Origin: Shigella phage ESh24
Sequence record: ON528734
DNA: 64,000 nucleotides
Direction: 5' to 3' (one strand)
Shown here: positions 1 through 64,000 of the stretch, one piece after another
Layout of the letters: the number at the start of each line of letters is the position of its first letter
How positions within the stretch are numbered: the stretch's first letter is position 1
Position numbers and translations under genes: made by a program
The notes under the pieces: model-generated
Database searches by the model: none
What the model saw: the letters and a program-made list of their open reading frames with translations, nothing else
Told to the model about the DNA's origin: nothing

Positions 1-137
1 GTAAAAGGTATTTTCGTAAGATCGTTAAGCTAGAAAAACAGTTTGTAACATGTGATTACACAGAAGTTTTAAAATAACTATTTACTTTTGTTGGAAATTG
101 AGATACTATATAAACATAAACTACTGAGGAGATTATC

Positions 138-431
138 ATGAAAAAATTTATCTTTGCCACAATTTTTGCTTTAGCTTCTTGTGCTGCTCAGCCTGCTATG
201 GCAGGTTATGATAAAGATTTGTGCGAATGGTCTATGACTGCTGATCAGACTGAGGTTGAAACTCAAATTGAAGCAGATATTATGAATATCGTTGAGCGCG
301 ATCGCCCTGAAATGAAAGCTGAAGTGCAAAAACAGCTTAAGTCTGGTGGTGTAATGCAGTATAATTATGTTCTGTATTGCGATAAAAACTTTAATAATAA
401 AAATATCATCGCTGAAGTGGTAGGTGAGTAA
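138..431 (+). CDS. sp: Spackle-like periplasmic protein (97 aa, N-terminal signal peptide)
   Basis: 97-aa ORF with signal peptide MKKFIFATIFALASCAAQPAMA; length and position (gene 61 cluster) match T4 sp as recalled. Confidence 0.6.
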   Translation: MKKFIFATIFALASCAAQPAMAGYDKDLCEWSMTADQTEVETQIEADIMNIVERDRPEMKAEVQKQLKSGGVMQYNYVLYCDKNFNNKNIIAEVVGE

Positions 432-444
432 TTAGAGGTTAAGT

Positions 445-801
445 ATGTATAGTTCTGAATTTTCATATTTAAAAATGGAAAAAATTTCATACGATTTTAT
501 AGATGAAAAGGTTTATTATAGTTTCCATGAACCACGTTTTAATAGTGAGGTTGGGTTTATTGTAGTAAAAGACAATTTTATTTTAAAAATATATTCAGCA
601 TTAAAGGATTTTCATTACGAAAATATTAACCTAAAATTTAATAAAGAAAACGTTCGTAATTGCGCAGTAACAATTACAGGAAATAAAGGTACATGTGTTA
701 TGCTATCTGATGAAATTAATGATTTGCTAAATGATGCAGAAAATATTACTGCGCCATCTATTGATGACCAAATTTTTAATGCTTTTATGAATAGAGGTTA
801 A
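445..801 (+). CDS. hypothetical protein (61.2-position ORF)
   Basis: 118-aa ORF tightly packed between sp and primase; AT-rich phage codon usage. Confidence 0.5.
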   Translation: MYSSEFSYLKMEKISYDFIDEKVYYSFHEPRFNSEVGFIVVKDNFILKIYSALKDFHYENINLKFNKENVRNCAVTITGNKGTCVMLSDEINDLLNDAENITAPSIDDQIFNAFMNRG

Positions 802-802
802 T

Positions 803-967
803 ATGAAAACATATAAAGAATTTATCAAAGAAGATATGGTCGCTGGAGATTCAGGTGGTAATCCTGAAAATATCTCTACTGGAACAACATCAGGTGCTGT
901 AGTAAATAAAGGTCCTGAACAGATTCCTAAAAAGAAAAAAGAGGAATCTAAAGAAAAAGAAGAGTAA
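803..967 (+). CDS. hypothetical small acidic/lysine-rich protein (61.1-position)
   Basis: 54-codon ORF ATG 803 to TAA 965-967, not in the >=60 aa track; ends 2 nt before primase ATG. Confidence 0.4.
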   Translation: MKTYKEFIKEDMVAGDSGGNPENISTGTTSGAVVNKGPEQIPKKKKEESKEKEE

Positions 968-969
968 AA

Positions 970-1998
970 ATGTCATCAATACCTTGGATTGATAATGAGT
1001 TTGCATACCGTGCATTAGCTCATTTACCTAAATTCACACAAGTAAATAATAGTTCAACTTTTAAATTGCGGTTTAGATGCCCAGTGTGTGGAGATTCAAA
1101 AACCGACCAGAATAAAGCTCGTGGATGGTATTATGGTGATAATAATGAAGGAAACATTCATTGTTATAACTGTAACTATCATGCACCAATCGGAATATAT
1201 TTAAAGGAGTTTGAACCTGATTTATATCGTGAGTATATCTTTGAAATAAGAAAAGAAAAAGGTAAAAGTCGTCCAGTAGAAAAACCTAAAGAACTTCCTA
1301 AACAACCTGAGAAGAAAATAATTAAATCTCTTCCGTCATGTGTTCGATTAGATAAACTGGCGGAAGACCATCCAATTATAAAATATGTAAAAGCTCGTTG
1401 TATTCCAAAGGATAAATGGAAATATCTTTGGTTTACAACCGAATGGCCTAAATTAGTTAATAGCATAGCACCGGGAACATATAAAAAGGAAATTTCTGAG
1501 CCTCGTCTTGTTATTCCAATTTATAATGCTAATGGAAAAGCTGAGTCTTTTCAAGGACGTGCATTAAAGAAAGATGCTCCTCAAAAATATATCACCATCA
1601 AAGCTTATCCTGAGGCAACAAAAATCTATGGAGTCGAACGAGTTAAAGATGGTGATGTATATGTTCTAGAAGGACCTATAGATTCGCTTTTTATTGAAAA
1701 TGGTATAGCTATTACGGGTGGTCAATTAGACCTAGAAATTGTTCCATTTAAAGATAGACGTGTGTGGGTTTTAGATAATGAACCTCGTCATCCTGACACT
1801 ATTAAGCGAATGACTAAATTAGTTGATGCAGGAGAAAGGGTTATGTTTTGGGATAAATCTCCCTGGAAATCAAAAGATGTTAATGATATGATTAGAAAGG
1901 AAGGTGCAACCCCTGAACAAATTATGGAATATATGAAAAATAATATTGCCCAGGGGTTAATGGCTAAAATGCGGTTATCTAAATATGCTAAGATTTAA
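970..1998 (+). CDS. 61: DNA primase gp61
   Basis: 342 aa, N-terminal zinc ribbon CPVCGD...CYNC; length and sequence match T4 gp61 as recalled. Confidence 0.9.
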   Translation: MSSIPWIDNEFAYRALAHLPKFTQVNNSSTFKLRFRCPVCGDSKTDQNKARGWYYGDNNEGNIHCYNCNYHAPIGIYLKEFEPDLYREYIFEIRKEKGKSRPVEKPKELPKQPEKKIIKSLPSCVRLDKLAEDHPIIKYVKARCIPKDKWKYLWFTTEWPKLVNSIAPGTYKKEISEPRLVIPIYNANGKAESFQGRALKKDAPQKYITIKAYPEATKIYGVERVKDGDVYVLEGPIDSLFIENGIAITGGQLDLEIVPFKDRRVWVLDNEPRHPDTIKRMTKLVDAGERVMFWDKSPWKSKDVNDMIRKEGATPEQIMEYMKNNIAQGLMAKMRLSKYAKI

Positions 1999-2195
1999 AT
2001 TAACCCAACTAAAGCAAATGCTAAATCTACGAATGTATCAAGAGTAACTACTGGAATACTAACGCCATGAGCAATAGCAACTGGCGATAAAACAAAATTC
2101 CAAAGTAAAATTCCTATCATAGCAGAAATAGTAAAAGCTATACGTTTCTTATTACCTTTTATGGCATTAACAAGTGCCATTAATTTTTGTACCAT
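1995..2195 (-). CDS. hypothetical small hydrophobic protein (antisense to the gene 61 / dam-region early unit)
   Basis: 66-aa ORF, strong SD AGGAGG 7 nt upstream of ATG, near-consensus late-promoter box upstream on minus strand; two predicted TM stretches. Confidence 0.3.
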   Translation of the reverse strand: MVQKLMALVNAIKGNKKRIAFTISAMIGILLWNFVLSPVAIAHGVSIPVVTLDTFVDLAFALVGLI

Positions 2196-2285
2196 ATGTC
2201 CTCCTTTAAATTAATATTTATCATAAATTTGTTTACTTTCTCAGCTTGTTATGGTATTATAAAATAAATTGCTGAGGATGATATA

Positions 2286-3625
<1,340 letters not shown>

Positions 3626-3685
3626 TTGCTTACATATTCAAATGATATAATTATTTAACTTATTAATGAATTGAAAGGAAAAATA

Positions 3686-4204
3686 ATGGCTCACTTTAAT
3701 GAATGTTCACAACTGATCGAAGGCGCTGATAAAGCTCAAAATGAATATTGGGATATTCTCGGTGATGAAAAAGACCCGCTGCAGGTTATGCTTGACATGC
3801 AGAAATCTTTGCAGGTTCGTTTAGCTAAAGATAAACCTGAATATAACCGTCATCCTGATGATTTGGCTACTGCAGGTGAAGTTGTTGATTGGCTGCGTAA
3901 TCAGAAAGATTATATTGACGATGAATTCCGTGAACTTCTGACTTCTCTTGGTGGTATGAGTAATGGTGAAAAAGACGCATCTGCTGTATGGAAACCTTGG
4001 AAGTCGCAGCATGGTGAACGTCGTGAAACTCTGATTACTGATTTGTCTCCACAGGACCAGTTAGAAATCAAATTCGAAATGATTGATATTCTCCATTTTG
4101 TTCTGAACATGTTTCAAGGTCTTGGTCTTACAGCAGAAGAAATCTTTAAACTTTATTATCTGAAAAATGCTGAAAATTTCGCTCGTCAAGACCGAGGTTA
4201 TTAA
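3686..4204 (+). CDS. 56: dCTPase/dUTPase gp56 (MazG-like)
   Basis: ATG at 3686 with RBS AAAGGA; 171 aa; sequence recalled as T4 gp56. Confidence 0.85.
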   Translation: MAHFNECSQLIEGADKAQNEYWDILGDEKDPLQVMLDMQKSLQVRLAKDKPEYNRHPDDLATAGEVVDWLRNQKDYIDDEFRELLTSLGGMSNGEKDASAVWKPWKSQHGERRETLITDLSPQDQLEIKFEMIDILHFVLNMFQGLGLTAEEIFKLYYLKNAENFARQDRGY

Positions 4205-4234
4205 CAGCTCGTCTTAAAAGCCGCGAGAATTTAT

Positions 4235-4242
4235 TATAAATA
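4235..4242 (+). promoter_or_regulatory. late promoter TATAAATA upstream of soc
   Basis: exact TATAAATA about 30 nt upstream of soc ATG. Confidence 0.6.
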
Positions 4243-4272
4243 ATCATGTAATTTAAATAAAAGGAGAATTAC

Positions 4273-4518
4273 ATGGCTAGTACTCGCGGTTATGTTAATA
4301 TCAAAACATTTGAGCAGAAATTAGATGGAAATAAGAAAATTGAAGGAAAGGAAATTTCAGTAGCTTTCCCTCTTTATTCTGACGTTCACAAAATTTCTGG
4401 TGCTCATTACCAGACGTTCCCTTCAGAAAAAGCAGCATATACTACTGTATATGAAGAAAATCAGCGTACTGAATGGATTGCTGCAAACGAAGATTTGTGG
4501 AAAGTAACTGGTGGTTAA
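4273..4518 (+). CDS. soc: small outer capsid protein Soc
   Basis: 80-aa product MASTRGYVNIKTFEQ...; matches T4 Soc as recalled. Confidence 0.9.
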   Translation: MASTRGYVNIKTFEQKLDGNKKIEGKEISVAFPLYSDVHKISGAHYQTFPSEKAAYTTVYEENQRTEWIAANEDLWKVTGG

Positions 4519-4526
4519 TAATTCAA

Positions 4527-4549
4527 GGACTCCTTCGGGAGTCCTTTTT
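4527..4549 (+). terminator. intrinsic terminator hairpin (UUCG tetraloop) after soc
   Basis: GGACTCCTTCGGGAGTCC followed by T-run. Confidence 0.7.
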
Positions 4550-4559
4550 CATTTAAACG

Positions 4560-4589
4560 GTTTACTTTCCAAAATGAGTATGGTATAAT
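4560..4589 (+). promoter_or_regulatory. T4-type early promoter (GTTTAC -35 / TATAAT -10, 18-bp spacing)
   Basis: GTTTAC at 4560-4565, TGGTATAAT at 4581-4589. Confidence 0.6.
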
Positions 4590-4615
4590 AAAATTATCTT
4601 ATAGAGGAGAGCACT

Positions 4616-4828
4616 ATGTTAAATCGTTGGATTAAACCAAATGAAGACCTCCAGAAGGTTCTTGATAAAGCTATCTCTGATAAATGGGGTATGAAAAGCT
4701 GGGATTGCGATGTCGTTACGCATTCATTCATGATGCATGCAGATGGTTCAGTCGAGTTCAATGCTGAAATGCGATACACTGACTGGGGTGGATTTCAAAG
4801 AGTCGAATTTCAAAGAGGCTTTTTGTAA
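4616..4828 (+). CDS. hypothetical protein
   Basis: 70-aa ORF with RBS GAGGAG; first of a 7-ORF array between soc and modB. Confidence 0.5.
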   Translation: MLNRWIKPNEDLQKVLDKAISDKWGMKSWDCDVVTHSFMMHADGSVEFNAEMRYTDWGGFQRVEFQRGFL

Positions 4829-5166
4829 TGTTTATCTTTAATTGGTTTAAAAGTTTCTTTACGGATTTTTTCTCTACGACTCCTGGGGAAGGTGTAGTTC
4901 CTATTTCAAATGACTACCTTCCTTTAACTGTAGTTGAGTATGTTTATATGGGAGATGGAACAGTAGAAGAAGTTACTATGACTTATGAAGAAGCCCAAGA
5001 ATATTATAAAAATCCTTGGCGCTGGTCAGTACCTACATCATCTAACACACAGAATACACAGTCTAGTTCTGATTCATATGATACTAATGTTCCTGTTCAT
5101 GTATGGGCGGGTGATTCATGCGGAAGTTCTTGTGATTCTGGCTGTTCATCTACATCTTGTGATTGA
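4828..5166 (+). CDS. hypothetical protein with Cys/Ser-rich C-terminal tail
   Basis: 112 aa; start overlaps previous stop (TAATG); C-terminus [16 protein letters not shown]. Confidence 0.5.
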
Positions 5167-5174
5167 GGAAAATT

Positions 5175-5660
5175 ATGGAAGCGATTTTGTTTGAAATGTA
5201 TATTAGCAGTAATAGCATGTCGTTTGCTAAAGATGTTCCAATTACTGTAGCCGTAATGATTGATAAGGGTTATTGTGACCCAATGTATCTCGTAGAAAAT
5301 TTCGTTTCAATGCCAGTTCCAGAAGATGCTGAAATAAAACTTAAAAAGATCGGAATTATTGAAACTGTGCCAAATATTCCGTTTAGAGCAATTGAAGCAT
5401 TTACTAAATCCGAATACATTAATGTTAACACAGAAAAATATAATGATAAACCTTTATCTTTCTATTCATATGATTCAGTATATAGTTGGAAAATAGATAA
5501 AGGAAATAAATTTATAATTGTGAGTGAAGACGCTTTATCATACTTTATTTCTTCTGTATGGAATATTTTAAATCCAAATTTGCTAAAAATTCATGAATTT
5601 GACGGTGTCCATACTATTGTTTTAGGTAAAATAAATGAAAGCTCTCAAGAAGATTCTTGA
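5175..5660 (+). CDS. hypothetical protein
   Basis: 161 aa from ATG 5175 with RBS GAGGAAAA (track ORF begins at TTG 5163). Confidence 0.5.
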
Positions 5661-5838
5661 ATGGTTCAATAGACCAAACTCAATGTATATTGATGATGGT
5701 TGGGTTGAACAGGCAAATAAAGAAATGCAGAATGAATCGGAAGAATGGATGAAATCAATGATTAGTGCTGAGAAAGAAAAGAAATTAGAGCGCTCAGCGC
5801 TTAAATTGATGAGAGACATCTATGGGGATAAATCGTGA
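5635..5838 (+). CDS. hypothetical protein
   Basis: 67-aa ORF overlapping end of previous ORF. Confidence 0.4.
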
Positions 5839-5846
5839 ACAAAGAT

Positions 5847-5996
5847 ATGACGTTAGAAGAGGCTAAAGCAAAAGCAAATGAAGCAATGGATTTGCTTCTT
5901 AAAATCGGCAGTAAAATGATGGAAGAAAATGAGAAATATATCCAGGAAAACAAAATTCCCGATGGTCCATTAGTAGGCAAAAGGAAATCACATGAT
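5847..5996 (+). CDS. hypothetical small protein
   Basis: 49-codon ORF filling the gap between flanking ORFs; below track cutoff. Confidence 0.3.
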
Positions 5997-6462
5997 TGAA
6001 GTAGCAAAATTATATTCAATAGAATTTATGTCTAAAGAAGGTAAATCAGTAAATACACTTGATAAAAAATGCTCATTAATTATTCCTTTAGCAGAAAATC
6101 CGGATATTTTAATTAAAGATATAAAAGAAAGAAAATATCCAGAAAATGTTATTCTAATTATAAAGCATACTGAAGATATTTTGCAAAATACAGATTCACC
6201 ATTTTCTTCTTCTGAAGCTTTAACTATTAAAGGCTATAAAAGAGCTCATGAATATGGTCTTTTTGACATGTTTGAAGACGATAAAGTTAAATTAGCGAGT
6301 CAACCTTCTAAAAGTAAAACATTCATTATTGAAGATATTAAAGATATAAATGCATTTGTTAGGATGGTCTGGGCTCATTTTGATGTTGGACTACGCTGGA
6401 GAATGTCCGAAGAAGAAAGAAAGATTGTTGAAGCTAATCGTCAATTTGGTTTTTATCGCTAG
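5992..6462 (+). CDS. hypothetical protein
   Basis: 156-aa ORF. Confidence 0.5.
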
Positions 6463-6470
6463 GAATTAAT

Positions 6471-6653
6471 ATGGATTTATTTGAGATGTTAGAAGATAAT
6501 CATTCTACGAATAACCAGAATGATTCTAGTGATTATAAGAAAGAGTACCGTATAGTATTACAGAATTATGGAATTGAAGCCCCAGATGCTCTTCTAGAAG
6601 AACTAGCTTCATACCATCTTGACCCTCCGCCTTGGGCTCCCTGGGCAAAATAA
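6471..6653 (+). CDS. hypothetical small acidic protein
   Basis: 60-aa ORF. Confidence 0.4.
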   Translation: MDLFEMLEDNHSTNNQNDSSDYKKEYRIVLQNYGIEAPDALLEELASYHLDPPPWAPWAK

Positions 6654-6664
6654 TTCAAAAAGTT

Positions 6665-6694
6665 GTTTACTTTCCTTTCTAACGATGATATGAT
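6665..6694 (+). promoter_or_regulatory. T4-type early promoter upstream of modB
   Basis: GTTTAC 6665-6670, TATGAT 6689-6694. Confidence 0.55.
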
Positions 6695-6720
6695 AGCTTC
6701 TGAAGTATACGGAGGCTATC

Positions 6721-7344
6721 ATGATTATTAATCCTGCAGATGTTGAACAGTTATCTATAAAAGCTGAAAGCGTTGATTTTCAATATGATATGTATAAAAA
6801 AGTCTGTGAAAAATTTACTGACTTTGAGCAGTCTGTTCTTTGGCAATGTATGGAAGCCAAAAAGAATGAAGCTCTTCACAGACAGTTGAATAAAATCATT
6901 AAAAAGCATTTAACTAAATCGCCATATCAGTTATATCGTGGTATATCAAAATCGACAAAAGAGCTCATTAAAGATTTACAAGTTGGAGAAGTGTTTTCAA
7001 CGAACAGAGTAGATTCATTTACTACTAGTTTGCACACAGCATGCGGTTTTTCTTATGTTGAGTATTTCACTGAAATAATATTTCGCTTAAAAACTGATAA
7101 AGCTTTTAATTACTCTGACCATATCAGCGATATTATACTTTCTTCTCCTAATACTGAGTTTAAGTACACGTATGAAGATACTGATGGGTTAGATTCAGAA
7201 AGAACTGATAACTTAATGATGATTGTGCGTGAACAAGAATGGATGATTCCAATTGGAAAGTATAAAATAACTTCTATTTCAAAAGAAAAATTACACGATT
7301 CATTTGGAACATTTAAAGTGTATGATATTGAGGTAGTTGAATGA
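6721..7344 (+). CDS. modB: ADP-ribosyltransferase ModB
   Basis: 207 aa; R-S-E ART signature (YRG, STN, EQEWMIP); order and length match T4 ModB. Confidence 0.7.
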   Translation: MIINPADVEQLSIKAESVDFQYDMYKKVCEKFTDFEQSVLWQCMEAKKNEALHRQLNKIIKKHLTKSPYQLYRGISKSTKELIKDLQVGEVFSTNRVDSFTTSLHTACGFSYVEYFTEIIFRLKTDKAFNYSDHISDIILSSPNTEFKYTYEDTDGLDSERTDNLMMIVREQEWMIPIGKYKITSISKEKLHDSFGTFKVYDIEVVE

Positions 7345-7943
7345 AATACTCAGTAATGCAATTAAAAGATTTTAAAATAAAATCAATGGATGCATCGGTG
7401 CGTGCTTCTATTCGTGAAGAATTACTTTCTGAAGGGTTTAATTTATCTGAAATTGAACTTTTAATTCATTGTATTACCAACAAACCAGATGACCATACTT
7501 GGTTAAATGAAATAATTAAATCTCGTTTGGTTCCAAACGATAAACCTCTTTGGAGAGGTGTTCCAGCTGAGACTAAGCAGGTGTTAAATCAAGGAATTGA
7601 TATTATTACATTTGATAAAGTCGTATCAGCTTCATATGATAAAAATATAGCTCTACATTTTGCTTCCGGTTTAGAGTATAACACACAGGTTATTTTTGAA
7701 TTCAAAGCTCCTATGGTATTCAATTTCCAGGAGTATGCTATAAAAGCTCTACGCTGTAAAGAATACAATCCAAACTTTAAGTTTCCGGATAGCCATCGTT
7801 ATCGTAATATGGAATTAGTTTCAGATGAACAAGAAGTAATGATACCAGCTGGAAGTGTATTTAGAATTGCAGATAGATATGAGTATAAAAAGTATTCAAC
7901 ATACACTATCTATACTCTTGATTTTGAAGGATTTAATCTATAA
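7341..7943 (+). CDS. modA: ADP-ribosyltransferase ModA
   Basis: 200 aa; LWRG, SAS, EQEVMIP motifs; paralog of adjacent ModB. Confidence 0.7.
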   Translation: MKYSVMQLKDFKIKSMDASVRASIREELLSEGFNLSEIELLIHCITNKPDDHTWLNEIIKSRLVPNDKPLWRGVPAETKQVLNQGIDIITFDKVVSASYDKNIALHFASGLEYNTQVIFEFKAPMVFNFQEYAIKALRCKEYNPNFKFPDSHRYRNMELVSDEQEVMIPAGSVFRIADRYEYKKYSTYTIYTLDFEGFNL

Positions 7944-7999
7944 TGGAAGGACTTAGATTCATTATACCACGAAAGTTTTAAAGCATTTTACATAAAGTT

Positions 8000-8029
8000 G
8001 TTTACAAGTTAAAGTAAAAATGTTATAGT
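8000..8029 (+). promoter_or_regulatory. T4-type early promoter upstream of srd
   Basis: GTTTAC 8000-8005, TATAGT 8024-8029. Confidence 0.5.
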
Positions 8030-8065
8030 ATAGTAGTCAAACCGTCCGTAAGATGTGAGAAAAAT

Positions 8066-8812
8066 ATGAAACTGTCTAATAATCAAATTCGTAAAATTAA
8101 ACGTCGTTTAGAGCATACTCAGGCATCTGCTAAAAGACGTTCTAAAGATTTTAACTTAGACTTCAATTACATTAAGAACATTTTAGACCAAAAAGTTTGC
8201 GCTTACTCGGGAGAACCTTTTGATAATCGTATTGAAGGAGAGAAATTATCATTAGAACGTTTTGATAATAACATTGGATACATTAAAGGGAATGTTATTG
8301 CAGTAAAGAAAAAGTATAATACATTTCGTTCTGATTATACTTTAGAAGAGTTGATTGAAAAACGGGATTTATTTGCTTTGCGAATTGGTCGTTCATCTGC
8401 GAAAAAAGTTCATAAACTAAATTTAGATGAAAAGAAATGGGCTAAAATCAAAAAGACTTATAATCAAATTAAAGCTATACAGAAAAAACGTGAAAACCGA
8501 ATTGAACACATTTCTCAGCTTTCTAAATCAAAACAAACCGCTGATATTAAATTAACTATTGTAGCACTTAAAGCTCGTATTGATGGTTCTCGTATAGCAG
8601 AAGGCGCTGAAGTTGTTAAATTGAACGTTCTTCTTAAAGGCTCGGATTGGAAAATTGTGAAAAAGTTGTCAGAAGCAGAAATGCAATATGACATGTGTGA
8701 TAAAATTATTCAAGGTGTAGAGCGGTATCAAAACTTGTCTTTTATTGATAAACTTAAACTGAAAAGAGGATACCCGCTAAATTGTTCAATTTTTAAACTT
8801 ATCCGAGGATAA
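8066..8812 (+). CDS. srd: Srd-like protein (sigma-related, decoy of host sigma factors)
   Basis: 248-aa basic protein in the position of srd between modA and dda.1. Confidence 0.5.
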   Translation: MKLSNNQIRKIKRRLEHTQASAKRRSKDFNLDFNYIKNILDQKVCAYSGEPFDNRIEGEKLSLERFDNNIGYIKGNVIAVKKKYNTFRSDYTLEELIEKRDLFALRIGRSSAKKVHKLNLDEKKWAKIKKTYNQIKAIQKKRENRIEHISQLSKSKQTADIKLTIVALKARIDGSRIAEGAEVVKLNVLLKGSDWKIVKKLSEAEMQYDMCDKIIQGVERYQNLSFIDKLKLKRGYPLNCSIFKLIRG

Positions 8813-8813
8813 T

Positions 8814-9125
8814 ATGGTTTATGTATATGCGATAGTGTATAGAGATAAGGATGGATTTACGGCACCAGTTCCACTTGATGAACATCGTCCTGCTGTATTT
8901 TTTGAATGGAATATTGCTGATAAAGTATTTACCACTCTTAAAGAGCAGTATCAACTAGCTTTAGGTAAGGGAATTCCAAGATTAGTTGAGACTCCACGTA
9001 AATTTTGGTTTAATAAAATAGAAGTTAAACATGTTAAGCCTGATGTAGACACACAAAGATTATATCAGCGAATTTTAGATACTGGGCGTATTGTTAGTAT
9101 TCCAATTGCAGGGACTTTCCGATGA
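8814..9125 (+). CDS. hypothetical protein (dda.1 position)
   Basis: 103-aa ORF immediately upstream of dda, overlapping starts. Confidence 0.5.
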   Translation: MVYVYAIVYRDKDGFTAPVPLDEHRPAVFFEWNIADKVFTTLKEQYQLALGKGIPRLVETPRKFWFNKIEVKHVKPDVDTQRLYQRILDTGRIVSIPIAGTFR

Positions 9126-10441
9126 CATTTGATGATTTGACCGAAGGCCAGAAAAATGCCTTTAACATTGTTATGAGGGCTATTAAAGAAAAGAAACATC
9201 ATGTAACTATTAATGGACCTGCTGGTACTGGTAAGACTACTCTTACTAAGTTCATCATTGAAGCTTTAATATCTACGGGTGAAACTGGTATTATTTTAGC
9301 AGCTCCTACTCATGCAGCTAAAAAGATTCTTTCAAAACTGTCGGGGAAAGAAGCGAGTACTATTCACAGTATTCTTAAAATTAACCCAGTAACATATGAA
9401 GAAAATGTTCTTTTTGAACAGAAGGAAGTGCCAGATTTAGCTAAATGTAGGGTATTAATCTGCGACGAAGTGTCAATGTATGATAGAAAGCTATTTAAAA
9501 TTCTGCTTTCAACTATCCCGCCGTGGTGTACTATAATTGGAATAGGTGATAATAAGCAAATTAGACCTGTTGACCCAGGAGAAAACACTGCTTATATCAG
9601 TCCATTCTTTACACACAAAGATTTTTATCAGTGTGAACTTACTGAAGTTAAACGCAGTAATGCTCCTATTATTGATGTAGCTACTGATGTTCGCAACGGT
9701 AAGTGGATTTATGATAAAGTTGTTGACGGTCATGGAGTACGTGGATTTACTGGTGATACCGCTTTACGTGATTTTATGGTAAATTATTTTTCAATCGTCA
9801 AATCACTAGATGATTTGTTTGAAAATCGCGTAATGGCATTTACGAATAAATCTGTTGATAAGTTAAATAGCATTATTCGTAAAAAGATTTTTGAAACTGA
9901 TAAAGATTTTATTGTCGGTGAAATTATTGTAATGCAGGAACCATTAATTAAAACATATAAAATTGATGGAAAGCCTGTATCAGAAATTATTTTTAATAAC
10001 GGACAATTAGTTCGTATTATAGAAGCAGAGTATACATCAACATTTGTTAAAGCTCGTGGTGTTCCTGGAGAATATCTAATTCGTCATTGGGATTTAACAG
10101 TAGAAACTTACGGCGATGATGAATATTATCGTGAAAAGATTAAAATAATTTCATCTGATGAAGAGCTGTATAAGTTTAACTTATTTTTAGGTAAAACAGC
10201 AGAAACTTATAAGAACTGGAATAAAGGCGGAAAAGCTCCGTGGAGTGATTTTTGGGATGCTAAATCACAGTTCAGTAAAGTGAAAGCACTTCCTGCATCA
10301 ACATTCCATAAAGCGCAGGGCATGTCTGTAGACCGTGCTTTCATTTATACGCCTTGTATTCATTATGCAGATGCTGAATTGGCTCAACAACTTCTTTATG
10401 TTGGTGTTACCCGTGGTCGTTATGATGTGTTTTATGTATGA
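9122..10441 (+). CDS. dda: Dda SF1B DNA helicase
   Basis: 439 aa; Walker A GPAGTGKTT; length matches T4 Dda. Confidence 0.9.
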   Translation: MTFDDLTEGQKNAFNIVMRAIKEKKHHVTINGPAGTGKTTLTKFIIEALISTGETGIILAAPTHAAKKILSKLSGKEASTIHSILKINPVTYEENVLFEQKEVPDLAKCRVLICDEVSMYDRKLFKILLSTIPPWCTIIGIGDNKQIRPVDPGENTAYISPFFTHKDFYQCELTEVKRSNAPIIDVATDVRNGKWIYDKVVDGHGVRGFTGDTALRDFMVNYFSIVKSLDDLFENRVMAFTNKSVDKLNSIIRKKIFETDKDFIVGEIIVMQEPLIKTYKIDGKPVSEIIFNNGQLVRIIEAEYTSTFVKARGVPGEYLIRHWDLTVETYGDDEYYREKIKIISSDEELYKFNLFLGKTAETYKNWNKGGKAPWSDFWDAKSQFSKVKALPASTFHKAQGMSVDRAFIYTPCIHYADAELAQQLLYVGVTRGRYDVFYV

Positions 10442-10462
10442 TTAAATTTGAGGAAGCTATTC

Positions 10463-10708
10463 GTGGAAATAACTAAAGACCAGTTTTATCTACTTCAAGA
10501 TAAAGTGAGCGAAATATATGAAATAGCTTATAGTAAAAATTATAGAAATGTAAAAATTGAATCAGGCAAGTTAATGCTTCAATTGGAAGAAATTGAACGA
10601 GATTTGATTGCGTTAGAATTCTTTTGTGGTGAAGTGAAAACTGTTACAATCAGTGATTACATTTTAGGTGAAATTAGCCATCTTTATAAGGTGATTATTA
10701 ATGTTTGA
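10463..10708 (+). CDS. hypothetical protein (dexA.2 position)
   Basis: ORF with probable GTG start 10463 after RBS GAGGAAG. Confidence 0.4.
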   Translation: MEITKDQFYLLQDKVSEIYEIAYSKNYRNVKIESGKLMLQLEEIERDLIALEFFCGEVKTVTISDYILGEISHLYKVIINV

Positions 10709-11384
10709 TTTTATTATAGATTTTGAAACAATGGGAAGTGGTGAAAAAGCAGCTGTTATTGATTTGGCTGTTATTGCCTTTGACCCTAATCCAGAGGTAG
10801 TTGAAACATTTGATGAATTAGTTTCGCGCGGCATTAAAATCAAATTTGATTTAAAAAGCCAAAAAGGACATCGTCTTTTTACTAAAAGCACTATTGAATG
10901 GTGGAAAAATCAGTCTCCTGAAGCTCGAAAAAATATTGCACAATCAGATGAAGATGTAAGCACTATCGATGGTATTGTAAAATTTAATGATTACATCAAT
11001 GCACATAACATCGATCCCTGGAAATCTCAGGGTTGGTGCCGTGGAATGTCGTTTGATTTTCCAATTTTAGTCGATCTCATTCGCGATATTCAACGTCTTA
11101 ACGGCGTTTCCGAGAATGAGCTTGATACGTTTAAGTTAGAACCTTGTAAATTCTGGAATCAGCGTGATATTCGTACCAGAATTGAAGCACTTCTCCTTGT
11201 TCGTGATATGACCACGTGTCCTCTTCCAAAGGGAACTTTAGATGGATTCGTTGCGCATAATTCTATTCATGACTGTGCGAAAGACATTCTGATGATGAAG
11301 TATGCTTTGCGATATGCTATGGGTCTTGAAGATGCTCCATCAGAGGAAGAGTGCGATCCTCTGTCTCTTCCAACAAAACGATAA
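10701..11384 (+). CDS. dexA: exonuclease A (DnaQ-like 3'-5' exonuclease)
   Basis: 227 aa; N-terminal FIIDFETMG exo motif I. Confidence 0.8.
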   Translation: MFDFIIDFETMGSGEKAAVIDLAVIAFDPNPEVVETFDELVSRGIKIKFDLKSQKGHRLFTKSTIEWWKNQSPEARKNIAQSDEDVSTIDGIVKFNDYINAHNIDPWKSQGWCRGMSFDFPILVDLIRDIQRLNGVSENELDTFKLEPCKFWNQRDIRTRIEALLLVRDMTTCPLPKGTLDGFVAHNSIHDCAKDILMMKYALRYAMGLEDAPSEEECDPLSLPTKR

Positions 11385-11389
11385 AAAGT

Positions 11390-11419
11390 TGTTTACTTCC
11401 TCGGTTAGTTGTGGTATTA
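11390..11419 (+). promoter_or_regulatory. T4-type early promoter
   Basis: GTTTAC 11390-11395, TGGTATTAT 11411-11419. Confidence 0.55.
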
Positions 11420-11447
11420 TAACACCATAGCTACTGAGGATAATAAA

Positions 11448-11945
11448 ATGAAAATTTATCGTGTTGAATCATCGTTTAGTATTCTTGATTATGAAGATGC
11501 TATAACAATACGTCGAAATCTTTGTGTTCAAATAACGCCGTACAGGAGTATAATAGATTCATGGAGCGAAGAGTGGCTATTACACGTAGGTTATGACAGA
11601 CCTAATTTTATGCATCATAGCGATAATAAAAGAATTCCTTTACCACACGAAGATAAACTATTAGTTAAAAACGCTAATATAGTAATTAATACTAAGTTCA
11701 AGAAAGATTATGTTGGAGTAGAATATCATATTCCAGGATGGTTTATAGCTCTTTATCATTTTGCTTTCGCTAGTGAATATGATATGATGAGATGGTTCAC
11801 ACGAGAAGAGAGGGAAGAATTATCTTCTAAAGGATTTTATCTTGCTGTATACGAAGTTCCTGAAGATGAAGTTATCATTGGTGGGCACCAAGTAATGTTC
11901 CGCAAATCGCATGCTGAACTTGTAGATTTTATTGAAATGAGATAA
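11448..11945 (+). CDS. hypothetical protein
   Basis: 165 aa from ATG 11448 with RBS GAGGA. Confidence 0.5.
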   Translation: MKIYRVESSFSILDYEDAITIRRNLCVQITPYRSIIDSWSEEWLLHVGYDRPNFMHHSDNKRIPLPHEDKLLVKNANIVINTKFKKDYVGVEYHIPGWFIALYHFAFASEYDMMRWFTREEREELSSKGFYLAVYEVPEDEVIIGGHQVMFRKSHAELVDFIEMR

Positions 11946-11947
11946 TT

Positions 11948-12493
11948 ATGAAATTTAATTATAATCCTGAATGCATACCAAATCCGGTAGCTAAACTGAT
12001 TGATTTTGATGTTGTAAGCACTTATGTATGCCCTGTTAAACCACTGGAAATTAAGGAACCTACTATGACTACCGCTATTGAAATCGGCAAAACCTACAAA
12101 CTGGTTGAACCTAAAATTAAAACTAATGCCTTGATTTCTGGTCATAAAACTCTGACTGATGTTTTTGGCGAAGGCGAATTTATTGTTGAAGAATTTGCCA
12201 AAAGTGAGTGGTTTAACAAATCTTACGTCATCCACGGTCGCCGGTTAGATAATAACAAAATAAAGAAAAACCTGGTTTATGAAGATGAGTTCATCCTGTT
12301 CCAAGAAGTTGAAGAACAAGACCCTACAGACCTGTTGTGTGCTGCTGTGTCTATCCGTCGTCCTTTTGATAATCCTATCTGTGGTTGGGTAACAGACCAG
12401 TGGATTGAAGATGGTGTTGAGCTTCTGAACGTTGTCCATGCAGGAGATTTTAGTGTAGTACCTCGTAGTGCGGTGGTAGCTATTTTGAATTAA
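11948..12493 (+). CDS. hypothetical protein, paralog of the following MotB-like ORF
   Basis: 181 aa; C-terminal block CGWVTDQWIEDGVELLNVV resembles CGYITDQWVEDGVKLYNVV of next ORF. Confidence 0.5.
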   Translation: MKFNYNPECIPNPVAKLIDFDVVSTYVCPVKPLEIKEPTMTTAIEIGKTYKLVEPKIKTNALISGHKTLTDVFGEGEFIVEEFAKSEWFNKSYVIHGRRLDNNKIKKNLVYEDEFILFQEVEEQDPTDLLCAAVSIRRPFDNPICGWVTDQWIEDGVELLNVVHAGDFSVVPRSAVVAILN

Positions 12494-12570
12494 TAGTTTA
12501 CAAACTCTTGGGACCAGAGTATAATGGTCCTGTGGAGTATAAAAATCTTTTTAACAAGTGAGAGATAACT

Positions 12571-13059
12571 ATGATTATTAATATTGGTGAAATTGCTCGT
12601 GTATCTGATAAATCCCGTTCTAAAGCAGCAGGAAAATTGGTCGAAATTGTAAGCATTCAGCTTAAACACGGCGTTAAAGATGAAGATTCTGAAGTAAAAG
12701 TGCGTATCATTCCTAAAGATGGAAAGTCTAAACCTCAGTTTGGTTATGTTCGTGCGAAATTTCTTGAATCTGCGTTTTTGAAAGCTGTTCCCGCTAAAGG
12801 AATTGAAACGATTGATACTTCGCATGTAGGTGTAGACTTTAAGTGGAAACTCGGTCAAGCTATTAAGTTCATTGCTCCTTGTGAATTTAAATTTATCAAA
12901 GATGATGGAAAGGCTGCTTATACTCGCGCTATGTGTGGATACATTACCGATCAATGGGTAGAAGATGGCGTTAAGTTGTACAACGTGGTATTTTTAGGAA
13001 CATACAAAGTCATTCCTGAAAGTTGGATTAAACACTATAGCAATGCTCTCTATGCATAA
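12571..13059 (+). CDS. motB: MotB-like protein
   Basis: 162 aa, length and position consistent with T4 motB. Confidence 0.5.
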   Translation: MIINIGEIARVSDKSRSKAAGKLVEIVSIQLKHGVKDEDSEVKVRIIPKDGKSKPQFGYVRAKFLESAFLKAVPAKGIETIDTSHVGVDFKWKLGQAIKFIAPCEFKFIKDDGKAAYTRAMCGYITDQWVEDGVKLYNVVFLGTYKVIPESWIKHYSNALYA

Positions 13060-13231
13060 AGTTTAAAATTTTTTCATAAAACTATATACATCAGTAGTTG
13101 ATTATGGTACTATATCAATATCAACTACTGATATAGAAAACAACTTGGAGAATAAAATGGATAATTCGTTAAAGGTGCTGATACTCTTCTGAAACGCATC
13201 GCTCCAATGTTCAATTAATGAGGAAATTGTA

Positions 13232-13447
13232 ATGAAACGTAAAATTGTTCAGAACTGCACTAATGACGAATTTGAAGATGTATTATTTGATCCAGATTTG
13301 GTAGTGGTTCAAAAGGAACACACTATTAAGTTTACTCACTTGACTTCTGTTTATGTGTATGAGAAAGTCGGTGATAAACAGCCAATTTACGGTGTATTTC
13401 GTGAAATTACTGAAGACGGCACAACTTACTGGAAGGAAATTTATTAA
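13232..13447 (+). CDS. cef: Cef-like protein (modifier of suppressor tRNA processing)
   Basis: 71 aa, position between motB and goF-like ORF. Confidence 0.45.
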
Positions 13448-13866
13448 TGGCTATTAAATTTGAAGTTAATAAATGGTATCAATTTAAAAATAAACAAGCT
13501 CAAGAAAATTTTATTAAAGACCATACTGATAACGGAATCTATGCACGACGTTTAGGTATGGAGCCTTTTAAAATTTTAGATGCTGATTATCTTGGGCGTC
13601 CTACTAAAATTATGACATCTATAGGTGTACTCAAACGTTGTGCCGGCGGTGATATCCTTGACGAAAACTTTATCTGGCTCTCTACTAACGAAGCTGGGTT
13701 CTTTGATGAAGTTGAAAATCCATATCAGGCTGCTGAAGAACAAGAGCAGGAAGAGCAAGAACAAATAGAAGATTTCATAGAATTCCCGGTAATGAAAGTT
13801 ACTATTGAAAATAATGAACAAGCATGGTCCTTGTATCAGATGTTGAAAGCTCACTTTAAGGAATAA
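13447..13866 (+). CDS. hypothetical acidic protein (goF/comC-alpha position)
   Basis: 139 aa with [10 protein letters not shown] acidic tract. Confidence 0.4.
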
Positions 13867-13868
13867 TT

Positions 13869-14045
13869 ATGCCAATGTATGATTATAAATGCCAATCCGA
13901 AGATTGCGGGCATGAATATGAAAAAATTAAAAAGATTTCTGAACGAGAAAATGATGTTTGCCCTAAATGTCATCGTTTGTCTACTCGTCGGCCTTCTGCT
14001 CCTAAGCATGTGAATGGTGGTTTTTACGACTTACTTAAAGGGTGA
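13869..14045 (+). CDS. zinc-ribbon small protein
   Basis: 58 aa with CxxC...CxxC (CQSEDC ... CPKC); below track cutoff. Confidence 0.4.
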   Translation: MPMYDYKCQSEDCGHEYEKIKKISERENDVCPKCHRLSTRRPSAPKHVNGGFYDLLKG

Positions 14046-14047
14046 TT

Positions 14048-14419
14048 ATGTTTAAAATCGGTAAGAAATATCGTATTCGCGAAGGCGAAGAAAAGAAATA
14101 TCTAATGTCTGCTATTTATAGGAATGGTTCTATTAATGCTGTAATATCTACAAGCGAATTTATCGTTGAAGATATGAAAGGTAATAATGTTACAATGATT
14201 AGTACAGCATCTGGAAATGATGGAAAAATTCTTCACAGTTTTCAGAGTAATGTTCTAATTTATGATGAAGAATTTGACTTCTTCGAAGAAGTTCCTGAAG
14301 ATTTTGATTTTGAATGCACCATCACTATGAAATCTGGTGACCCTCTTTCTTTTACAGTTAAAGATGAAAGAAGCCGTTTAAGAATTATTAGTCTCCTTCA
14401 AGCCATTAAATTTGAGTGA
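14048..14419 (+). CDS. hypothetical protein
   Basis: 124 aa from ATG 14048. Confidence 0.5.
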   Translation: MFKIGKKYRIREGEEKKYLMSAIYRNGSINAVISTSEFIVEDMKGNNVTMISTASGNDGKILHSFQSNVLIYDEEFDFFEEVPEDFDFECTITMKSGDPLSFTVKDERSRLRIISLLQAIKFE

Positions 14420-14423
14420 AATT

Positions 14424-14684
14424 ATGAAATATGTTAATCGTTCTATCGCGGCATTAGTATTAGCAGTATCTTTAGTAGGATGTACTGATGCTGATAATGC
14501 AACCAAAGTTTTGTCTTCAAGTGGTTTTACTAATATTGAAATCACTGGATACAATTGGTTCGGTTGTTCTGAAAATGATTTCCAACATACTGGATTTCGT
14601 GCTATTGGACCTACTGGGCAGAAAGTAGAAGGAACAGTATGTTCTGGTCTGTTCTTTAAGGATTCAACTATTCGTTTTAAATAA
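14424..14684 (+). CDS. putative lipoprotein
   Basis: signal peptide plus lipobox LVGC. Confidence 0.5.
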   Translation: MKYVNRSIAALVLAVSLVGCTDADNATKVLSSSGFTNIEITGYNWFGCSENDFQHTGFRAIGPTGQKVEGTVCSGLFFKDSTIRFK

Positions 14685-14703
14685 AAGGCCTTCGGGCCTT
14701 TAG
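14685..14703 (+). terminator. intrinsic terminator hairpin
   Basis: AAGGCCTTCGGGCCTT + T. Confidence 0.6.
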
Positions 14704-14726
14704 CTTTATGATTACCGGAGTATAAT
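14700..14726 (+). promoter_or_regulatory. candidate MotA-dependent middle promoter for gene 39
   Basis: Mot-box-like AGCTTTA 12 bp upstream of TATAAT. Confidence 0.4.
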
Positions 14727-14753
14727 ATTCCCGAAACCAAACGAGGATAAGTG

Positions 14754-16571
14754 ATGATTAAGAATGAAATTAAAATTCTGAGCGATATTGAACATATCAA
14801 AAAGCGTAGTGGCATGTATATTGGCTCTTCTGCTAATGAAATGCATGAGCGCTTTCTGTTTGGTAAATGGGAAAGTGTTCAGTATGTACCTGGTCTTGTT
14901 AAGCTTATTGATGAAATTATCGATAACTCAGTAGATGAAGGTATTCGTACTAAGTTTAAATTCGCGAATAAAATTAATGTTACCATTAAAAATAATCAGG
15001 TAACAGTTGAAGATAACGGTCGCGGTATTCCACAAGCGATGGTTAAAACACCTACCGGTGAAGAAATTCCTGGTCCAGTTGCTGCTTGGACTATTCCAAA
15101 AGCAGGTGGTAACTTTGGCGATGATAAAGAACGTGTCACCGGTGGTATGAATGGTGTTGGTTCTAGTTTGACAAACATTTTTTCTGTGATGTTTGTCGGT
15201 GAAACTGGCGATGGTCAAAATAATATTGTAGTTCGTTGTTCAAATGGCATGGAAAATAAATCATGGGAAGATATTCCTGGAAAATGGAAAGGAACTCGTG
15301 TTACTTTCATTCCAGATTTTATGTCATTTGAAACTAATGAGCTGTCCCAAGTTTATCTTGACATTACACTGGATCGTCTCCAGACGCTTGCTGTAGTTTA
15401 TCCTGATATTCAATTTACCTTTAATGGTAAAAAGGTTCAGGGCAATTTTAAGAAATATGCACGACAGTATGATGAGCATGCTATTGTTCAAGAACAAGAA
15501 AATTGTTCTATTGCGGTTGGTCGTTCACCGGATGGATTTCGTCAATTAACTTACGTGAATAACATTCATACTAAGAATGGTGGCCATCACATTGATTGTG
15601 TTATGGATGATATTTGTGAAGACCTTATTCCACAAATCAAACGTAAGTTCAAAATTGATGTCACTAAAGCACGTGTCAAAGAATGTTTGACTATCGTTAT
15701 GTTTGTCCGTGATATGAAAAACATGCGATTTGACTCTCAAACTAAAGAACGACTTACTTCTCCATTTGGCGAAATTCGTAGTCATATTCAACTTGATGCT
15801 AAAAAGATTTCACGTGCTATTTTAAATAATGAAGCAATTTTAATGCCAATTATTGAAGCTGCTTTGGCTCGTAAATTGGCGGCAGAAAAAGCAGCAGAAA
15901 CTAAAGCAGCTAAAAAGGCTTCTAAAGCTAAAGTTCATAAACATATTAAAGCGAATCTTTGTGGTAAAGATGCTGACACTACATTGTTCTTAACCGAGGG
16001 TGATTCAGCTATCGGATATCTTATTGATGTTCGCGATAAAGAACTTCATGGCGGTTATCCATTGCGTGGTAAAGTTCTTAATAGCTGGGGTATGTCATAT
16101 GCCGATATGCTTAAAAACAAAGAACTATTTGATATTTGCGCAATCACTGGATTGGTTCTTGGTGAAAAAGCTGAAAACTTGAATTATCATAATATTGCTA
16201 TTATGACCGATGCTGACCATGATGGTCTAGGAAGCATTTATCCTTCTCTTCTTGGATTTTTTAGTAATTGGCCAGAACTGTTTGAGCAAGGAAGAATTCG
16301 CTTTGTCAAAACTCCTGTAATCATCGCTCAGGTCGGTAAAAAACAAGAATGGTTTTATACAGTCGCTGAATATGAGAGTGCCAAAGATGCTCTACCTAAA
16401 CATAGCATCCGTTATATTAAGGGACTTGGCTCTTTGGAAAAATCTGAATATCGTGAGATGATTCAGAACCCAGTATATGATGTTGTTAAACTTCCTGAGA
16501 ACTGGAAAGAGCTTTTTGAAATGCTCATGGGAGATAATGCTGACCTTCGTAAAGAATGGATGAGCCAGTAG
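14754..16571 (+). CDS. 39: DNA topoisomerase II large subunit gp39, fused form (ATPase plus Toprim region; no separate gene 60)
   Basis: 605 aa continuous ORF with GyrB-like ATPase motifs and Toprim region; T4 has split 39+60. Confidence 0.9.
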   Translation: MIKNEIKILSDIEHIKKRSGMYIGSSANEMHERFLFGKWESVQYVPGLVKLIDEIIDNSVDEGIRTKFKFANKINVTIKNNQVTVEDNGRGIPQAMVKTPTGEEIPGPVAAWTIPKAGGNFGDDKERVTGGMNGVGSSLTNIFSVMFVGETGDGQNNIVVRCSNGMENKSWEDIPGKWKGTRVTFIPDFMSFETNELSQVYLDITLDRLQTLAVVYPDIQFTFNGKKVQGNFKKYARQYDEHAIVQEQENCSIAVGRSPDGFRQLTYVNNIHTKNGGHHIDCVMDDICEDLIPQIKRKFKIDVTKARVKECLTIVMFVRDMKNMRFDSQTKERLTSPFGEIRSHIQLDAKKISRAILNNEAILMPIIEAALARKLAAEKAAETKAAKKASKAKVHKHIKANLCGKDADTTLFLTEGDSAIGYLIDVRDKELHGGYPLRGKVLNSWGMSYADMLKNKELFDICAITGLVLGEKAENLNYHNIAIMTDADHDGLGSIYPSLLGFFSNWPELFEQGRIRFVKTPVIIAQVGKKQEWFYTVAEYESAKDALPKHSIRYIKGLGSLEKSEYREMIQNPVYDVVKLPENWKELFEMLMGDNADLRKEWMSQ

Positions 16572-16600
16572 TTTACTTTACCACAAGGATGTGGTATAAT
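16571..16600 (+). promoter_or_regulatory. T4-type early promoter
   Basis: GTTTAC 16571-16576, TGGTATAAT 16592-16600. Confidence 0.55.
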
Positions 16601-16626
16601 TAATTTGGGCAAATGAGGATATTGAA

Positions 16627-16830
16627 ATGAAATCATATAAAGTAAATTTAGAACTTTTTGATAAAGCAGTTCATCGAGAATATAGAATCATTCAACGCTT
16701 TTTCGATATGGGAGAAGCCGAAGAATTTAAAAACCGCTTTAAAGATATTAGAGATAAAATTCAATCCGACACCGCAACTAAAGATGAATTACTAGAAGTT
16801 GCTGAAGTTATTAAGCGTAATATGAATTAA
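16627..16830 (+). CDS. hypothetical protein (rIIA.1 position)
   Basis: 67-aa ORF. Confidence 0.45.
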
Positions 16831-16840
16831 TGAGGAAATT

Positions 16841-19018
16841 ATGATTATCACCACTGAAAAAGAAACAATTCTTGGTAATGGTTCTAAATCAAAAGCATTT
16901 AGCATCACAGCATCTCCTAAAGTATTTAAAATTCTGTCATCTGATTTATATACAAACAAAATTCGCGCAGTAGTCCGTGAATTGATTACCAACATGATTG
17001 ATGCCCATGCTCTCAATGGAAATCCTGAAAAATTTATCATTCAAGTTCCTGGACGTTTAGATCCACGATTTGTTTGCCGAGATTTTGGTCCAGGTATGAG
17101 TGATTTTGATATTCAGGGTGATGATAATTCTCCTGGTTTGTATAATTCATACTTCAGTTCATCTAAGGCTGAATCTAACGATTTCATTGGCGGATTTGGT
17201 TTAGGTTCTAAATCTCCGTTTAGTTATACTGATACATTTAGTATTACTTCATATCATAAAGGCGAAATTCGTGGTTATGTAGCTTACATGGATGGTGATG
17301 GTCCGCAAATTAAACCTACATTCGTAAAAGAAATGGGTCCAGACGATAAAACTGGTATTGAAATCGTAGTTCCAGTTGAAGAAAAAGATTTTAGAAACTT
17401 TGCTTATGAAGTTTCTTATATCATGCGACCATTCAAAGATTTGGCTATCATTAATGGCCTTGACCGCGAAATTGATTATTTTCCGGATTTTGATGACTAT
17501 TACGGTGTAAATCCAGAAAGATACTGGCCTGATCGCGGCGGATTATATGCTATCTATGGCGGTATTGTTTATCCTATCGATGGTGTTATTAGAGACCGTA
17601 ATTGGCTAAGCATTCGCAATGAAGTGAATTACATTAAGTTTCCAATGGGTTCACTGGATATTGCTCCATCACGCGAAGCTCTTTCACTGGACGATCGCAC
17701 TCGCAAAAATATTATTGAACGAGTTAAAGAGCTTAGTGAAAAGGCATTCAATGAAGATGTAAAACGATTTAAAGAATCTACATCTCCTCGTCACACATAT
17801 CGTGAATTGATGAAGATGGGGTATTCTGCTCGAGATTATATGATTAGTAATTCGGTCAAATTCACGACTAAAAATCTGTCATATAAAAAGATGCAGAGCA
17901 TGTTTGAACCTGACAGTAAGTTATGTAATGCAGGAGTTGTGTATGAAGTAAATCTTGACCCTCGACTGAAACGCATTAAGCAAAGTCATGAAACTTCAGC
18001 CGTTGCATCAAGTTATCGTCTGTTTGGTATTAATACAACAAAAATTAATATCGTTATTGATAATATTAAAAATCGTGTTAATATTGTCCGTGGATTAGCA
18101 CATGCGCTAGATGATAGTGAATTTAATAACACTTTAAATATTCATCACAATGAGCGTCTTCTGTTTATTAATCCGGAAGTAGAATCGCAGATTGATTTAC
18201 TACCTGATATTATGGCAATGTTTGAAAGTGATGAAGTTAACATTCATTATTTGTCAGAAATTGAAGCTTTAGTTAAAAGCTATATTCCAAAGGTAGTTAA
18301 AAGTAAAGCTCCTCGTCCTAAAGCTGCTACAGCATTTAAGTTTGAAATTAAAGATGGGCGTTGGGAAAAAGAGGAATTATTTACACTTACGTCAGAAGCA
18401 GATGAAATTACTGGTTATGTAGCGTATATGCATCGTTCTGATATTTTCTCTATGGATGGTACTACATCACTTTGTCATCCATCTATGAATATTTTGATTC
18501 GTATGGCTAATCTTATTGGTATTAATGAATTTTATGTTATTCGTCCGCTTTTGCAGAAAAAGGTAAAAGAGCTTGGTCAGTGCCAATGTATTTTTGAAGC
18601 TTTACGTGATTTATATGTAGATGCTTTTGATGATGTAGATTATGATAAGTATGTAGGTTATTCAAGTTCAGCTCAACGATATATTGATAAAATTATCAAG
18701 TATCCTGAACTAGATTTTATGATGAAGTACTTCAGTACAGATGAAGTTTCTGAAGAATATACACGACTTGGTAATATGGTTAGTTCATTACGCGGTGTGT
18801 ATTTTAATGGTGGAAAAGATACCATCGGTCATGATATCTGGACAGTAACTAATCTCTTTGATGAATTATCACGTAATGCTTCAAAAAATAGTGATAAAAT
18901 GGTTGCTGAGTTTACCAAGAAATTCCGTATTGTTTCTGACTTCATCGGTTATCGCAGCTCTTTAAGTGATGATGAAGTTTCCCAAATCGCTAAAACTATG
19001 AAGGCCCTTGCGGCCTAA
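16841..19018 (+). CDS. rIIA: rIIA protein (lysis inhibition / Rex exclusion determinant)
   Basis: 725 aa, exact T4 rIIA length, followed by rIIB. Confidence 0.9.
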
Positions 19019-19029
19019 TAAGGAAAATT

Positions 19030-19968
19030 ATGTACAATATTAAATGCCTGACCAAAAACGAACAAGCTGAAATTGTTAAATTGTATTCAAGCGGTAATTA
19101 CACCCAACAGGAATTGGCTGATTGGCAAGGTGTATCGGTTGATACAATCCGTCGTGTTTTGAAAAATGCTGAAGAAGTTAAACGCTCTAAAGTTACTATT
19201 AGCGGTGATATTACAGTTAAAGTTAATAGTGATGTAGTTATTGCTCCAGTTGCTAAATCTGACATTATTTGGAATGCATCTAAAAAATTCATTTCGATTA
19301 CTGTTGACGGTGTAACTTATAACGCAACTCCTAATACTCATTCAAACTTCCAGGAAATTCTCAATCTGCTTGTAGCGGATAAGCTGGAAGAAGCGGCACA
19401 AAAAATTAATGTTCGTCGCGCTGTTGAAAAATATATTTCCGGCGATGTTCGAATTGAAGGTGGAAGCTTGTTCTATCAAAATATTGAATTGCGGTCTGGT
19501 TTGGTTGATCGTATTCTTGACTCGATGGAAAAAGGCGAAAACTTTGAATTTTATTTTCCGTTCTTGGAAAATCTGCTGGAAAACCCAAGCCAAAAAGCGG
19601 TATCTCGACTCTTTGATTTCTTGGTAGCAAACGATATTGAAATTACAGAAGATGGTTACTTCTATGCTTGGAAAGTAGTTCGCAGCAATTACTTTGACTG
19701 TCACTCAAATACCTTTGATAACAGTCCGGGTAAAGTAGTTAAAATGCCGCGTACTCGCGTGAATGACGATGATACACAAACTTGTTCTCGTGGTCTGCAT
19801 GTGTGTTCTAAATCTTATATTCGTCACTTCGGTGGTTCAACCAGCCGAGTTGTAAAAGTTAAAGTTCATCCTCGCGATGTAGTATCAATTCCGATTGATT
19901 ACAACGATGCTAAAATGCGTACCTGCCAATACGAAGTAGTTGAAGACGTTACTGAACAATTTAAATAA
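19030..19968 (+). CDS. rIIB: rIIB protein
   Basis: 312 aa, T4 rIIB length. Confidence 0.9.
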   Translation: MYNIKCLTKNEQAEIVKLYSSGNYTQQELADWQGVSVDTIRRVLKNAEEVKRSKVTISGDITVKVNSDVVIAPVAKSDIIWNASKKFISITVDGVTYNATPNTHSNFQEILNLLVADKLEEAAQKINVRRAVEKYISGDVRIEGGSLFYQNIELRSGLVDRILDSMEKGENFEFYFPFLENLLENPSQKAVSRLFDFLVANDIEITEDGYFYAWKVVRSNYFDCHSNTFDNSPGKVVKMPRTRVNDDDTQTCSRGLHVCSKSYIRHFGGSTSRVVKVKVHPRDVVSIPIDYNDAKMRTCQYEVVEDVTEQFK

Positions 19969-19981
19969 GGGCTTCGGCCCT
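19967..19981 (+). terminator. terminator-like UUCG hairpin after rIIB
   Basis: AGGGCTTCGGCCCTT. Confidence 0.55.
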
Positions 19982-19996
19982 TAACTAAGGAAAATT

Positions 19997-20191
19997 ATGT
20001 TAGGTTATCAAGCACGAGTAAAAGAAGAATACGATCAATTAATGCTCAAAATTAATGCACTGAGCAAATTTTTAGAAAGCGCAAAGTTTCTAACGGTTAG
20101 TGCAGTTGAGCAAGAACTTCTACTTTCACAGTTCATCTCAATGAAATCTTACGCAGAGTGTTTAGAAAAAAGAATTGCACAATTCAAATAA
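19997..20191 (+). CDS. hypothetical coiled-coil small protein
   Basis: 64-aa ORF bracketed by two GGGCTTCGGCCC hairpins. Confidence 0.4.
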   Translation: MLGYQARVKEEYDQLMLKINALSKFLESAKFLTVSAVEQELLLSQFISMKSYAECLEKRIAQFK

Positions 20192-20195
20192 AATA

Positions 20196-20218
20196 AGGGG
20201 CTTCGGCCCTTTTGTTTT
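20196..20218 (+). terminator. intrinsic terminator hairpin
   Basis: GGGGCTTCGGCCC + TTTTGTTTT. Confidence 0.6.
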
Positions 20219-20255
20219 AAGAGAAATTATGATTCCGACATAAAGGAAAGTTTAA

Positions 20256-20813
20256 ATGCAGAAAACAAATCCGGGTTTGCAGAGACTATTTCAGATTCCG
20301 ACATTTACCCTATCGAACAGTGACTTGACTAGTGAAATGAAGGTCAAAATTGCTGATACAGCAAGATACTCTTTAAAACAAAATCCAAATCAGGATAAGG
20401 CAGAAGTTATCGAAAGATGCCGTATCGCTGTGTACGCAGAGTTTTTTGTGGCAGATTGGCTAAGCGGATATGTCAATAAAGGCCAAGAAGATGTCGATGA
20501 TCCGTACACATATGCATGGGATGTTTTAGCACATCCAAAATACTGTGGGCTCCGTGTAGAAGTTAAGACACATCAAACTGACTCGCGTTGGATTTCGGTA
20601 ACAACGGGATGCAGCGGAGAGTATCCATATGGTTCTGGAATAAATCTAGGGCCCATTCTAAATCATCAAGTCGCTGACTGTATAATTATATTCAACACTA
20701 AAGAAATTCATCCAGGTGTCATCCAGTACACTCCGAAGTTCATCGGTGATAGAGAAGACCTTCGTAAGGTTGTAAGAAAAAGCAACTACAACGGATGGTA
20801 TCTTTCCATTTAA
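20256..20813 (+). CDS. denB: endonuclease IV DenB
   Basis: 185 aa, matches T4 denB length and position next to rIIB. Confidence 0.8.
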   Translation: MQKTNPGLQRLFQIPTFTLSNSDLTSEMKVKIADTARYSLKQNPNQDKAEVIERCRIAVYAEFFVADWLSGYVNKGQEDVDDPYTYAWDVLAHPKYCGLRVEVKTHQTDSRWISVTTGCSGEYPYGSGINLGPILNHQVADCIIIFNTKEIHPGVIQYTPKFIGDREDLRKVVRKSNYNGWYLSI

Positions 20814-20829
20814 AAAATTTCACAAAACG

Positions 20830-20859
20830 GTTTACATACCACAAGGACCGTGGTACTAT
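20830..20859 (+). promoter_or_regulatory. T4-type early promoter with conserved leader cassette
   Basis: GTTTAC 20830-20835, TGGTACTAT 20851-20859, then TATCAACTACGGAGGA RBS. Confidence 0.55.
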
Positions 20860-20887
20860 ACAATTATCAACTACGGAGGAGCGGAAA

Positions 20888-21151
20888 ATGAAATTTAAAT
20901 TTTATTACGCTAAACATAAAATAACTGATGAATTCGTGTCAGTTGAATATTCTAGCGATGATGAAGGTATGATTTATACTCGCTTAGGATTATCGCATTG
21001 GGAGTCTGATACGCCTTATTTTTCAACTCCCGAAGAAATTACACGCTTAGTTAATGGTCATATGAATGACCACTGGGATGTAATTCTTTCAGATAGTCTT
21101 AAAGCGGCTATTAATAGTAATGAAATGAAAATTGCTGAGATTGAACTATGA
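20888..21151 (+). CDS. hypothetical protein (ndd.x position)
   Basis: 87 aa from ATG 20888 after GGAGGAG. Confidence 0.4.
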   Translation: MKFKFYYAKHKITDEFVSVEYSSDDEGMIYTRLGLSHWESDTPYFSTPEEITRLVNGHMNDHWDVILSDSLKAAINSNEMKIAEIEL

Positions 21152-21393
21152 GTTCATTATGGTGGTGTTTTGTTTGGTTAATTAGTATTCCAGTAATTTG
21201 TTTAACATTTACTTTTGTGATGAGGTTATTATGAAAATTATGAATTCTGTACTTATTGCTTGCGCGTGGTGGGTTGCACAGGTTTCAGCGGTAGTAGTTG
21301 GTATTCACATTTATTACGAATATTTTTAAAAAGCTGTTTACAAGACTGTTCTTCCGTGGTACTATTACCCTATCAACTACGGAGGAACAGAAA

Positions 21394-21507
21394 ATGAAAA
21401 AGATTATTAAAGCTATATGGAATGTAGTTATAATACTAATAGTTTTGAGTATATTCCCAATCGTTTTAATGATTGATGTATTAAACGCTTACTTTGGATT
21501 TATGTGA
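21394..21507 (+). CDS. hypothetical small membrane protein
   Basis: 37-aa hydrophobic ORF after same promoter/RBS cassette. Confidence 0.3.
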   Translation: MKKIIKAIWNVVIILIVLSIFPIVLMIDVLNAYFGFM

Positions 21508-21514
21508 GGAAAAT

Positions 21515-21712
21515 ATGAAGCGTAAACGCAGTGCTTTTACATTTATTGAATGGTTTTTCGATAATATTTTTCCGGCTTTATTCATTTTCATGCTGATTTT
21601 TGCCTTAGGTTCAGTTGTAGTTGGAATCTATTTGATGGCGGTAGTCGGAATGGATATTCATCAAAATGGTTTAAAATCCGTAGTTGAAACAATTTGGAAT
21701 GGTGTAAAATGA
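21515..21712 (+). CDS. hypothetical small membrane protein
   Basis: 65 aa, one TM segment. Confidence 0.35.
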   Translation: MKRKRSAFTFIEWFFDNIFPALFIFMLIFALGSVVVGIYLMAVVGMDIHQNGLKSVVETIWNGVK

Positions 21713-21827
21713 TGAATTTGTTGAGCGGTTGGTTTTATATTCTTATGTTTTACATTGGTGCAAATTTTCCATATTGGATGGGATGGTCAACAACTGCATT
21801 TGGATTTTATACTCCTTGAGGTGAATT

Positions 21828-22043
21828 ATGAAAAGTTTTAAAGATGTAAAAGTTGGTGAAATTTTCTGTTTAGATAACGGTGATCAGTTAATTCGTATTT
21901 CACCTCTTAAGAGCACTAGCGAGAAACCGACAGTTAATGCTACTTTAGCAAATAACAGTAACGAACGTTTCTGTATTGAAAGTGATACTGAAACTTATAC
22001 TGTAGAAGAGTTTTGGGAATTGAGCGTCGCCTGCGACGATTAA
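21828..22043 (+). CDS. hypothetical protein
   Basis: 71-aa ORF. Confidence 0.4.
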   Translation: MKSFKDVKVGEIFCLDNGDQLIRISPLKSTSEKPTVNATLANNSNERFCIESDTETYTVEEFWELSVACDD

Positions 22044-22103
22044 TTTAATGGCCGTGTGTATTCATGCGGCCTTGGAGTAGAAAATAATTTAGAGGAAATT
22101 AAT

Positions 22104-22562
22104 ATGAAATACATGACTGTTACTGATCTGAATAATGCAGGCGCTACTGTTATTGGTACAATCAAGGGCGGTGAGTGGTTTTTGGGAACTCCGCATAAAG
22201 ATATTTTATCTAAACCTGGATTTTACTTTTTAGTGAGTAAATTAGATGGTCGTCCATTTAGTAATCCATGTGTGTCTGCACGATTTTATGTGGGTAATCA
22301 GCGTTCTAAGCAAGGATTCAGCGCAGTTCTAAGTCATATTCGTCAACGCCGGTCTCAACTTGCGCGTACTATTGCAAATAACAATGTTCCATACACAGTA
22401 TTTTATCTGCCTGCTTCTAAGATGAAACCTCTGACGACGGGATTTGGTAAAGGTCAGTTAGCTTTAGCGTTTACTCGTAATCATCATTCTGAGTATCAAA
22501 CACTTGAAGAAATGAACCGTATGTTGGCTGATAACTTTAAATTTGTTTTACAGGCATATTAA
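22104..22562 (+). CDS. ndd: nucleoid disruption protein Ndd
   Basis: 152 aa from ATG 22104; position and size match T4 ndd. Confidence 0.75.
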
Positions 22563-22642
22563 TGAGTAATTTCCACAACGAACACGTGATGCAGTTCTAT
22601 CGTAATAATTTTAAAACTAAAGGCGTCTTCGGACGCCAGTGA
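22562..22642 (+). CDS. stp: Stp peptide (26 aa)
   Basis: [26 protein letters not shown], 26 codons, ATG overlapping ndd stop; matches T4 Stp as recalled. Confidence 0.8.
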
Positions 22643-22949
22643 GGAAAATATGGTTATTCTGGTTTTTTATTGAACTTATTACGGCTATTGTCTGTTCGGT
22701 TTGCTTCTTTTTAGGCATGTGGACCCCAGGTTCAGTATTCTTAAGTTTTCTGTTTATTGCCTGGGTGCTTTCTACTTCTGTTGGCTTACTTAAGATGATT
22801 AAAAATGATTAAGAAAATCTTGGGCTATTCATTAGCCCTTGCTATTTTATTAATAGCGTTATATTATGGAGTAATGTTCGGATTAATTCAAGTCGTGCTT
22901 TTCATTTCTGATGTTATTATGGCACTACATTCACTAGTATGGTAAATTT

Positions 22950-24278
22950 ATGCAACTGAATAATCGCGATTTAAAAAGTATCATTGATAATGAAGCATTG
23001 GCTTATGCTATGTACACGGTTGAAAATCGTGCTATCCCAAATATGATTGACGGATTTAAGCCAGTTCAACGATTTGTTATTGCTCGAGCTCTTGATTTGG
23101 CACGAGGAAATAAAGATAAGTTTCACAAACTCGCTTCTATTGCAGGTGGTGTAGCGGACCTTGGATATCATCATGGTGAAAACTCTGCGCAAGACGCAGG
23201 TGCTTTAATGGCTAACACTTGGAATAATAACTTTCCTCTGTTAGATGGTCAAGGAAACTTTGGTTCTCGTACCGTCCAAAAAGCAGCAGCAAGTCGTTAT
23301 ATTTTTGCTCGTGTAAGTAAAAATTTCTATAACGTATATAAAGATACTGAATATGCTCCGGTACATCAAGATAAAGAACACATTCCGCCTGCTTTCTATT
23401 TGCCTATTATTCCTACTGTTCTTCTTAATGGCGTTTCCGGTATTGCAACTGGTTATGCAACTTACATTCTTCCTCATAGTGTTTCTTCTGTCAAGAAAGC
23501 TGTACTACAAGCTCTTCAAGGAAAGAAAGTAACTAAACCGAAGGTAGAATTCCCAGAATTTCGTGGTAAAGTCGTTGAAATTGATGGGCAATATGAAATT
23601 CGTGGAACATATAAGTTTACTTCACGAACTCAAATGCATATCACTGAGATTCCGTATAAGTATGATCGTGAAACTTATGTGAGTAAAATCTTAGACCCAC
23701 TTGAAGATAAAGGCTTCATTACATGGGATGATGCTTGTGGTGAGCACGGCTTCGGCTTTAAAGTTAAATTCCGTAAAGAATATTCTTTGAGCGATAATGA
23801 AGAAGAACGCCATGCAAAAATTATGAAAGACTTCGGGTTGATTGAGCGTCGTTCTCAGAATATTACGGTTATTAATGAGAAAGGAAAGCTACAAGTTTAC
23901 GATAACGTAGTCGATTTAATTAAAGACTTTGTTGAAGTTCGTAAAACTTATGTCAAAAAACGAATTGATAACAAAATCAAAGAAACTGAATCAGCTTTTC
24001 GTTTAGCCTTTGCCAAGGCACATTTCATTAAGAAAGTAATTTCAGGTGAAATTGTTGTACAAGGTAAAACTCGTAAAGAACTAACCGAAGAACTTTCTAA
24101 AATTGATATGTATTCTTCTTATGTTGATAAACTAGTCGGAATGAATATTTTTCATATGACTTCCGACGAAGCAAAGAAACTTGCTGAAGAAGCAAAAGCT
24201 AAAAAAGAAGAAAACGAATATTGGAAAACTACTGATGTAGTTACAGAATACACCAAAGATTTAGAGGAAATCAAATGA
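22950..24278 (+). CDS. 52: DNA topoisomerase II medium subunit gp52
   Basis: 442 aa, GyrA-like N-terminus; T4 gp52 length. Confidence 0.9.
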   Translation: MQLNNRDLKSIIDNEALAYAMYTVENRAIPNMIDGFKPVQRFVIARALDLARGNKDKFHKLASIAGGVADLGYHHGENSAQDAGALMANTWNNNFPLLDGQGNFGSRTVQKAAASRYIFARVSKNFYNVYKDTEYAPVHQDKEHIPPAFYLPIIPTVLLNGVSGIATGYATYILPHSVSSVKKAVLQALQGKKVTKPKVEFPEFRGKVVEIDGQYEIRGTYKFTSRTQMHITEIPYKYDRETYVSKILDPLEDKGFITWDDACGEHGFGFKVKFRKEYSLSDNEEERHAKIMKDFGLIERRSQNITVINEKGKLQVYDNVVDLIKDFVEVRKTYVKKRIDNKIKETESAFRLAFAKAHFIKKVISGEIVVQGKTRKELTEELSKIDMYSSYVDKLVGMNIFHMTSDEAKKLAEEAKAKKEENEYWKTTDVVTEYTKDLEEIK

Positions 24279-24424
24279 GTCCATTCATAGGTATTACAAG
24301 CGCTGCATTAGTATCTGGTAGCATTTTACTGGCGGGTTTAGGCGTTGTTCCAGCCGTAGCAGGAGGTCTTCTTGCGTTCGGAATTCAACGTGTTATCATG
24401 ACAGTTATCACAGTCATGCAGTAA
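24275..24424 (+). CDS. hypothetical small membrane protein (52.1 position)
   Basis: 49 codons, Gly/Ala-rich TM peptide, ATG overlapping gene 52 stop. Confidence 0.35.
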   Translation: MSPFIGITSAALVSGSILLAGLGVVPAVAGGLLAFGIQRVIMTVITVMQ

Positions 24425-24429
24425 TTTTA

Positions 24430-24456
24430 GGGAGAGCCTCGGCTCTCCCTTTTTTA
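24430..24456 (+). terminator. intrinsic terminator
   Basis: GGGAGAGCCTCGGCTCTCCC + TTTTTTATTTT. Confidence 0.7.
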
Positions 24457-24480
24457 TTTTAAAATTTTTTTCACAAAACG

Positions 24481-24510
24481 GTTTACAACCAAAGCATACT
24501 GTGGTACTAT
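24481..24510 (+). promoter_or_regulatory. T4-type early promoter upstream of motA
   Basis: GTTTAC 24481-24486, TGGTACTAT 24502-24510. Confidence 0.55.
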
Positions 24511-24551
24511 ACAACTATCAACTACTGATACAGAATTACGGAGATTAGAAA

Positions 24552-25187
24552 ATGTCTAAAGTAACTTACATCATCAAAGCTTCTAACGATGTTCTGAATG
24601 AAAAAACTGCTGCGATTTTAATTACTATTGCTAAGAAAGATTTCATTACAGCCGCAGAAGTTCGTGAGGTGCATCCAGATTTAGGTAACGCAGTAGTTAA
24701 TAGTAATATTGGGGTGTTGATTAAAAAAGGCCTGGTGGAGAAATCTGGTGATGGATTAATCATTACTGGTGAAGCTCAGGATATTATTTCAAATGCAGCA
24801 ACTTTATATGCACAAGAAAATGCTCCGGAACTGCTGAAAAAACGAGCAACTCGTAAAGCTCGCGAGATTACTTCCGATATGGAAGAAGATAAAGACTTCA
24901 TGTTAAAACTTTTAGATGAAAATGGATTTATTCTTAAAAAGGTTGAAACTTACCGCAGTAACTATCTTGCTATTTTAGAAAAACGCACTCACGGAATTCG
25001 CAATTTTGAAATTAACAATAATGGAAATATGCGAATTTTTGGATATAAAATGATGGAACATCATATTCAGAAATTTACTGATATCGGAATGTCATGTAAA
25101 ATCGCTAAAAACGGTAATGTGTATCTTGACATTAAACGCTCGGCAGAAAACATTGAAGCAGTAATCACCGTAGCATCTGAACTGTGA
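24552..25187 (+). CDS. motA: middle-transcription activator MotA
   Basis: 211 aa, T4 MotA length, next to asiA/52. Confidence 0.85.
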   Translation: MSKVTYIIKASNDVLNEKTAAILITIAKKDFITAAEVREVHPDLGNAVVNSNIGVLIKKGLVEKSGDGLIITGEAQDIISNAATLYAQENAPELLKKRATRKAREITSDMEEDKDFMLKLLDENGFILKKVETYRSNYLAILEKRTHGIRNFEINNNGNMRIFGYKMMEHHIQKFTDIGMSCKIAKNGNVYLDIKRSAENIEAVITVASEL

Positions 25188-25197
25188 GGAATAAATA

Positions 25198-25527
25198 ATG
25201 AACAAGTTAGAAATTGTTAATGAACTTCGTCGTTGTGCAGAACCCACTCAAGAGGGGTGGGACATCTGGTATCATGGAGCTTATCTTGGAACTATCGTAA
25301 AGATTAAGACTGGCAAATACATGATTATTCGTGAAAGTAAAGATGCTCCAGTAGGTATTCGCAATAATTTCATGGCAGCGATAAGTTCCTTTACGGATTC
25401 AGCTTACGAAATTTACCTTGCTGATTATAAAGAATTCCAGGAATCTCAACCAGTTATTCGTTCAATTGGTGTTAACAAAGCTCAACAGAAAACTTTGTGG
25501 CAACGTATTAAAGGATGGTTTAAATGA
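25198..25527 (+). CDS. hypothetical protein
   Basis: 109-aa ORF. Confidence 0.5.
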
Positions 25528-25985
25528 AAACTTTTAAAGAACGTTTAGCTCTGTTAGATAAAGCTTTGTTACGTGAGACTCCGGAAAGTCTGGCTGCTAA
25601 ATTAGCTTCTTACGGCGGTGAATATACAGAACAAAATGTTTTAGATGAAGTTCCTGAAATCTGTTGGCAGACTGCATATTGGGATGAAAACCAAAAGTAT
25701 CAACGACGAATTGTCTGTGCAGCCAACCGTTTTAAATTAAAAGATGGACGAACTCTTATTATTCCGGGTGCTCGTCATTATTCTAAAGATATGGCAGCAG
25801 TTTTAGATGTAGTTAAACCTCAATTAGTTACTCAACAAGTTTGTGATGATGACCAAGGGTTTATTGACCAATATAGTAATTATTGGACACGTGAAGAAGC
25901 AATGATTATTGCAACTTACGCTGGACAAGTACGTATTGAACGTGGTGGTAGTGAAAAAGAACTTTACTCTGAGGACCTTTACTAA
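25524..25985 (+). CDS. hypothetical protein
   Basis: 153-aa ORF. Confidence 0.5.
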
Positions 25986-26281
25986 TGAATATTAAAAAGT
26001 TTCAAATTGATGGAATTATGAATCAAATCCAGGCGCTGGAATATGCCAATAAAATGATGTCAACTAATTGGGGAATTTATACCAATGAACCTGCATTTCA
26101 GTTTTGTGATATGGAATTAACTAAAAAGCTCGTAGGAAAAGATTATGTATGTCCATTTAGTTCTCCAGTAAATGGAATGTTAAAACCTGCTTTACGCGAT
26201 CTTTATATTGCGATGAATGAAGAGATGATAAAAGATCTAAAACGTCAACTGAAGGTAATTCAATTTGGCCAGGGAAATTAA
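25985..26281 (+). CDS. hypothetical protein
   Basis: 98-aa ORF. Confidence 0.5.
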   Translation: MNIKKFQIDGIMNQIQALEYANKMMSTNWGIYTNEPAFQFCDMELTKKLVGKDYVCPFSSPVNGMLKPALRDLYIAMNEEMIKDLKRQLKVIQFGQGN

Positions 26282-26483
26282 TTCAAAATCCGATTATTTT
26301 AATTCTCTCAATGATAAAGATAAAAATCTAATACGGCATTTTATTGTTGAGATGGGATATACTGACACACGTGATTTAAGAGAACATATATTTGAATGTG
26401 GTGTAGCTAAAAAGTTTTCATTCACATGCAAATGTTTGAGAGAGGTAATTCAGCACTATGAACAATTTAGTCGCAAAACATAA
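26265..26483 (+). CDS. hypothetical protein (start uncertain, TTG or internal ATG)
   Basis: 72-codon ORF from TTG; ATG at 26352 would give 43 aa. Confidence 0.3.
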   Translation: MAREINSKSDYFNSLNDKDKNLIRHFIVEMGYTDTRDLREHIFECGVAKKFSFTCKCLREVIQHYEQFSRKT

Positions 26484-26566
26484 TTTTAATAAAGCTTCTG
26501 TCCATAAAGATAAGAAGAAAGCGTTTAAAGAATCTAATCGCAAACAGAAACATAAGGGGAAGGTCT

Positions 26567-26846
26567 ATGATTATTGATTCTCAATCTGTGGTTCAATATA
26601 CAATCAAAATTGATATTCTAGAAAAGCTATATAAGTTTTCTACCAAATTTATACCATTCAATTGTTAATGAATTAGTTGAAGAATTACATCTTGAGAATA
26701 ACGATTTCTTGATTGGAACTTATAAAGACCTCTCAAAAGCAGGATATTTTTACGTAATTCCAGCTCCAGGAAAAAGTATTGATGATATATTAAAAACTAT
26801 AATGATTTACGTCCATGATTACGAAATTGAAGATTATTTCGAATGA
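26567..26846 (+). pseudogene. arn: arn-like acidic ORF interrupted by a +1 frame break
   Basis: ATG 26567 with RBS AAGGGGAAGG; frame stops after 33 codons at 26666-26668 while the +1 frame continues 60 more codons to TGA 26844-26846; combined about 92 aa. Confidence 0.4.
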
Positions 26847-26995
26847 GTCATAATCTTGAAAAGGTAATCGAGCACAATGTAGCTCAGGAACGTGAGTCGT
26901 TCAAGGAATTCGTAGAAAAAATTTTTGAAGAAAATAACACAGACCAGTTTACAAATCAAGCGTCTGATGATATTATAACAAAGTCAACTAATTGA
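26843..26995 (+). CDS. hypothetical small acidic protein
   Basis: 50 codons immediately upstream of asiA. Confidence 0.35.
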   Translation: MSHNLEKVIEHNVAQERESFKEFVEKIFEENNTDQFTNQASDDIITKSTN

Positions 26996-27007
26996 GTGGT
27001 ATAGTTA

Positions 27008-27280
27008 ATGAATAAAAACATTGATACAGTTCGTGAAATTATTACTGTTGCATCTATTTTGATTAAATTTTCCAGAGAAGATATTGTTGAGAATCGTGCT
27101 AATTTTATTGCATTTCTGAATGAGATTGGAGTAACGCATGAAGGTAGAAAGTTAAATCAGAATTCATTCCGTAAAATTGTTTCTGAATTAACCCAAGAAG
27201 ATAAGAAAACCCTCATCGACGAATTCAACGAGGGTTTTGAGAGTGTATATCGATATCTAGAGATGTATACGAACAAATAA
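27008..27280 (+). CDS. asiA: anti-sigma70 factor AsiA
   Basis: 90 aa MNKNIDTVREIITVASILIKF...; matches T4 AsiA as recalled. Confidence 0.9.
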   Translation: MNKNIDTVREIITVASILIKFSREDIVENRANFIAFLNEIGVTHEGRKLNQNSFRKIVSELTQEDKKTLIDEFNEGFESVYRYLEMYTNK

Positions 27281-27937
27281 TTATTTAGCCCTTCCTAATA
27301 TTCTGGCCGCCTGAGCACATATTGATTCAAGGCGGTCATTACTTATATGATCATTTCTATACCAGTACATGGTTATCGTTCCAGCATAGATATTATCCAA
27401 ATTAAAATATGGACAACTGTACATGTAGTTTATTTCGGGAGTAGGCTTTTTAGTTGGTAAAAAAGCAAATTTTGAGTTGGAATAATAATGACGTCCATTT
27501 AAATGAACTATATATTCATCCATAGTTTTATCAACAGGATATCCTCCAAGTGATTTTTCACTTATTGTTGAAGGTAATTTTCCTTCATATGCTATAATAT
27601 CAACAAAATAGTTTAAGTTTTTAGGGCGGAAAGAATACACCGCACTAAAGTCTGCCTCAGATGATATATGAACTATCTGGAGTTGTTCCAGGGCGACAGA
27701 TTCAAAGCGTGCATTTCTTTCCTTTTCAATAATTTCACTGTATGTTTCATACTTTGATTGCTTATAGTACTCAAAGAAACTATCTCCCCTATACCAAACA
27801 ATCGCCATTATAAACAAAAGAATTACGACAGCTACCCGGGAAGCAAGAACCTTCCCGGTAGCATTATCTTTGAACAAGCGATCTAGAACACCCAACAGAA
27901 TATCAGAGGGCGAAAATGATATTCTAGGTGCTGCCAT
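27281..27937 (-). CDS. t: holin T
   Basis: 218 aa with single N-terminal TM and large periplasmic domain; T4 t length. Confidence 0.9.
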   Translation of the reverse strand: MAAPRISFSPSDILLGVLDRLFKDNATGKVLASRVAVVILLFIMAIVWYRGDSFFEYYKQSKYETYSEIIEKERNARFESVALEQLQIVHISSEADFSAVYSFRPKNLNYFVDIIAYEGKLPSTISEKSLGGYPVDKTMDEYIVHLNGRHYYSNSKFAFLPTKKPTPEINYMYSCPYFNLDNIYAGTITMYWYRNDHISNDRLESICAQAARILGRAK

Positions 27938-27955
27938 AGACCCTCCTTTTAAGGA

Positions 27956-27963
27956 TATTTATA
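27956..27963 (-). promoter_or_regulatory. late promoter TATAAATA for t
   Basis: plus-strand TATTTATA, about 20 nt upstream of t start. Confidence 0.55.
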
Positions 27964-27982
27964 TGCTGAGAGGTATTACCAT

Positions 27983-28762
27983 TTAAATCCAGGAACCATA
28001 GATCGTGCCTGTTGCACCCCATGATGGCGAAGAACCGAATACCGCTCTACCTGGAGCACCACCGCCGGATCTAGATAAGTGATTACCCCATCCATCTCCA
28101 CCCCGACCTCCAGCATCACCGCCATTGCCACCGCCAAATTGACTTGTATTACCACCGCCGCCTGGACCGTCATAACTAGCATTGCCACCAGGCCAATTAA
28201 CACCACCGCCACCGAGACCAAATGGTCTGCCACCGCCACCACCAGCTGTAGCATACGCGTCCCAGCTATTCTTTAACGACACTGCACCACCGCCACCGCC
28301 GCCTGATGCAATAACGCCATAGTTCCAAATGCGGAGTCGTCCACCAATATCATTTTGGATTACGTCGCCACCATTAGTGCCTGGGCTTCCATTTACGCTA
28401 CCATTACCACCTCGGCCCCACATATGAACACCACCATGAATATTCAAAGTAACATATTCGTTAGGAGTATCACCATACATGAAGAATAAAGGAACGTCTT
28501 TAGAATATGATACTAAGTTGCCTGTGATATTAAACACTATAGGAGCGCCACCGGCTTCAAAACAACGGTCACGGAACCATTGACCATTAAAGTTATGGTC
28601 TGCTCCAAGAGTGTGAATAATTTCTCTTGAACGTCCAGCGAATTGTGACATCCAAGATGGGTTCCCTAGACGTAATTCTCTAGAAGCTGCTGACATCCAA
28701 CGTTGACCTGTTTCAGCCACTGCTGATGTTCCAATCCAACCAGGTATTCCTACTACTGCCAT
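27983..28762 (-). CDS. 38: gp38 receptor-recognising adhesin (T2-type, glycine-rich motifs)
   Basis: 259 aa; conserved N-terminal region then poly-Gly blocks ([30 protein letters not shown]) separating variable segments. Confidence 0.8.
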
Positions 28763-28773
28763 AAAAACCTCCA

Positions 28774-28789
28774 GGGCCCGAAGGCCCTT
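28774..28789 (-). terminator. hairpin between genes 37 and 38 (attenuator-like), immediately before the gp38 RBS
   Basis: AGGGCCCGAAGGCCCT in the 30-bp gap between gp37 stop and gp38 start. Confidence 0.45.
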
Positions 28790-28792
28790 TTA

Positions 28793-31700
28793 TTATTTTA
28801 TCAATGATTTAATTAATGCTTTCAACTCAGCAATTTCAGATTTCAATTCCTTGATTTCGTCAGTATGCTCGTTGATAGTGGCAGTATTTAAACCAATAAT
28901 ACCGTTATAGTTCAAACGAAGCAGTCCGGTCTCTTTATCTTCAGAAACAAGTTCAGGAAATACTTTTTGAACTTCCTGGGCGATTAAACCGGCGGACGGT
29001 TTAACTTCATCAGTAACGGGGTTTTTAAGCAGATAAGTATAACCACCTAAGAGTTTAGATTTCTCTTGTGCGTTATCGATAAGCTTAATTTCCGATTTAC
29101 AACGAATATCAGAACGAATATAAACGTCGTTAACGTCAATGTTATCGCGAACATACATACCGGCGTTACAGTGGAAGTTAACGTTACTAAAGGTCTGGGC
29201 CAGCCCAGCTCGAATACTGAATACACCTTGACCATTAGCATACATGTTGTAGATGCCATCGCTTTCCCAGACCAATCCAGTGTCATTGTCACCAATTGCT
29301 ATGCATGGCGTAGACCAAGCGGGTTCAATACCTACACCAATACCCGCCCAACCGGAAACAATTCTTCCTGGGGAAGTAAACTGCCCGTTGGCCAAAAATT
29401 GATAAACCGCTGCAGGATGTCCTTGTTCTGGTGTATTTTCAGTTGAACGAACAATTATACAACCGGTACCCCAACCTGCGGTACCTGAACGTAAAGTACC
29501 TAGCTCTACACTTGTGTTATATCCATACCCCGTTGAAGAACTTCGTCCTTTAATAATAGGATAGTACACATTCCCGTTTAATTCGCCATGTTCTACAAAT
29601 ATAGGAGCTTCAAGGTTATATTGTAGGCTAATCATACCTGAGTTTTGAGAGACCCATCTTGTAGCATTAACGTACATACGGTTTTCACTCATTTGAACCA
29701 AGCCAAAAGCGCTTGGGCTAAATGTAATGGCGCCAGCGTCATTCAAATCAATACCGGTTGTTGTTTTATAGTTGTAAAAAGATACTGTGTCAGATTGGCC
29801 ACCTTTACCAACAAACCAACTATTAGCACCACCAACTTCTGAACGAATATGCGAACTATTAATTGCATTAGGTGCTCTAATTACTAAAGCATCATCGGCC
29901 GCAGCAATAGTTAATTTTCCGGTCATCGTATCGCCTTCTTTGGCAATACGAGTAGCTATTGCATCGCGAATATTTGTAATGTCTCCTGCTGAAGTAAACG
30001 TTTTCCAAATATCCGAGAAAATATTACCATTACGAGCAATAGCAGCTTCGCCACCGCCGACCAGAACGTTATCGGGAAAATTAACGGTACCATCGGCGTT
30101 AAATCTTGATGTATGGCCTTGTGAACCATCTTCTTTGATATGGTGTAAAACAAATGTACCCGAATTAATTTCAGTACCTAAAGACCAAACAGCTTTACTG
30201 TTTAAAAACTTCTGTTTAACAATAGGATAATATTTACTTACTGCGTCATCATCGATTTCCTGGAAAATAGGAGCTGCTTGAACATATTGAATATCATAAC
30301 CACCAGCGCCCGCGCCGTGACCAGTAAATTTAATATAACCGTTTGCTGCGAACGTATTGTAACTTGATTGTAAATCTGGAATAGTAACTTTACCAGTATC
30401 TAAAGCCATACTAAACGGGCGAAGTGGACCGATATCGCCGTGTTTACCTTCACCGTAAGCAGTTGGAATAATATGAAGACTACCTTCTGAACGTCTAAAA
30501 ATGGCTCCATAATCTGCGTTCCAAATACGAAGCGCATTCACTGCTCCAGATGAAATTTCACCTGTTGTGTGAACTCCTCTATCTCCAGCAGTAACACCAG
30601 ATGATTCAAATGAACCATTAACGTTCATTTCTACTTCGCCAGTAGTAAGTCTTTGAATATAGCTCATCCAGCTAGTTGCATCAGAAATTTCCATAATGTT
30701 TTTACGGATACCTCCGCTTGGATCAACAAACGTATTACCCCAAACTTTAATATCCATATTATCAACCGAGCTGTATCCTGTTGTGTTGCCTCTAAACATT
30801 AGTGTAGAAGAATTATTTCTACCATCTATATTAACAGAACCGCCAATAACGTCAATATTACCAGGAGTAACTAACAAACCGCCGTGAGTATTAATGTTTG
30901 TAGTACCCTTACCGCGGAAATAATGATGATAATTACCACCTTGATAATATCCTAAAAGAGTTTGACCGTCGCCGTATGCGTTATTATCGTGGTATGTTAC
31001 TACAGTAGCAAGAGCATAGTTTTCTGTCGGTGGCGTTGTCATAAGAATCCCATCCGGAGAATAACCCATAACCATTTTTCTAAGGCTTTGTGTTTCCGCA
31101 GGACCGTAAATGAAAGTTCTTGTTCCGTTGTTTACTGTATGAAAATATCCGTCCTGGTGCCATTTTAGCCCGGTATCATTATCACCAAGAGCAATCGAAG
31201 CAGTCCCTAATTCAGAATATCCTTTAGAGCCACCCGGAAGACCTATAGAAATAGAATGGCCTGCTTTCAATCCACCGGCCCAGTTAAACGACCAAAGATA
31301 AGTGTCTAAGCCATCTCCGGAATACCAGGTTATTCCGTCATTAACATTAACTTCGTGGAAAATACCTGCTCCTACAGCATTTCGCATAACACGTAGGTGG
31401 TTAATAGCCGTTTCGCCTTCTGCCATTGGAGTGTTATTTGATAATGAATAGATATCATAATCGCCTGTCTTCTTCCCGTTTGTAATAACTTTGTCGGTCA
31501 GAATTTGTGGAGACGAAATAGATTTCCATGCTGATACTTCAGGTGAAGTAAATAGGCCACTGCCTGAAAATGCATAAGTGCTTTCGCTACCAGCGGCGTA
31601 GTCTTGAACCCTGATATTAAGTACTTGTGTAGTTAAACCATCATTAGCCGGGGCATAAATGATTCCACGTTCGCGACTATTGCCATCGAAAAAACGAACA

Positions 31701-32059
31701 TGCGCTGTACCTGAACTTTTTGTAATAAGTTCTCCGCCTTCAGTCATAATCTGCCCAGCAGCAATAATATCACGAGTTACTCGAGCAATACCAGTTAAAT
31801 TAAAATTACCAGTCTGGGTGAATGTACCGTTTAAAGTATAATCACCAGTTTGGTTATAATTGCCTTTATGAATAACATTCCCGTCAATACTACCGCCTTT
31901 AGCAAAACCTAAATCAATAATATTTCCCTGGTCATCTTTAGTAAAAAGTACACGGTCTTTTAAGTTTATAGCCAATTCACCTTCGGCTAATACTGAAGCA
32001 GCTGGACGTTGACCTGCCGTTTTGCTTCTTTTAAATTGTATTTGTTTTAAAGTAGCCAT
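28793..32059 (-). CDS. 37: long tail fibre distal subunit gp37 with C-terminal intramolecular-chaperone-like domain
   Basis: 1088 aa; conserved N-terminus MATLKQIQFKRSKTAGQRPAAS; C-terminal SDIRCK...coiled-coil tail. Confidence 0.9.
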   Translation of the reverse strand: MATLKQIQFKRSKTAGQRPAASVLAEGELAINLKDRVLFTKDDQGNIIDLGFAKGGSIDGNVIHKGNYNQTGDYTLNGTFTQTGNFNLTGIARVTRDIIAAGQIMTEGGELITKSSGTAHVRFFDGNSRERGIIYAPANDGLTTQVLNIRVQDYAAGSESTYAFSGSGLFTSPEVSAWKSISSPQILTDKVITNGKKTGDYDIYSLSNNTPMAEGETAINHLRVMRNAVGAGIFHEVNVNDGITWYSGDGLDTYLWSFNWAGGLKAGHSISIGLPGGSKGYSELGTASIALGDNDTGLKWHQDGYFHTVNNGTRTFIYGPAETQSLRKMVMGYSPDGILMTTPPTENYALATVVTYHDNNAYGDGQTLLGYYQGGNYHHYFRGKGTTNINTHGGLLVTPGNIDVIGGSVNIDGRNNSSTLMFRGNTTGYSSVDNMDIKVWGNTFVDPSGGIRKNIMEISDATSWMSYIQRLTTGEVEMNVNGSFESSGVTAGDRGVHTTGEISSGAVNALRIWNADYGAIFRRSEGSLHIIPTAYGEGKHGDIGPLRPFSMALDTGKVTIPDLQSSYNTFAANGYIKFTGHGAGAGGYDIQYVQAAPIFQEIDDDAVSKYYPIVKQKFLNSKAVWSLGTEINSGTFVLHHIKEDGSQGHTSRFNADGTVNFPDNVLVGGGEAAIARNGNIFSDIWKTFTSAGDITNIRDAIATRIAKEGDTMTGKLTIAAADDALVIRAPNAINSSHIRSEVGGANSWFVGKGGQSDTVSFYNYKTTTGIDLNDAGAITFSPSAFGLVQMSENRMYVNATRWVSQNSGMISLQYNLEAPIFVEHGELNGNVYYPIIKGRSSSTGYGYNTSVELGTLRSGTAGWGTGCIIVRSTENTPEQGHPAAVYQFLANGQFTSPGRIVSGWAGIGVGIEPAWSTPCIAIGDNDTGLVWESDGIYNMYANGQGVFSIRAGLAQTFSNVNFHCNAGMYVRDNIDVNDVYIRSDIRCKSEIKLIDNAQEKSKLLGGYTYLLKNPVTDEVKPSAGLIAQEVQKVFPELVSEDKETGLLRLNYNGIIGLNTATINEHTDEIKELKSEIAELKALIKSLIK

Positions 32060-32067
32060 AAGTCCTC

Positions 32068-32724
32068 TTAATAATAGCCGAAATCTTGAACAGAATCCTT
32101 AATTACGATTTGGTCAAATCGCGGAACATGCGAGGGTTGAGATGCAGGATTCTGTGAAAAAAGGTTTGGCGCAGTTAAATTTCCTGTCATAGTGTCTCCA
32201 GAGCGTAATACTCTAGAGTTTGCATTTGTTGTAACAATATTTATTGCCCCATCAACATAATCTTTTCTCGTAAGGTCATAATTATTTACTGGTGATAACG
32301 AAGTTGCGCGTATTTGTGATGCTTCAATTACACCCTTTGAGCTAATATCTCCGTTTCGTGTGTTAATTACTACAGTTCTACCTGCTGCCCCTTGTGATGA
32401 TTTAAAGCCGATACCATACCATGAAACAATATCCATATTTGTAGTATCATATGTAGCATTATCACCAGGACCGGCAAAAATACCGTTGTCACCTGACCCA
32501 GCACCAGGAACAGTCATTCCTTTATTAAAAATTACTTTATTTAAATATGTACCACCATTAGCTTTAGAAACGAAATCGTTATCAGCAGCTTGTGGTTTAT
32601 TATATTCTGAATATATTTTAAATGATTTATAGAGTACATCGTCACCGGCTGGATTCAATGGAAAATTTCCTTGATGCCAAATGACAGAGCCTCCAGTTGT
32701 TGAACCTACTTTTAAATCAGCCAT
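32068..32724 (-). CDS. 36: long tail fibre distal connector gp36
   Basis: 218 aa, position between 35 and 37. Confidence 0.85.
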   Translation of the reverse strand: MADLKVGSTTGGSVIWHQGNFPLNPAGDDVLYKSFKIYSEYNKPQAADNDFVSKANGGTYLNKVIFNKGMTVPGAGSGDNGIFAGPGDNATYDTTNMDIVSWYGIGFKSSQGAAGRTVVINTRNGDISSKGVIEASQIRATSLSPVNNYDLTRKDYVDGAINIVTTNANSRVLRSGDTMTGNLTAPNLFSQNPASQPSHVPRFDQIVIKDSVQDFGYY

Positions 32725-32747
32725 TGTATGCCCCTTTATTTTAATAG

Positions 32748-32755
32748 TATTTATA
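32748..32755 (-). promoter_or_regulatory. late promoter TATAAATA for genes 36-37-38
   Basis: plus-strand TATTTATA about 25 nt upstream of gene 36 start. Confidence 0.6.
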
Positions 32756-32763
32756 AAGAAAAA

Positions 32764-32781
32764 GGGAGCCCGAAGGCTCCC
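32764..32781 (-). terminator. terminator hairpin after gene 35
   Basis: GGGAGCCCGAAGGCTCCC. Confidence 0.6.
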
Positions 32782-32786
32782 TCAAT

Positions 32787-33902
32787 TTAAACTTCTCTAA
32801 ATTCTTGCCCAAACACTTTACCAGTTTTAGACGATGCTTGTGTAGGAAGTACCATTATATCTGGAGGTGAAGCAGATTCGCAGATATAATTAACTCGAAT
32901 GCCATTAACGCCAAACTCTGCAGGTTTTGAAATGCCACCATTTCTTGACACTTCAGAAAAGCTTAAATTTCTCATACCGCCTTGACCCGCTTGTGCAGTT
33001 CTCTGTGCGTATATCGTAAATCCTACTGCATTTTCAGGAACAACTACATAATCTTCCTTTAACTCCCAAGACCCAGCTTGCCCAGTAAACTCAGCTTGGG
33101 TAGAGGAAATATATCCATTCGACGCATTATAAAAACGAATTGAAATATTAGTAGTTCCCAACGCTAATAAATCAGCATCAGCATATAGTTGTGCTTTAAG
33201 ATAAAGAACATCTCCAGGAATTAAATTATAGTCAGAAAGTTTACTTATTGCAGATGCTGTAGGTAGACGTGCAATTTCGTTATTAGTTCCACCAACAGCT
33301 GACATAAATTGCTCAACGCTTTCATATGTTCTTTTAGGAAATCCTGTCGCTCCAACATCTTCTAAACTATCAAATACTACGTCTAATATAGTTTGATAGT
33401 CATCTGTGCTTTTTCTGTTACTCAGTTTAACATGCTCTAATGCGATAGCTCTTTTAGAAGAAGTGTAAAAGGCAGCATATGATACGTCAAATCTTGACAA
33501 TAAAGAATCAGATGGAAAAGCAGATGTTCCTGCCGTTCTTAACCAAGATACTACTTCAGGAGGAAAATTAACCTTTCCGCTAGTTAATATGGCAACAAGT
33601 CTATTGCTTGAAAAAGAATTCATGAAACTAACAAAAGCAGCAGATGTTGTATCATTTGAAGTAGAAAAAACATATGACTTACTATCAACCAATGCTCCCG
33701 TGGAAGGGTCAAAAACTCTTAAATGAAGACCTGCACTAAATGTTTGACTTCCTACAGGATTATCTTGAAATTTAACATAAGGCCCTGCGGTAGAAAGCGG
33801 GCAAGAACCCGCTATACTTATTTTATATCTTACTGAATTACTTTCCGATAAAAATGGCGTTTGGACATATCCTTGTCCAAACTCTGCCATAAATTTTTCC
33901 AT
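32787..33902 (-). CDS. 35: long tail fibre hinge protein gp35
   Basis: 371 aa, position and length match T4 gp35. Confidence 0.85.
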   Translation of the reverse strand: MEKFMAEFGQGYVQTPFLSESNSVRYKISIAGSCPLSTAGPYVKFQDNPVGSQTFSAGLHLRVFDPSTGALVDSKSYVFSTSNDTTSAAFVSFMNSFSSNRLVAILTSGKVNFPPEVVSWLRTAGTSAFPSDSLLSRFDVSYAAFYTSSKRAIALEHVKLSNRKSTDDYQTILDVVFDSLEDVGATGFPKRTYESVEQFMSAVGGTNNEIARLPTASAISKLSDYNLIPGDVLYLKAQLYADADLLALGTTNISIRFYNASNGYISSTQAEFTGQAGSWELKEDYVVVPENAVGFTIYAQRTAQAGQGGMRNLSFSEVSRNGGISKPAEFGVNGIRVNYICESASPPDIMVLPTQASSKTGKVFGQEFREV

Positions 33903-33910
33903 AATACCTC

Positions 33911-36900
33911 TTATTCAACCCATTCAAATTTAACAGTTTTATTCACTGGGTCAGGAATAATGCGAACATTACCAATTCGTAAGAAATCACGAATAGTAAG
34001 ATTCCCCATTGTAGCATTATCAGATGGTAAAGCACCGATATCAGACGGTTGAGGAGGGTTACCTCCATCAAATACCTGAACAAAACTTGACCAAGAATTT
34101 TTGGTTTTCTGCCATGTGCGGGTCCAACGAGTGGTACGCGCTTCTGGAGTTGTTGGATAAGTAATCCAATCTTGATAAAGCGAATCAAGTGTGTTACCAA
34201 ACTGAGTCAGTGTACCAGGAGATTTAACTTCTTCGCCACGTTCTAAATATGGAAGACCAGTCACTTCATTAGTTTTTTCAACCATTTTAAAATAACCTGG
34301 GAACTGGTTATAAGTAGCTGAATCGTTAATATCAATTGACCAGAATCCTACAGTATCAGATGTTGGCGCACGTGTATATAAGTCAGATGTTTTAGTACCT
34401 TGAGAACGAATTCTCGAGTTAACAGTTAAACCACCAGAATTTATAGTAGCACCTTTGGCGATGATTAAGCTTTCACCAATCGTTACTTGACCAGATGCAT
34501 TATTAATAGCTAATGGGCGTAATCCATTGAATCCACCAGTCTGATCACCCGATGCAGTAAGCATAAAATTCGTTACTGATCCATCATTGCGAACAATGAA
34601 ACCATAATTTCCGTTAATAGCACGGAAAGCATTTGCGCTTCGAGAAATAATTTCACCAGTTGCAGTGACTGAATTACCAAATGTTGCTACGCCATTTGCA
34701 TTCAATGTTCCTGAAGCATTAACATTTATCGGTGTTACTGTACCGTTGATATTAAATGTTATATTTCCAGCTTTATTGCGCTGAGAATAAAAATGACTAG
34801 ATGTTTCATCACTAACTTCAAATACGGTAGAACGTGTTGTATCTAATTCCCCACTAAATTGATTTCCCCACACTCTAACAGTCATCGTTTGGGCTGGGTT
34901 TGTTCCAGTTTGAGGTCCTTTCTCAAAAATCAATCGAGTTGCTGTTCCAGTATTAGAAATCGTTAGTACACTATTTGCTGTAACTGAACCACCAAACGTA
35001 GCAGTACTAGATGATACAAGAGGGGCACTCAGATTCGTTTGTTGGGTTAAGGTTAGTGAACCATTAACCGTCTGCGCAATGTCCCTACGAATGAACTGAG
35101 ATGAATCTAGACCATCCAATAAATTACTATCAGCAGCTTTTGCTTTTAACGGTAAATAATTTGCTAATACACGGTTTAATTCGTATGGTGATACTGCATA
35201 GCTATTTTTCTCATACAGTTCTAAATCTTGGGTAGAACCGACTGTATCATTACCGACAAATGTAATTGAACCAGATGAAGTTTTAACAAAGCCTCTTACT
35301 GTAGTAGTAGCTGCCCAGGTAGGTTCACTCTGTACAATCCATTTTAAATTTTTTGGAGATACAGCAGTATTTGCTGACGTTCCAGTCACAGTTTCAGACT
35401 GAGTTGCAACTTTAATAACACCTTCTTGTGCTTCAGTAGATTTAGTACCTAAAAGCTTTTTAGGAGTTATTAAAACATTATCTAATTTTCCAGCAGCAGC
35501 TTCAACTTGTGTAGCCACACGAAGTGTACCACGTTGTGTCTCATTTGCTTCAAGAATATTAAGGGTATAATGGTCCCAGAGAGTTCCTGATTCAACTAAT
35601 CCAGATAGAGCAACAACAGAAGTACGATCAGTACTATTAAATCTAGTTTTAATTTTTAATGGTGTAGAGATACGAGTATCGTCGACGCCTGCGTCGAATT
35701 CAACTTGTGTAGCAATTTCAGCTATACCACTTAAACTTTCAGTTGCTCTACGGTCATTTAAAGTTTTAGGAGTGACTGCACGAGTATAATCAGTTCCTGT
35801 ATTAACTTCAGATTGTGTAGCAATTTCAATTAATCCAATTCTTCCATCAGTTGATGTCTTTTTGTGTAACGTTTCTGGCGTTACAACAGCATTTGCCCAT
35901 CCTTCTTGACTCTGTCCAGCAATTACTTCACTTTCAACTGCTAAAATTACTGCACCTTGTTGCGTTGGAGTAGCTTTATATTGATCTAAAGCTTTAGGTG
36001 AAACAACTAAATTATTAGTGTTTTTATTATAAACGTTTGTACCATTTAATTCACGGCTAGAAGCTGGAGTAGCACCTGCAGTAGATACAAAAGTTACAAT
36101 ACCAGATAATGATTCAGAACCTTGACGAGCTTGAAGCTTTTTAGGAGTAATGATGGTTGTATCATCTGTTCCTGCGTTTGTTTCTTGCTGCGTAGCAATT
36201 TCAGCAACACCTCTGCGAGTTTCTGTAGCAGTTCTTTCATTCAGCTTTTTAGGAGTGATGATAATATCATCAGCAAAAGAGAATGTAGTATCCTGGTTAA
36301 CTTGAGCAGTAGTTGCTATTCTTGCGATACCTCTGCGAGTTTCAGTAGCAGTACGATTAGCTAACGTTTCTGGAGTAATTGCTAATTCTTTTTGTGGAGA
36401 ATTTTCTAAATCGACATTAGCTTGAGCTTGTGTAGCTAAAGCAATTACGCCTAATCTTGCTCTAGTAGAATCATTTAAAGAGTCTACTCTTTCTACAGTT
36501 GGAACGTTTTGCTGTACAACCCAGTATTTTCCATCAGAATCTTCAATATATGCAAGCTCTAAAACTGGAACATAATTAGTTTCACCGTTAAAAACTAATT
36601 CTTGAACTGTAACCCACTCAGCTCCAGGCGGATATTCTGAGCGTTTTGGGAATTGCAGCAATTGAACTGAGGAAGCAATTTTATCTTCACCAGCAGCTTT
36701 GATTTTAACTGTTTGTCCTTTTCTCATGTAATTCATGGAAATTTTAACAGTATCACCAACAGAAATATCAGTCGGAAGCTGAAGCTCAATTGTTTGAGTT
36801 GCTCCGTTATTCGCACCAAACACCATGACTTCTTCATTTGGACGAATATTAGAATTAGTTGTTATAATGCGTAAACGTGCTTTACTATCCCCGTCAAACA

Positions 36901-37780
36901 ATCTCCACAATTTCTCATTATCATCAAACATCAAGAAACCGTCAATCGTTGTACGGCCTTCAATGGAATGAGTTCCAACTTCTTGTACTGAAGTCGTTTC
37001 ATCGTATGTAGTAACAATTGTATGATAAAGCGGATTTAGTTTATCTAAATCGACGAAATTAATAATATCGCCATGATTAGCAAATCTTGGAAGTTTAACA
37101 TTAATTGGTGCAGCAGAAGTAAATCTACGTACGATAAAATCGTTGGATTGCGCTTGATAAAGACTCGCTGGAGTTACAACTGCCGCTTCTCTACTATAAT
37201 CAGCAACATACATTTGCCACAGACGATTACTAAAAATTAAAACTATCTGTGACTTTGGATGAGTCATTAGTACTGAACGTACTTGTTCACCTCTAAAGTT
37301 TACAATGCTTTGTACCGGAGCTGTAATTAAAACCTGGTTAACTCCAGGTTTTCCTCCAATATCTTGGAGAACGATAGTATCACCATCAATTGGAGAAGAT
37401 GGCAAAGTAAATGTAATGTCATTACCCGCTGCGGTGTTAACTGAAATCGATTCGCCTGATTTTAATTGATAAGGTCCTGACGAAACAGTTGTCCAGTTTG
37501 CATCGGTACGTAATGCTCTCCAGCGTCCGCTATTAAAAGCTCCTGCTGGTTTTGGAATATCATTTATAGCAGCCCAAAAGCGGTTATCATAAATGATTAC
37601 AAAATCTTTTAAATATCCACGAGTTGGATCATATTGTTGAACTGTGTTTTCTTGAATTAAGTAATCAACGTTAACACCGTCAGTTCCTACGGTACGATCA
37701 GCTAAAGCTACGTTGATTATTTTATCGCCACCTGCGTCCAGACCATCTTCTGCTCTGAACTTTCTTTTAATCTCGGCCAT
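33911..37780 (-). CDS. 34: long tail fibre proximal subunit gp34
   Basis: 1289 aa, exact T4 gp34 length; repeated TATE(T/S)RRG and ITPKKL motifs. Confidence 0.9.
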   Translation of the reverse strand: MAEIKRKFRAEDGLDAGGDKIINVALADRTVGTDGVNVDYLIQENTVQQYDPTRGYLKDFVIIYDNRFWAAINDIPKPAGAFNSGRWRALRTDANWTTVSSGPYQLKSGESISVNTAAGNDITFTLPSSPIDGDTIVLQDIGGKPGVNQVLITAPVQSIVNFRGEQVRSVLMTHPKSQIVLIFSNRLWQMYVADYSREAAVVTPASLYQAQSNDFIVRRFTSAAPINVKLPRFANHGDIINFVDLDKLNPLYHTIVTTYDETTSVQEVGTHSIEGRTTIDGFLMFDDNEKLWRLFDGDSKARLRIITTNSNIRPNEEVMVFGANNGATQTIELQLPTDISVGDTVKISMNYMRKGQTVKIKAAGEDKIASSVQLLQFPKRSEYPPGAEWVTVQELVFNGETNYVPVLELAYIEDSDGKYWVVQQNVPTVERVDSLNDSTRARLGVIALATQAQANVDLENSPQKELAITPETLANRTATETRRGIARIATTAQVNQDTTFSFADDIIITPKKLNERTATETRRGVAEIATQQETNAGTDDTTIITPKKLQARQGSESLSGIVTFVSTAGATPASSRELNGTNVYNKNTNNLVVSPKALDQYKATPTQQGAVILAVESEVIAGQSQEGWANAVVTPETLHKKTSTDGRIGLIEIATQSEVNTGTDYTRAVTPKTLNDRRATESLSGIAEIATQVEFDAGVDDTRISTPLKIKTRFNSTDRTSVVALSGLVESGTLWDHYTLNILEANETQRGTLRVATQVEAAAGKLDNVLITPKKLLGTKSTEAQEGVIKVATQSETVTGTSANTAVSPKNLKWIVQSEPTWAATTTVRGFVKTSSGSITFVGNDTVGSTQDLELYEKNSYAVSPYELNRVLANYLPLKAKAADSNLLDGLDSSQFIRRDIAQTVNGSLTLTQQTNLSAPLVSSSTATFGGSVTANSVLTISNTGTATRLIFEKGPQTGTNPAQTMTVRVWGNQFSGELDTTRSTVFEVSDETSSHFYSQRNKAGNITFNINGTVTPINVNASGTLNANGVATFGNSVTATGEIISRSANAFRAINGNYGFIVRNDGSVTNFMLTASGDQTGGFNGLRPLAINNASGQVTIGESLIIAKGATINSGGLTVNSRIRSQGTKTSDLYTRAPTSDTVGFWSIDINDSATYNQFPGYFKMVEKTNEVTGLPYLERGEEVKSPGTLTQFGNTLDSLYQDWITYPTTPEARTTRWTRTWQKTKNSWSSFVQVFDGGNPPQPSDIGALPSDNATMGNLTIRDFLRIGNVRIIPDPVNKTVKFEWVE

Positions 37781-37814
37781 TCTCCCGGGCTCCTATTGTG
37801 TTTTCAATAATAAG

Positions 37815-37822
37815 TATTTATA
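37815..37822 (-). promoter_or_regulatory. late promoter TATAAATA for gene 34
   Basis: plus-strand TATTTATA 35 nt upstream of gene 34 start. Confidence 0.6.
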
Positions 37823-37825
37823 CTT

Positions 37826-37855
37826 GTTTACTTTAAGATTTGGATGGTATATAAT
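37826..37855 (+). promoter_or_regulatory. T4-type early promoter for rnh (divergent from gene 34 late promoter)
   Basis: GTTTAC 37826-37831, TGGTATATAAT to 37855. Confidence 0.55.
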
Positions 37856-37884
37856 AGAAATCTCACTAATTGAACGAGGTTCAT

Positions 37885-38802
37885 ATGGATTTAGAAATGA
37901 TGCTGGATGAAGATTATAAAGAAGGAATTTGCTTTATTGACTTTAGTCAGATTGCGCTTTCAACTGCTTTAGTAAACTTCCCAGATAAAGAAAAAATTAA
38001 TTTATCAATGGTTCGTCATTTGATATTGAACTCAATTAAGTTTAATGTCAAAAAAGCAAAAACGCTTGGATACACTAAAATTGTACTGTGTATTGATAAC
38101 GCGAAATCTGGATATTGGCGTCGTGATTTCGCTTATTATTATAAGAAAAACCGTGGAAAAGCACGAGAAGAATCGACTTGGGACTGGGAAGGTTATTTTG
38201 AATCCAGCCATAAAGTTATAGATGAATTGAAAACTTATATGCCATATATTGTTATGGATATTGATAAGTATGAAGCAGATGACCACATTGCTGTTCTTGT
38301 TAAAAAGTTCTCTTTAGAAGGACATAAGATTTTAATCATTTCATCGGATGGTGACTTTACACAGCTTCACAAATACCCAAATGTTAAGCAATGGTCGCCG
38401 ATGCATAAGAAATGGGTTAAAATTAAAAGCGGTTCTGCTGAAATTGACTGTATGACTAAAATCCTTAAAGGCGACAAAAAGGATAACGTTGCTTCAGTTA
38501 AAGTACGATCTGACTTTTGGTTTACTAGAGTTGAAGGTGAACGAACTCCTTCAATGAAAACTTCAATCGTTGAAGCTATTGCTAATGACCGTGAGCAAGC
38601 TAAGGTGCTTCTCACAGAATCTGAGTATAATCGTTATAAAGAAAATTTAGTTCTAATTGATTTTGATTATATTCCTGATAATATTGCTTCAAACATTGTG
38701 AATTACTATAATTCATATAAATTACCACCGCGTGGCAAAATTTATTCATATTTTGTAAAAGCGGGTCTTTCTAAATTAACTAATAGCATTAATGAATTTT
38801 GA
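37885..38802 (+). CDS. rnh: RNase H / 5'-3' flap exonuclease
   Basis: 305 aa from ATG 37885; FEN-family acidic clusters; T4 RNase H length. Confidence 0.85.
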   Translation: MDLEMMLDEDYKEGICFIDFSQIALSTALVNFPDKEKINLSMVRHLILNSIKFNVKKAKTLGYTKIVLCIDNAKSGYWRRDFAYYYKKNRGKAREESTWDWEGYFESSHKVIDELKTYMPYIVMDIDKYEADDHIAVLVKKFSLEGHKILIISSDGDFTQLHKYPNVKQWSPMHKKWVKIKSGSAEIDCMTKILKGDKKDNVASVKVRSDFWFTRVEGERTPSMKTSIVEAIANDREQAKVLLTESEYNRYKENLVLIDFDYIPDNIASNIVNYYNSYKLPPRGKIYSYFVKAGLSKLTNSINEF

Positions 38803-38810
38803 GGTGAATA

Positions 38811-39080
38811 ATGGCTAAAAAAGAAATGGTTGAATTTGATGAAGCTATCCATGGCGAAGACTTGGCTAAATTTATTAAAGAAGCATCTGATCATAAACTG
38901 AAAATTTCCGGTTATAATGAATTGATTAAAGATATTCGAATTCGTGCCAAAGATGAACTTGGTGTTGATGGTAAGATGTTTAATCGTTTGTTAGCTTTGT
39001 ATCATAAAGATAATCGTGATGTGTTTGAAGCTGAAACTGAAGAGGTAGTTGAACTTTATGACACAGTTTTCTCTAAATGA
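38811..39080 (+). CDS. dsbA: dsDNA-binding protein DsbA (late transcription enhancer)
   Basis: 89 aa, position between rnh and 33. Confidence 0.75.
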   Translation: MAKKEMVEFDEAIHGEDLAKFIKEASDHKLKISGYNELIKDIRIRAKDELGVDGKMFNRLLALYHKDNRDVFEAETEEVVELYDTVFSK

Positions 39081-39396
39081 TATTCGTCCGGTCGATGAGG
39101 CCGGGCTTTCAGAAAAAGAACTTTCCCTTAAAAAGGAAAAAGATGAAATCGCAAAGCTTCTTGATCGACAAGAAAATGGATTTATTATTGAAAAGATGGT
39201 AGAAGAATTTGGAATGAGTTATCTTGAAGCTACGACAGCATTCTTGGAAGAAAATTCTATTCCTGAAACTCAATTTGCTAAATTTATTCCTTCGGGTATA
39301 ATTGAAAAAATTCAGTCAGAAGCTATTGACGAAAATCTTTTGCGTCCTTCTGTTGTTCGTTGTGAAAAAACTAATACATTAGATTTTCTACTATGA
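39058..39396 (+). CDS. 33: late transcription co-activator gp33
   Basis: 112 aa from ATG 39058. Confidence 0.75.
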   Translation: MTQFSLNDIRPVDEAGLSEKELSLKKEKDEIAKLLDRQENGFIIEKMVEEFGMSYLEATTAFLEENSIPETQFAKFIPSGIIEKIQSEAIDENLLRPSVVRCEKTNTLDFLL

Positions 39397-40046
39397 TTAA
39401 ACTCCGCATGCCTGCTGGTGGTGAAAGATACATTGATGGTAAATCAGTTTATAAATTATACTTAATGATAAAACAACATATGAATGGAAAATATGATGTT
39501 ATTAAGTACAATTGGTGCATGCGGGTGTCTGATGCCGCTTATCAAAAGCGAAGGGATAAGTATTTTTTCCAGAAGTTATCAGAAAAATATAAATTAAAGG
39601 AACTTGCTTTAATCTTTATAAGCAATTTGGTTGCTAACCAAGATGCTTGGATTGGTGACATCTCTGACGCTGATGCACTTGTGTTTTATCGTGAATATAT
39701 CGGACGCTTAAAGCAAATTAAATTTAAGTTTGAAGAAGATATTCGCAACATTTATTATTTTAGTAAAAAAGTTGAAGTTTCTGCTTTTAAAGAAATCTTT
39801 GAATATAATCCAAAGGTTCAATCAAGTTATATTTTTAAACTGCTTCAGTCGAATATAATTTCGTTTGAAACGTTTATCTTGCTTGATTCGTTTTTAAATA
39901 TAATTGATAAACATGATGAACAGACTGATAATTTAGTTTGGAACAATTATTCTATAAAGTTAAAGGCTTATAGAAAAATTTTAAATATTGATTCACAGAA
40001 AGCTAAAAGTGTTTTCATTGAAACTGTGAAATCTTGCAAGTATTAA
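39393..40046 (+). CDS. 59: helicase loader gp59
   Basis: 217 aa, T4 gp59 length, upstream of gene 32. Confidence 0.85.
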   Translation: MIKLRMPAGGERYIDGKSVYKLYLMIKQHMNGKYDVIKYNWCMRVSDAAYQKRRDKYFFQKLSEKYKLKELALIFISNLVANQDAWIGDISDADALVFYREYIGRLKQIKFKFEEDIRNIYYFSKKVEVSAFKEIFEYNPKVQSSYIFKLLQSNIISFETFILLDSFLNIIDKHDEQTDNLVWNNYSIKLKAYRKILNIDSQKAKSVFIETVKSCKY

Positions 40047-40145
40047 TTGCTTATTATAAATAGATTATAATTATCTCACTGACCAGCTATGAGGTCATAC
40101 ATCGTCATAGCACCAACTGTTAATTAAATTAAAAAGGAAATAAAA
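40047..40145 (+). promoter_or_regulatory. gene 32 translational operator (pseudoknot plus unstructured A/U-rich tract)
   Basis: TGACC AGCTATGA GGTCA ... TCATAGC pseudoknot-forming repeats, then AATTAAATTAAAAAGGAAATAAAA before ATG. Confidence 0.65.
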
Positions 40146-41054
40146 ATGTTTAAACGTAAATCTACTGCTGAACTCGCTGCACAAATGGCTAAACTGGCTG
40201 GAAATAAAGGTGGTTTTTCTTCTGAAGATAAAGGCGAGTGGAAACTGAAACTCGATAATGCGGGTAATGGTCAAGCAGTAATTCGTTTTCTTCCGTCTAA
40301 AAATGATGAACAAGCACCATTCGCAATTCTTGTAAATCACGGTTTCAAGAAAAATGGTAAATGGTATATTGAAAACTGTTCATCTACCCACGGTGATTAC
40401 GATTCTTGTCCAGTATGTCAGTATATCAGTAAAAATGATCTGTACAACACTGACAATAAAGAGTACAGTCTTGTTAAACGTAAAACTTCTTACTGGGCTA
40501 ACATTCTTGTTGTAAAAGACCCAGCTGCTCCAGAAAACGAAGGTAAAGTATTTAAATATCGTTTCGGTAAGAAAATCTGGGATAAAATCAACGCAATGAT
40601 TGCAGTTGATGTTGAAATGGGTGAAACTCCGGTTGATGTAACTTGTCCGTGGGAAGGTGCTAACTTTGTACTGAAAGTTAAACAAGTTTCTGGATTTAGT
40701 AACTACGACGAATCTAAATTCCTGAATCAATCTGCGATTCCAAACATTGATGATGAATCTTTCCAGAAAGAACTGTTCGAACAAATGGTTGACCTTTCTG
40801 AAATGACTTCTAAAGATAAATTCAAATCGTTTGAAGAACTAAGCACTAAGTTCAGTCAAGTTATGGGAACTGCTGCTATGGGTGGTGCCGCAGCAACTGC
40901 CGCTAAGAAAGCTGATAAAGTTGCTGATGATTTGGATGCATTCAATGTTGATGACTTCAAAACAAAAACTGAAGATGATTTTATGAGCTCAAGCTCTGGC
41001 AGTTCATCTAGTGCTGATGACACGGACCTGGATGACCTTTTGAATGACCTTTAA
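40146..41054 (+). CDS. 32: single-stranded DNA-binding protein gp32
   Basis: [17 protein letters not shown]..., Zn-binding Cys/His, acidic C-tail; T4 gp32. Confidence 0.95.
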
Positions 41055-41076
41055 TAGATTATATTACTAATTAATT

Positions 41077-41101
41077 GGGGACCCTAGAGGTCCCCTTTTT
41101 A
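41077..41101 (+). terminator. intrinsic terminator after gene 32
   Basis: GGGGACCCTAGAGGTCCCC + TTTTT. Confidence 0.7.
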
Positions 41102-41125
41102 TTTCAAAAATTTTTTCACAAAACG

Positions 41126-41155
41126 GTTTACATCCTTGTCCTTCCATGGTACTAT
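41126..41155 (+). promoter_or_regulatory. T4-type early promoter
   Basis: GTTTAC 41126-41131, TGGTACTAT 41147-41155. Confidence 0.55.
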
Positions 41156-41198
41156 ACAACTATCGGCAATACTGCTGATGATTAAAGAGGAAAATAAT

Positions 41199-41429
41199 AT
41201 GGCTAAAGTTGATATTGACATTGTTGATTTTGAATATATTGAAGAGATTATTCGTAATCGTTATCCTGAACTTAGTATCACAAGTATTCACGATGATCCC
41301 AATTATTGCAATTTTTCTATTGTCATTGAAGGTCCTCTTGAAGACCTCACCCGCTTTATGGCTAATGAATATTGTGATGGTATGGATTCTGAAGACGCAG
41401 AATTTTACATGGGATTGATTGAACAATAA
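41199..41429 (+). CDS. hypothetical acidic protein
   Basis: 76 aa from ATG 41199 with RBS AAAGAGGAAAA. Confidence 0.4.
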
Positions 41430-41473
41430 TTATCAAGGGGCTATTACAGCCCCGTTAAAATGAGGAAAACGCA

Positions 41474-41839
41474 ATGTATATCGGTAAAAAGTATGAACTT
41501 GTTCCAAGACTTATTGATACATTTATTAATTATCGCCCACGTTCTAATTCAGCAATAGTTAAAATTATTCAAGAAAATGGCGGATGGTTTGAAGTTAAAG
41601 AAGCTTTCTTTGTTGATGGATTTAGAGTAATAAAACACATTGAATGCGCAAATGGAAAGCATTTTTACTTTAACGTTTGTGAAGACGAATTTCATTGTTT
41701 TCGTGAGTATAAAGAACTGACTTCTGAAGAAGATGAAGTCAAAGACAAGGTTTCTGGCGTAACAAAAATTCACTGCATTGTAGACGAAAACAATGTAGAT
41801 GAAATCATTGAACTTTTGCGAAAAACTTTCAAAAAGTAG
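41474..41839 (+). CDS. hypothetical protein
   Basis: 121-aa ORF. Confidence 0.5.
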   Translation: MYIGKKYELVPRLIDTFINYRPRSNSAIVKIIQENGGWFEVKEAFFVDGFRVIKHIECANGKHFYFNVCEDEFHCFREYKELTSEEDEVKDKVSGVTKIHCIVDENNVDEIIELLRKTFKK

Positions 41840-41893
41840 TTTACAACAGGGTAGTAGTGTGATACTATTACCCTATCAACTAAGGAGAATAAA

Positions 41894-42136
41894 ATGAGAT
41901 TACAACGCCAGAGCATCAAAGATTCGGAAGTTAGAGGTAAATGGTATTTTAATATCATCGGTAAAGATTCTGAACTCGTTGAAAAAGCTGAACATCTTTT
42001 ACGTGATATGGGATGGGAAGATGAATGTGATGGATGCCCTCTTTATGAGGATGGAGAAAGCGCAGGATTCTGGATTTACCATTCTGACGTCGAGCAGTTT
42101 AAAGCTGATTGGAAAATTGTGAAAAAGTCTGTTTAA
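41894..42136 (+). CDS. hypothetical protein
   Basis: 80-aa ORF. Confidence 0.5.
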   Translation: MRLQRQSIKDSEVRGKWYFNIIGKDSELVEKAEHLLRDMGWEDECDGCPLYEDGESAGFWIYHSDVEQFKADWKIVKKSV

Positions 42137-42146
42137 GGAAAATAAT

Positions 42147-42389
42147 ATGATTTTTGTATTTGAATTTATGAATGATGAATTCGATTATGCAATTTTTAAC
42201 GCATTGCATAATCCTGATTTAAATGAATTTAATGAAATGTTTTCTGACGCTTTGAGCATGTCAGAAGAATACTGTGGAGAATGTCAACGTGTTTGTGTGA
42301 CAGTTTTTGAAAACAAAGAAAAGACTTACGAAGAATTATTCTTTGATGCTAATAAAGCCACTGAATGGTTTATTGAAAGGGGGTTTTGA
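42147..42389 (+). CDS. hypothetical acidic protein
   Basis: 80-aa ORF. Confidence 0.5.
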   Translation: MIFVFEFMNDEFDYAIFNALHNPDLNEFNEMFSDALSMSEEYCGECQRVCVTVFENKEKTYEELFFDANKATEWFIERGF

Positions 42390-42977
<588 letters not shown>

Positions 42978-42996
42978 AATAACGTGTGGCGGAAAT

Positions 42997-43344
42997 ATGA
43001 ATTTTAATTATTACCCTATTCTATTAGAAAAAGATGATAAGCAGCCAAAGTGGCAGGGTCCTCAGTTTATTAAAGGCGTCTATCAATTAGTAGTTCCTAA
43101 AGACAAGATTTATAGCAGTTGTTTCACTGAATCCGCCTGCAGTATTTTCGGTAATAGTTCTCCGTATTGGAATTTTGACATAAAGCTGGATAGAAATATC
43201 GATATTTGGTTGAAAGCTATGGATATTGGTAATATCACGTTTGATGAGAATAATTATCATATTATTGGTCGCTTTTCCAAACGCGGTAAAGAATTGTATT
43301 TCACACCTGAAATTGAAAGAAAATTTGATGCTAAACCGTATTGA
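42997..43344 (+). CDS. hypothetical protein inserted between frd and td
   Basis: 115-aa ORF; in T4 frd and td overlap (recalled), so this ORF occupies an extra slot. Confidence 0.5.
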   Translation: MNFNYYPILLEKDDKQPKWQGPQFIKGVYQLVVPKDKIYSSCFTESACSIFGNSSPYWNFDIKLDRNIDIWLKAMDIGNITFDENNYHIIGRFSKRGKELYFTPEIERKFDAKPY

Positions 43345-43387
43345 TTATTTAGCTTCATAAAATGTATTATAATATATAAGGTACTAA

Positions 43388-43936
43388 ATGAAACAATACC
43401 AAGATTTAATTAAAGACATTTTTGAAAATGGCTATGAAACCGATGACCGAACAGGCACAGGAACAATTGCTTTGTTTGGTACTAAATTACGCTGGGATTT
43501 AACTAAAGGTTTTCCTGCAGTAACAACTAAGAAGCTCGCTTGGAACGCATGTATTGCTGAGCTTCTATGGTTTATTTCCGGTTCTACCAATGTTAATGAT
43601 TTACGTCTTCGTACTCATGGTAGTCTTATTCAAGGTAAAACTATCTGGGATGACAATTATGAAAACCAAGCTAAAGACCTAGGATATCATAGTGGTGAAC
43701 TTGGTCCAATTTATGGAAAACAGTGGCGTGATTTCGGTGGTGTGGATCAATTAGTTGAAACTATTGATCGTATTAAAAAATTACCAACTGATCGACGTCA
43801 AATCGTTTCAGCATGGAATCCAGCTGAAATCAATCAAATGGCATTACCGCCCTGTCATATGTTCTATCAGTTTAATGTGCGTAATGGCTATTTAGATTTG
43901 CAGTGGTATCAACGATCAGTAGATGTTTTCTTGGGT
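43388..43936 (+). CDS. td: thymidylate synthase, exon 1
   Basis: TS N-terminal domain; exon ends ...TTGGGT before intron TAATTGAGGCCTGAGTATAAGG. Confidence 0.9.
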
Positions 43937-44952
43937 TAATTGAGGCCTGAGTATAAGGTGACTTATACTTGTAATCTATCTAAACGGGGAACCTCTCTAG
44001 TAGACAATCCCGTGCTAAATTGTAGGACTGCCCTTTAATAAATACTTCTATATTTAAAGAGGTATTTATGAAAAGCGGAATTTATCAGATTAAAAATACT
44101 TTAAACAATAAAGTATATGTAGGAAGTGCTAAAGATTTTAAAAAGAGATGGAAGAGGCATTTTAAAGATTTAGAAAAAGGATGCCATTCTTCTATAAAAC
44201 TTCAGAGGTCTTTTAACAAACACGGTAATGTGTTTGAATGTTCTATTTTGGAAGAAATTCCATATGAGAAAGATTTGATTATTGAACGAGAAAATTTTTG
44301 GATTAAAGAGCTTAATTCTAAAATTAATGGATACAATATTGCTGATGCAACGTTTGGTGATACATGTTCTACACATCCATTAAAAGAAGAAATTATTAAG
44401 AAACGTTCTGAAACTGTTAAAGCTAAGATGCTTAAACTTGGACCTGATGGTCGGAAAGCTCTTTACAGTAAACCCGGAAGTAAAAACGGGCGTTGGAATC
44501 CAGAAACCCATAAGTTTTGTAAGTGCGGTGTTCGCATACAAACTTCTGCTTATACTTGTAGTAAATGCAGAAATCGTTCAGGTGAAAATAATTCATTCTT
44601 TAATCATAAGCATTCAGACATAACTAAATCTAAAATATCAGAAAAGATGAAAGGTAAAAAGCCTAGTAATATTAAAAAGATTTCATGTGATGGGGTTATT
44701 TTTGATTGTGCAGCAGATGCAGCTAGACATTTTAAAATTTCGTCTGGATTAGTTACTTATCGTGTAAAATCTGATAAATGGAATTGGTTCTACATAAATG
44801 CCTAACGACTATCCCTTTGGGGAGTAGGGTCAAGTGACTCGAAACGATAGACAACTTGCTTTAACAAGTTGGAGATATAGTCTGATCTGCATGGTGACAT
44901 GTAGCTGGATATAATTCCGGGGTAAGATTAACGACCTTATCTGAACATAATG
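43937..44952 (+). mobile_element. td group I intron (1016 nt) carrying I-TevI
   Basis: 5' intron sequence matches the T4 td intron as recalled; 1016-nt length equals T4 td intron; exon 2 resumes in frame. Confidence 0.9.
44068..44805 (+). CDS. I-TevI: GIY-YIG homing endonuclease I-TevI
   Basis: 245 aa; GIYQIKNTLNNKVYVGS GIY-YIG motif, Zn finger, C-terminal DNA-binding domain. Confidence 0.9.
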   Translation: MKSGIYQIKNTLNNKVYVGSAKDFKKRWKRHFKDLEKGCHSSIKLQRSFNKHGNVFECSILEEIPYEKDLIIERENFWIKELNSKINGYNIADATFGDTCSTHPLKEEIIKKRSETVKAKMLKLGPDGRKALYSKPGSKNGRWNPETHKFCKCGVRIQTSAYTCSKCRNRSGENNSFFNHKHSDITKSKISEKMKGKKPSNIKKISCDGVIFDCAADAARHFKISSGLVTYRVKSDKWNWFYINA

Positions 44953-45264
44953 CTACCATTTAATATTGCATCATATGCTGCGTTAGTTCATATTGTAGCT
45001 AAGATGTGTAATCTTATTCCTGGAGATTTGATATTTTCTGGCGGTAATACTCATATCTATATGAATCATGTGGAACAATGTAAAGAAATTTTACGTCGTG
45101 AACCTATGGATTTATGCGAATTGCAATTAAAATTTCCAGATGAATTTGATGAATGGGACACAGAATCGCAGGTATTTTGGTTGAGTCAATTCGCAAAGCC
45201 GCATAATTTTGTTCTTAACAACTATGAATCACACCCTTCTATTAAAGGAAAGATGGCGGTGTAA
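44953..45264 (+). CDS. td: thymidylate synthase, exon 2
   Basis: continues [15 protein letters not shown]...; joined product 286 aa. Confidence 0.9.
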
Positions 45265-45284
45265 TTTTATTATTGCGAGGATAT

Positions 45285-45548
45285 ATGATTTTACGATTTA
45301 AAGATACTTCTGGTGTCGTTCTTTTTACACTTCCTAATCCAAGCGAGTTAGAAGTTCCAGGACCAAATCAGCCTATTATCATTTATGGCAAAAAATATTA
45401 TACTCATAAAATGACTCGTGAGTATTTTGATAATAAAATTTCTACAGTTAAAACTTCTTCAGATTGTTACTATGATATTACTGTTTTAACGGAAAAACAA
45501 TATGACGAATTATCACCGCGCGGGCCGTCTATGCCAGGTAGTGAATAA
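45285..45548 (+). CDS. hypothetical protein (nrdA.2 position)
   Basis: 87 aa from ATG 45285. Confidence 0.45.
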
Positions 45549-45828
45549 ATATAAATCCGACTTTGATGTTAATATTCACCGTGGTACATTTTGGGGAAAT
45601 TACGTCGGTAAAGATGCTGGCAGCCGGGAGGCTGCCATTGAATTATTCAAAAAAGATTTTATACGTCGAATTAAATCCGGAGAAATAACTAAAGCACATT
45701 TAGAGCCTTTACGTGGAATGAGGCTAGGATGCACATGTAAACCAAAGCCGTGTCATGGTGATATAATAGCTCATATAGTTAACCGATTGTTTAAAGACGA
45801 TTTTCAAGTTGAGGACTTATGCAATTAA
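45502..45828 (+). CDS. hypothetical protein (nrdA.1 position)
   Basis: 108-aa ORF overlapping neighbours. Confidence 0.45.
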
Positions 45829-48083
45829 TTAATGTTATCAAAAGTAGTGGTGTTTCTCAGAGCTTTGACCCGCAAAAAATTATTAAAGTTTTATCTTGGG
45901 CAGCTGAAGGAACATCAGTCGATCCTTATGAATTATATGAAAATATTAAATCATATCTCCGTGATGGAATGACAACTGATGATATTCAGACTATTGTCAT
46001 TAAGGCCGCTGCGAATTCTATTTCAGTTGAAGAGCCTGATTATCAATACGTAGCCGCGCGCTGTTTAATGTTTGCTCTTCGTAAGCATGTTTATGGGCAG
46101 TATGAACCACGTTCATTTATTGACCATATTTCTTACTGTGTAAATGAAGGTAAATATGACCCTGAATTATTGTCAAAATATTCAGCAGAAGAAATTACAT
46201 TTTTAGAATCAAAAATTAAGCACGAGCGGGATATGGAATTTACTTATTCCGGGGCGATGCAATTAAAAGAAAAATATCTCGTTAAAGATAAAACTACTGG
46301 TCAAATTTATGAAACTCCACAGTTTGCATTTATGACTATTGGAATGGCACTGCATCAAGATGAACCTGTTGATAGATTAAAACATGTTATTCGTTTTTAT
46401 GAAGCAGTATCTACTCGACAGATTTCATTGCCAACTCCTATTATGGCTGGTTGTCGTACTCCGACTCGACAGTTTAGTTCATGCGTTGTTATTGAGGCAG
46501 GTGATTCATTGAAGTCTATCAATAAGGCTTCCGCTTCAATTGTTGAATATATCTCTAAACGCGCTGGAATTGGTATTAACGTTGGTATGATTCGTGCCGA
46601 AGGTTCTAAGATTGGCATGGGTGAAGTACGCCATACCGGTGTTATTCCTTTTTGGAAACATTTTCAGACTGCTGTTAAATCATGTTCACAGGGTGGAATT
46701 CGTGGCGGCGCTGCTACTGCTTATTATCCTATTTGGCATTTGGAAGTTGAAAATCTTCTCGTTTTGAAAAATAACAAAGGTGTAGAAGAAAACCGCATTC
46801 GTCATATGGATTATGGTGTTCAGCTGAATGATTTGATGATGGAACGTTTTGGAAAGAACGATTACATTACTTTGTTCAGTCCGCATGAAATGGGTGGCGA
46901 GCTTTATTATTCTTATTTTAAAGATCAAGACCGTTTCCGTGAATTATACGAAGCTGCAGAAAAAGACCCTAATATTCGTAAAAAGCGTATTAAAGCCCGT
47001 GAACTGTTTGAATTGCTTATGACTGAACGCTCAGGAACAGCAAGGATTTATGTGCAGTTCATTGATAATACGAATAACTATACTCCGTTTATTCGTGAAA
47101 AGGCACCTATTCGCCAGAGTAACTTGTGCTGTGAAATTGCTATTCCAACAAATGATGTGAATAGTCCTGATGCTGAAATTGGCTTGTGTACTCTCTCTGC
47201 ATTCGTACTAGATAATTTTGACTGGCAAGACCAAGATAAAATTAATGAATTAGCAGAAGTTCAAGTTCGTGCTCTTGATAATCTTTTGGATTACCAAGGA
47301 TATCCAGTTCCTGAAGCAGAAAAAGCTAAAAAGCGTCGTAACCTCGGTGTAGGTGTTACTAACTATGCAGCTTGGCTGGCAAGTAACTTTGCTTCTTATG
47401 AAGATGCTAACGATTTAACACATGAACTATTTGAGAGATTACAGTATGGACTCATTAAAGCATCCATTAAGCTCGCCAAAGAAAAAGGACCTTGCGAATA
47501 TTATTCAGACACTCGTTGGTCTCGAGGCGAATTACCTATCGACTGGTACAATAAAAAGATTGACCAAATCGCAGCTCCAAAATACGTTTGTGACTGGTCG
47601 TCGCTGCGGGAAGACCTTAAGCTCTTTGGCATCCGTAATAGCACATTATCAGCACTTATGCCATGTGAGTCATCTTCCCAAGTTTCTAACAGTACAAACG
47701 GTATCGAGCCTCCACGTGGACCAGTCTCTGTTAAAGAATCAAAAGAGGGCTCCTTTAATCAAGTCGTGCCCAATATTGAACATAACATAGACCTATATGA
47801 TTATACATGGAAATTAGCTAAGAAAGGTAATAAACCTTATCTTACGCAGGTAGCTATTATGCTGAAATGGGTATGTCAATCAGCTTCGGCGAATACATAT
47901 TATGACCCACAGATTTTTCCAAAAGGAAAGGTTCCAATGTCAATAATGATTGATGACCTTTTGTATTTTTGGTATTTTGGCGGAAAAAATTTCTATTATC
48001 ATAATACCCGTGATGGTTCTGGTACTGATGATTATGAAATAGAAACTCCTAAAGCTGAAGATTGTTCATCCTGTAAATTATGA
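45819..48083 (+). CDS. nrdA: aerobic ribonucleotide reductase large subunit NrdA
   Basis: 754 aa with ATP-cone N-terminus and class I RNR catalytic motifs. Confidence 0.95.
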   Translation: MQLINVIKSSGVSQSFDPQKIIKVLSWAAEGTSVDPYELYENIKSYLRDGMTTDDIQTIVIKAAANSISVEEPDYQYVAARCLMFALRKHVYGQYEPRSFIDHISYCVNEGKYDPELLSKYSAEEITFLESKIKHERDMEFTYSGAMQLKEKYLVKDKTTGQIYETPQFAFMTIGMALHQDEPVDRLKHVIRFYEAVSTRQISLPTPIMAGCRTPTRQFSSCVVIEAGDSLKSINKASASIVEYISKRAGIGINVGMIRAEGSKIGMGEVRHTGVIPFWKHFQTAVKSCSQGGIRGGAATAYYPIWHLEVENLLVLKNNKGVEENRIRHMDYGVQLNDLMMERFGKNDYITLFSPHEMGGELYYSYFKDQDRFRELYEAAEKDPNIRKKRIKARELFELLMTERSGTARIYVQFIDNTNNYTPFIREKAPIRQSNLCCEIAIPTNDVNSPDAEIGLCTLSAFVLDNFDWQDQDKINELAEVQVRALDNLLDYQGYPVPEAEKAKKRRNLGVGVTNYAAWLASNFASYEDANDLTHELFERLQYGLIKASIKLAKEKGPCEYYSDTRWSRGELPIDWYNKKIDQIAAPKYVCDWSSLREDLKLFGIRNSTLSALMPCESSSQVSNSTNGIEPPRGPVSVKESKEGSFNQVVPNIEHNIDLYDYTWKLAKKGNKPYLTQVAIMLKWVCQSASANTYYDPQIFPKGKVPMSIMIDDLLYFWYFGGKNFYYHNTRDGSGTDDYEIETPKAEDCSSCKL

Positions 48084-48134
48084 TATAATTTGACTCATGG
48101 ACGAGTCACTATCTATTAACTAAGTGGAAAATTT

Positions 48135-48810
48135 ATGAGCACAGTTTTTAATACAAATCCAGTTGATGTTTTAAAAGAACCTATGTTTTTTGGTTCAGGT
48201 CTTGGTATTGCGCGTTATGATATTCAGCGGCATCGAGTATTTGAAGAACTTACTGAGAAGTCTTTATCATTTTTCTGGCGTCCTGAAGAAGTAAACTTAA
48301 TGATGGATGCTGCGCAATTTAATAAGCTTCCTCAGTATCAGCAAAATATTTTTACTAATAACCTGAAGTATCAATCACTTTTGGATAGCATTCAGGGTCG
48401 TGCGCCATCTGCTGTACTTATGTCATTAATTTCAGACCCGAGTCTTGATACATGGGTTGCTACATGGACTTTTAGTGAAACTATTCACAGTCGTTCATAT
48501 ACACATATCATGCGAAATCTTTATACTGATCCATCGAAGGTATTTGATGAGATTGTATTAGATGAAGCTATTATGAAACGCGCTGAATCCATTGGACGTT
48601 ATTATGATGATGTTCTGATTAAAACCCGTGAATGGGAAAATGCTAAAGAATTTGTAGAACTAGCTAAAGAATCTCCTGATGCCGACTTTCGTTTAAACAG
48701 GGCTATTAAACAAGAAGCCGAAGCTAAACGCGCTTTAATGAAATCTCTTTACCTCTGTTTACACGTTATTAATGCCTTAGAAGCTATTCGTTTTTATGTA
48801 TCTTTTGCGT
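48135..48810 (+). CDS. nrdB: ribonucleotide reductase small subunit NrdB, exon 1
   Basis: RNR R2 fold; exon ends ...YVSFA plus first base of Cys codon. Confidence 0.85.
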
Positions 48811-49895
48811 AAAATGCGCCTTTAAACGGTAACGTTTATCGAAAACTCCTTTAATTGCTGGAAAGTCCTTTATAGGAAAACTAGCAGCCAAGGTTTTGCT
48901 TGCACCTTTAATTAGTATAATATGATTATACTTTTAAGAGGATGCACAATTGAACTATAGAAAAATTTGGATAGATGCTAACGGACCTATACCTAAAGAT
49001 TCTGATGGAAGAACATACGAAATCCATCATAAAGACGGTAACCGTGAAAATAATGATTTAGATAATTTGATGTGCCTTTCTATACAGGAACATTATGATA
49101 TACATTTAGCTCAAAAAGATTACCAGGCTTGTCATGCTATAAAGCTTAGAATGAAATATTCTCCTGAAGAAATTTCTGAATTAGCTTCTAAAGCCGCAAA
49201 ATCTAGAGAAATCCAGATTTTTAATATCCCTGAAGTACGAGCTAAAAATATTGCCTCTATTAAATCTAAGATAGAAAATGGTACATTTCATCTTTTAGAC
49301 GGTGAAATACAGCGTAAATCTAATTTAAATAGAGTTGCATTAGGTATACATAATTTTCAACAAGCTGAGCATATTGCAAAAGTTAAAGAACGCAATATTG
49401 CAGCTATAAAAGAAGGTACTCATGTATTTTGCGGTGGTAAAATGCAGTCAGAAACTCAATCAAAACGGGTAAATGACGGTTCACATCATTTCTTGTCAGA
49501 AGACCATAAGAAAAGAACATCAGCAAAAACATTAGAAATGGTTAAGAACGGGACCCATCCTGCACAAAAAGAAATCACATGTGATTTCTGCGGTCACATT
49601 GGTAAAGGTCCTGGATTTTATCTAAAACATAATGACAGATGTAAATTAAATCCAAATAGAATTCAATTGAATTGTCCATATTGTGATAAGAAAGATTTAT
49701 CACCATCAACATATAAACGATGGCACGGCGACAATTGCAAAGCAAGGTTCAACGACTAGTCTTCGGACGTAGGGTCAAGCGACTCGAAATGGGGAGAATC
49801 CCTCTGGGATTGTGATATAGTCTGGTCTGCATAGTAATATGTAGCAGTTCATAAGAGAACGGGTTGAGAATTAGCGAGCTCAATCGAACATAACG
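48811..49895 (+). mobile_element. nrdB group I intron (about 1085 nt) carrying I-TevIII-like ORF
   Basis: boundaries inferred from restoring NrdB frame (...SFA-C-TFNFHKNMEIMEGNAK...); 5' splice after U, intron ends in G. Confidence 0.7.
48950..49759 (+). CDS. I-TevIII: HNH homing endonuclease I-TevIII-like (full length)
   Basis: 269 codons; HNH motif EIHHKDGNRENNDLDNL, C-terminal Zn fingers; ORF begins at TTG, no in-frame ATG nearby. Confidence 0.65.
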   Translation: MNYRKIWIDANGPIPKDSDGRTYEIHHKDGNRENNDLDNLMCLSIQEHYDIHLAQKDYQACHAIKLRMKYSPEEISELASKAAKSREIQIFNIPEVRAKNIASIKSKIENGTFHLLDGEIQRKSNLNRVALGIHNFQQAEHIAKVKERNIAAIKEGTHVFCGGKMQSETQSKRVNDGSHHFLSEDHKKRTSAKTLEMVKNGTHPAQKEITCDFCGHIGKGPGFYLKHNDRCKLNPNRIQLNCPYCDKKDLSPSTYKRWHGDNCKARFND

Positions 49896-50398
49896 GTACC
49901 TTTAACTTCCATAAGAACATGGAAATCATGGAAGGTAATGCCAAGATTATGAAGTTCATTGCACGCGATGAACAGCTTCACCTTAAAGGCACCCAATATA
50001 TTATTCGTCAGCTTCAATCCGGTACTGATGGTGATGAATGGGTTAAAATTGCCAAAGAGTGTGAACAAGAAGCAGTTGATATTTTCATGGAAGTTAACCG
50101 CCAAGAAAAAGATTGGGCAGTTCATTTATTTAAAGATGGCGATGTTCCTGGATTAAATACAAATAGCATGTGGAGCTTTATTGATTACTTAACTGTATCT
50201 CGTATGAAACAGTGTGGTCTTCCATGCCCGATTACCGATGCTCCGGTTAAACATCCATATCCTTGGATTCGTGAATACCTTAATTCTGATAATGTTCAAT
50301 CCGCGCCGCAAGAAGTAGAACTGTCATCTTATCTTGTTGCACAGATTGATAATGATGTTGATGATAAAGTTATGATGAGTTTTAAAAAATACTTTTAA
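49896..50398 (+). CDS. nrdB: ribonucleotide reductase small subunit NrdB, exon 2
   Basis: in-frame continuation; joined product about 392 aa. Confidence 0.85.
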
Positions 50399-50403
50399 GG
50401 AGT

Positions 50404-50422
50404 GGGCCGCAAGGCCCATTTT
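50404..50422 (+). terminator. terminator-like hairpin after nrdB
   Basis: GGGCCGCAAGGCCC + ATTTTATT. Confidence 0.55.
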
Positions 50423-50425
50423 ATT

Positions 50426-52013
<1,588 letters not shown>

Positions 52014-52016
52014 GTT

Positions 52017-52046
52017 GTTTACAAGTCCCTCATGCTGTGTTATAGT
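52017..52046 (+). promoter_or_regulatory. T4-type early promoter
   Basis: GTTTAC 52017-52022, TATAGT 52041-52046. Confidence 0.5.
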
Positions 52047-52077
52047 AGTCTTACTGACATAACATGAGGACTTTATG

Positions 52078-52581
52078 ATGGATTTGCAGCTTATTACTAC
52101 TGAAATGGTCGTTGAAGCATACGGTGATACTACAGATGGGATTTCTGTATTTAAAGGAAATCGTCGAGTTGGATATATCACCGATCTTAAGAAAGATTTA
52201 GCTAAGCAAGTCAAGCGGAAAACGACCATTAAAGAATATCGAAATCGTCGTCTTGAGCAAGCCCGTGATATGCTTCCTGATGCGGTTGAGGAGATGAAAG
52301 TCTTTTTAGAAAATCAACTCGCTAAGTATGAGTGCGAAGTATTCATTAATCAGACTCAACCTAATGTTCATATCAATAGCTGCAAATGCTATATCATCGT
52401 TAATCCTTTGACGGGAAAACATCGTCTTGGAATTAGTAATCCAAATCGTAGCGCATCGGATATGGCAGAAGATGTTGAGGCATGCTTTAAAATTTCTAAA
52501 TCTCCGGCTGAACACCATATTTTAATTAACGGTCTTTCTCAAGACGATATTGTAGAGGTTATTAAAACTTTATGCAATTAA
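52078..52581 (+). CDS. alc: Alc-like protein (position of the host transcription terminator alc)
   Basis: 167 aa from second ATG; position between 63 and pseT. Confidence 0.45.
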   Translation: MDLQLITTEMVVEAYGDTTDGISVFKGNRRVGYITDLKKDLAKQVKRKTTIKEYRNRRLEQARDMLPDAVEEMKVFLENQLAKYECEVFINQTQPNVHINSCKCYIIVNPLTGKHRLGISNPNRSASDMAEDVEACFKISKSPAEHHILINGLSQDDIVEVIKTLCN

Positions 52582-52925
52582 GTAATACGACAGCAGGTTT
52601 GCTATTAATTGTAATAGCATTGGGCGGAACATCTATTATTTTAAAAAATAAGGTAGAAAGATTAGAAACATCAGTTACTGAAATTACAAAAACAGCCAAT
52701 GAAAACGCTTTAGCATTAAATAATTTGCGAATTCAGTATAATTATATTGATGCGATGAATAATAAAAATCGTGAGGCAATTGCTGCTATTGAGCGTGAAA
52801 ATGAAAAACTGCGCAAAGACGCAAAGAAGGCGGATGTGGTGGCTCATAAGCCAGGATTGGTTGAAAAACAAATCAACAATTCCTTCAACAAGTTCGCAGA
52901 AGACATCCAGGACCTTTCTAAATGA
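52572..52925 (+). CDS. hypothetical membrane-anchored coiled-coil protein
   Basis: 117 aa, N-terminal TM helix. Confidence 0.45.
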   Translation: MQLSNTTAGLLLIVIALGGTSIILKNKVERLETSVTEITKTANENALALNNLRIQYNYIDAMNNKNREAIAAIERENEKLRKDAKKADVVAHKPGLVEKQINNSFNKFAEDIQDLSK

Positions 52926-53221
52926 TTAAACTATCGGCAGTAATATTATCTATTGGTCTTCTAGTTGGTTGTTCTACAAAGCCTCTAGAAGTAAAGAAAG
53001 AAACAGTTCATCCTAATTGGCCTGTACAAATAAAGTCATATGATGAAGCTAAACTATCTTGGCAAGTTAAAGTTATTGATGGTAAAGCTTGGGTCGGTAT
53101 GCCATTTGAAGATTCCCAGGAATTTCGTATTTGGCTTAATGATGTAAAACGATATGTACATGACCAGAAAACTATGATATGTTATTATCGTCAAGAGCTA
53201 AAAGAGGATAAATGTAAATGA
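52922..53221 (+). CDS. putative lipoprotein
   Basis: 99 aa; signal peptide with lipobox LLVGCS. Confidence 0.45.
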   Translation: MIKLSAVILSIGLLVGCSTKPLEVKKETVHPNWPVQIKSYDEAKLSWQVKVIDGKAWVGMPFEDSQEFRIWLNDVKRYVHDQKTMICYYRQELKEDKCK

Positions 53222-53444
53222 TTTCATGGCATCAATTTGAACATCTCAAAGGATTGATTTATGAATCTGAGATGGCCGCAATGATTTATGGACGCCAGAT
53301 TCAACGATTAGAATCTTTACCTCCAACTAATGATGTTTTATTAGCTCAATCTCGGGTTAATCTTAAAAATGAATATCAAAATAAGTGGGGTAAAGCATCT
53401 AAAGACCTGCATGATTATATTCAATCATTGGTTGAGAAAAATAA

Positions 53445-53448
<4 letters not shown>
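53218..53448 (+). CDS. hypothetical protein
   Basis: 76-aa ORF. Confidence 0.4.
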
Positions 53449-54669
<1,221 letters not shown>

Positions 54670-54670
<1 letters not shown>

Positions 54671-54867
54671 TGGCTTTGCACCATGAAACTTGGGCTATTG
54701 TTATTGTAAATAGCGGTTTAGTTGGTACTAGTAATGGGCAATTTTGTGTATTTACTAGTGAAAATAGAGCATGGGAGGAATGTCTTAAATTAAGAGAAAA
54801 GAATCCTGATGTTGAACTAGTAGTAAAGAAAACTAAACTGCCTTTACCATGGAAAACTTATGAATAA
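54670..54867 (+). CDS. hypothetical protein
   Basis: 65 aa from ATG overlapping pseT stop. Confidence 0.4.
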
Positions 54868-55060
54868 CCTAGAAAAGATTTATCATCTTTGTGATAAAAT
54901 TGAAAAAGAAAAGAAATATCTATTTTGTTTATGGCCTATTGTTGATGGAAGAGTAGGCTTAGATGTTCTTGATTATGAAACAGAAGACAGAGTAGATGGT
55001 TCAACTTTTGATAACGCTTTAGATGTTATTGATTGGCTTGAAGAAAATTATGTGAGGTAA
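54860..55060 (+). CDS. hypothetical protein
   Basis: 66-aa ORF. Confidence 0.4.
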   Translation: MNNLEKIYHLCDKIEKEKKYLFCLWPIVDGRVGLDVLDYETEDRVDGSTFDNALDVIDWLEENYVR

Positions 55061-55062
55061 AT

Positions 55063-55338
55063 ATGTTTCCGACTTACTCTAAAATCGTAGAAGTAGTGTT
55101 TAGCCAAATTATCGCTAATAATATGTTTGAAAAACTTGATAATGCAGCTGAGCTTCGAATCCATGCTCAAGTGACTCATGTATTGAATACTTTGCTTCCA
55201 GACCAGGTGGATTCTGTTGCCATCACGTTGTATCCAGGTTCCGCGCATATCATTGTTGTATTCGGTCTTGATGCTGAGCTAGTCATCAAAGGCGATATTC
55301 GTTTTGAATCGCAGACAGCAGAATTCAAAGCAATTTAA
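55063..55338 (+). CDS. hypothetical protein
   Basis: 91-aa ORF. Confidence 0.45.
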   Translation: MFPTYSKIVEVVFSQIIANNMFEKLDNAAELRIHAQVTHVLNTLLPDQVDSVAITLYPGSAHIIVVFGLDAELVIKGDIRFESQTAEFKAI

Positions 55339-55340
55339 TA

Positions 55341-55370
55341 GTTTACTTTACGGTAGAGTTGTGATATTAT
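55341..55370 (+). promoter_or_regulatory. T4-type early promoter
   Basis: GTTTAC 55341-55346, TATTAT 55365-55370. Confidence 0.5.
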
Positions 55371-55399
55371 AGCTCTACCAAACAAATGAGGAAAACAAA

Positions 55400-55639
55400 A
55401 TGCTGCTAAGTGAAAAACCGATTACTGTTAAAGAATTCCAAGAAAAAGTTAAGTTATTTGCACAGGAATTGGTAAATAAGGTTTCTGAACGATTTCCTGA
55501 AACATCGGTTCGTGTTATTACCGAAACTCCTCGTTCAGTATTAGTAATTGTGAATCCAGGTGATGGCGATCAAATATCGCATCTTAAACTGGATTTTGAT
55601 GGATTAGTTGAAGCACAAAGGGTGTATGGCGTACTATGA
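55400..55639 (+). CDS. hypothetical protein
   Basis: 79-aa ORF. Confidence 0.45.
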   Translation: MLLSEKPITVKEFQEKVKLFAQELVNKVSERFPETSVRVITETPRSVLVIVNPGDGDQISHLKLDFDGLVEAQRVYGVL

Positions 55640-55974
55640 TGAATTTAACTGATATAATTGATAATTGTCTTGAAAATGATACTGGCGATCATAGAGCGCT
55701 TGATTCTGAAACAGCACAGTTCATTAGAATAACTTTAATGAATGATACTCTGGTGAATAGTATTCATCCTTCTGTGTATGATGCTATTATTGTGACGAAG
55801 TATCCAGTTGAGCTTCACAAAAAGATGGTTGGCGCAATTTTTATTGATAAGAAAAACCGCTTTAAAGACGGGCAGAATATAATTAGTTCTATTATTAAAA
55901 GTATAACTAAACTTCGTCACGAAATTTATCGTGTTGAAACTGCTAAATCTGCTTATCTGGTGATTATGAAATGA
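55636..55974 (+). CDS. hypothetical protein
   Basis: 112-aa ORF. Confidence 0.45.
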   Translation: MMNLTDIIDNCLENDTGDHRALDSETAQFIRITLMNDTLVNSIHPSVYDAIIVTKYPVELHKKMVGAIFIDKKNRFKDGQNIISSIIKSITKLRHEIYRVETAKSAYLVIMK

Positions 55975-56552
55975 AAGCGAGTACAGTACTTCAAATTGCA
56001 TATTTAGTATCACAAGAATCAAAATGTTGCTCCTGGAAGGTAGGAGCAGTAATTGAAAAGAATGGACGTATTATTTCTACTGGGTATAATGGTTCGCCTG
56101 CCGGTGGTGTGAACTGCTGTGATTATGCTGCCGAGCAAGGTTGGTTGTTGAATAAACCTAAACATACTATCATTCAAGGTCATAAGCCTGAATGCGTATC
56201 ATTTGGTTCAACTGATCGCTTTGTCTTGGCGAAAGAACACCGTAGCGCTCACTCTGAATGGTCGTCTAAAAATGAAATTCATGCTGAACTAAATGCAATT
56301 TTGTTTGCTGCACGAAATGGTTCTTCTATTGAAGGTGCTACTATGTATGTAACACTTTCTCCTTGTCCAGATTGTGCAAAAGCGATAGCTCAATCTGGTA
56401 TTAAAAAGCTGGTTTATTGCGAAACATACGATAAAAATAAACCTGGCTGGGATGATATTCTGCGAAATGCAGGTATTGAAGTGTTTAATGTTCCTAAGAA
56501 AAACTTGAATAAGTTAAACTGGGAAAATATCAACGAATTCTGTGGTGAATAA
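55971..56552 (+). CDS. cd: dCMP deaminase
   Basis: 193 aa; cytidine/dCMP deaminase Zn motifs HAELNA and SPCPDC. Confidence 0.9.
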   Translation: MKASTVLQIAYLVSQESKCCSWKVGAVIEKNGRIISTGYNGSPAGGVNCCDYAAEQGWLLNKPKHTIIQGHKPECVSFGSTDRFVLAKEHRSAHSEWSSKNEIHAELNAILFAARNGSSIEGATMYVTLSPCPDCAKAIAQSGIKKLVYCETYDKNKPGWDDILRNAGIEVFNVPKKNLNKLNWENINEFCGE

Positions 56553-56789
56553 TGAAATTTCGTTTGGTAAAGCTCACAGCAATTAGTTCTTATTCTAATG
56601 AGAACATCTCGTTTGCTGTAGAGTATAAGAAATATTTTTTTCTCTAAATGGAAACAGTATTATAAAACTGATTGGACTAGTATTGATAGACCATATAGTT
56701 GGAAATCTGATTTAGAAAAATGCCAAAAATTACTTTCCACTCTTAAAGAACGTGGAACAACTCATATTAAAACTGTAATAGGTAAATAA
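56552..56789 (+). pseudogene. small ORF broken by a frame change in a T7 homopolymer (31.2 position)
   Basis: frame stops after 31 codons at 56645-56647 right after TTTTTTT (56635-56641); +1 frame continues 47 codons to TAA 56787-56789 abutting next ATG. Confidence 0.35.
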
Positions 56790-57098
56790 ATGAAACTGAC
56801 AACTGAGCAGAAAGTAGCAATTCGCGAAATTTTGAAAACTAAATTGTCCATGGGTGTTTCAAACGTAGTTTTTGAAAAGTCTGATGGTACTATTCGTACT
56901 ATGAAAGGTACTCGTGATGCAGACTTTATGCCAACCATGCAAACCGGTAAGTTGACTGAATCTACTCGGAAAGAATCTACGGATATGATTCCAGTATTTG
57001 ATGTTGAACTTGGTGCATGGCGAGGTTTTTCTATTGACAAATTGATTTCCGTTAATGGTATGAAAGTTGAGCATTTACTCCAATTTATTGGTAAATAA
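56790..57098 (+). CDS. hypothetical protein (31.1 position)
   Basis: 102-aa ORF. Confidence 0.5.
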   Translation: MKLTTEQKVAIREILKTKLSMGVSNVVFEKSDGTIRTMKGTRDADFMPTMQTGKLTESTRKESTDMIPVFDVELGAWRGFSIDKLISVNGMKVEHLLQFIGK

Positions 57099-57154
57099 AT
57101 GCTTTAAGAATTATTTGTTATTATTAACTCATCTGTTAACAAAAAGGAAAAACG

Positions 57155-57490
57155 ATGTCTGAAGTACAACAGCTACCAATTCGTGCTGTCGGTGAATATG
57201 TTATTTTAGTTTCTGAACCTGCACAGGCTGGTGATGAAGAAGTTACAGAATCAGGACTTATTATCGGTAAACGTGTTCAAGGTGAAGTTCCTGAACTGTG
57301 TGTAGTTCACTCTGTTGGTCCTGATGTTCCTGAAGGTTTCTGCGAAGTTGGTGATTTGACTTCTCTTCCAGTTGGTCAAATTCGAAATGTTCCGCATCCT
57401 TTTGTAGCTCTGGGTCTTAAGCAGCCAAAAGAAATTAAACAAAAATTTGTTACCTGTCATTATAAAGCTATTCCGTGTCTTTATAAGTGA
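57155..57490 (+). CDS. 31: co-chaperonin gp31 (GroES analogue)
   Basis: 111 aa; T4 gp31 length and position next to rIII. Confidence 0.85.
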
Positions 57491-57637
57491 TATAAATAAT
57501 AATATGAATTGGGTGTCGGAATAATAAGTTAACCGAACAATTCTATGTGGTAGTCTACAACTGAGAGATCTGTCGAAAGAAGATGAAATTCAGAAGAACG
57601 TGACTACCGAGTTTTAATCTCTAACGAGAATTTTTAA

Positions 57638-57886
57638 ATGATTAAACAATTACAACACGCTCTTGAACTGCAACGAAACGCATGGAATAATGGTCACGAA
57701 AACTATGGCGCATCTATTGATGTTGAAGCCGAAGCTCTTGAAATCCTGCGTTATTTCAAACATCTAAATCCTGCTCAAACTGCATTAGCTGCTGAGCTTC
57801 AGGAAAAAGATGAACTTAAGTATGCTAAGCCTCTGGCTTCTGCTGCACGAAAAGCAGTTCGTCACTTTGTGGTAACATTGAAGTAA
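57638..57886 (+). CDS. rIII: lysis inhibition accessory protein RIII
   Basis: 82 aa MIKQLQHALELQRNAWNNGHENYG...; T4 rIII length. Confidence 0.8.
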   Translation: MIKQLQHALELQRNAWNNGHENYGASIDVEAEALEILRYFKHLNPAQTALAAELQEKDELKYAKPLASAARKAVRHFVVTLK

Positions 57887-58283
57887 TTTATTGGAGATTC
57901 ACTGCCTTAGTGTGAGCTAAAATCGAGGAGCCATCGAACTGTCTGATTAATGATTTGCGAATCATTATAGTTTTAAGACCCTGGCAGTTTTATGGTGTAC
58001 CTCTTGAATGTTATTTTATAGCGGCAAGTGCATGCTACCCCGAGGTGATGGCCAATCGGGAGTACGCCTTAAGGCCTATATATCCATCAGTATATATCTT
58101 ATCCTCGAGTAATCGGACCCGGAACCTTTAAGCTAACGGTGTGCAACAGATAAGAGCTATAAGGTATGATGACGGGTTTATGGTTATCCTGGTCGTTAAA
58201 TATCCAAAAACCTATGTTCCCCTTGAGGGCTTGCGCAGGCAATGCCAATAAGTCCTGCATTTTCATTTAAAAGAGAATTTATA
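57887..58283. other. 397-bp ORF-free, GC-elevated intergenic segment (candidate structured RNA or decayed insert)
   Basis: no ORF over about 35 codons in any frame; visibly higher G+C than flanks; perfect hairpin TAATGATT-TGCG-AATCATTA at 57947-57966. Confidence 0.4.
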
Positions 58284-58460
58284 ATGGCAAAACAAGCTAA
58301 AGCAAAGAAAGCAGTTGAAAAGAAAGTTGGTGATTCTAAACGCGCTGGTTACAAGCGTGGGTCGAACTCTCGTATCAATCAAACTGTTGAGAAGATCATG
58401 CGCCGAGCACGTGCGGTTCTTCGAGATGATGCTTCTCGTTTTGGTAAGCAGAAAGCATAA
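58284..58460 (+). CDS. hypothetical small basic protein
   Basis: 58 aa MAKQAKAKKAVEKKVGDSKRAGYKRG..., Lys/Arg-rich. Confidence 0.4.
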   Translation: MAKQAKAKKAVEKKVGDSKRAGYKRGSNSRINQTVEKIMRRARAVLRDDASRFGKQKA

Positions 58461-58475
58461 GTTGAGGACTCCTTC

Positions 58476-58499
58476 GGGAGTCCTTTTTTATTTTCCAAA
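58476..58499 (+). terminator. intrinsic terminator (same hairpin as after soc)
   Basis: GGACTCCTTCGGGAGTCC + TTTTTTATTTT. Confidence 0.7.
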
Positions 58500-58513
58500 G
58501 ATTGCATAAAGTT

Positions 58514-58546
58514 GTTTACAGTATGGTTCCTTTGTGATAGTATTAT
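58514..58546 (+). promoter_or_regulatory. T4-type early promoter
   Basis: GTTTAC 58514-58519, TAGTATTAT -10 region. Confidence 0.45.
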
Positions 58547-58596
58547 CTTACACAAACAAAAGAAAAGGGCTTCGGCCCCTTACTGAGGAAAATATT

Positions 58597-58884
58597 ATGT
58601 TTATGACTACTTATTTTGATACCCGTAAAAATTTCTGTGAAGTGGTTTTCTCAAAGGCGCCTAAAGACCTTCCTGCTCATTTGCAACCTACCAGTGAATC
58701 GATTAAAAATTACGTTGATGTGGTTTGTCCTTTAGAATTCCGTACAGTAAATGGGCGTGATACTTTAGCTATCACTAAACTCAATCGTGAAATTGACATT
58801 GACCCTTCAATTGCGAGTGAAATTAACATTTCTGATATTGGCGGTGGTAATGTTAAATCACACGGCTTTCAGATGAGGTTCTAA
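58597..58884 (+). CDS. hypothetical protein
   Basis: 95 aa from ATG 58597, RBS TGAGGAAAA, preceded by GGGCTTCGGCCC hairpin. Confidence 0.45.
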   Translation: MFMTTYFDTRKNFCEVVFSKAPKDLPAHLQPTSESIKNYVDVVCPLEFRTVNGRDTLAITKLNREIDIDPSIASEINISDIGGGNVKSHGFQMRF

Positions 58885-59081
58885 TGAAATTCTTTTTAGG
58901 TCAAACTGTTGAATTAAAGGGAGTTGGTATACCTGGATTAATTTCTAAGGTTCTACCTCCATTTAAATGGAGTGGTATTCAAATAAAAGAGGCTTATATT
59001 GTTTCCTGGGTAGATGGAAATGAAGACCTTCGCATGGGTGATGAATTATCTCCTATTTACGGATTAAAGGAATTAGTATGA
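58884..59081 (+). CDS. hypothetical protein
   Basis: 65-aa ORF. Confidence 0.4.
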   Translation: MKFFLGQTVELKGVGIPGLISKVLPPFKWSGIQIKEAYIVSWVDGNEDLRMGDELSPIYGLKELV

Positions 59082-59284
59082 ATATAATTAATAAGATTTT
59101 TGGAATTCAGTACATTAAGGTCACATATAAAGTAACAGATAAAAATCCATATACTGATGAACATGAAGAACCACGAGTTGAGTCTGTTATATTAGAAAAG
59201 GACCCTAACTGGCCAGTTGAATTTCGTCTTCCTTGCTATGGTCATTGGGCTGATGTTGAAATTATAAGTATTGAAAATGCCTGA
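59078..59284 (+). CDS. hypothetical protein
   Basis: 68-aa ORF. Confidence 0.4.
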   Translation: MNIINKIFGIQYIKVTYKVTDKNPYTDEHEEPRVESVILEKDPNWPVEFRLPCYGHWADVEIISIENA

Positions 59285-59735
59285 GTTAGAGATTAGAAGC
59301 AATTTTAGGTGGCCATCATGTGCATTAAGTAATTTCGCCCAATGGCCTTTCGTTATGGATGGTATTCAATTTGGAGGTCTTGAAGGATTCCTCCAAGGAT
59401 GCAAGGTGAAAAATGTTGAACAACAACGTCGTATATTTGGGTTATCTGGGCTTGCCGCCCAACAAGCTGGAAGGTCTTATGCTAGAGCTCAGGACCGTGG
59501 GACCCTCTTCTGGCTTGGAGTTCCGTTTTCAAGATACTCACCAGCGTGGAAAGAGTTGTACACAAATGCATATTTTGAAGCAGCGATTCAAAACAAGGGT
59601 TTTCGTGATGCATTACAAGCCTCTAAAGGAAAAATTTTGAAGCATAGCATGGCTAGTGGTCTAACAAAAGATGATACAATACTAACCGAAGCTGAATTTA
59701 TTGATGTGTTAAACCTATTAAGAGACTCTCTATGA
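59271..59735 (+). CDS. hypothetical protein (30.3 position)
   Basis: 154-aa ORF. Confidence 0.5.
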   Translation: MKMPELEIRSNFRWPSCALSNFAQWPFVMDGIQFGGLEGFLQGCKVKNVEQQRRIFGLSGLAAQQAGRSYARAQDRGTLFWLGVPFSRYSPAWKELYTNAYFEAAIQNKGFRDALQASKGKILKHSMASGLTKDDTILTEAEFIDVLNLLRDSL

Positions 59736-60571
59736 AGCCTACTATTTTAACTGATATTGATGGAGTATGTTTAAGCTGGCAATCAGGCCTTCCTTATTTT
59801 GCTCAGAAATATAATCTTCCGTTGGAACATATTTTAAAAATGATCCAAGATGAGAAATTTATTTCTCCTGGTAAGCTCTTTAATTGCGATGAAGAACTTG
59901 GTGTTAAATTAATCGAAAAGTATAATCGTTCAGATTTTATTCGTTACTTGTCTCCATATAAAGATGCCCTGTGTGTAATTAATAAATTAAAAGAAGATTA
60001 TAATTTTGTAGCTGTTACAGCATTGGGTGATTCTATTGACGCTCTGTTGAATCGTCAATTTAATTTGAATGCTCTTTTTCCTGGTGCCTTCTCAGAAGTA
60101 ATGATGTGTGGTCATGATTCTTCAAAAGAAGAGTTATTCAAAAAGGCAAAAGAGAAATATAACGTAATTTGTTATATTGACGATCTCGCTCACCACTGCG
60201 ACCACGCGAGTGAAATATTAAATGTTCCTGTTTATTGGATGGCTCGAGGGGAGCGTGACAGTATTCCAAAAACTGCGCAGCGAGTTTATACATGGAATGA
60301 TGTAGAGAATAAGCTTTTTCCATCGAAGGAAAATAAAGAAAGTTTTGATAGTGAAAAAGCTATAAAAGATTTAATTGAGAAGATGGTTAAAAACGATTCT
60401 TTTCCTTGGAACACTACCTGGAGAACGCCTGGATTTAATCCTTATAATCATCCATATCATCCATATCAGACACATCCATTTCAGACATGGAACTATATTA
60501 AACCTGGTGGCATAGAGTATTTGTATAATAGACCTACTGGTGGTGATAATATTTTCCAAGGAGCATTCTAA
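59732..60571 (+). CDS. HAD-superfamily hydrolase-like protein with His/Pro/aromatic-rich C-terminal tail (30.2 position)
   Basis: 279 aa; N-terminal ILTDIDGV (HAD motif I DxDG); tail PYNHPYHPYQTHPFQTWNY. Confidence 0.55.
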   Translation: MKPTILTDIDGVCLSWQSGLPYFAQKYNLPLEHILKMIQDEKFISPGKLFNCDEELGVKLIEKYNRSDFIRYLSPYKDALCVINKLKEDYNFVAVTALGDSIDALLNRQFNLNALFPGAFSEVMMCGHDSSKEELFKKAKEKYNVICYIDDLAHHCDHASEILNVPVYWMARGERDSIPKTAQRVYTWNDVENKLFPSKENKESFDSEKAIKDLIEKMVKNDSFPWNTTWRTPGFNPYNHPYHPYQTHPFQTWNYIKPGGIEYLYNRPTGGDNIFQGAF

Positions 60572-60840
60572 TGTTTGTTGTTCACACTATTTATGAAAAT
60601 GAAGGTAATACTACACGTGATTACGGTCACGTAAATCAATTTTTTAGATGCAATCCAGAATTCCGAGCTCAAAAAGACGAACGAATTTTTAAAAAATGTG
60701 TAGAGCAAGGTTTCATTTACGTTAAGCACTGGATGCAAGGAAATAAAGTTAGAACTACATATCATAAGTCTTTGCCTGAGCTTAATGATGAATTGATTTA
60801 TAATAGAGCTGTAAACCAAACTCTAAAGGATGAACAATGA
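60571..60840 (+). CDS. hypothetical protein (30.1 position)
   Basis: 89-aa ORF. Confidence 0.45.
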   Translation: MFVVHTIYENEGNTTRDYGHVNQFFRCNPEFRAQKDERIFKKCVEQGFIYVKHWMQGNKVRTTYHKSLPELNDELIYNRAVNQTLKDEQ

Positions 60841-62300
60841 TTCTTAAAATTCTGAACGAAATAGCATCTATTGGTTCAACTAAGCAGAAGCAAGCAATTC
60901 TTGAAAAGAATAAAGATAATGAATTGCTTAAACGAGTATATCGTCTGACTTATTCTCGTGGGTTACAGTATTATATCAAGAAATGGCCTAAACCGGGTAT
61001 TGCTACCCAGAGTTTTGGAATGTTGACTCTTACCGATATGCTTGACTTCATTGAATTCACGTTAGCTACTCGGAAATTGACTGGAAATGCGGCAATTGAG
61101 GAATTAACTGGATATATTACTGACGGTAAAAAAGATGATGTTGAAGTTTTGCGTCGGGTGATGATGCGAGACCTTGAATGCGGTGCTTCAGTATCTATTG
61201 CGAACAAAGTTTGGCCAGGTTTAATTCCTGAACAACCTCAAATGCTTGCAAGTTCTTATGATGAAAAAGGCATTAATAAGAATATCAAATTTCCAGCCTT
61301 TGCCCAGTTAAAAGCTGATGGAGCTCGGTGCTTTGCTGAAGTCAGAGGTGATGAATTAGATGATGTTCGTCTTTTATCACGAGCTGGTAATGAATATCTA
61401 GGATTAGATCTTCTCAAGGAAGAGTTAATCAAAATGACTGCAGAAGCTCGTCAGATTCATCCAGAAGGTGTGTTAATTGATGGCGAATTGGTATACCATG
61501 AGCAAGTTGAAAAGGAACCAGAAGGCCTAGATTTTCTTTTTGATGCTTATCCTGAAATTAGTAAAGCTAAAGAATTCGCCGAAGTAGCTGAATCACGTAC
61601 TGCATCTAATGGCATCGCCAATAAATCTTTAAAGGGAACTATTTCAGAAAAAGAAGCTCAATGCATGAAGTTTCAGGTCTGGGACTATGTTCCATTAGTA
61701 GAAATATATGGTCTTCCTGCATTTCGTTTAAAGTATGATGCACGTTTTTCTAAACTAGAACAAATGACATCAGGCTATGATAAAGTAATTTTAATTGAAA
61801 ACCAGCTAGTAAATAACCTAGATGAAGCTAAGGTAATTTACAAAAAGTATATTGACCAAGGTCTTGAAGGTATTATTCTCAAAAATATCGATGGATTATG
61901 GGAAAATGCTCGTTCAAAAAATCTTTATAAATTTAAAGAAGTAATTGATGTTGATTTAAAAATTGTAGGAATTTATCCGCACCGTAAAGACCCTACTAAA
62001 GCAGGTGGATTTATTCTTGAGTCAGAGTGTGGAAAAATTAAAGTAAATGCTGGTTCAGGCTTAAAAGATAAAGCCGGTGTAAAATCGCATGAACTTGACC
62101 GTACTCGCATTATGGAAAACCAAAATTATTATATTGGAAAAATTCTAGAGTGCGAATGCAACGGTTGGTTAAAATCTGATGGCCGCACTGATTACGTTAA
62201 ATTATTTCTTCCGATTGCGATTCGTTTACGTGAAGATAAAACTAAAGCTAATACATTCGAGGATGTATTTGGTGATTTTCATGAGGTAACTGGTCTATGA
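60837..62300 (+). CDS. 30: ATP-dependent DNA ligase gp30
   Basis: 487 aa; adenylation motif KADGAR (motif I); T4 ligase length. Confidence 0.95.
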   Translation: MILKILNEIASIGSTKQKQAILEKNKDNELLKRVYRLTYSRGLQYYIKKWPKPGIATQSFGMLTLTDMLDFIEFTLATRKLTGNAAIEELTGYITDGKKDDVEVLRRVMMRDLECGASVSIANKVWPGLIPEQPQMLASSYDEKGINKNIKFPAFAQLKADGARCFAEVRGDELDDVRLLSRAGNEYLGLDLLKEELIKMTAEARQIHPEGVLIDGELVYHEQVEKEPEGLDFLFDAYPEISKAKEFAEVAESRTASNGIANKSLKGTISEKEAQCMKFQVWDYVPLVEIYGLPAFRLKYDARFSKLEQMTSGYDKVILIENQLVNNLDEAKVIYKKYIDQGLEGIILKNIDGLWENARSKNLYKFKEVIDVDLKIVGIYPHRKDPTKAGGFILESECGKIKVNAGSGLKDKAGVKSHELDRTRIMENQNYYIGKILECECNGWLKSDGRTDYVKLFLPIAIRLREDKTKANTFEDVFGDFHEVTGL

Positions 62301-62485
62301 AAGCTTACTTAGAAACAATTGTCATTGCTCAAAAAGAAGGTGGAGATGTTTCTACTTCTGTATCACAAGTCATTCTCGAATTTGTAGATGCATATGCTTA
62401 TAATAAATTCACAGAAACATTTGATGCCTATGAAAAAGGTCCAAAGTTTGAAATATACCGTACTCTCTTACCACTAGATTACTAA
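62297..62485 (+). CDS. hypothetical protein
   Basis: 62-aa ORF followed by AAGGCCTTCGGGCCTT hairpin. Confidence 0.4.
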   Translation: MKAYLETIVIAQKEGGDVSTSVSQVILEFVDAYAYNKFTETFDAYEKGPKFEIYRTLLPLDY

Positions 62486-62501
62486 AGGCCTTCGGGCCTT
62501 T
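62485..62501 (+). terminator. intrinsic terminator hairpin (same sequence as at 14685)
   Basis: AAGGCCTTCGGGCCTT + T. Confidence 0.6.
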
Positions 62502-62534
62502 AATTTTATAAATAGAATAAACACTAGAGAGGAT

Positions 62535-64000
62535 ATGATGGAACTCATTACAGAATTATTTGACGAAGATACTACTCTTCCGATTACAAACTTAAATCCA
62601 AAGAAGAAAATACCACAAATTTTTTCAGTTCATGTTGATGACGCAATTGAACAACCAGGCTTTCGTTTATGTACCTATACATCTGGAGGTGATACTAATC
62701 GCGATTTAAAGATGGGCGATAAAATGATGCATATTGTTCCTTTTACATTAACTGCTAAAGGTTCAATTGCTAAATTAAAAGGTCTTGGTCCAAGCCCAAT
62801 TAATTATATCAATTCAGTTTTTACTGTTGCAATGCAAACAATGCGCCAGTATAAAATTGATGCTTGTATGCTTCGTATTCTTAAGTCTAAAACTGCTGGC
62901 CAAGCTCGACAAATTCAAGTTATTGCTGATAGACTTATCCGTAGTCGTTCAGGTGGCAGATACGTCCTTCTTAAGGAACTCTGGGATTATGATAAAAAGT
63001 ATGCATATATTCTTATACATCGCAAAAATGTATCACTAGAAGACATTCCAGGAGTTCCGGAAATTAGTACCGAGCTCTTTACTAAAGTTGAATCGAAGGT
63101 CGGTGATGTTTATATCAATAAAGATACTGGGGCTCAAGTAACTAAAAATGAGGCAATTGCAGCATCTATTGCACAAGAAAATGATAAACGTTCTGACCAA
63201 GCTGTAATCGTTAAAGTTAAAATTTCACGTAGAGCAATTGCGCAAAGTCAATCATTGGAATCTTCTAGATTTGAAAGTGAATTATTCCAGAAGTATGAAT
63301 CTACCGCAGCTAATTTCAATAAACCTGCTACAGCTCCTTTAATTCCTGAAGCAGAAGAAATGAAGCTTGGAATTAATTCATTAGCTTCTAAAACTAAGGC
63401 AGCAAAAATTATTGCTGAAGGAACTGCAGATGAACTTCATTATGACTATAAATTCTTTTCAAAAAGTGAGGTTAATGAAGTTTCTGAAAAAATTAAAGAT
63501 GTAATTCTTAATGCGATTAAAAATGAACCAACTACTTCAATAAAATGTTTAGAGAAATACGCAGCAGCTGTTAATCAATTATTTGAAGAATATAAAGATA
63601 ACTGGCTTGATAAACATAATAAAACTCGTAAAGGACAGACAGATGAAGTCTGGGAAGAAATAACTAAAAATTCCTGGAACGCAGCAAAAACTAAATTCCT
63701 CAAACGAATGATTTATAGCTTTTCTGGAATTGGTGCAGGTCCAATGATTGATATTACTATTGCCCGTGATGGTTCTAAATATACTCCATCACAAAAGCGC
63801 GGCATTAGAGAGTATTGTGGTTCAGGATATACTGACATCAATAATCTTCTTTTAGGACGCTACAATCCAGAACGATATGATGTAATGAGTGAAAAAGAAA
63901 TTGAATCTGCTATAAATAACTTAGATTCAGCTTTTGAAAATGGTGACCGTATACCAGAAGGCATTACAGTTTATCGTGCTCAAAGTATGACTGCTCCTAT
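62535..64000 (+). CDS. alt: Alt-like ADP-ribosyltransferase (packaged head protein), 5' partial, runs off window end
   Basis: open frame from ATG 62535 to window end (488+ codons), not in track because no stop; position next to gene 30. Confidence 0.6.
   Translation, partial: MMELITELFDEDTTLPITNLNPKKKIPQIFSVHVDDAIEQPGFRLCTYTSGGDTNRDLKMGDKMMHIVPFTLTAKGSIAKLKGLGPSPINYINSVFTVAMQTMRQYKIDACMLRILKSKTAGQARQIQVIADRLIRSRSGGRYVLLKELWDYDKKYAYILIHRKNVSLEDIPGVPEISTELFTKVESKVGDVYINKDTGAQVTKNEAIAASIAQENDKRSDQAVIVKVKISRRAIAQSQSLESSRFESELFQKYESTAANFNKPATAPLIPEAEEMKLGINSLASKTKAAKIIAEGTADELHYDYKFFSKSEVNEVSEKIKDVILNAIKNEPTTSIKCLEKYAAAVNQLFEEYKDNWLDKHNKTRKGQTDEVWEEITKNSWNAAKTKFLKRMIYSFSGIGAGPMIDITIARDGSKYTPSQKRGIREYCGSGYTDINNLLLGRYNPERYDVMSEKEIESAINNLDSAFENGDRIPEGITVYRAQSMTAP

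Follow-up and report, generated by a model that had tools for sequence, protein, structure and literature searches.

Classical hot spots of Streisinger slippage are runs of A in the rII and lysozyme genes of bacteriophage T4, and the Streisinger frameshift mechanism was reportedly first described for T4 itself. [quoted passage not shown] Selection against transcriptional slippage can be seen in many bacteria only once a run reaches about nine A or T (Baranov et al., 2005, PMC1088944), and error frameshift suppression in Escherichia coli amounts to 1–10% in aggregate, a figure measured for −1 events (PMC10861913). The closest described gene is T4 gene 31.2 (NP_049827; Y13C, 9.4-kDa protein in the cd–31 region), which fills the interval between cd and 31.1 in the T4 genome (NC_000866), is 237 nt long and encodes 78 aa annotated as a hypothetical protein. 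A literature search using 'gp31.2' and the T4 gene names found no paper on gene 31.2.

The DNA analysed here (the window) comprises 64 000 nt of one strand of Shigella phage ESh24 (ON528734). It is a segment of a Tequatrovirus (T4-like phage) in reverse orientation relative to the T4 reference. The locus of interest lies at approximately 55 971–57 098 and contains the following features, where T5, T6 and T7 denote runs of five, six and seven T.

55971–56552, + strand: cd (dCMP deaminase, 193 aa), from the ORF list and the T4 annotation of the orthologous region.
56552–56647, + strand: 5′ fragment of gene 31.2, cut short after 31 codons (MKFRLVKLTAISSYSNENISFAVEYKKYFFL) by a premature TAA, from the ORF list and tblastn with T4 proteins.
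56635–56641, + strand: T7 homopolymer, the frameshift site, one T longer than the T6 of T4 and the relatives checked, from alignments.
56643–56789, + strand: 3′ fragment of gene 31.2, read in the +1 frame as 48 codons (SKWKQYYKTDWTSIDRPYSWKSDLEKCQKLLSTLKERGTTHIKTVIGK) and TAA, from tblastn and a frame scan.
56790–57098, + strand: gene 31.1 (102 aa, WYL_2/Sm-like SH3 β-barrel), intact, from PF10902 (E = 1.1e-20) and the T4 annotation.

The last A of the cd stop codon (TAA, 56550–56552) is the first base of the 31.2 ATG at 56552 (TAATG), giving a one-base overlap, and the ORF ends in AAA TAT TTT TTT CTC TAA, with the stop codon at 56645–56647. An ORF that begins in the cd stop codon and ends right after the T7 at 56635–56641, as given in the original prediction, is therefore seen in the sequence. 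The +1 frame stays open between 56622 and its TAA (56787–56789), and the ATG of gene 31.1 (56790) follows directly; the earlier description of this frame as running to a TAA that abuts the next ATG stands, but its length of 47 codons has to be corrected to 48 sense codons, counted from TCT at 56643. When one T was deleted in silico an ORF of 237 nt was obtained, the product of which, foreseen as about 78 aa, is exactly 78 aa and equal in length to T4 gp31.2. A single uninterrupted ORF of approximately 77–82 aa is a trait of the family, and the window copy is split into 31 and 48 codons.

The two fragments were identified by tblastn with T4 proteins. Residues 1–30 of the 5′ fragment are 100% identical to residues 1–30 of T4 gp31.2, and the 3′ fragment is 94% identical to residues 29–78. 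The restored 78-aa product matches phrog_2010 (unknown function) over positions 1–77 of 78 (E = 4.7e-41), and Pfam family PF26895 (Phage_T4_Y13C) has a precomputed match on the homologues P0001–P0006; searches of the restored protein against NCBIfam and a copy of Pfam-A that did not include the PF26895 model gave no matches. Phage G9062 has the same arrangement as T4 at this locus, and in T4, G9062 and the other relatives examined a T6 run and one 78-aa ORF occupy the orthologous place, in line with the proposal that a single gene with a product of about 78 aa is interrupted by an additional T in a homopolymer. A three-way alignment places one extra T in the window, with a mean identity of 98% elsewhere. 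The gene order cd, 31.2, 31.1 (WYL_2), gene 31 is conserved in T4, G9062, RB3 and 20 metagenomic or genomic contigs, and the exact cd protein was found in thousands of public contigs. The ORF after cd is T4 gene 31.2, a member of the 78-aa family PF26895, and as written it is a disrupted allele. It shares with the T4 gene its position, the TAATG overlap, the TAA–ATG junction and the restored length; the T4 gene has T6 and encodes 78 aa, whereas the window copy has T7 and encodes only 31 aa as written. Many GenBank records label 31.2 and 31.1 'tail fiber protein' or 'phage tail fibers', which looks like propagated automatic mis-annotation; in RefSeq 31.2 is labelled a hypothetical protein and 31.1 an SH3 β-barrel fold protein.

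The PF26895/31.2 family is narrow. An exhaustive HMMER search over 1.84 billion representatives added no more than two 50%-identity clusters, of 77 and 82 aa; one protein with PPR-like repeats also appeared and was discarded as a spurious match. The most conserved part of the family is the motif KK.FFS.W, which is invariant down to 44% identity, and the T run lies within its codons. A structure predicted using AlphaFold2 from a five-sequence alignment (mean pLDDT 53.7, pTM 0.39) was too poor for a fold search; this low-confidence model suggests three N-terminal β-strands followed by a helix at residues 47–66.

The 7T allele is private to the window. A 501-nt query around the site matched 500 phage records at 90–99% identity, with 501 query bases aligned to 500 record bases in the best matches. 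A 54-nt 7T query centred on the run also matched 500 phage records, none of which reached at least 99% identity (0/500) and 391 of which differ only by a one-base gap. To reach more divergent records, tblastn was run with a 40-aa peptide spanning the junction, of which a frameshifted record could match at most half. The peptide was found in one piece, with at least 80% coverage, in 518 of 520 records; the comparison with T4-type orthologues that had been proposed alongside the original prediction thus never gave two short ORFs, these 518 records being in frame across the junction. The exact 7T pattern had no match in IMG/VR, metagenome contigs or GTDB genome contigs, and the 6T pattern was found in 3 and 4 contigs. 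The PF26895 gene is intact in each of the 20 contigs recovered via identical cd or 31.1 proteins, with a product of 78 aa in 19 of them and 79 aa in the other. The 31-aa truncated product is not on record.

Across the fetched loci the run was T6 in 26 cases and T5 in one. The T5 copy is in an independent T4-like Logan contig (L017; SRR19902444, 73 964 bp; positions 6001–6162). Its 53-aa product (P0006), which is listed among the 50%-identity representatives, is frameshifted at the same run in the opposite direction. Taken with the T7 of the window, this contig indicates that the run takes indels in both directions, but rarely. P0004 and P0005 are other truncated 31.2 variants, so that the gene is occasionally broken at other places too. 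The remainder of the window copy is well preserved: 180 records have a junction peptide with 100% identity to the restored one, and all three substitutions specific to the window in 31.2 are synonymous. Since 31.2 shows no secondary decay outside the run, the extra T either arose very recently or is not real.

The window was searched for comparable lesions. Runs of at least seven identical bases number three, all T7 and none A7, compared with 21 T6 and 48 A6. When 115 T4 proteins were compared with the window using tblastn, clean one-base frame breaks were found only in 31.2 and arn. In arn (26567–26846), an anti-restriction gene encoding an inhibitor of McrBC, TTT has become TTTT at 26636–26639, leaving a 33-aa ORF (26567–26668) with the remainder in the +1 frame up to 26843; this +T allele is also private (0/484 phage records). 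The mention in the original prediction of a second interrupted small accessory ORF in the window fits arn, the other clean frame break among the proteins compared, and arn is probably the ORF that was meant. A further private insertion (TT to TTT at 16604–16606; the same sequence in 0/504 records) is intergenic between rIIA.1 and the topoisomerase gene, where it lies between a TATAAT-like box and a GAGG ribosome-binding site. One-base differences were piled up against T4, RB3, BCH953P4 and HEMP5, with gaps left-normalised because BLAST places a gap at either end of a run. This gave seven isolated 1-nt homopolymer indels in conserved context between the window and the four relatives. For four of them the window allele was found elsewhere, as follows.

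Indel at 41095: window allele in 30 other records.
Indel at 12541: window allele in one other record.
Indel at 4544: window allele in three other records.
Indel at 8039: window allele in one other record.

These four are ordinary polymorphisms of public phages. The remaining three, at 16604, 26636 (arn) and 56635 (31.2), are private insertions, each of one T on the + strand. Separately, cd.2 (55400–55639) has one G fewer than T4 near its 5′ end (at about 55433), and an upstream ATG gives an intact product of 79 aa compared with 76 aa in T4. Among the 20 contigs found through cd, two also carry a 79-aa product here, so that this is a natural alternative N-terminus and not a break.

Some larger differences from T4 were recorded in the same comparisons. 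The large subunit of topoisomerase II (14751–16571) is one continuous ORF of 606 aa; it lacks the 39/60 split of T4, neither the insert carrying mobA and 60.1 nor gene 60's 50-nt translational bypass region is present, and the T4 alignment jumps from 3911 to 2793. The T4 mobile-endonuclease genes segF, mobE, segG and mobA have no counterpart in the window by tblastn, nor do 30.7, 30.8, nrdB.1, dexA.1, 60.1, alt.-3, ac and the T4-type gene 38, and gene 37 is only about 34% identical to that of T4. The missing genes and the divergent gene 37 are an instance of the mosaicism typical of T-even phages, here with a different receptor-binding tip of the tail fibre.

Our preferred reading, to which we assign a probability of roughly 0.5, is that the extra T is a real, private +1 insertion in the T6 run of 31.2. 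Strand slippage during replication of the phage DNA (the Streisinger mechanism) would have extended T6 to T7, and the insertion would be recent and tolerated because 31.2, an early accessory gene co-transcribed with cd, would be dispensable under the conditions of propagation. Replication, and not sequencing, is the most likely origin of the extra T. The window allele at four of the seven homopolymer indels is confirmed in independent phages, so that the assembly appears to be generally sound at homopolymers. Both frame-breaking indels fall in small genes that are known to be dispensable (arn and 31.2) and none falls in an essential gene. The two remaining private +T sites involve runs as short as 2 and 3 bases, in which consensus homopolymer errors are uncommon at high coverage. 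The same observations count against a sequencing or assembly artefact, to which we nevertheless give serious weight at somewhat less than even odds: the phage would truly have T6 and an intact 31.2, and the deposited consensus would over-call the homopolymer by one T. No homopolymer class in the window is longer than T7, the 7T occurs in no other genome or contig, and the otherwise perfect conservation of 31.2 is what an artefact would show. That the three private insertions are all +T on one strand could be the mark of systematic base-calling error; the T5 of the automated Logan assembly may itself be an assembly error at the run; and a search for a second, independent assembly of this phage found none, the contigs with identical cd or 31.1 all being less than 98% identical. 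Against an over-call, the other two T7 runs (for example that at 50943, aligned to T4 rnlA) show no indel relative to T4, and frame breaks are confined to 31.2 and arn among the 115 proteins compared.

If the run is read as deposited, ribosomes starting at TAATG would produce a 31-aa peptide ending at 56645–56647, which according to the model would contain only the predicted N-terminal β-strands and not the C-terminal helix, and the function of gp31.2 would probably be lost. An error-level +1 slip of tRNA-Phe on UUU UUU C, or the loss of one U by RNA polymerase, would restore the wild-type KYFFSKW, so full-length gp31.2 could be made from 7T as a small fraction at most, in traces that come from error-level suppression. 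Little polarity is expected on 31.1 and gene 31, since AGGT lies 7–10 nt 5′ of the 31.1 ATG and gene 31 has its own ribosome-binding site. That either form of slippage would yield the exact wild-type protein is also what recommends functional recoding (+1 frameshifting or transcriptional slippage), as does the suppression level in E. coli, although that level refers to −1 events; a phase-variable switch toggling between six and seven T could likewise draw on the public variation of the run in both directions (T5, T6 and T7). We consider recoding or such a switch to be very unlikely. Sites of this kind are conserved across relatives, whereas here more than 500 relatives have a plain in-frame T6; the RNA 3′ of the run (121 nt from 56620) folds no better than shuffled sequences (z = −0.16); one codon separates the 0-frame TAA from the slip site, to which it is not adjacent; and seven bases are few beside the approximately nine at which selection is seen. 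Neither a conserved two-frame arrangement (0/500 records with 7T) nor a stimulatory element was found, and a programmed frameshift was rejected for its lack of conservation and of RNA structure. With T6 in more than 500 genomes, one T5 and one T7, the run is far from the frequent toggling of a contingency locus, and the suggestion of phase variation in the original prediction is not borne out: T6 is essentially invariant in public genomes, the sole other length is the single T5, and T7 occurs nowhere else. More speculative still is the idea that the T6 run is a mutational switch with which T4-like phages recurrently turn 31.2 off (T5 or T7) when it is counter-selected, for example when a host defence senses its product, 7T being leaky through +1 slippage in the manner of a 'savior indel'. 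Finally, the raw ORF layout, with the downstream frame ending in a TAA directly before the next ATG, could be taken for two distinct small genes with products of 31 aa and about 47 aa. This reading is refuted: ATG, GTG and TTG do not occur in frame in the downstream (+1) fragment, which offers only ATT and ATA, both pieces align end to end with one 78-aa T4 protein, and every orthologue is a single ORF in frame.

The 7T lesion affects a known accessory gene and is a textbook case of frameshift by homopolymer slippage; it is ordinary whether it is a knockout or an error. An annotation should describe the locus as gene 31.2 carrying a frameshift, either as a pseudogene or as sequence to verify, and not as two hypothetical ORFs. 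If the frameshifts in 31.2 and arn are real, the phage would be a natural double knockout of the two genes, both would be confirmed as dispensable on its host, and a mutant would be ready made for work on gp31.2 function. The practical value lies in annotation and quality control, with no bearing on an open mechanistic question.

Compared with the known systems, the run shares with transcriptional slippage at A or T runs (PMC1088944) and with 'savior' indels (Atkins et al., 2016, PMC5009743) that it is a homopolymer indel from which slippage could regenerate the wild-type protein. It differs from them in having only seven bases, an arrangement found in no relative and no stimulatory element, and nothing indicates that compensation is in use at this run. 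The Streisinger hot spots were defined by laboratory crosses, whereas the event in the window is seen in one consensus sequence, where it is not separable from a base-calling error; in its form it matches them, one base being added to six identical ones in a T4-type phage, and the same run loses one base in the T5 assembly.

What the first reader, a model, noticed from the sequence alone, without database searches (positions are those of the whole stretch)
57887..58283. 397-bp ORF-free, GC-elevated island between rIII and the 30.x gene array
Intergenic gaps in this genome are typically under 100 bp and AT-rich, holding only a promoter and a terminator hairpin. This gap is about 400 bp, has no ORF above roughly 35 codons in any frame, lacks the GTTTAC early-promoter box, and is visibly more G+C-rich than its surroundings. 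It contains stable local hairpins (TAATGATT-TGCG-AATCATTA at 57947-57966; CCCGA...TCGGG around 58040-58060). It could be a structured non-coding RNA, the decayed remnant of an inserted gene, or a regulatory or origin element.
Basis: seen in the sequence. Interest (0 to 1): 0.55.

Follow-up and report, generated by a model that had tools for sequence, protein, structure and literature searches.

The report
Modular structured RNA upstream of 30.9
The 397-base gap after the lysis-inhibition gene rIII of this T4-like phage is not junk: it encodes a conserved, elaborately folded RNA built from interchangeable modules, which matches no catalogued RNA family and whose function is unknown, although it most likely controls the small basic protein gene that follows it.

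Summary
The gap is real (57887-58283, rIII stop to 30.9 ATG). It is non-coding and mildly GC-rich: 41% against 35% for the window, and 49% in its central block. It specifies a + strand structured RNA inside the rIII-30.9 transcript. Comparison of more than 45 distinct versions, spanning at least nine named genera of T4-like phages, shows a mosaic of independently folding modules. In this window they are an S hairpin, a three-helix arm capped by a UNCG loop (A2), a 139-nt multi-helix domain (B), an H-type pseudoknot (H), two hairpins (T1, T2), and a hairpin that pairs the Shine-Dalgarno of 30.9. Compensatory base changes support the helices: 16-22 of 34 pairs in B and 5 of 24 in A2, with several covarying pairs in H, S and T1. 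B is 93-95% identical across genera in which rIII is only 74-79% identical. T4 itself lacks B. Module order is permuted in some phages. A T4-type copy sits inside the tRNA array of the unrelated phage phi92. Nothing matches Rfam 15, tRNA/tmRNA models, protein families or E. coli genomes. Best guess is a cis-acting translational operator or leader for 30.9. A trans-acting stable RNA is a serious rival. The function is untested.

The parts
57887..58283 (+). Whole rIII-30.9 intercistronic RNA (397 nt), transcribed with rIII and 30.9
   Evidence: Gene map and ORFs. No promoter-like or terminator-like site lies inside it; the strong terminator comes only after 30.9 at 58464-58485. 179 phage records carry the full-length version.
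57899..57915 (+). Module S: hairpin UCAC-UGCCUUAGU-GUGA with a conserved 9-nt loop
   Evidence: Stem variants UCAC/GUGA, UCGC/GCGG, UUGC/GCAG and AGC/GCU occur around the loop U(A/G)C(C/U/A)(U/A)(U/A)AG(U/C), with one extra A in some variants. The module sits at different places in different phages.
57921..58011 (+). Module A2: nested helices a1 (57925-28/58000-03), a2 (57930-34/57992-96), a3 (57937-43/57983-89) and the UNCG-capped hairpin a4 (57948-55, loop UGCG, 57960-67)
   Evidence: Alignment A4, 14 distinct sequences: 99.1% of cells are paired and 5 of 24 pairs have changes on both sides. At most 1 of 500 shuffles reaches the observed value for four of the five measures (78 of 500 for 'further standard pair types'), and slid controls give 0-1 such pairs. 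The loop is UGCG in most sequences, UACG in L042 (both UNCG) and UGAG in L021.
58018..58156 (+). Module B: 139-nt domain. P2 58034-43/58056-67; P3 58077-84/58089-96; P4 58097-103/58149-55 closes a three-way junction with P5 58105-08/58113-16 (GUAA loop here; GAAA or GUAA in most homologues) and P6 58117-21/58137-42. Absent from T4 itself.
   Evidence: Alignment A3, 20 sequences: 97.9% paired, 16 of 34 pairs compensatory, 0 of 500 shuffles reach this, slid controls give 1-4. Covariance model R1 gives a single hit in the 64-kb window (167 bits) and finds the divergent L098, which was not in the training set (99.9 bits). On that alignment 22 of 34 pairs are compensatory. B is 93-95% identical across genera in which rIII is 74-79% identical.
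58167..58212 (+). Module H: H-type pseudoknot. S1 is UGAUGAC 58167-73 with GUCGUUA 58192-98. S2 is GGUUUAUGG 58175-83 with CCAAAAACC 58204-12 (minimal register GGUU 58182-85 with AACC 58209-12).
   Evidence: In 29 distinct sequences the three outer S1 pairs are 100% paired, as GAC/GUC, GGC/GCC, GUC/GAC, GUG/CAC or GUU/AAC. S2 lies at a constant offset with lineage-specific sequences: UUAGUAGUU/AACUACUAA, UUGUUGGUU/AACCAACGG, UUGUGAG/CUCACAA. H is present in every structured-RNA version of the gap that I examined.
58216..58233 (+). Module T1: hairpin GU(U/A)CCC-loop-GGGC followed by the conserved CUUG
   Evidence: Stem variants CCC/GGG, CCUC/GAGG, GCC/GGC and GCU/AGC. T1 lies 3' of H in this phage and 5' of H or of B in L057, L058, L063 and L066.
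58235..58268 (+). Module T2: hairpin GCAGG (58235-39) / CCUGC (58254-58), followed by the U-rich AUUUUCAUUU
   Evidence: A hairpin is present at this position in every lineage, with unrelated stems (GGGAGC/GCUCCC, GGGAAC/GUUCCC, GAGAG/CUCUC, GGUGGAG/CUCCAC, GAACUGG/CCAGUUC, GGCGA/UCGCC). The scan did not call it a terminator.
58260..58286 (+). Ribosome-binding region of 30.9: UUUUC (58260-64) can pair with the Shine-Dalgarno GAGAA (58273-77); ATG at 58284
   Evidence: Equivalent SD-pairing hairpins with other sequences occur in other lineages: UCUCC/GGAAGA, CCUC/GAGG, UCCAA/UUGGA. These are predicted folds only.
58284..58460 (+). Gene 30.9: 58-aa lysine/arginine-rich protein, always immediately downstream of the RNA
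   Evidence: PHROG 1427 (unknown function), no Pfam hit and no PDB relative. Invariant residues include S18, R20, A21, Y23, K24, N28, R30, A42 and R43. The AlphaFold model has one long helix (residues 29-51) and a low-confidence N-terminus.

Best explanation
SHOWN. The gap is the template for a + strand, non-coding, highly structured RNA segment lying between rIII and 30.9 on the same transcript. It is a chain of independently folding modules: the S hairpin, the A2 arm with a UNCG-capped hairpin, the 139-nt B domain with a GNRA-capped hairpin and a three-way junction, the H-type pseudoknot H, and hairpins T1 and T2. Selection maintains these helices through compensatory substitutions across the T4-like phages of enterobacteria. 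The modules are gained, lost and re-ordered by recombination.

INFERRED. The element most likely acts in cis as a translational operator or leader for 30.9. The parts found in all structured versions (H, T1, a T2-type hairpin and a pyrimidine tract that can pair with the Shine-Dalgarno) sit directly in front of the 30.9 start codon. The ribosome-binding site would be occluded or exposed according to the folding state of the leader, or according to a bound factor. That factor could be the arginine-rich gp30.9 itself, by analogy with the gp32-pseudoknot autoregulation of T4 gene 32. A2 and B would be accessory modules that tune or add inputs.
For: Structure. B has 16 of 34 pairs, or 22 of 34 on the model-based alignment, with changes on both sides, about 98% of cells paired, and 0 of 500 shuffles reaching this. 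A2 has 5 of 24. H stems S1 and S2 covary over 29 distinct sequences. S, T1 and the UGUACG-loop hairpin covary.

Strand. There are 59 G.U cells against 10 A.C cells under the proposed pairs.

Non-coding. No conserved ORF, no codon periodicity, no family hits.

Constraint. B is 93-95% identical where gene 31 is 71-81% and rIII 74-79% identical. A2 and H are near-identical between T4 and a Mosigvirus whose rIII 3' end has diverged.

Cis context. The element always lies between rIII and 30.9 in the same orientation. There is no internal promoter or terminator. Each lineage has a T2-type hairpin followed by a pyrimidine tract able to pair with its own SD, with different sequences in different lineages. 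In phi92 the leader still precedes a translated ORF, a chimera of ATG-G and the last 27 codons of rIII.

Precedent. The T4 gene 32 operator is a pseudoknot upstream of an AU-rich RBS (PMC3014915; its sequence in this window is shown).
Against: No expression, processing or binding data were available, so the cis mechanism is inference only.

B is conserved more strongly than most cis leaders, yet it is dispensable: it is absent from T4 and from L123 while present in close relatives.

Module order is permuted (T1 before B or H in L057, L058, L063, L066), which suggests autonomous modules rather than one integrated sensor.

The T4-type RNA was captured without 30.9 into a tRNA gene array in phi92-like phages, which is where stable RNAs are made.

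The most distant 30.9 homologue (L125) has only a terminator and a promoter in the gap, so 30.9 does not need the RNA.

The SD-pairing hairpins are short (4-5 bp) and rest on predicted folds.
Confidence: 0.45

Rival explanations
1. Trans-acting stable non-coding RNA(s). The gap, or single modules such as B, is cut out of the rIII-30.9 transcript and accumulates. It then acts on a host or phage factor, for example as a decoy or sponge for a host nuclease, RNA-binding protein or defence system, or as a scaffold bound by gp30.9.
For: B is 93-95% identical across genera, well above the neighbouring genes. B is an optional cassette, gained or lost between close relatives (T4 versus this window; L123 versus L122). 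Modules are shuffled and permuted like accessory genes. A T4-type copy (99.6% identical) lies between tRNA-Gly and tRNA-Gln in the tRNA array of phi92 and its relatives, where RNAs are processed into stable species. UNCG and GNRA loops and a multi-helix junction are typical of compact stable RNAs.
Against: No promoter or terminator of its own. The element always abuts the 30.9 RBS and includes SD-pairing sequences. No processing signals were identified. The phi92 copy is recent (99.6%), so its retention says little about function, and there it still drives an ORF.
Confidence: 0.3
2. mRNA stability or processing element. The compact folds protect the upstream gene 31/rIII message from 3' exonucleases, or position endonuclease cuts (RegB at GGAG, RNase E) that uncouple rIII and 30.9 expression.
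For: There are three GGAG motifs (57893, 57927, 58059), and RegB cuts intergenic GGAG (PMC3014915). In several phages the structured blocks start immediately after the rIII stop codon. rIII is expressed from early, middle and late promoters (PMC9409239).
Against: The GGAG sites do not fit the extended RegB consensus GGAGRAYARAA, and two of them lie inside helices. GGAG is not conserved in the minimal forms (L063, L066). A simple protective hairpin does not explain 139 nt of near-invariant B or a conserved pseudoknot.
Confidence: 0.12
3. Module B (or H) is a ligand-sensing riboswitch aptamer or a self-cleaving ribozyme of a class not yet described.
For: B has a conserved multi-helix junction with invariant joining strands (GCUAACGG, GCAACAGAU). 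Its size and conservation are typical of aptamers and small ribozymes. H is an H-type pseudoknot with an A-rich loop, as in several pseudoknot riboswitches. SD sequestration lies downstream.
Against: No Rfam family matches, even at E<=10. B is optional and sits at variable distance and order relative to the RBS. The regulated gene is a tiny basic protein with no metabolic link. No alternative-pairing switch was demonstrated.
Confidence: 0.08
4. Protein-coding or decayed-gene remnant, or a DNA-level element such as an origin or recombination site.
For: Mechanical ORFs of 58 and 55 codons exist. Older T4 entries annotated a 97-aa '11.1 kDa protein in Gp30-rIII intergenic region' reading through H, T1 and T2. 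One GenBank record carries an automated 'ori type 2 repeat' tag.
Against: The ORFs are not conserved between phages, variable columns fall 23/23/21 by codon position, indels are not multiples of three, and there are no PHROG hits. From its sequence I infer that the 97-aa reading arose from a frameshift relative to the current sequence (one search compared). The compensatory changes and the excess of G.U over A.C indicate selection on a + strand RNA.
Confidence: 0.05

Closest known systems
Translational operator of T4 gene 32 (pseudoknot plus AU-rich RBS, autoregulated by gp32)
   Same: An H-type pseudoknot lies tens of nucleotides upstream of the start codon in a T4 mRNA leader. The ribosome-binding region is AU-rich. 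The downstream product is a nucleic-acid-binding-type protein (for 30.9 this is inferred only from its basic composition). The gene 32 leader is present in this same window, with its pseudoknot roughly at 40078-40113 (read; PMC3014915).
   Different: I saw no sequence similarity to the gene 32 pseudoknot (by eye). Two conserved hairpins (T1, T2) lie between the pseudoknot and the RBS rather than an unstructured UUAAA-repeat tract. The leader is 4-6 times longer and carries additional large modules (A2, B). Binding of gp30.9 is untested.
Riboswitches and ribosomal-protein leaders (cis-acting structured 5' regions that sequester the Shine-Dalgarno)
   Same: Conserved covarying multi-helix domain(s) directly upstream of a gene, with a pyrimidine tract able to pair with the SD.
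   Different: No match to any Rfam riboswitch or leader. The largest conserved domain (B) is optional and changes position. No ligand and no switch helices were identified.
PeSL cassettes and mini-circle-mediated modular shuffling in T4-type genomes (Arbiol et al. 2010, PMC2839356)
   Same: The same kind of hyperplastic region with module-wise gain, loss and exchange. The phi92 insertion is a circularly permuted 332-bp unit flanked by a 13-bp direct repeat, as expected if a small circle integrated.
   Different: PeSLs are an early promoter plus a terminator stem-loop flanking ORFans. The gap contains neither. What is shuffled here are structured RNA modules, not promoter-terminator cassettes.
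Stable small RNAs encoded with the tRNA genes of T4 (species 1 and 2, rnaC/rnaD) (from my own knowledge, not checked here)
   Same: Phage-encoded non-coding RNAs of unknown function. The phi92 copy of this element lies within a tRNA gene cluster.
   Different: In T4-like phages the element is not in the tRNA cluster, has no tRNA-like fold, and is physically joined to an mRNA.

Membership tests
Any Rfam 15 family (4227 covariance models) | Covariance-model score at or above the family's gathering threshold | tested here: not met
   No hit in the gap even at E<=10 (window 57000-59000). No hit in the gap of seven diverse homologous loci. No gathering-level hit anywhere in the 64-kb window.
tRNA / tmRNA | Cloverleaf or tmRNA fold detectable by ARAGORN | tested here: not met
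   0 genes in the whole window.
Gene 32-type autogenous translational operator | H-type pseudoknot in the leader upstream of the RBS | tested here: met
   Both stems of H covary over 29 distinct sequences. In this window H lies 72-117 nt upstream of the ATG.
Gene 32-type autogenous translational operator | Unstructured A+U-rich tract with UUAAA repeats running from the pseudoknot into the RBS | tested here: not met
   Conserved hairpins T1 and T2 occupy the interval; only the last 25 nt or so are AU-rich.
Gene 32-type autogenous translational operator | Repression by the product of the downstream gene binding its own leader | not testable with these tools
   gp30.9 is small, basic and arginine-rich, with one predicted long helix, which is compatible with RNA binding, but no binding data exist.
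Riboswitch | Conserved aptamer with covariation, invariably coupled to an expression platform | tested here: inconclusive
   Covarying domains and SD-pairing tracts exist. However, B is absent from T4 and L123 and changes position relative to the RBS.
Riboswitch | Specific ligand binding | not testable with these tools
   Requires in-line probing or ITC.
PeSL (promoter-early stem-loop) cassette | T4-type early promoter (GTTTAC -35 box) joined to a terminator stem-loop | tested here: not met
   No GTTTAC and no promoter-like or terminator-like site in 57887-58283. A terminator plus early-type promoter pair does lie downstream of 30.9 at 58464-58543.
Protein-coding gene or its decayed remnant | Conserved reading frame, third-position bias of substitutions, family similarity | tested here: not met
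   The longest ORFs differ in frame and position between phages. Variable columns fall 23/23/21 by codon position. No PHROG hits.
Self-cleaving ribozyme (known classes) | Match to a known class; site-specific self-scission | tested here: not met
   No Rfam ribozyme family matched. Self-scission of a possible new class is not testable here.

The most novel reading that the evidence does not exclude
The rIII-30.9 gap is an 'RNA cassette array': a locus where T4-like phages collect, exchange and permute autonomous functional RNA modules. Module B would be a new class of mobile structured RNA, such as an aptamer, a ribozyme or a decoy against a host factor or defence system, that works in trans and spreads horizontally between phage genera, and even into unrelated phages via small DNA circles.
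Probability: 0.2. Interest if true: 0.85.

Novelty: new variant of a known kind. Interest (0 to 1): 0.66.

Why it matters
T4 is the best-studied phage. The standard review of its post-transcriptional control (PMC3014915) does not mention rIII or 30.9 and treats the gene 32 pseudoknot as possibly the only viral case of a pseudoknot used in translational autoregulation.

A 160-420-nt RNA (244 nt in T4) with covarying structure is present in roughly a thousand sequenced relatives, matches no Rfam family, and is left unannotated, or covered only by 'hypothetical protein' calls, in the GenBank records I inspected. That would add a new regulatory or non-coding RNA to the T4 model system. It would also give a function-linked handle on the orphan gene 30.9.

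The locus further provides a natural example of RNA modules being shuffled, permuted and horizontally transferred, which bears on how complex RNAs evolve. Module B in particular is a compact, highly conserved fold that is worth testing for ligand binding, catalysis or protein binding.

Tried and rejected
Thermodynamic test. Single-sequence MFE against shuffles was not significant on either strand, so I dropped it as a criterion.

Known RNA families. Rfam scans of the region, of seven homologous loci and of the whole window found nothing in the gap. The only nearby hit, Atu_C8 at 58416-58499, is simply the 30.9 terminator hairpin.

tRNA/tmRNA. None.

Coding potential. The two longest ORFs have no PHROG hits, and rIII and 30.9 have no Pfam hits in this library. 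There is no codon periodicity.

Host origin or paralogues. No match in 5,426 complete E. coli genomes. The exact B core is absent from 185,579 species genomes. No second copy in the window by blastn or by covariance model.

Long-range helix between the 5' end of B (CGGCAAG) and the CUUGCG after T1. This was attractive because in L057 and L058 the two strands are adjacent. I rejected it as unproven: there is no covariation, a C.U mismatch in L006, L064 and L080, and CUUG is equally conserved in phages without B.

Other candidate tertiary pairings. Pairing between the P2 loop GGCC and the downstream GGCC, or between the CCUUAAGG stretch and the P6 loop, is contradicted by the variant sequences (read from the alignment).

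T2 as an intrinsic terminator. The scan does not call it one, and in most lineages the U-tract is not adjacent to the stem.

Literature. Searches for the rIII-30.9 region, for T4 non-coding RNAs and for phage structured-RNA surveys found no description of this element. Miller et al. 2003 and Driukas & Nivinskas 2003 could not be read.

gp30.9 fold. The first related-locus search was run in the wrong reading frame and was repeated correctly with a protein alignment. The AlphaFold model is a single helix (pLDDT 67), so I did not run a fold search.

Full report
OBSERVATION. The window is a Tequatrovirus (T4-like) genome segment read on the strand opposite to the T4 map. It carries cd (55971-56552), gene 31 (57155-57490), rIII (57638-57886) and 30.9 (58284-58460). 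The reported gap runs exactly from the rIII stop codon to the 30.9 ATG: 57887-58283, 397 bp. It contains no promoter-like or terminator-like site and no GTTTAC box. The next strong terminator is after 30.9 (58464-58485), followed by an early-type promoter. The gap is therefore an internal part of the rIII-30.9 transcript. Its GC content is 41.3% against 35.4% for the window (95th percentile). Only the central block (48.9%) exceeds the flanking genes. Folding energy against shuffles is unremarkable (z = -1.2 and -0.5).

DISTRIBUTION AND MOSAIC STRUCTURE. blastn against 50,697 phage records finds 989 records with part of the gap and 179 with all of it. T4 itself has a 244-bp version that is nearly identical but lacks the central ~150 bp, 58012-58163, which includes module B. 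That central block alone is 92-95% identical in Klebsiella, Citrobacter, Enterobacter and other T4-like genera, again directly after rIII.

I collected more than 45 distinct versions of the gap from GenBank, IMG/VR, metagenomes and Logan assemblies. They form a mosaic of recurring blocks:
- S: a hairpin with a conserved 9-nt loop.
- A2: a three-helix arm.
- B: a 139-nt domain.
- D: a Mosigvirus-type hairpin.
- X: a hairpin with a UGUACG loop.
- H: a pseudoknot.
- T1 and T2: hairpins.

The window has S-A2-B-H-T1-T2, and T4 has S-A2-H-T1-T2. Klebsiella phages have X-H-S-B-T1-T2. Merlin has B-H-T1-T2. The minimal forms are T1-H-hairpin (120 nt, Pet-CM3-4) and T1-H-S-hairpin (160 nt, Virsaitis27). 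In EcS1 and EcL8g, T1 precedes B. B is present or absent between close relatives: the window versus T4, and L122 versus L123. The most distant 30.9 homologue found (L125) has only a terminator and a promoter in the gap.

EVIDENCE FOR RNA STRUCTURE.
- Module B (20 distinct sequences, alignment A3). Five helices totalling 34 pairs are 97.9% paired. Sixteen pairs show changes on both sides. No shuffle out of 500 reaches this, and sliding the partners by 1-3 columns gives 1-4 such pairs and 28-47% pairing. A covariance model built from A3 hits the 64-kb window once (58018-58156, + strand, 167 bits). It does not hit T4, ATK48 or phi92, and it recovers a divergent homologue (L098, 99.9 bits) that was not used in training. 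With L098 included, 22 of 34 pairs are compensatory. P5 is capped by GAAA or GUAA in most sequences. P4, P5 and P6 form a three-way junction with invariant joining strands.
- Module A2 (14 sequences). That hairpin is capped by UGCG in most sequences and by UACG in L042 (both UNCG), and by UGAG in L021.
- Module H. It folds as an H-type pseudoknot. The outer three pairs of S1 are paired in all 29 distinct sequences, as GAC/GUC, GGC/GCC, GUC/GAC, GUG/CAC or GUU/AAC. S2 pairs the S1 loop with a segment at a constant distance downstream, using lineage-specific sequences.
- S, X and T1. Each shows several stem variants around conserved loops.
- T2. It is a hairpin with an unrelated stem in each lineage. 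It is followed by a pyrimidine tract that can pair with that lineage's Shine-Dalgarno: UUUUC/GAGAA here, and UCUCC/GGAAGA, CCUC/GAGG or UCCAA/UUGGA elsewhere.

STRAND, CODING AND CONSTRAINT. Under the B and A2 pairs there are 59 G.U cells against 10 A.C cells, so the folded molecule is the + strand, the sense of rIII and 30.9. No ORF is conserved between versions. Variable columns in B fall 23/23/21 over codon positions, indels are not multiples of three, and the two longest ORFs have no PHROG match. B is 93-95% identical between genera in which gene 31 is 71-81% and rIII 74-79% identical.

NOT A KNOWN FAMILY. Rfam 15 gives nothing in the gap, even at E<=10, in this window or in seven diverse loci. 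ARAGORN finds no tRNA or tmRNA. There is no homologue in 5,426 E. coli genomes, and no exact B core in 185,579 species genomes. Full-text searches found no description of the element. The 2010 review of T4 post-transcriptional control does not mention rIII or 30.9. Older T4 entries named a 97-aa '11.1 kDa protein in Gp30-rIII intergenic region' that read through H, T1 and T2; its sequence looks frameshifted relative to the current one.

HOW IT PROBABLY WORKS (INFERENCE). The parts common to all structured versions (H, T1, a T2-type hairpin and an SD-pairing tract) lie directly in front of the 30.9 start codon. The element has no transcription signals of its own. gp30.9 is a 58-aa protein rich in lysine and arginine, with one predicted long helix and a low-confidence N-terminus. 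The closest precedent is the T4 gene 32 operator, a pseudoknot upstream of an AU-rich RBS bound by the gene's own product (leader sequence in this window). I therefore favour a cis-acting translational operator or leader for 30.9, possibly autogenous, with A2 and B as accessory modules (confidence about 0.45).

The main rival (about 0.3) is a trans-acting stable RNA. Four observations favour it. B is both extremely conserved and optional. Modules behave like mobile accessory cassettes. 30.9 can exist without the RNA. A 99.6%-identical T4-type copy sits between tRNA-Gly and tRNA-Gln in phi92 and its relatives.

That phi92 copy is a circularly permuted 332-bp unit consisting of the gap, then ATGG, then the last 85 nt of rIII. 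It is flanked by the 13-bp direct repeat TTTATTGGAGATT, whose last 8 nt are the 5' end of tRNA-Gln. This is what integration of a small DNA circle would produce, a route shown for T4-type phages by Arbiol et al. (PMC2839356). An mRNA stability or processing role, a new riboswitch or ribozyme, and coding or DNA-level explanations are less likely. They are set out, with their tests, under the rival explanations.

VERDICT. The element is a previously uncatalogued, modular, covariation-supported RNA family of enterobacterial T4-like phages. The structure is shown; the function is inferred and untested.

Noticed in passing
L007 (phage phi92, FR775895.2) 2501-2845; also L041 and LC739536: A T4-type rIII-30.9 RNA (S-A2-H-T1-T2-SD, 99.6% identical) is inserted in the tRNA array of an unrelated Justusliebigvirus. 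It is a circularly permuted 332-bp unit flanked by the 13-bp direct repeat TTTATTGGAGATT, abutting tRNA-Gln. It creates a chimeric ORF (gp113) that ends in the last 27 residues of RIII.
   Followed up: partly
window 58167-58286; proteins P0043, P0044: UniRef still holds a 97-aa 'Uncharacterized 11.1 kDa protein in Gp30-rIII intergenic region' for T4, and some genomes annotate 68-102-aa versions of 30.9 that read into the RNA. Several GenBank records label 30.9 as '1,4-alpha-glucan branching enzyme GH-13' and 31.1/31.2 as 'tail fibers protein'. These look like annotation artefacts.
   Followed up: partly
window 58179-58183 with 58211-58216; L067, L080: In the T4 group the pseudoknot region carries UAUGG...CCUAUG, and exactly UAUGG...CCUAAG in STML-198 and L080. 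This is the sequence of the classic 11-nt GAAA-tetraloop receptor, and module B carries a GAAA/GUAA loop. I found no covariation between loop and receptor, and T4 has the receptor-like motif without B.
   Followed up: partly
L006/L052 5' end, L098 3' end, L099, L064, L122; inside T2 of L016/L017: A hairpin with the invariant hexaloop UGUACG recurs at different positions of the gap in different phages. Its stems covary: CCAUG/CAUGG, CUCUG/CAGAG, CUUUG/CAAAG. It may be a protein-binding site.
   Followed up: partly
L082 (metagenome contig QZLZ01027750.1): A natural variant in which the T1 loop is fused directly to the middle of 30.9, deleting T2, the RBS and the first half of the gene. This is either a deletion mutant or an assembly artefact.
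   Followed up: no
window about 40078-40113 (leader of gene 32, ATG at 40146): The classical gene 32 autoregulatory pseudoknot is present in this window, yet no Rfam family reached its gathering score anywhere in the window.
   Followed up: no
window 58416-58499: A weak Rfam hit to the Rhizobiales sRNA Atu_C8 (31 bits against a gathering score of 50). It is just the intrinsic terminator hairpin after 30.9. Together with the early-type promoter at 58515-58543 it forms a PeSL-like terminator-promoter pair.
   Followed up: yes
L125 (Logan SRR23015449 contig): The most distant 30.9 homologue (88 aa) keeps the gene 31-rIII-30.9 order. Its 141-bp gap holds only a terminator and a sigma-70-like promoter, so the structured RNA appears restricted to a subset of T4-like phages.
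   Followed up: partly

Follow-up and report, generated by a model that had tools for sequence, protein, structure and literature searches.

Gene 30.2 of Shigella phage ESh24 probably encodes a Mg2+-dependent HAD phosphomonoesterase of the NT5C lineage, with a (d)NMP as the likely substrate and a predicted disordered tail that most likely serves docking or localisation outside catalysis. The window, i.e. the whole stretch of DNA that was analysed (64,000 nucleotides, sequence record ON528734), contains at 59732..60571 on the + strand one long open reading frame (ORF) with an ATG start, 279 amino acids and a TAA stop. From its motifs and its predicted fold we conclude that the product, gp30.2, is a catalytically intact HAD phosphatase in a divergent branch of the NT5C-like lineage whose members are mostly viral, the activity itself being predicted. 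The gene is already catalogued; what is new here is the firm placement of its fold and family as NT5C-like, the anatomy of the tail and the negative result of a test for clamp binding. The findings are unsurprising to specialists.

The ORF and the genes that are referred to below are as follows.

Upstream of 30.2: 30.3, matching Pfam Phage_30_3 (E=5e-70).
59732..60571, + strand: 30.2.
Downstream of 30.2: 30.1, matching DUF3045 (E=6e-63).
60837-62300: DNA ligase gp30, after 30.1 and two genes downstream of 30.2.
53762-54670: PseT, matching HAD_PNKP (E=2e-58).

On sequence grounds the ORF is the ortholog of T4 gene 30.2, because identity is high and the neighbours 30.3, 30.1 and ligase are the same; the initial annotation had proposed a comparison with the T4 30.2 product, and the two prove to be orthologs. 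The nucleotide identity is 94-97% to Tequatrovirus phages, the genus to which the window thus belongs, and 94% to T4, where the gene has the same neighbours (30.3, 30.1 and gene 30) and the same tail. The differences from T4 are allelic only, such as NPYNPYHPY in T4 where the window has NPYNHPYHPY. It was found by megablast that the ORF is present in 617 phage records with identities up to 97.3%, some of which name it gp30.2, and by tblastn that 1437 phage records from across the Straboviridae contain homologs, among them phages of Klebsiella, Aeromonas, Acinetobacter and Vibrio. The dN/dS values of the core are 0.011 and 0.06, indicating strong purifying selection. With so many phage records and such selection on the core, the ORF is a genuine gene rather than a frame that is open by chance. 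An exhaustive profile search yielded a family of 1288 cluster representatives (about 1300, defined at 50% identity), mostly 190-215 aa in length. Among cellular sequences, a scan of genome contigs gave a single locus, in a Flagellimonas assembly, and this locus is probably a T4-like phage contig. The gene thus counts as one of the more widely retained accessory genes of T4-type phages and its core is very strongly constrained, yet it has neither an assigned function nor a Pfam model: gp30.2 falls in PHROG 420, which is listed as 'unknown function', a few records already carry the name putative phosphatase or HAD-like hydrolase, and a literature search returned no biochemical or experimental characterisation of gp30.2.

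Two alignments were used for the analysis of the core, one of 55 close homologs (A1) and another of 44 distant relatives at 22-45% identity (A2). The features of the core, together with the helix that follows it, are listed here.

59732..60316, + strand: HAD catalytic core and cap, residues 1-195 (AlphaFold pLDDT mostly >90, Rossmann-like strand order).
59753..59764, + strand: HAD motif I, D8-I-D10-G11 (predicted nucleophile D8, predicted acid/base D10).
59777..59989, + strand: helical C1-type cap, residues 16-86, beginning with the near-invariant W16-Q-S-G-L.
60017..60019, + strand: HAD motif II, T96, at the end of strand 91-96.
60125..60127, + strand: HAD motif III, K132, invariant in A1 and A2.
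60179..60184, + strand: HAD motif IV, D150-D151, at the end of strand 145-150.
60329..60391, + strand: predicted helix linking core to tail, residues 200-220 (AlphaFold).

The initial annotation had taken ILTDIDGV (residues 5-12) for HAD motif I and the protein for a HAD-like hydrolase, and both readings hold. The DxD lies at the end of strand 4-7, and D8 and D10 are invariant in both alignments (n=55 and n=44), as is K132. In addition, D151 shows no variation in A2 and at least 90% conservation in A1, G11 is invariant in A1 and near-invariant in A2, and T96 and D150 are each conserved in at least 90% of A1. Trp16, at the start of the cap, is conserved in at least 90% of the relatives in A1 and A2. 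R108, invariant in A2, and N111 are family-specific invariants, and R172 is invariant among the close homologs. The catalytic Asp, whose loss among homologs had been named as the finding that would speak against a HAD enzyme, is conserved down to 22% identity. Structure prediction, the check that had been proposed, gives a confident HAD core with a C1 cap. The AlphaFold2 model, built from the A1 alignment, has a mean pLDDT of 83.8 and exceeds 90 for about 187 residues, and its strands 4-7, 91-96, 120-125 and 145-150 end in the four HAD motifs. Motifs I, II, III and IV are therefore all found together with a predicted Rossmannoid fold, as expected of a member of the superfamily. When the model was compared with the PDB by Foldseek, 114 matches were obtained at E<=0.001, with HAD enzymes at E values of about 1e-8, and all of the 50 matches listed among these 114 are HAD-superfamily enzymes or HAD-derived designs.

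Within the superfamily, gp30.2 itself is not assigned to a family by a direct search. It has no match at a meaningful E-value in Pfam or NCBIfam, where only noise was returned, e.g. thiamin pyrophosphokinase at E=0.02-0.09, and such an assignment was discarded; PADLOC gave no match to gp30.2 either, and Pfam NT5C (PF06941) did not match it at E<=1, so that its score stays below the gathering score of that family. The link to NT5C appears when the family is considered as a whole, and for gp30.2 it is a link at the level of profile and structure only, at 13-20% identity. In A2, 13 of the 44 members match Pfam NT5C at E<=0.01, the best at E=4e-10, and the relative P0170 passes the PF06941 gathering score with 26.2 bits against a cutoff of 24.8. 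The A2 profile matches 3bwv, the deoxyribonucleotidase homolog from S. epidermidis, over its full length (E=1.5e-5 over 198 positions). The highest target-normalised TM-scores in the Foldseek search of the PDB, 0.64-0.69, belong to the cytosolic and mitochondrial 5'(3')-deoxyribonucleotidases cdN and mdN and to 3bwv, with 2jao and 2i7d among the matching entries, giving a full-length similarity in profile and structure to solved NT5C members; the sole match in a sequence search of the PDB is mouse cdN, 2jao; and structural neighbours in BFVD bear names such as 5' nucleotidase and deoxyribonucleotidase. The earlier suggestion of a phosphatase or nucleotidase is borne out to this extent, that the nearest relatives by PDB, profile, NT5C and BFVD comparison are nucleotidases and the activity is predicted from them. 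In detail, DGVCLSW-QSGL of gp30.2 aligns with DGVLADF-ESGL of 2jao, and D8-I-D-G-V...W16 with N-M-D-G-V-L-A-D-F, so that in both proteins an aromatic residue stands 8 positions past the nucleophile. gp30.2 thus has in common with cdN, mdN and 3bwv (NT5C, PF06941) the HAD core and the helical C1 cap, the DxDGV motif I, the aromatic residue at +8 and the S-G-L, whereas the extra helix, the disordered tail and the family-specific R108 and N111 (with R172 in close homologs) set it apart from them.

In the mechanism that we propose, Asp8 would attack the phosphate of the substrate, and an aspartyl-phosphate intermediate would result, as in established HAD chemistry, with Asp10 as general acid/base. 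Thr96 and Lys132 would hold the phosphate, and Asp150 and Asp151 the Mg2+. The helical C1 cap (16-86) would close over a small substrate, with Trp16 taking the base-stacking position. A closed helical cap implies a small substrate, and Trp16 occupies the position of the base-stacking Phe in the cdN and mdN structures; together with the closed cap this points to a nucleoside monophosphate as the substrate class. The likeliest substrates would be nucleoside or deoxynucleoside monophosphates, and gp30.2 would then be a nucleotide-pool enzyme. The HAD family hydrolyses phosphomonoesters, which would make cyclic or signalling nucleotides poor candidate substrates. A functional precedent for this reading is the phage T5 enzyme Dmp (deoxynucleoside-5'-monophosphatase), which is annotated as a dNMP phosphatase and has a DxDG motif I. 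Dmp was considered as a homolog of gp30.2 and rejected, since no homology was detectable between the two beyond motif I (hhalign probability 2.6%); Dmp has no Pfam match. The NT5C-like placement would make gp30.2 a possible catabolic arm of the T4 nucleotide-pool network and, if it is a nucleotidase, it could by analogy form with the phage thymidine kinase a substrate cycle like that of cdN and mdN in mammalian cells.

The genomic position of the gene raises another explanation, that gp30.2 is a nucleic-acid end phosphatase acting on 3' or 5' phosphates of DNA or RNA, i.e. a healing partner of the ligase and a second PseT-like activity. At its start codon 30.2 overlaps the TGA of the upstream 30.3 (ATGA), and at its TAA stop the ATG of the downstream 30.1 (TAATG). 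The gene order 30.3 / 30.2 / 30.1 / DNA ligase is as in T4, the ORFs between 58534 and 62485 are linked into a chain in which stops overlap starts, and terminator-like hairpins at 58464-58485 and 62483-62502 bracket this chain. gp30.2 would accordingly be made from a translationally coupled gene chain running from 30.3 (AdfN) through 30.2 and 30.1 to DNA ligase, and its coupling with the ligase in one transcription unit speaks for an end phosphatase. Weak matches to a PHROG polynucleotide kinase family (E=0.003) and, in one relative, to HAD_PNKP also favour it. Nevertheless, we consider this explanation improbable. HAD enzymes whose substrates are polymer ends generally lack a cap, but the model of gp30.2 shows a closed helical C1 cap like that of small-molecule HADs. 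Moreover, the phage already encodes PseT, as had been pointed out before, and its HAD domain belongs to the subfamily HAD_PNKP. The T4 PseT phosphatase domain shares with gp30.2 the superfamily, the phage and the genomic neighbourhood; its subfamily is different, it is fused to a kinase and its substrates are polynucleotide 3' ends. A comparison of gp30.2 with the PseT of the window shows no collinear similarity, and judged by sequence PseT is not a close paralog of gp30.2.

For the NT5C-like nucleotidase that we favour, the tail most likely lies outside the catalytic unit. Its features are given below.

60392..60568, + strand: predicted disordered tail rich in aromatic residues, Pro and Asn, residues 221-279 (pLDDT about 43-51).
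60419..60445, + strand: tail motif M1, W230-R-T-P-G-F-N-P-Y, in its T4 version.
60447..60487, + strand: DNA tandem repeats with 9-nt and 15-nt units, encoding HPY/HPF repeats (Tandem Repeats Finder).
60512..60526, + strand: I261-E-Y-L-Y, a conservative variant of LDFLF, conserved in 'type A' tails.
60542..60568, + strand: extreme C-terminus G-D-N-I-F-Q-G-A-F, near-identical in the 6 Tequatrovirus tails read.

The last 59 residues of gp30.2 are NDSFPWNTTWRTPGFNPYNHPYHPYQTHPFQTWNYIKPGGIEYLYNRPTGGDNIFQGAF, and the protein ends in ...FPWNTTWRTPGFNPYNHPYHPYQTHPFQTWNYIKPGGIEYLYNRPTGGDNIFQGAF. Residues 221-279 include 17 aromatic/His residues and 8 Pro among the 59, and there are no charged residues from 232 to 256. 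In the AlphaFold2 model the pLDDT falls below 50 in three segments of the tail, 225-235, 240-261 and 270-279. Only enterobacterial T4-like phages have the tail. It is missing from almost all of the best 150 distant representatives out of 1288, and also from some close relatives, e.g. the forms of 202-212 aa. Other genera have different tails, many of which share M1 in the general form W-x-x-P-x-P-S-D-x-[KR]-P-[WY]-[WY]. Type B tails end after M1 (...SDLRAYYG); elsewhere M1 is followed by lineage-specific endings, namely G-T-G-I-E-Y-L-x-x-Q-P-T, ...WTWSINC, ...LLNKVTANDSD and ...ALLGMANLPIITG. The motifs shared among tails are M1 and GIEYL-x-x-QPT. The tail was also considered as a module shared with other proteins, and this was rejected as a profile search with 15 tails gave only two fragments of 64-65 aa. 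A docking role for the tail is plausible because it is disordered and contains short conserved motifs; residues 221-279 most likely form a docking or localisation element for a partner, outside catalysis. No docking partner was identified in this analysis, and such a partner, if found, could tie gp30.2 to processes related to ligase or AdfN.

The gp45 sliding clamp is one candidate partner. According to this explanation, IEYLY (261-265) is a gp45-binding peptide that recruits gp30.2 to replication forks beside ligase; in its wider form, the tail docks the nucleotidase to the replication/repair machinery through IEYLY and gp45, and 30.3-30.2-30.1-ligase is a clamp-associated module for DNA damage and nucleotide sanitation. 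Both forms seem to us unlikely, although several observations speak for them. Binding to gp45 through LDFLF is documented for the T4 ligase loop, with a reported Kd of about 10.7 uM for the loop peptide, and for gp43, and is deduced by sequence for gp33 (PMC6212786); we verified LDFL[FLY] in gp43, gp55 and gp33 and in the ligase of the window. Like the clamp peptides of ligase, gp43, gp33 and gp55, IEYLY is short, combines hydrophobic and acidic residues and lies in a flexible region, and it is the best-conserved part of the type A tails. When a regular expression of conservative residue classes was run over 138 genes, its only matches were gp43, gp55, gp33, ligase, the tail of gp30.2 and a single site inside beta-glucosyltransferase. 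However, this expression was composed after the tail had been seen, and shuffling yields 1.1 chance matches. A position-specific scoring matrix (PSSM) was built from known gp45 binders in a leave-one-phage-out manner and ranks all known binders top; with it, GIEYLY scores only 3.9 bits compared with 15.7-18.7 for true binders and takes rank 100 of 24,732 sites. The gp30.2 tail contains no motif of the LDFL[FLY] or LF[DG]MF type.

Variation among phages also goes against clamp binding, for IEYLY is not conserved across relatives as the clamp peptides are. In phages PEi20 and Cronus, LDFL or LFDMF is retained in gp33, gp55, gp43 and ligase, and the 30.2 tails of these phages end in the unrelated motifs SDLRAYYGGTE and ALLGMANLPIITG. 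Within Tequatrovirus, two alleles follow the repeats of the tail: the first is GGIEYLYNRPTGGDNIFQGAF and the second GDAGYFNR[FL]TSG(SG)DNIFQGAF, the latter in PM108, HY01 and BYEP01. Out of 499 Tequatrovirus records, about 367 share 80% identity or more with the tail of the window, and the IEYLY allele therefore probably predominates. The remaining class, about 132 of the 499, is 60-80% identical over the tail, and in all three records of it that were read AGYF replaces IEYLY. When a degenerate DNA pattern was used to count the alleles of the tail in IMG/VR, it matched 3 times, too few to use. Due to the low PSSM score, the unrelated tails and lack of co-variation in PEi20 and Cronus, and the AGYF class without the motif, clamp binding was rejected as the main explanation of the tail and is kept at a low probability. 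We know of no precedent for a small-molecule phosphatase tethered to a clamp.

The ADP-ribose systems that adjoin 30.2, AdfN/NADAR upstream and Alt downstream of ligase, suggest yet another role, in which gp30.2 would be a metabolite phosphatase for them. It might dephosphorylate products of the ribose-5-phosphate type, and it could be the T-even factor suggested for AdfN. This we hold to be very doubtful. In its favour, the stop of 30.3 overlaps the start of 30.2, 30.3 is AdfN, a NADAR anti-DarTG1 factor, and its authors suggest a possible need for another T-even protein (PMC11825919). However, adfN alone, expressed ectopically, protected RB69 (PMC11825919). The two genes are also separable, as PEi20 and Cronus carry 30.2 without an adjacent 30.3, and among the neighbours of 30.2 in 78 diverse viral contigs only 2 of 136 ORFs are 30.3-like. 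The commonest neighbour family in these contigs is PhoH (8 of the 136 ORFs), and generic ATPases are also frequent; they give no clue to the substrate. In T-even phages, where 30.2 stands beside ligase and AdfN, the context provides no clear clue to the substrate either. On the downstream side, 30.1 (DUF3045) was examined as a functional hint and discarded: its AlphaFold model, of fair quality (pLDDT 83), has no fold match in the PDB, and its putative fusion with 30.2, P0015, was seen on one contig. The fusion joins a tail-less 30.2 core to 30.1, and the contig is a single metagenomic one of 1.4 kb.

The initial annotation had further found that the His/Pro/aromatic tail looks like a metal-binding or protein-docking extension; metal binding is extremely improbable since the His residues are not conserved: the window tail has three His within 11 residues (H240, H243 and H248), but T4 has two and PM108 more, the tails of Mosigvirus, Klebsiella phages, PEi20 and Cronus have few or none at those positions, and the conserved tail positions are W, P and Y. 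The description of the tail as repetitive was right, and the repetition extends to the DNA, where Tandem Repeats Finder detects a 9-nt unit present 2.4 times at 60447-60468 and a 15-nt unit present 2.0 times at 60458-60487. In Tequatrovirus tails the repeat is NPY(Y/H)THPY, with a copy number that depends on the strain: about 1.5 degenerate copies are present in the window and in T4, 2 copies in HY01 and 3 in BYEP01, so that related phages carry 2-3 copies of NPYYTHPY. When the window is compared with PM108, the dN/dS is 0.34 for the tail and 0.011 for the core, from which it follows that the tail is coding and weakly constrained. The tail evolves by tandem-repeat slippage, and it illustrates cleanly how an appendage of a phage protein can do so. 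Beyond the repeats, one of the 6 Tequatrovirus tails read ends in GDNILQGAF.

The gene for the HAD-like protein 30.2 (59732-60571, + strand) lies in a chain of eight ORFs that spans 58534-62485 on the + strand, and stop and start codons overlap along this chain. The chain includes the DNA ligase, is flanked by terminator-like hairpins and looks like a single translationally coupled unit. Its flanks and the two neighbours of 30.2 are as follows.

58464-58485 and 62483-62502, flanking the + strand chain: terminator-like hairpins
59271-59735, +: T4 30.3 (AdfN), a NADAR anti-DarTG1 factor (Pfam Phage_30_3, E=5e-70)
60571-60840, +: 30.1, a DUF3045 protein of 89 aa

The ATG of 30.2 overlaps the TGA stop of 30.3, its upstream neighbour, and it has been suggested that AdfN may require another T-even protein (PMC11825919). 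On the downstream side, the AlphaFold model of 30.1 (pLDDT 83) combines four strands with helices, of which the C-terminal one is long, and its comparison with PDB folds gave no significant match (best E=0.93). A joined form of the two genes was also observed. In P0015 (234-1142 of a contig from Logan SRR21148734), the 30.2 core without the tail is joined to a DUF3045 domain, and motif I reads DIDD, not DIDG. The evidence is one contig of 1378 bp, and the fusion may have arisen through misassembly or an error in sequencing.

Tequatrovirus strains differ in the C-terminal tail of 30.2. The octapeptide NPYYTHPY is present in 1 to 3 copies depending on the strain (BYEP01, HY01, Sf23 and PM108), and the segment after the repeat exists as two distinct alleles, IEYLY versus AGYF. 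As a separate observation, the record of T4 strain 147 (KJ477685.1, 125386-126223) carries no CDS annotation at 30.2, where the reading frame shifts after about codon 131. The frameshift reflects either an error in sequencing or a gene that the phage can do without under laboratory conditions.

Across diverse viral contigs (IMG/VR loci), PhoH is the commonest immediate neighbour of 30.2-family genes, accounting for 8 of the 136 neighbour ORFs, while two neighbours are PHO4 phosphate transporters. A homolog without the tail, with 48% identity, was also seen in the Flagellimonas marina WGS assembly (NZ_JBHSCL010000010.1); this 178-kb contig is probably a T4-like phage genome within a bacterial assembly.

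The position-specific score matrix (PSSM) built from known gp45 sliding-clamp binding motifs also flagged the following sites.

Window 40146-41054: gp32, C-terminal DLDDLL
Window 9122-10441: 439-aa protein, internal SLDDLF
Window 5992-6462: 156-aa protein, GLFDMF
PEi20 locus, 26059-27003: RNase H, N-terminal ELDFLL

Binding of gp45 by RNase H has already been proposed in print, and the putative PEi20 motif fits that proposal. In T4 ligase, the gp45-binding loop is GLDFLF. The same position is occupied by DLFGMF in PEi20 (ligase at 453-1970 of the locus) and by SLDHLF in Cronus (ligase at 960-2459 of the locus), and therefore the position of the clamp-binding loop is conserved while the motif alternates between the T4 type and the RB69 type.
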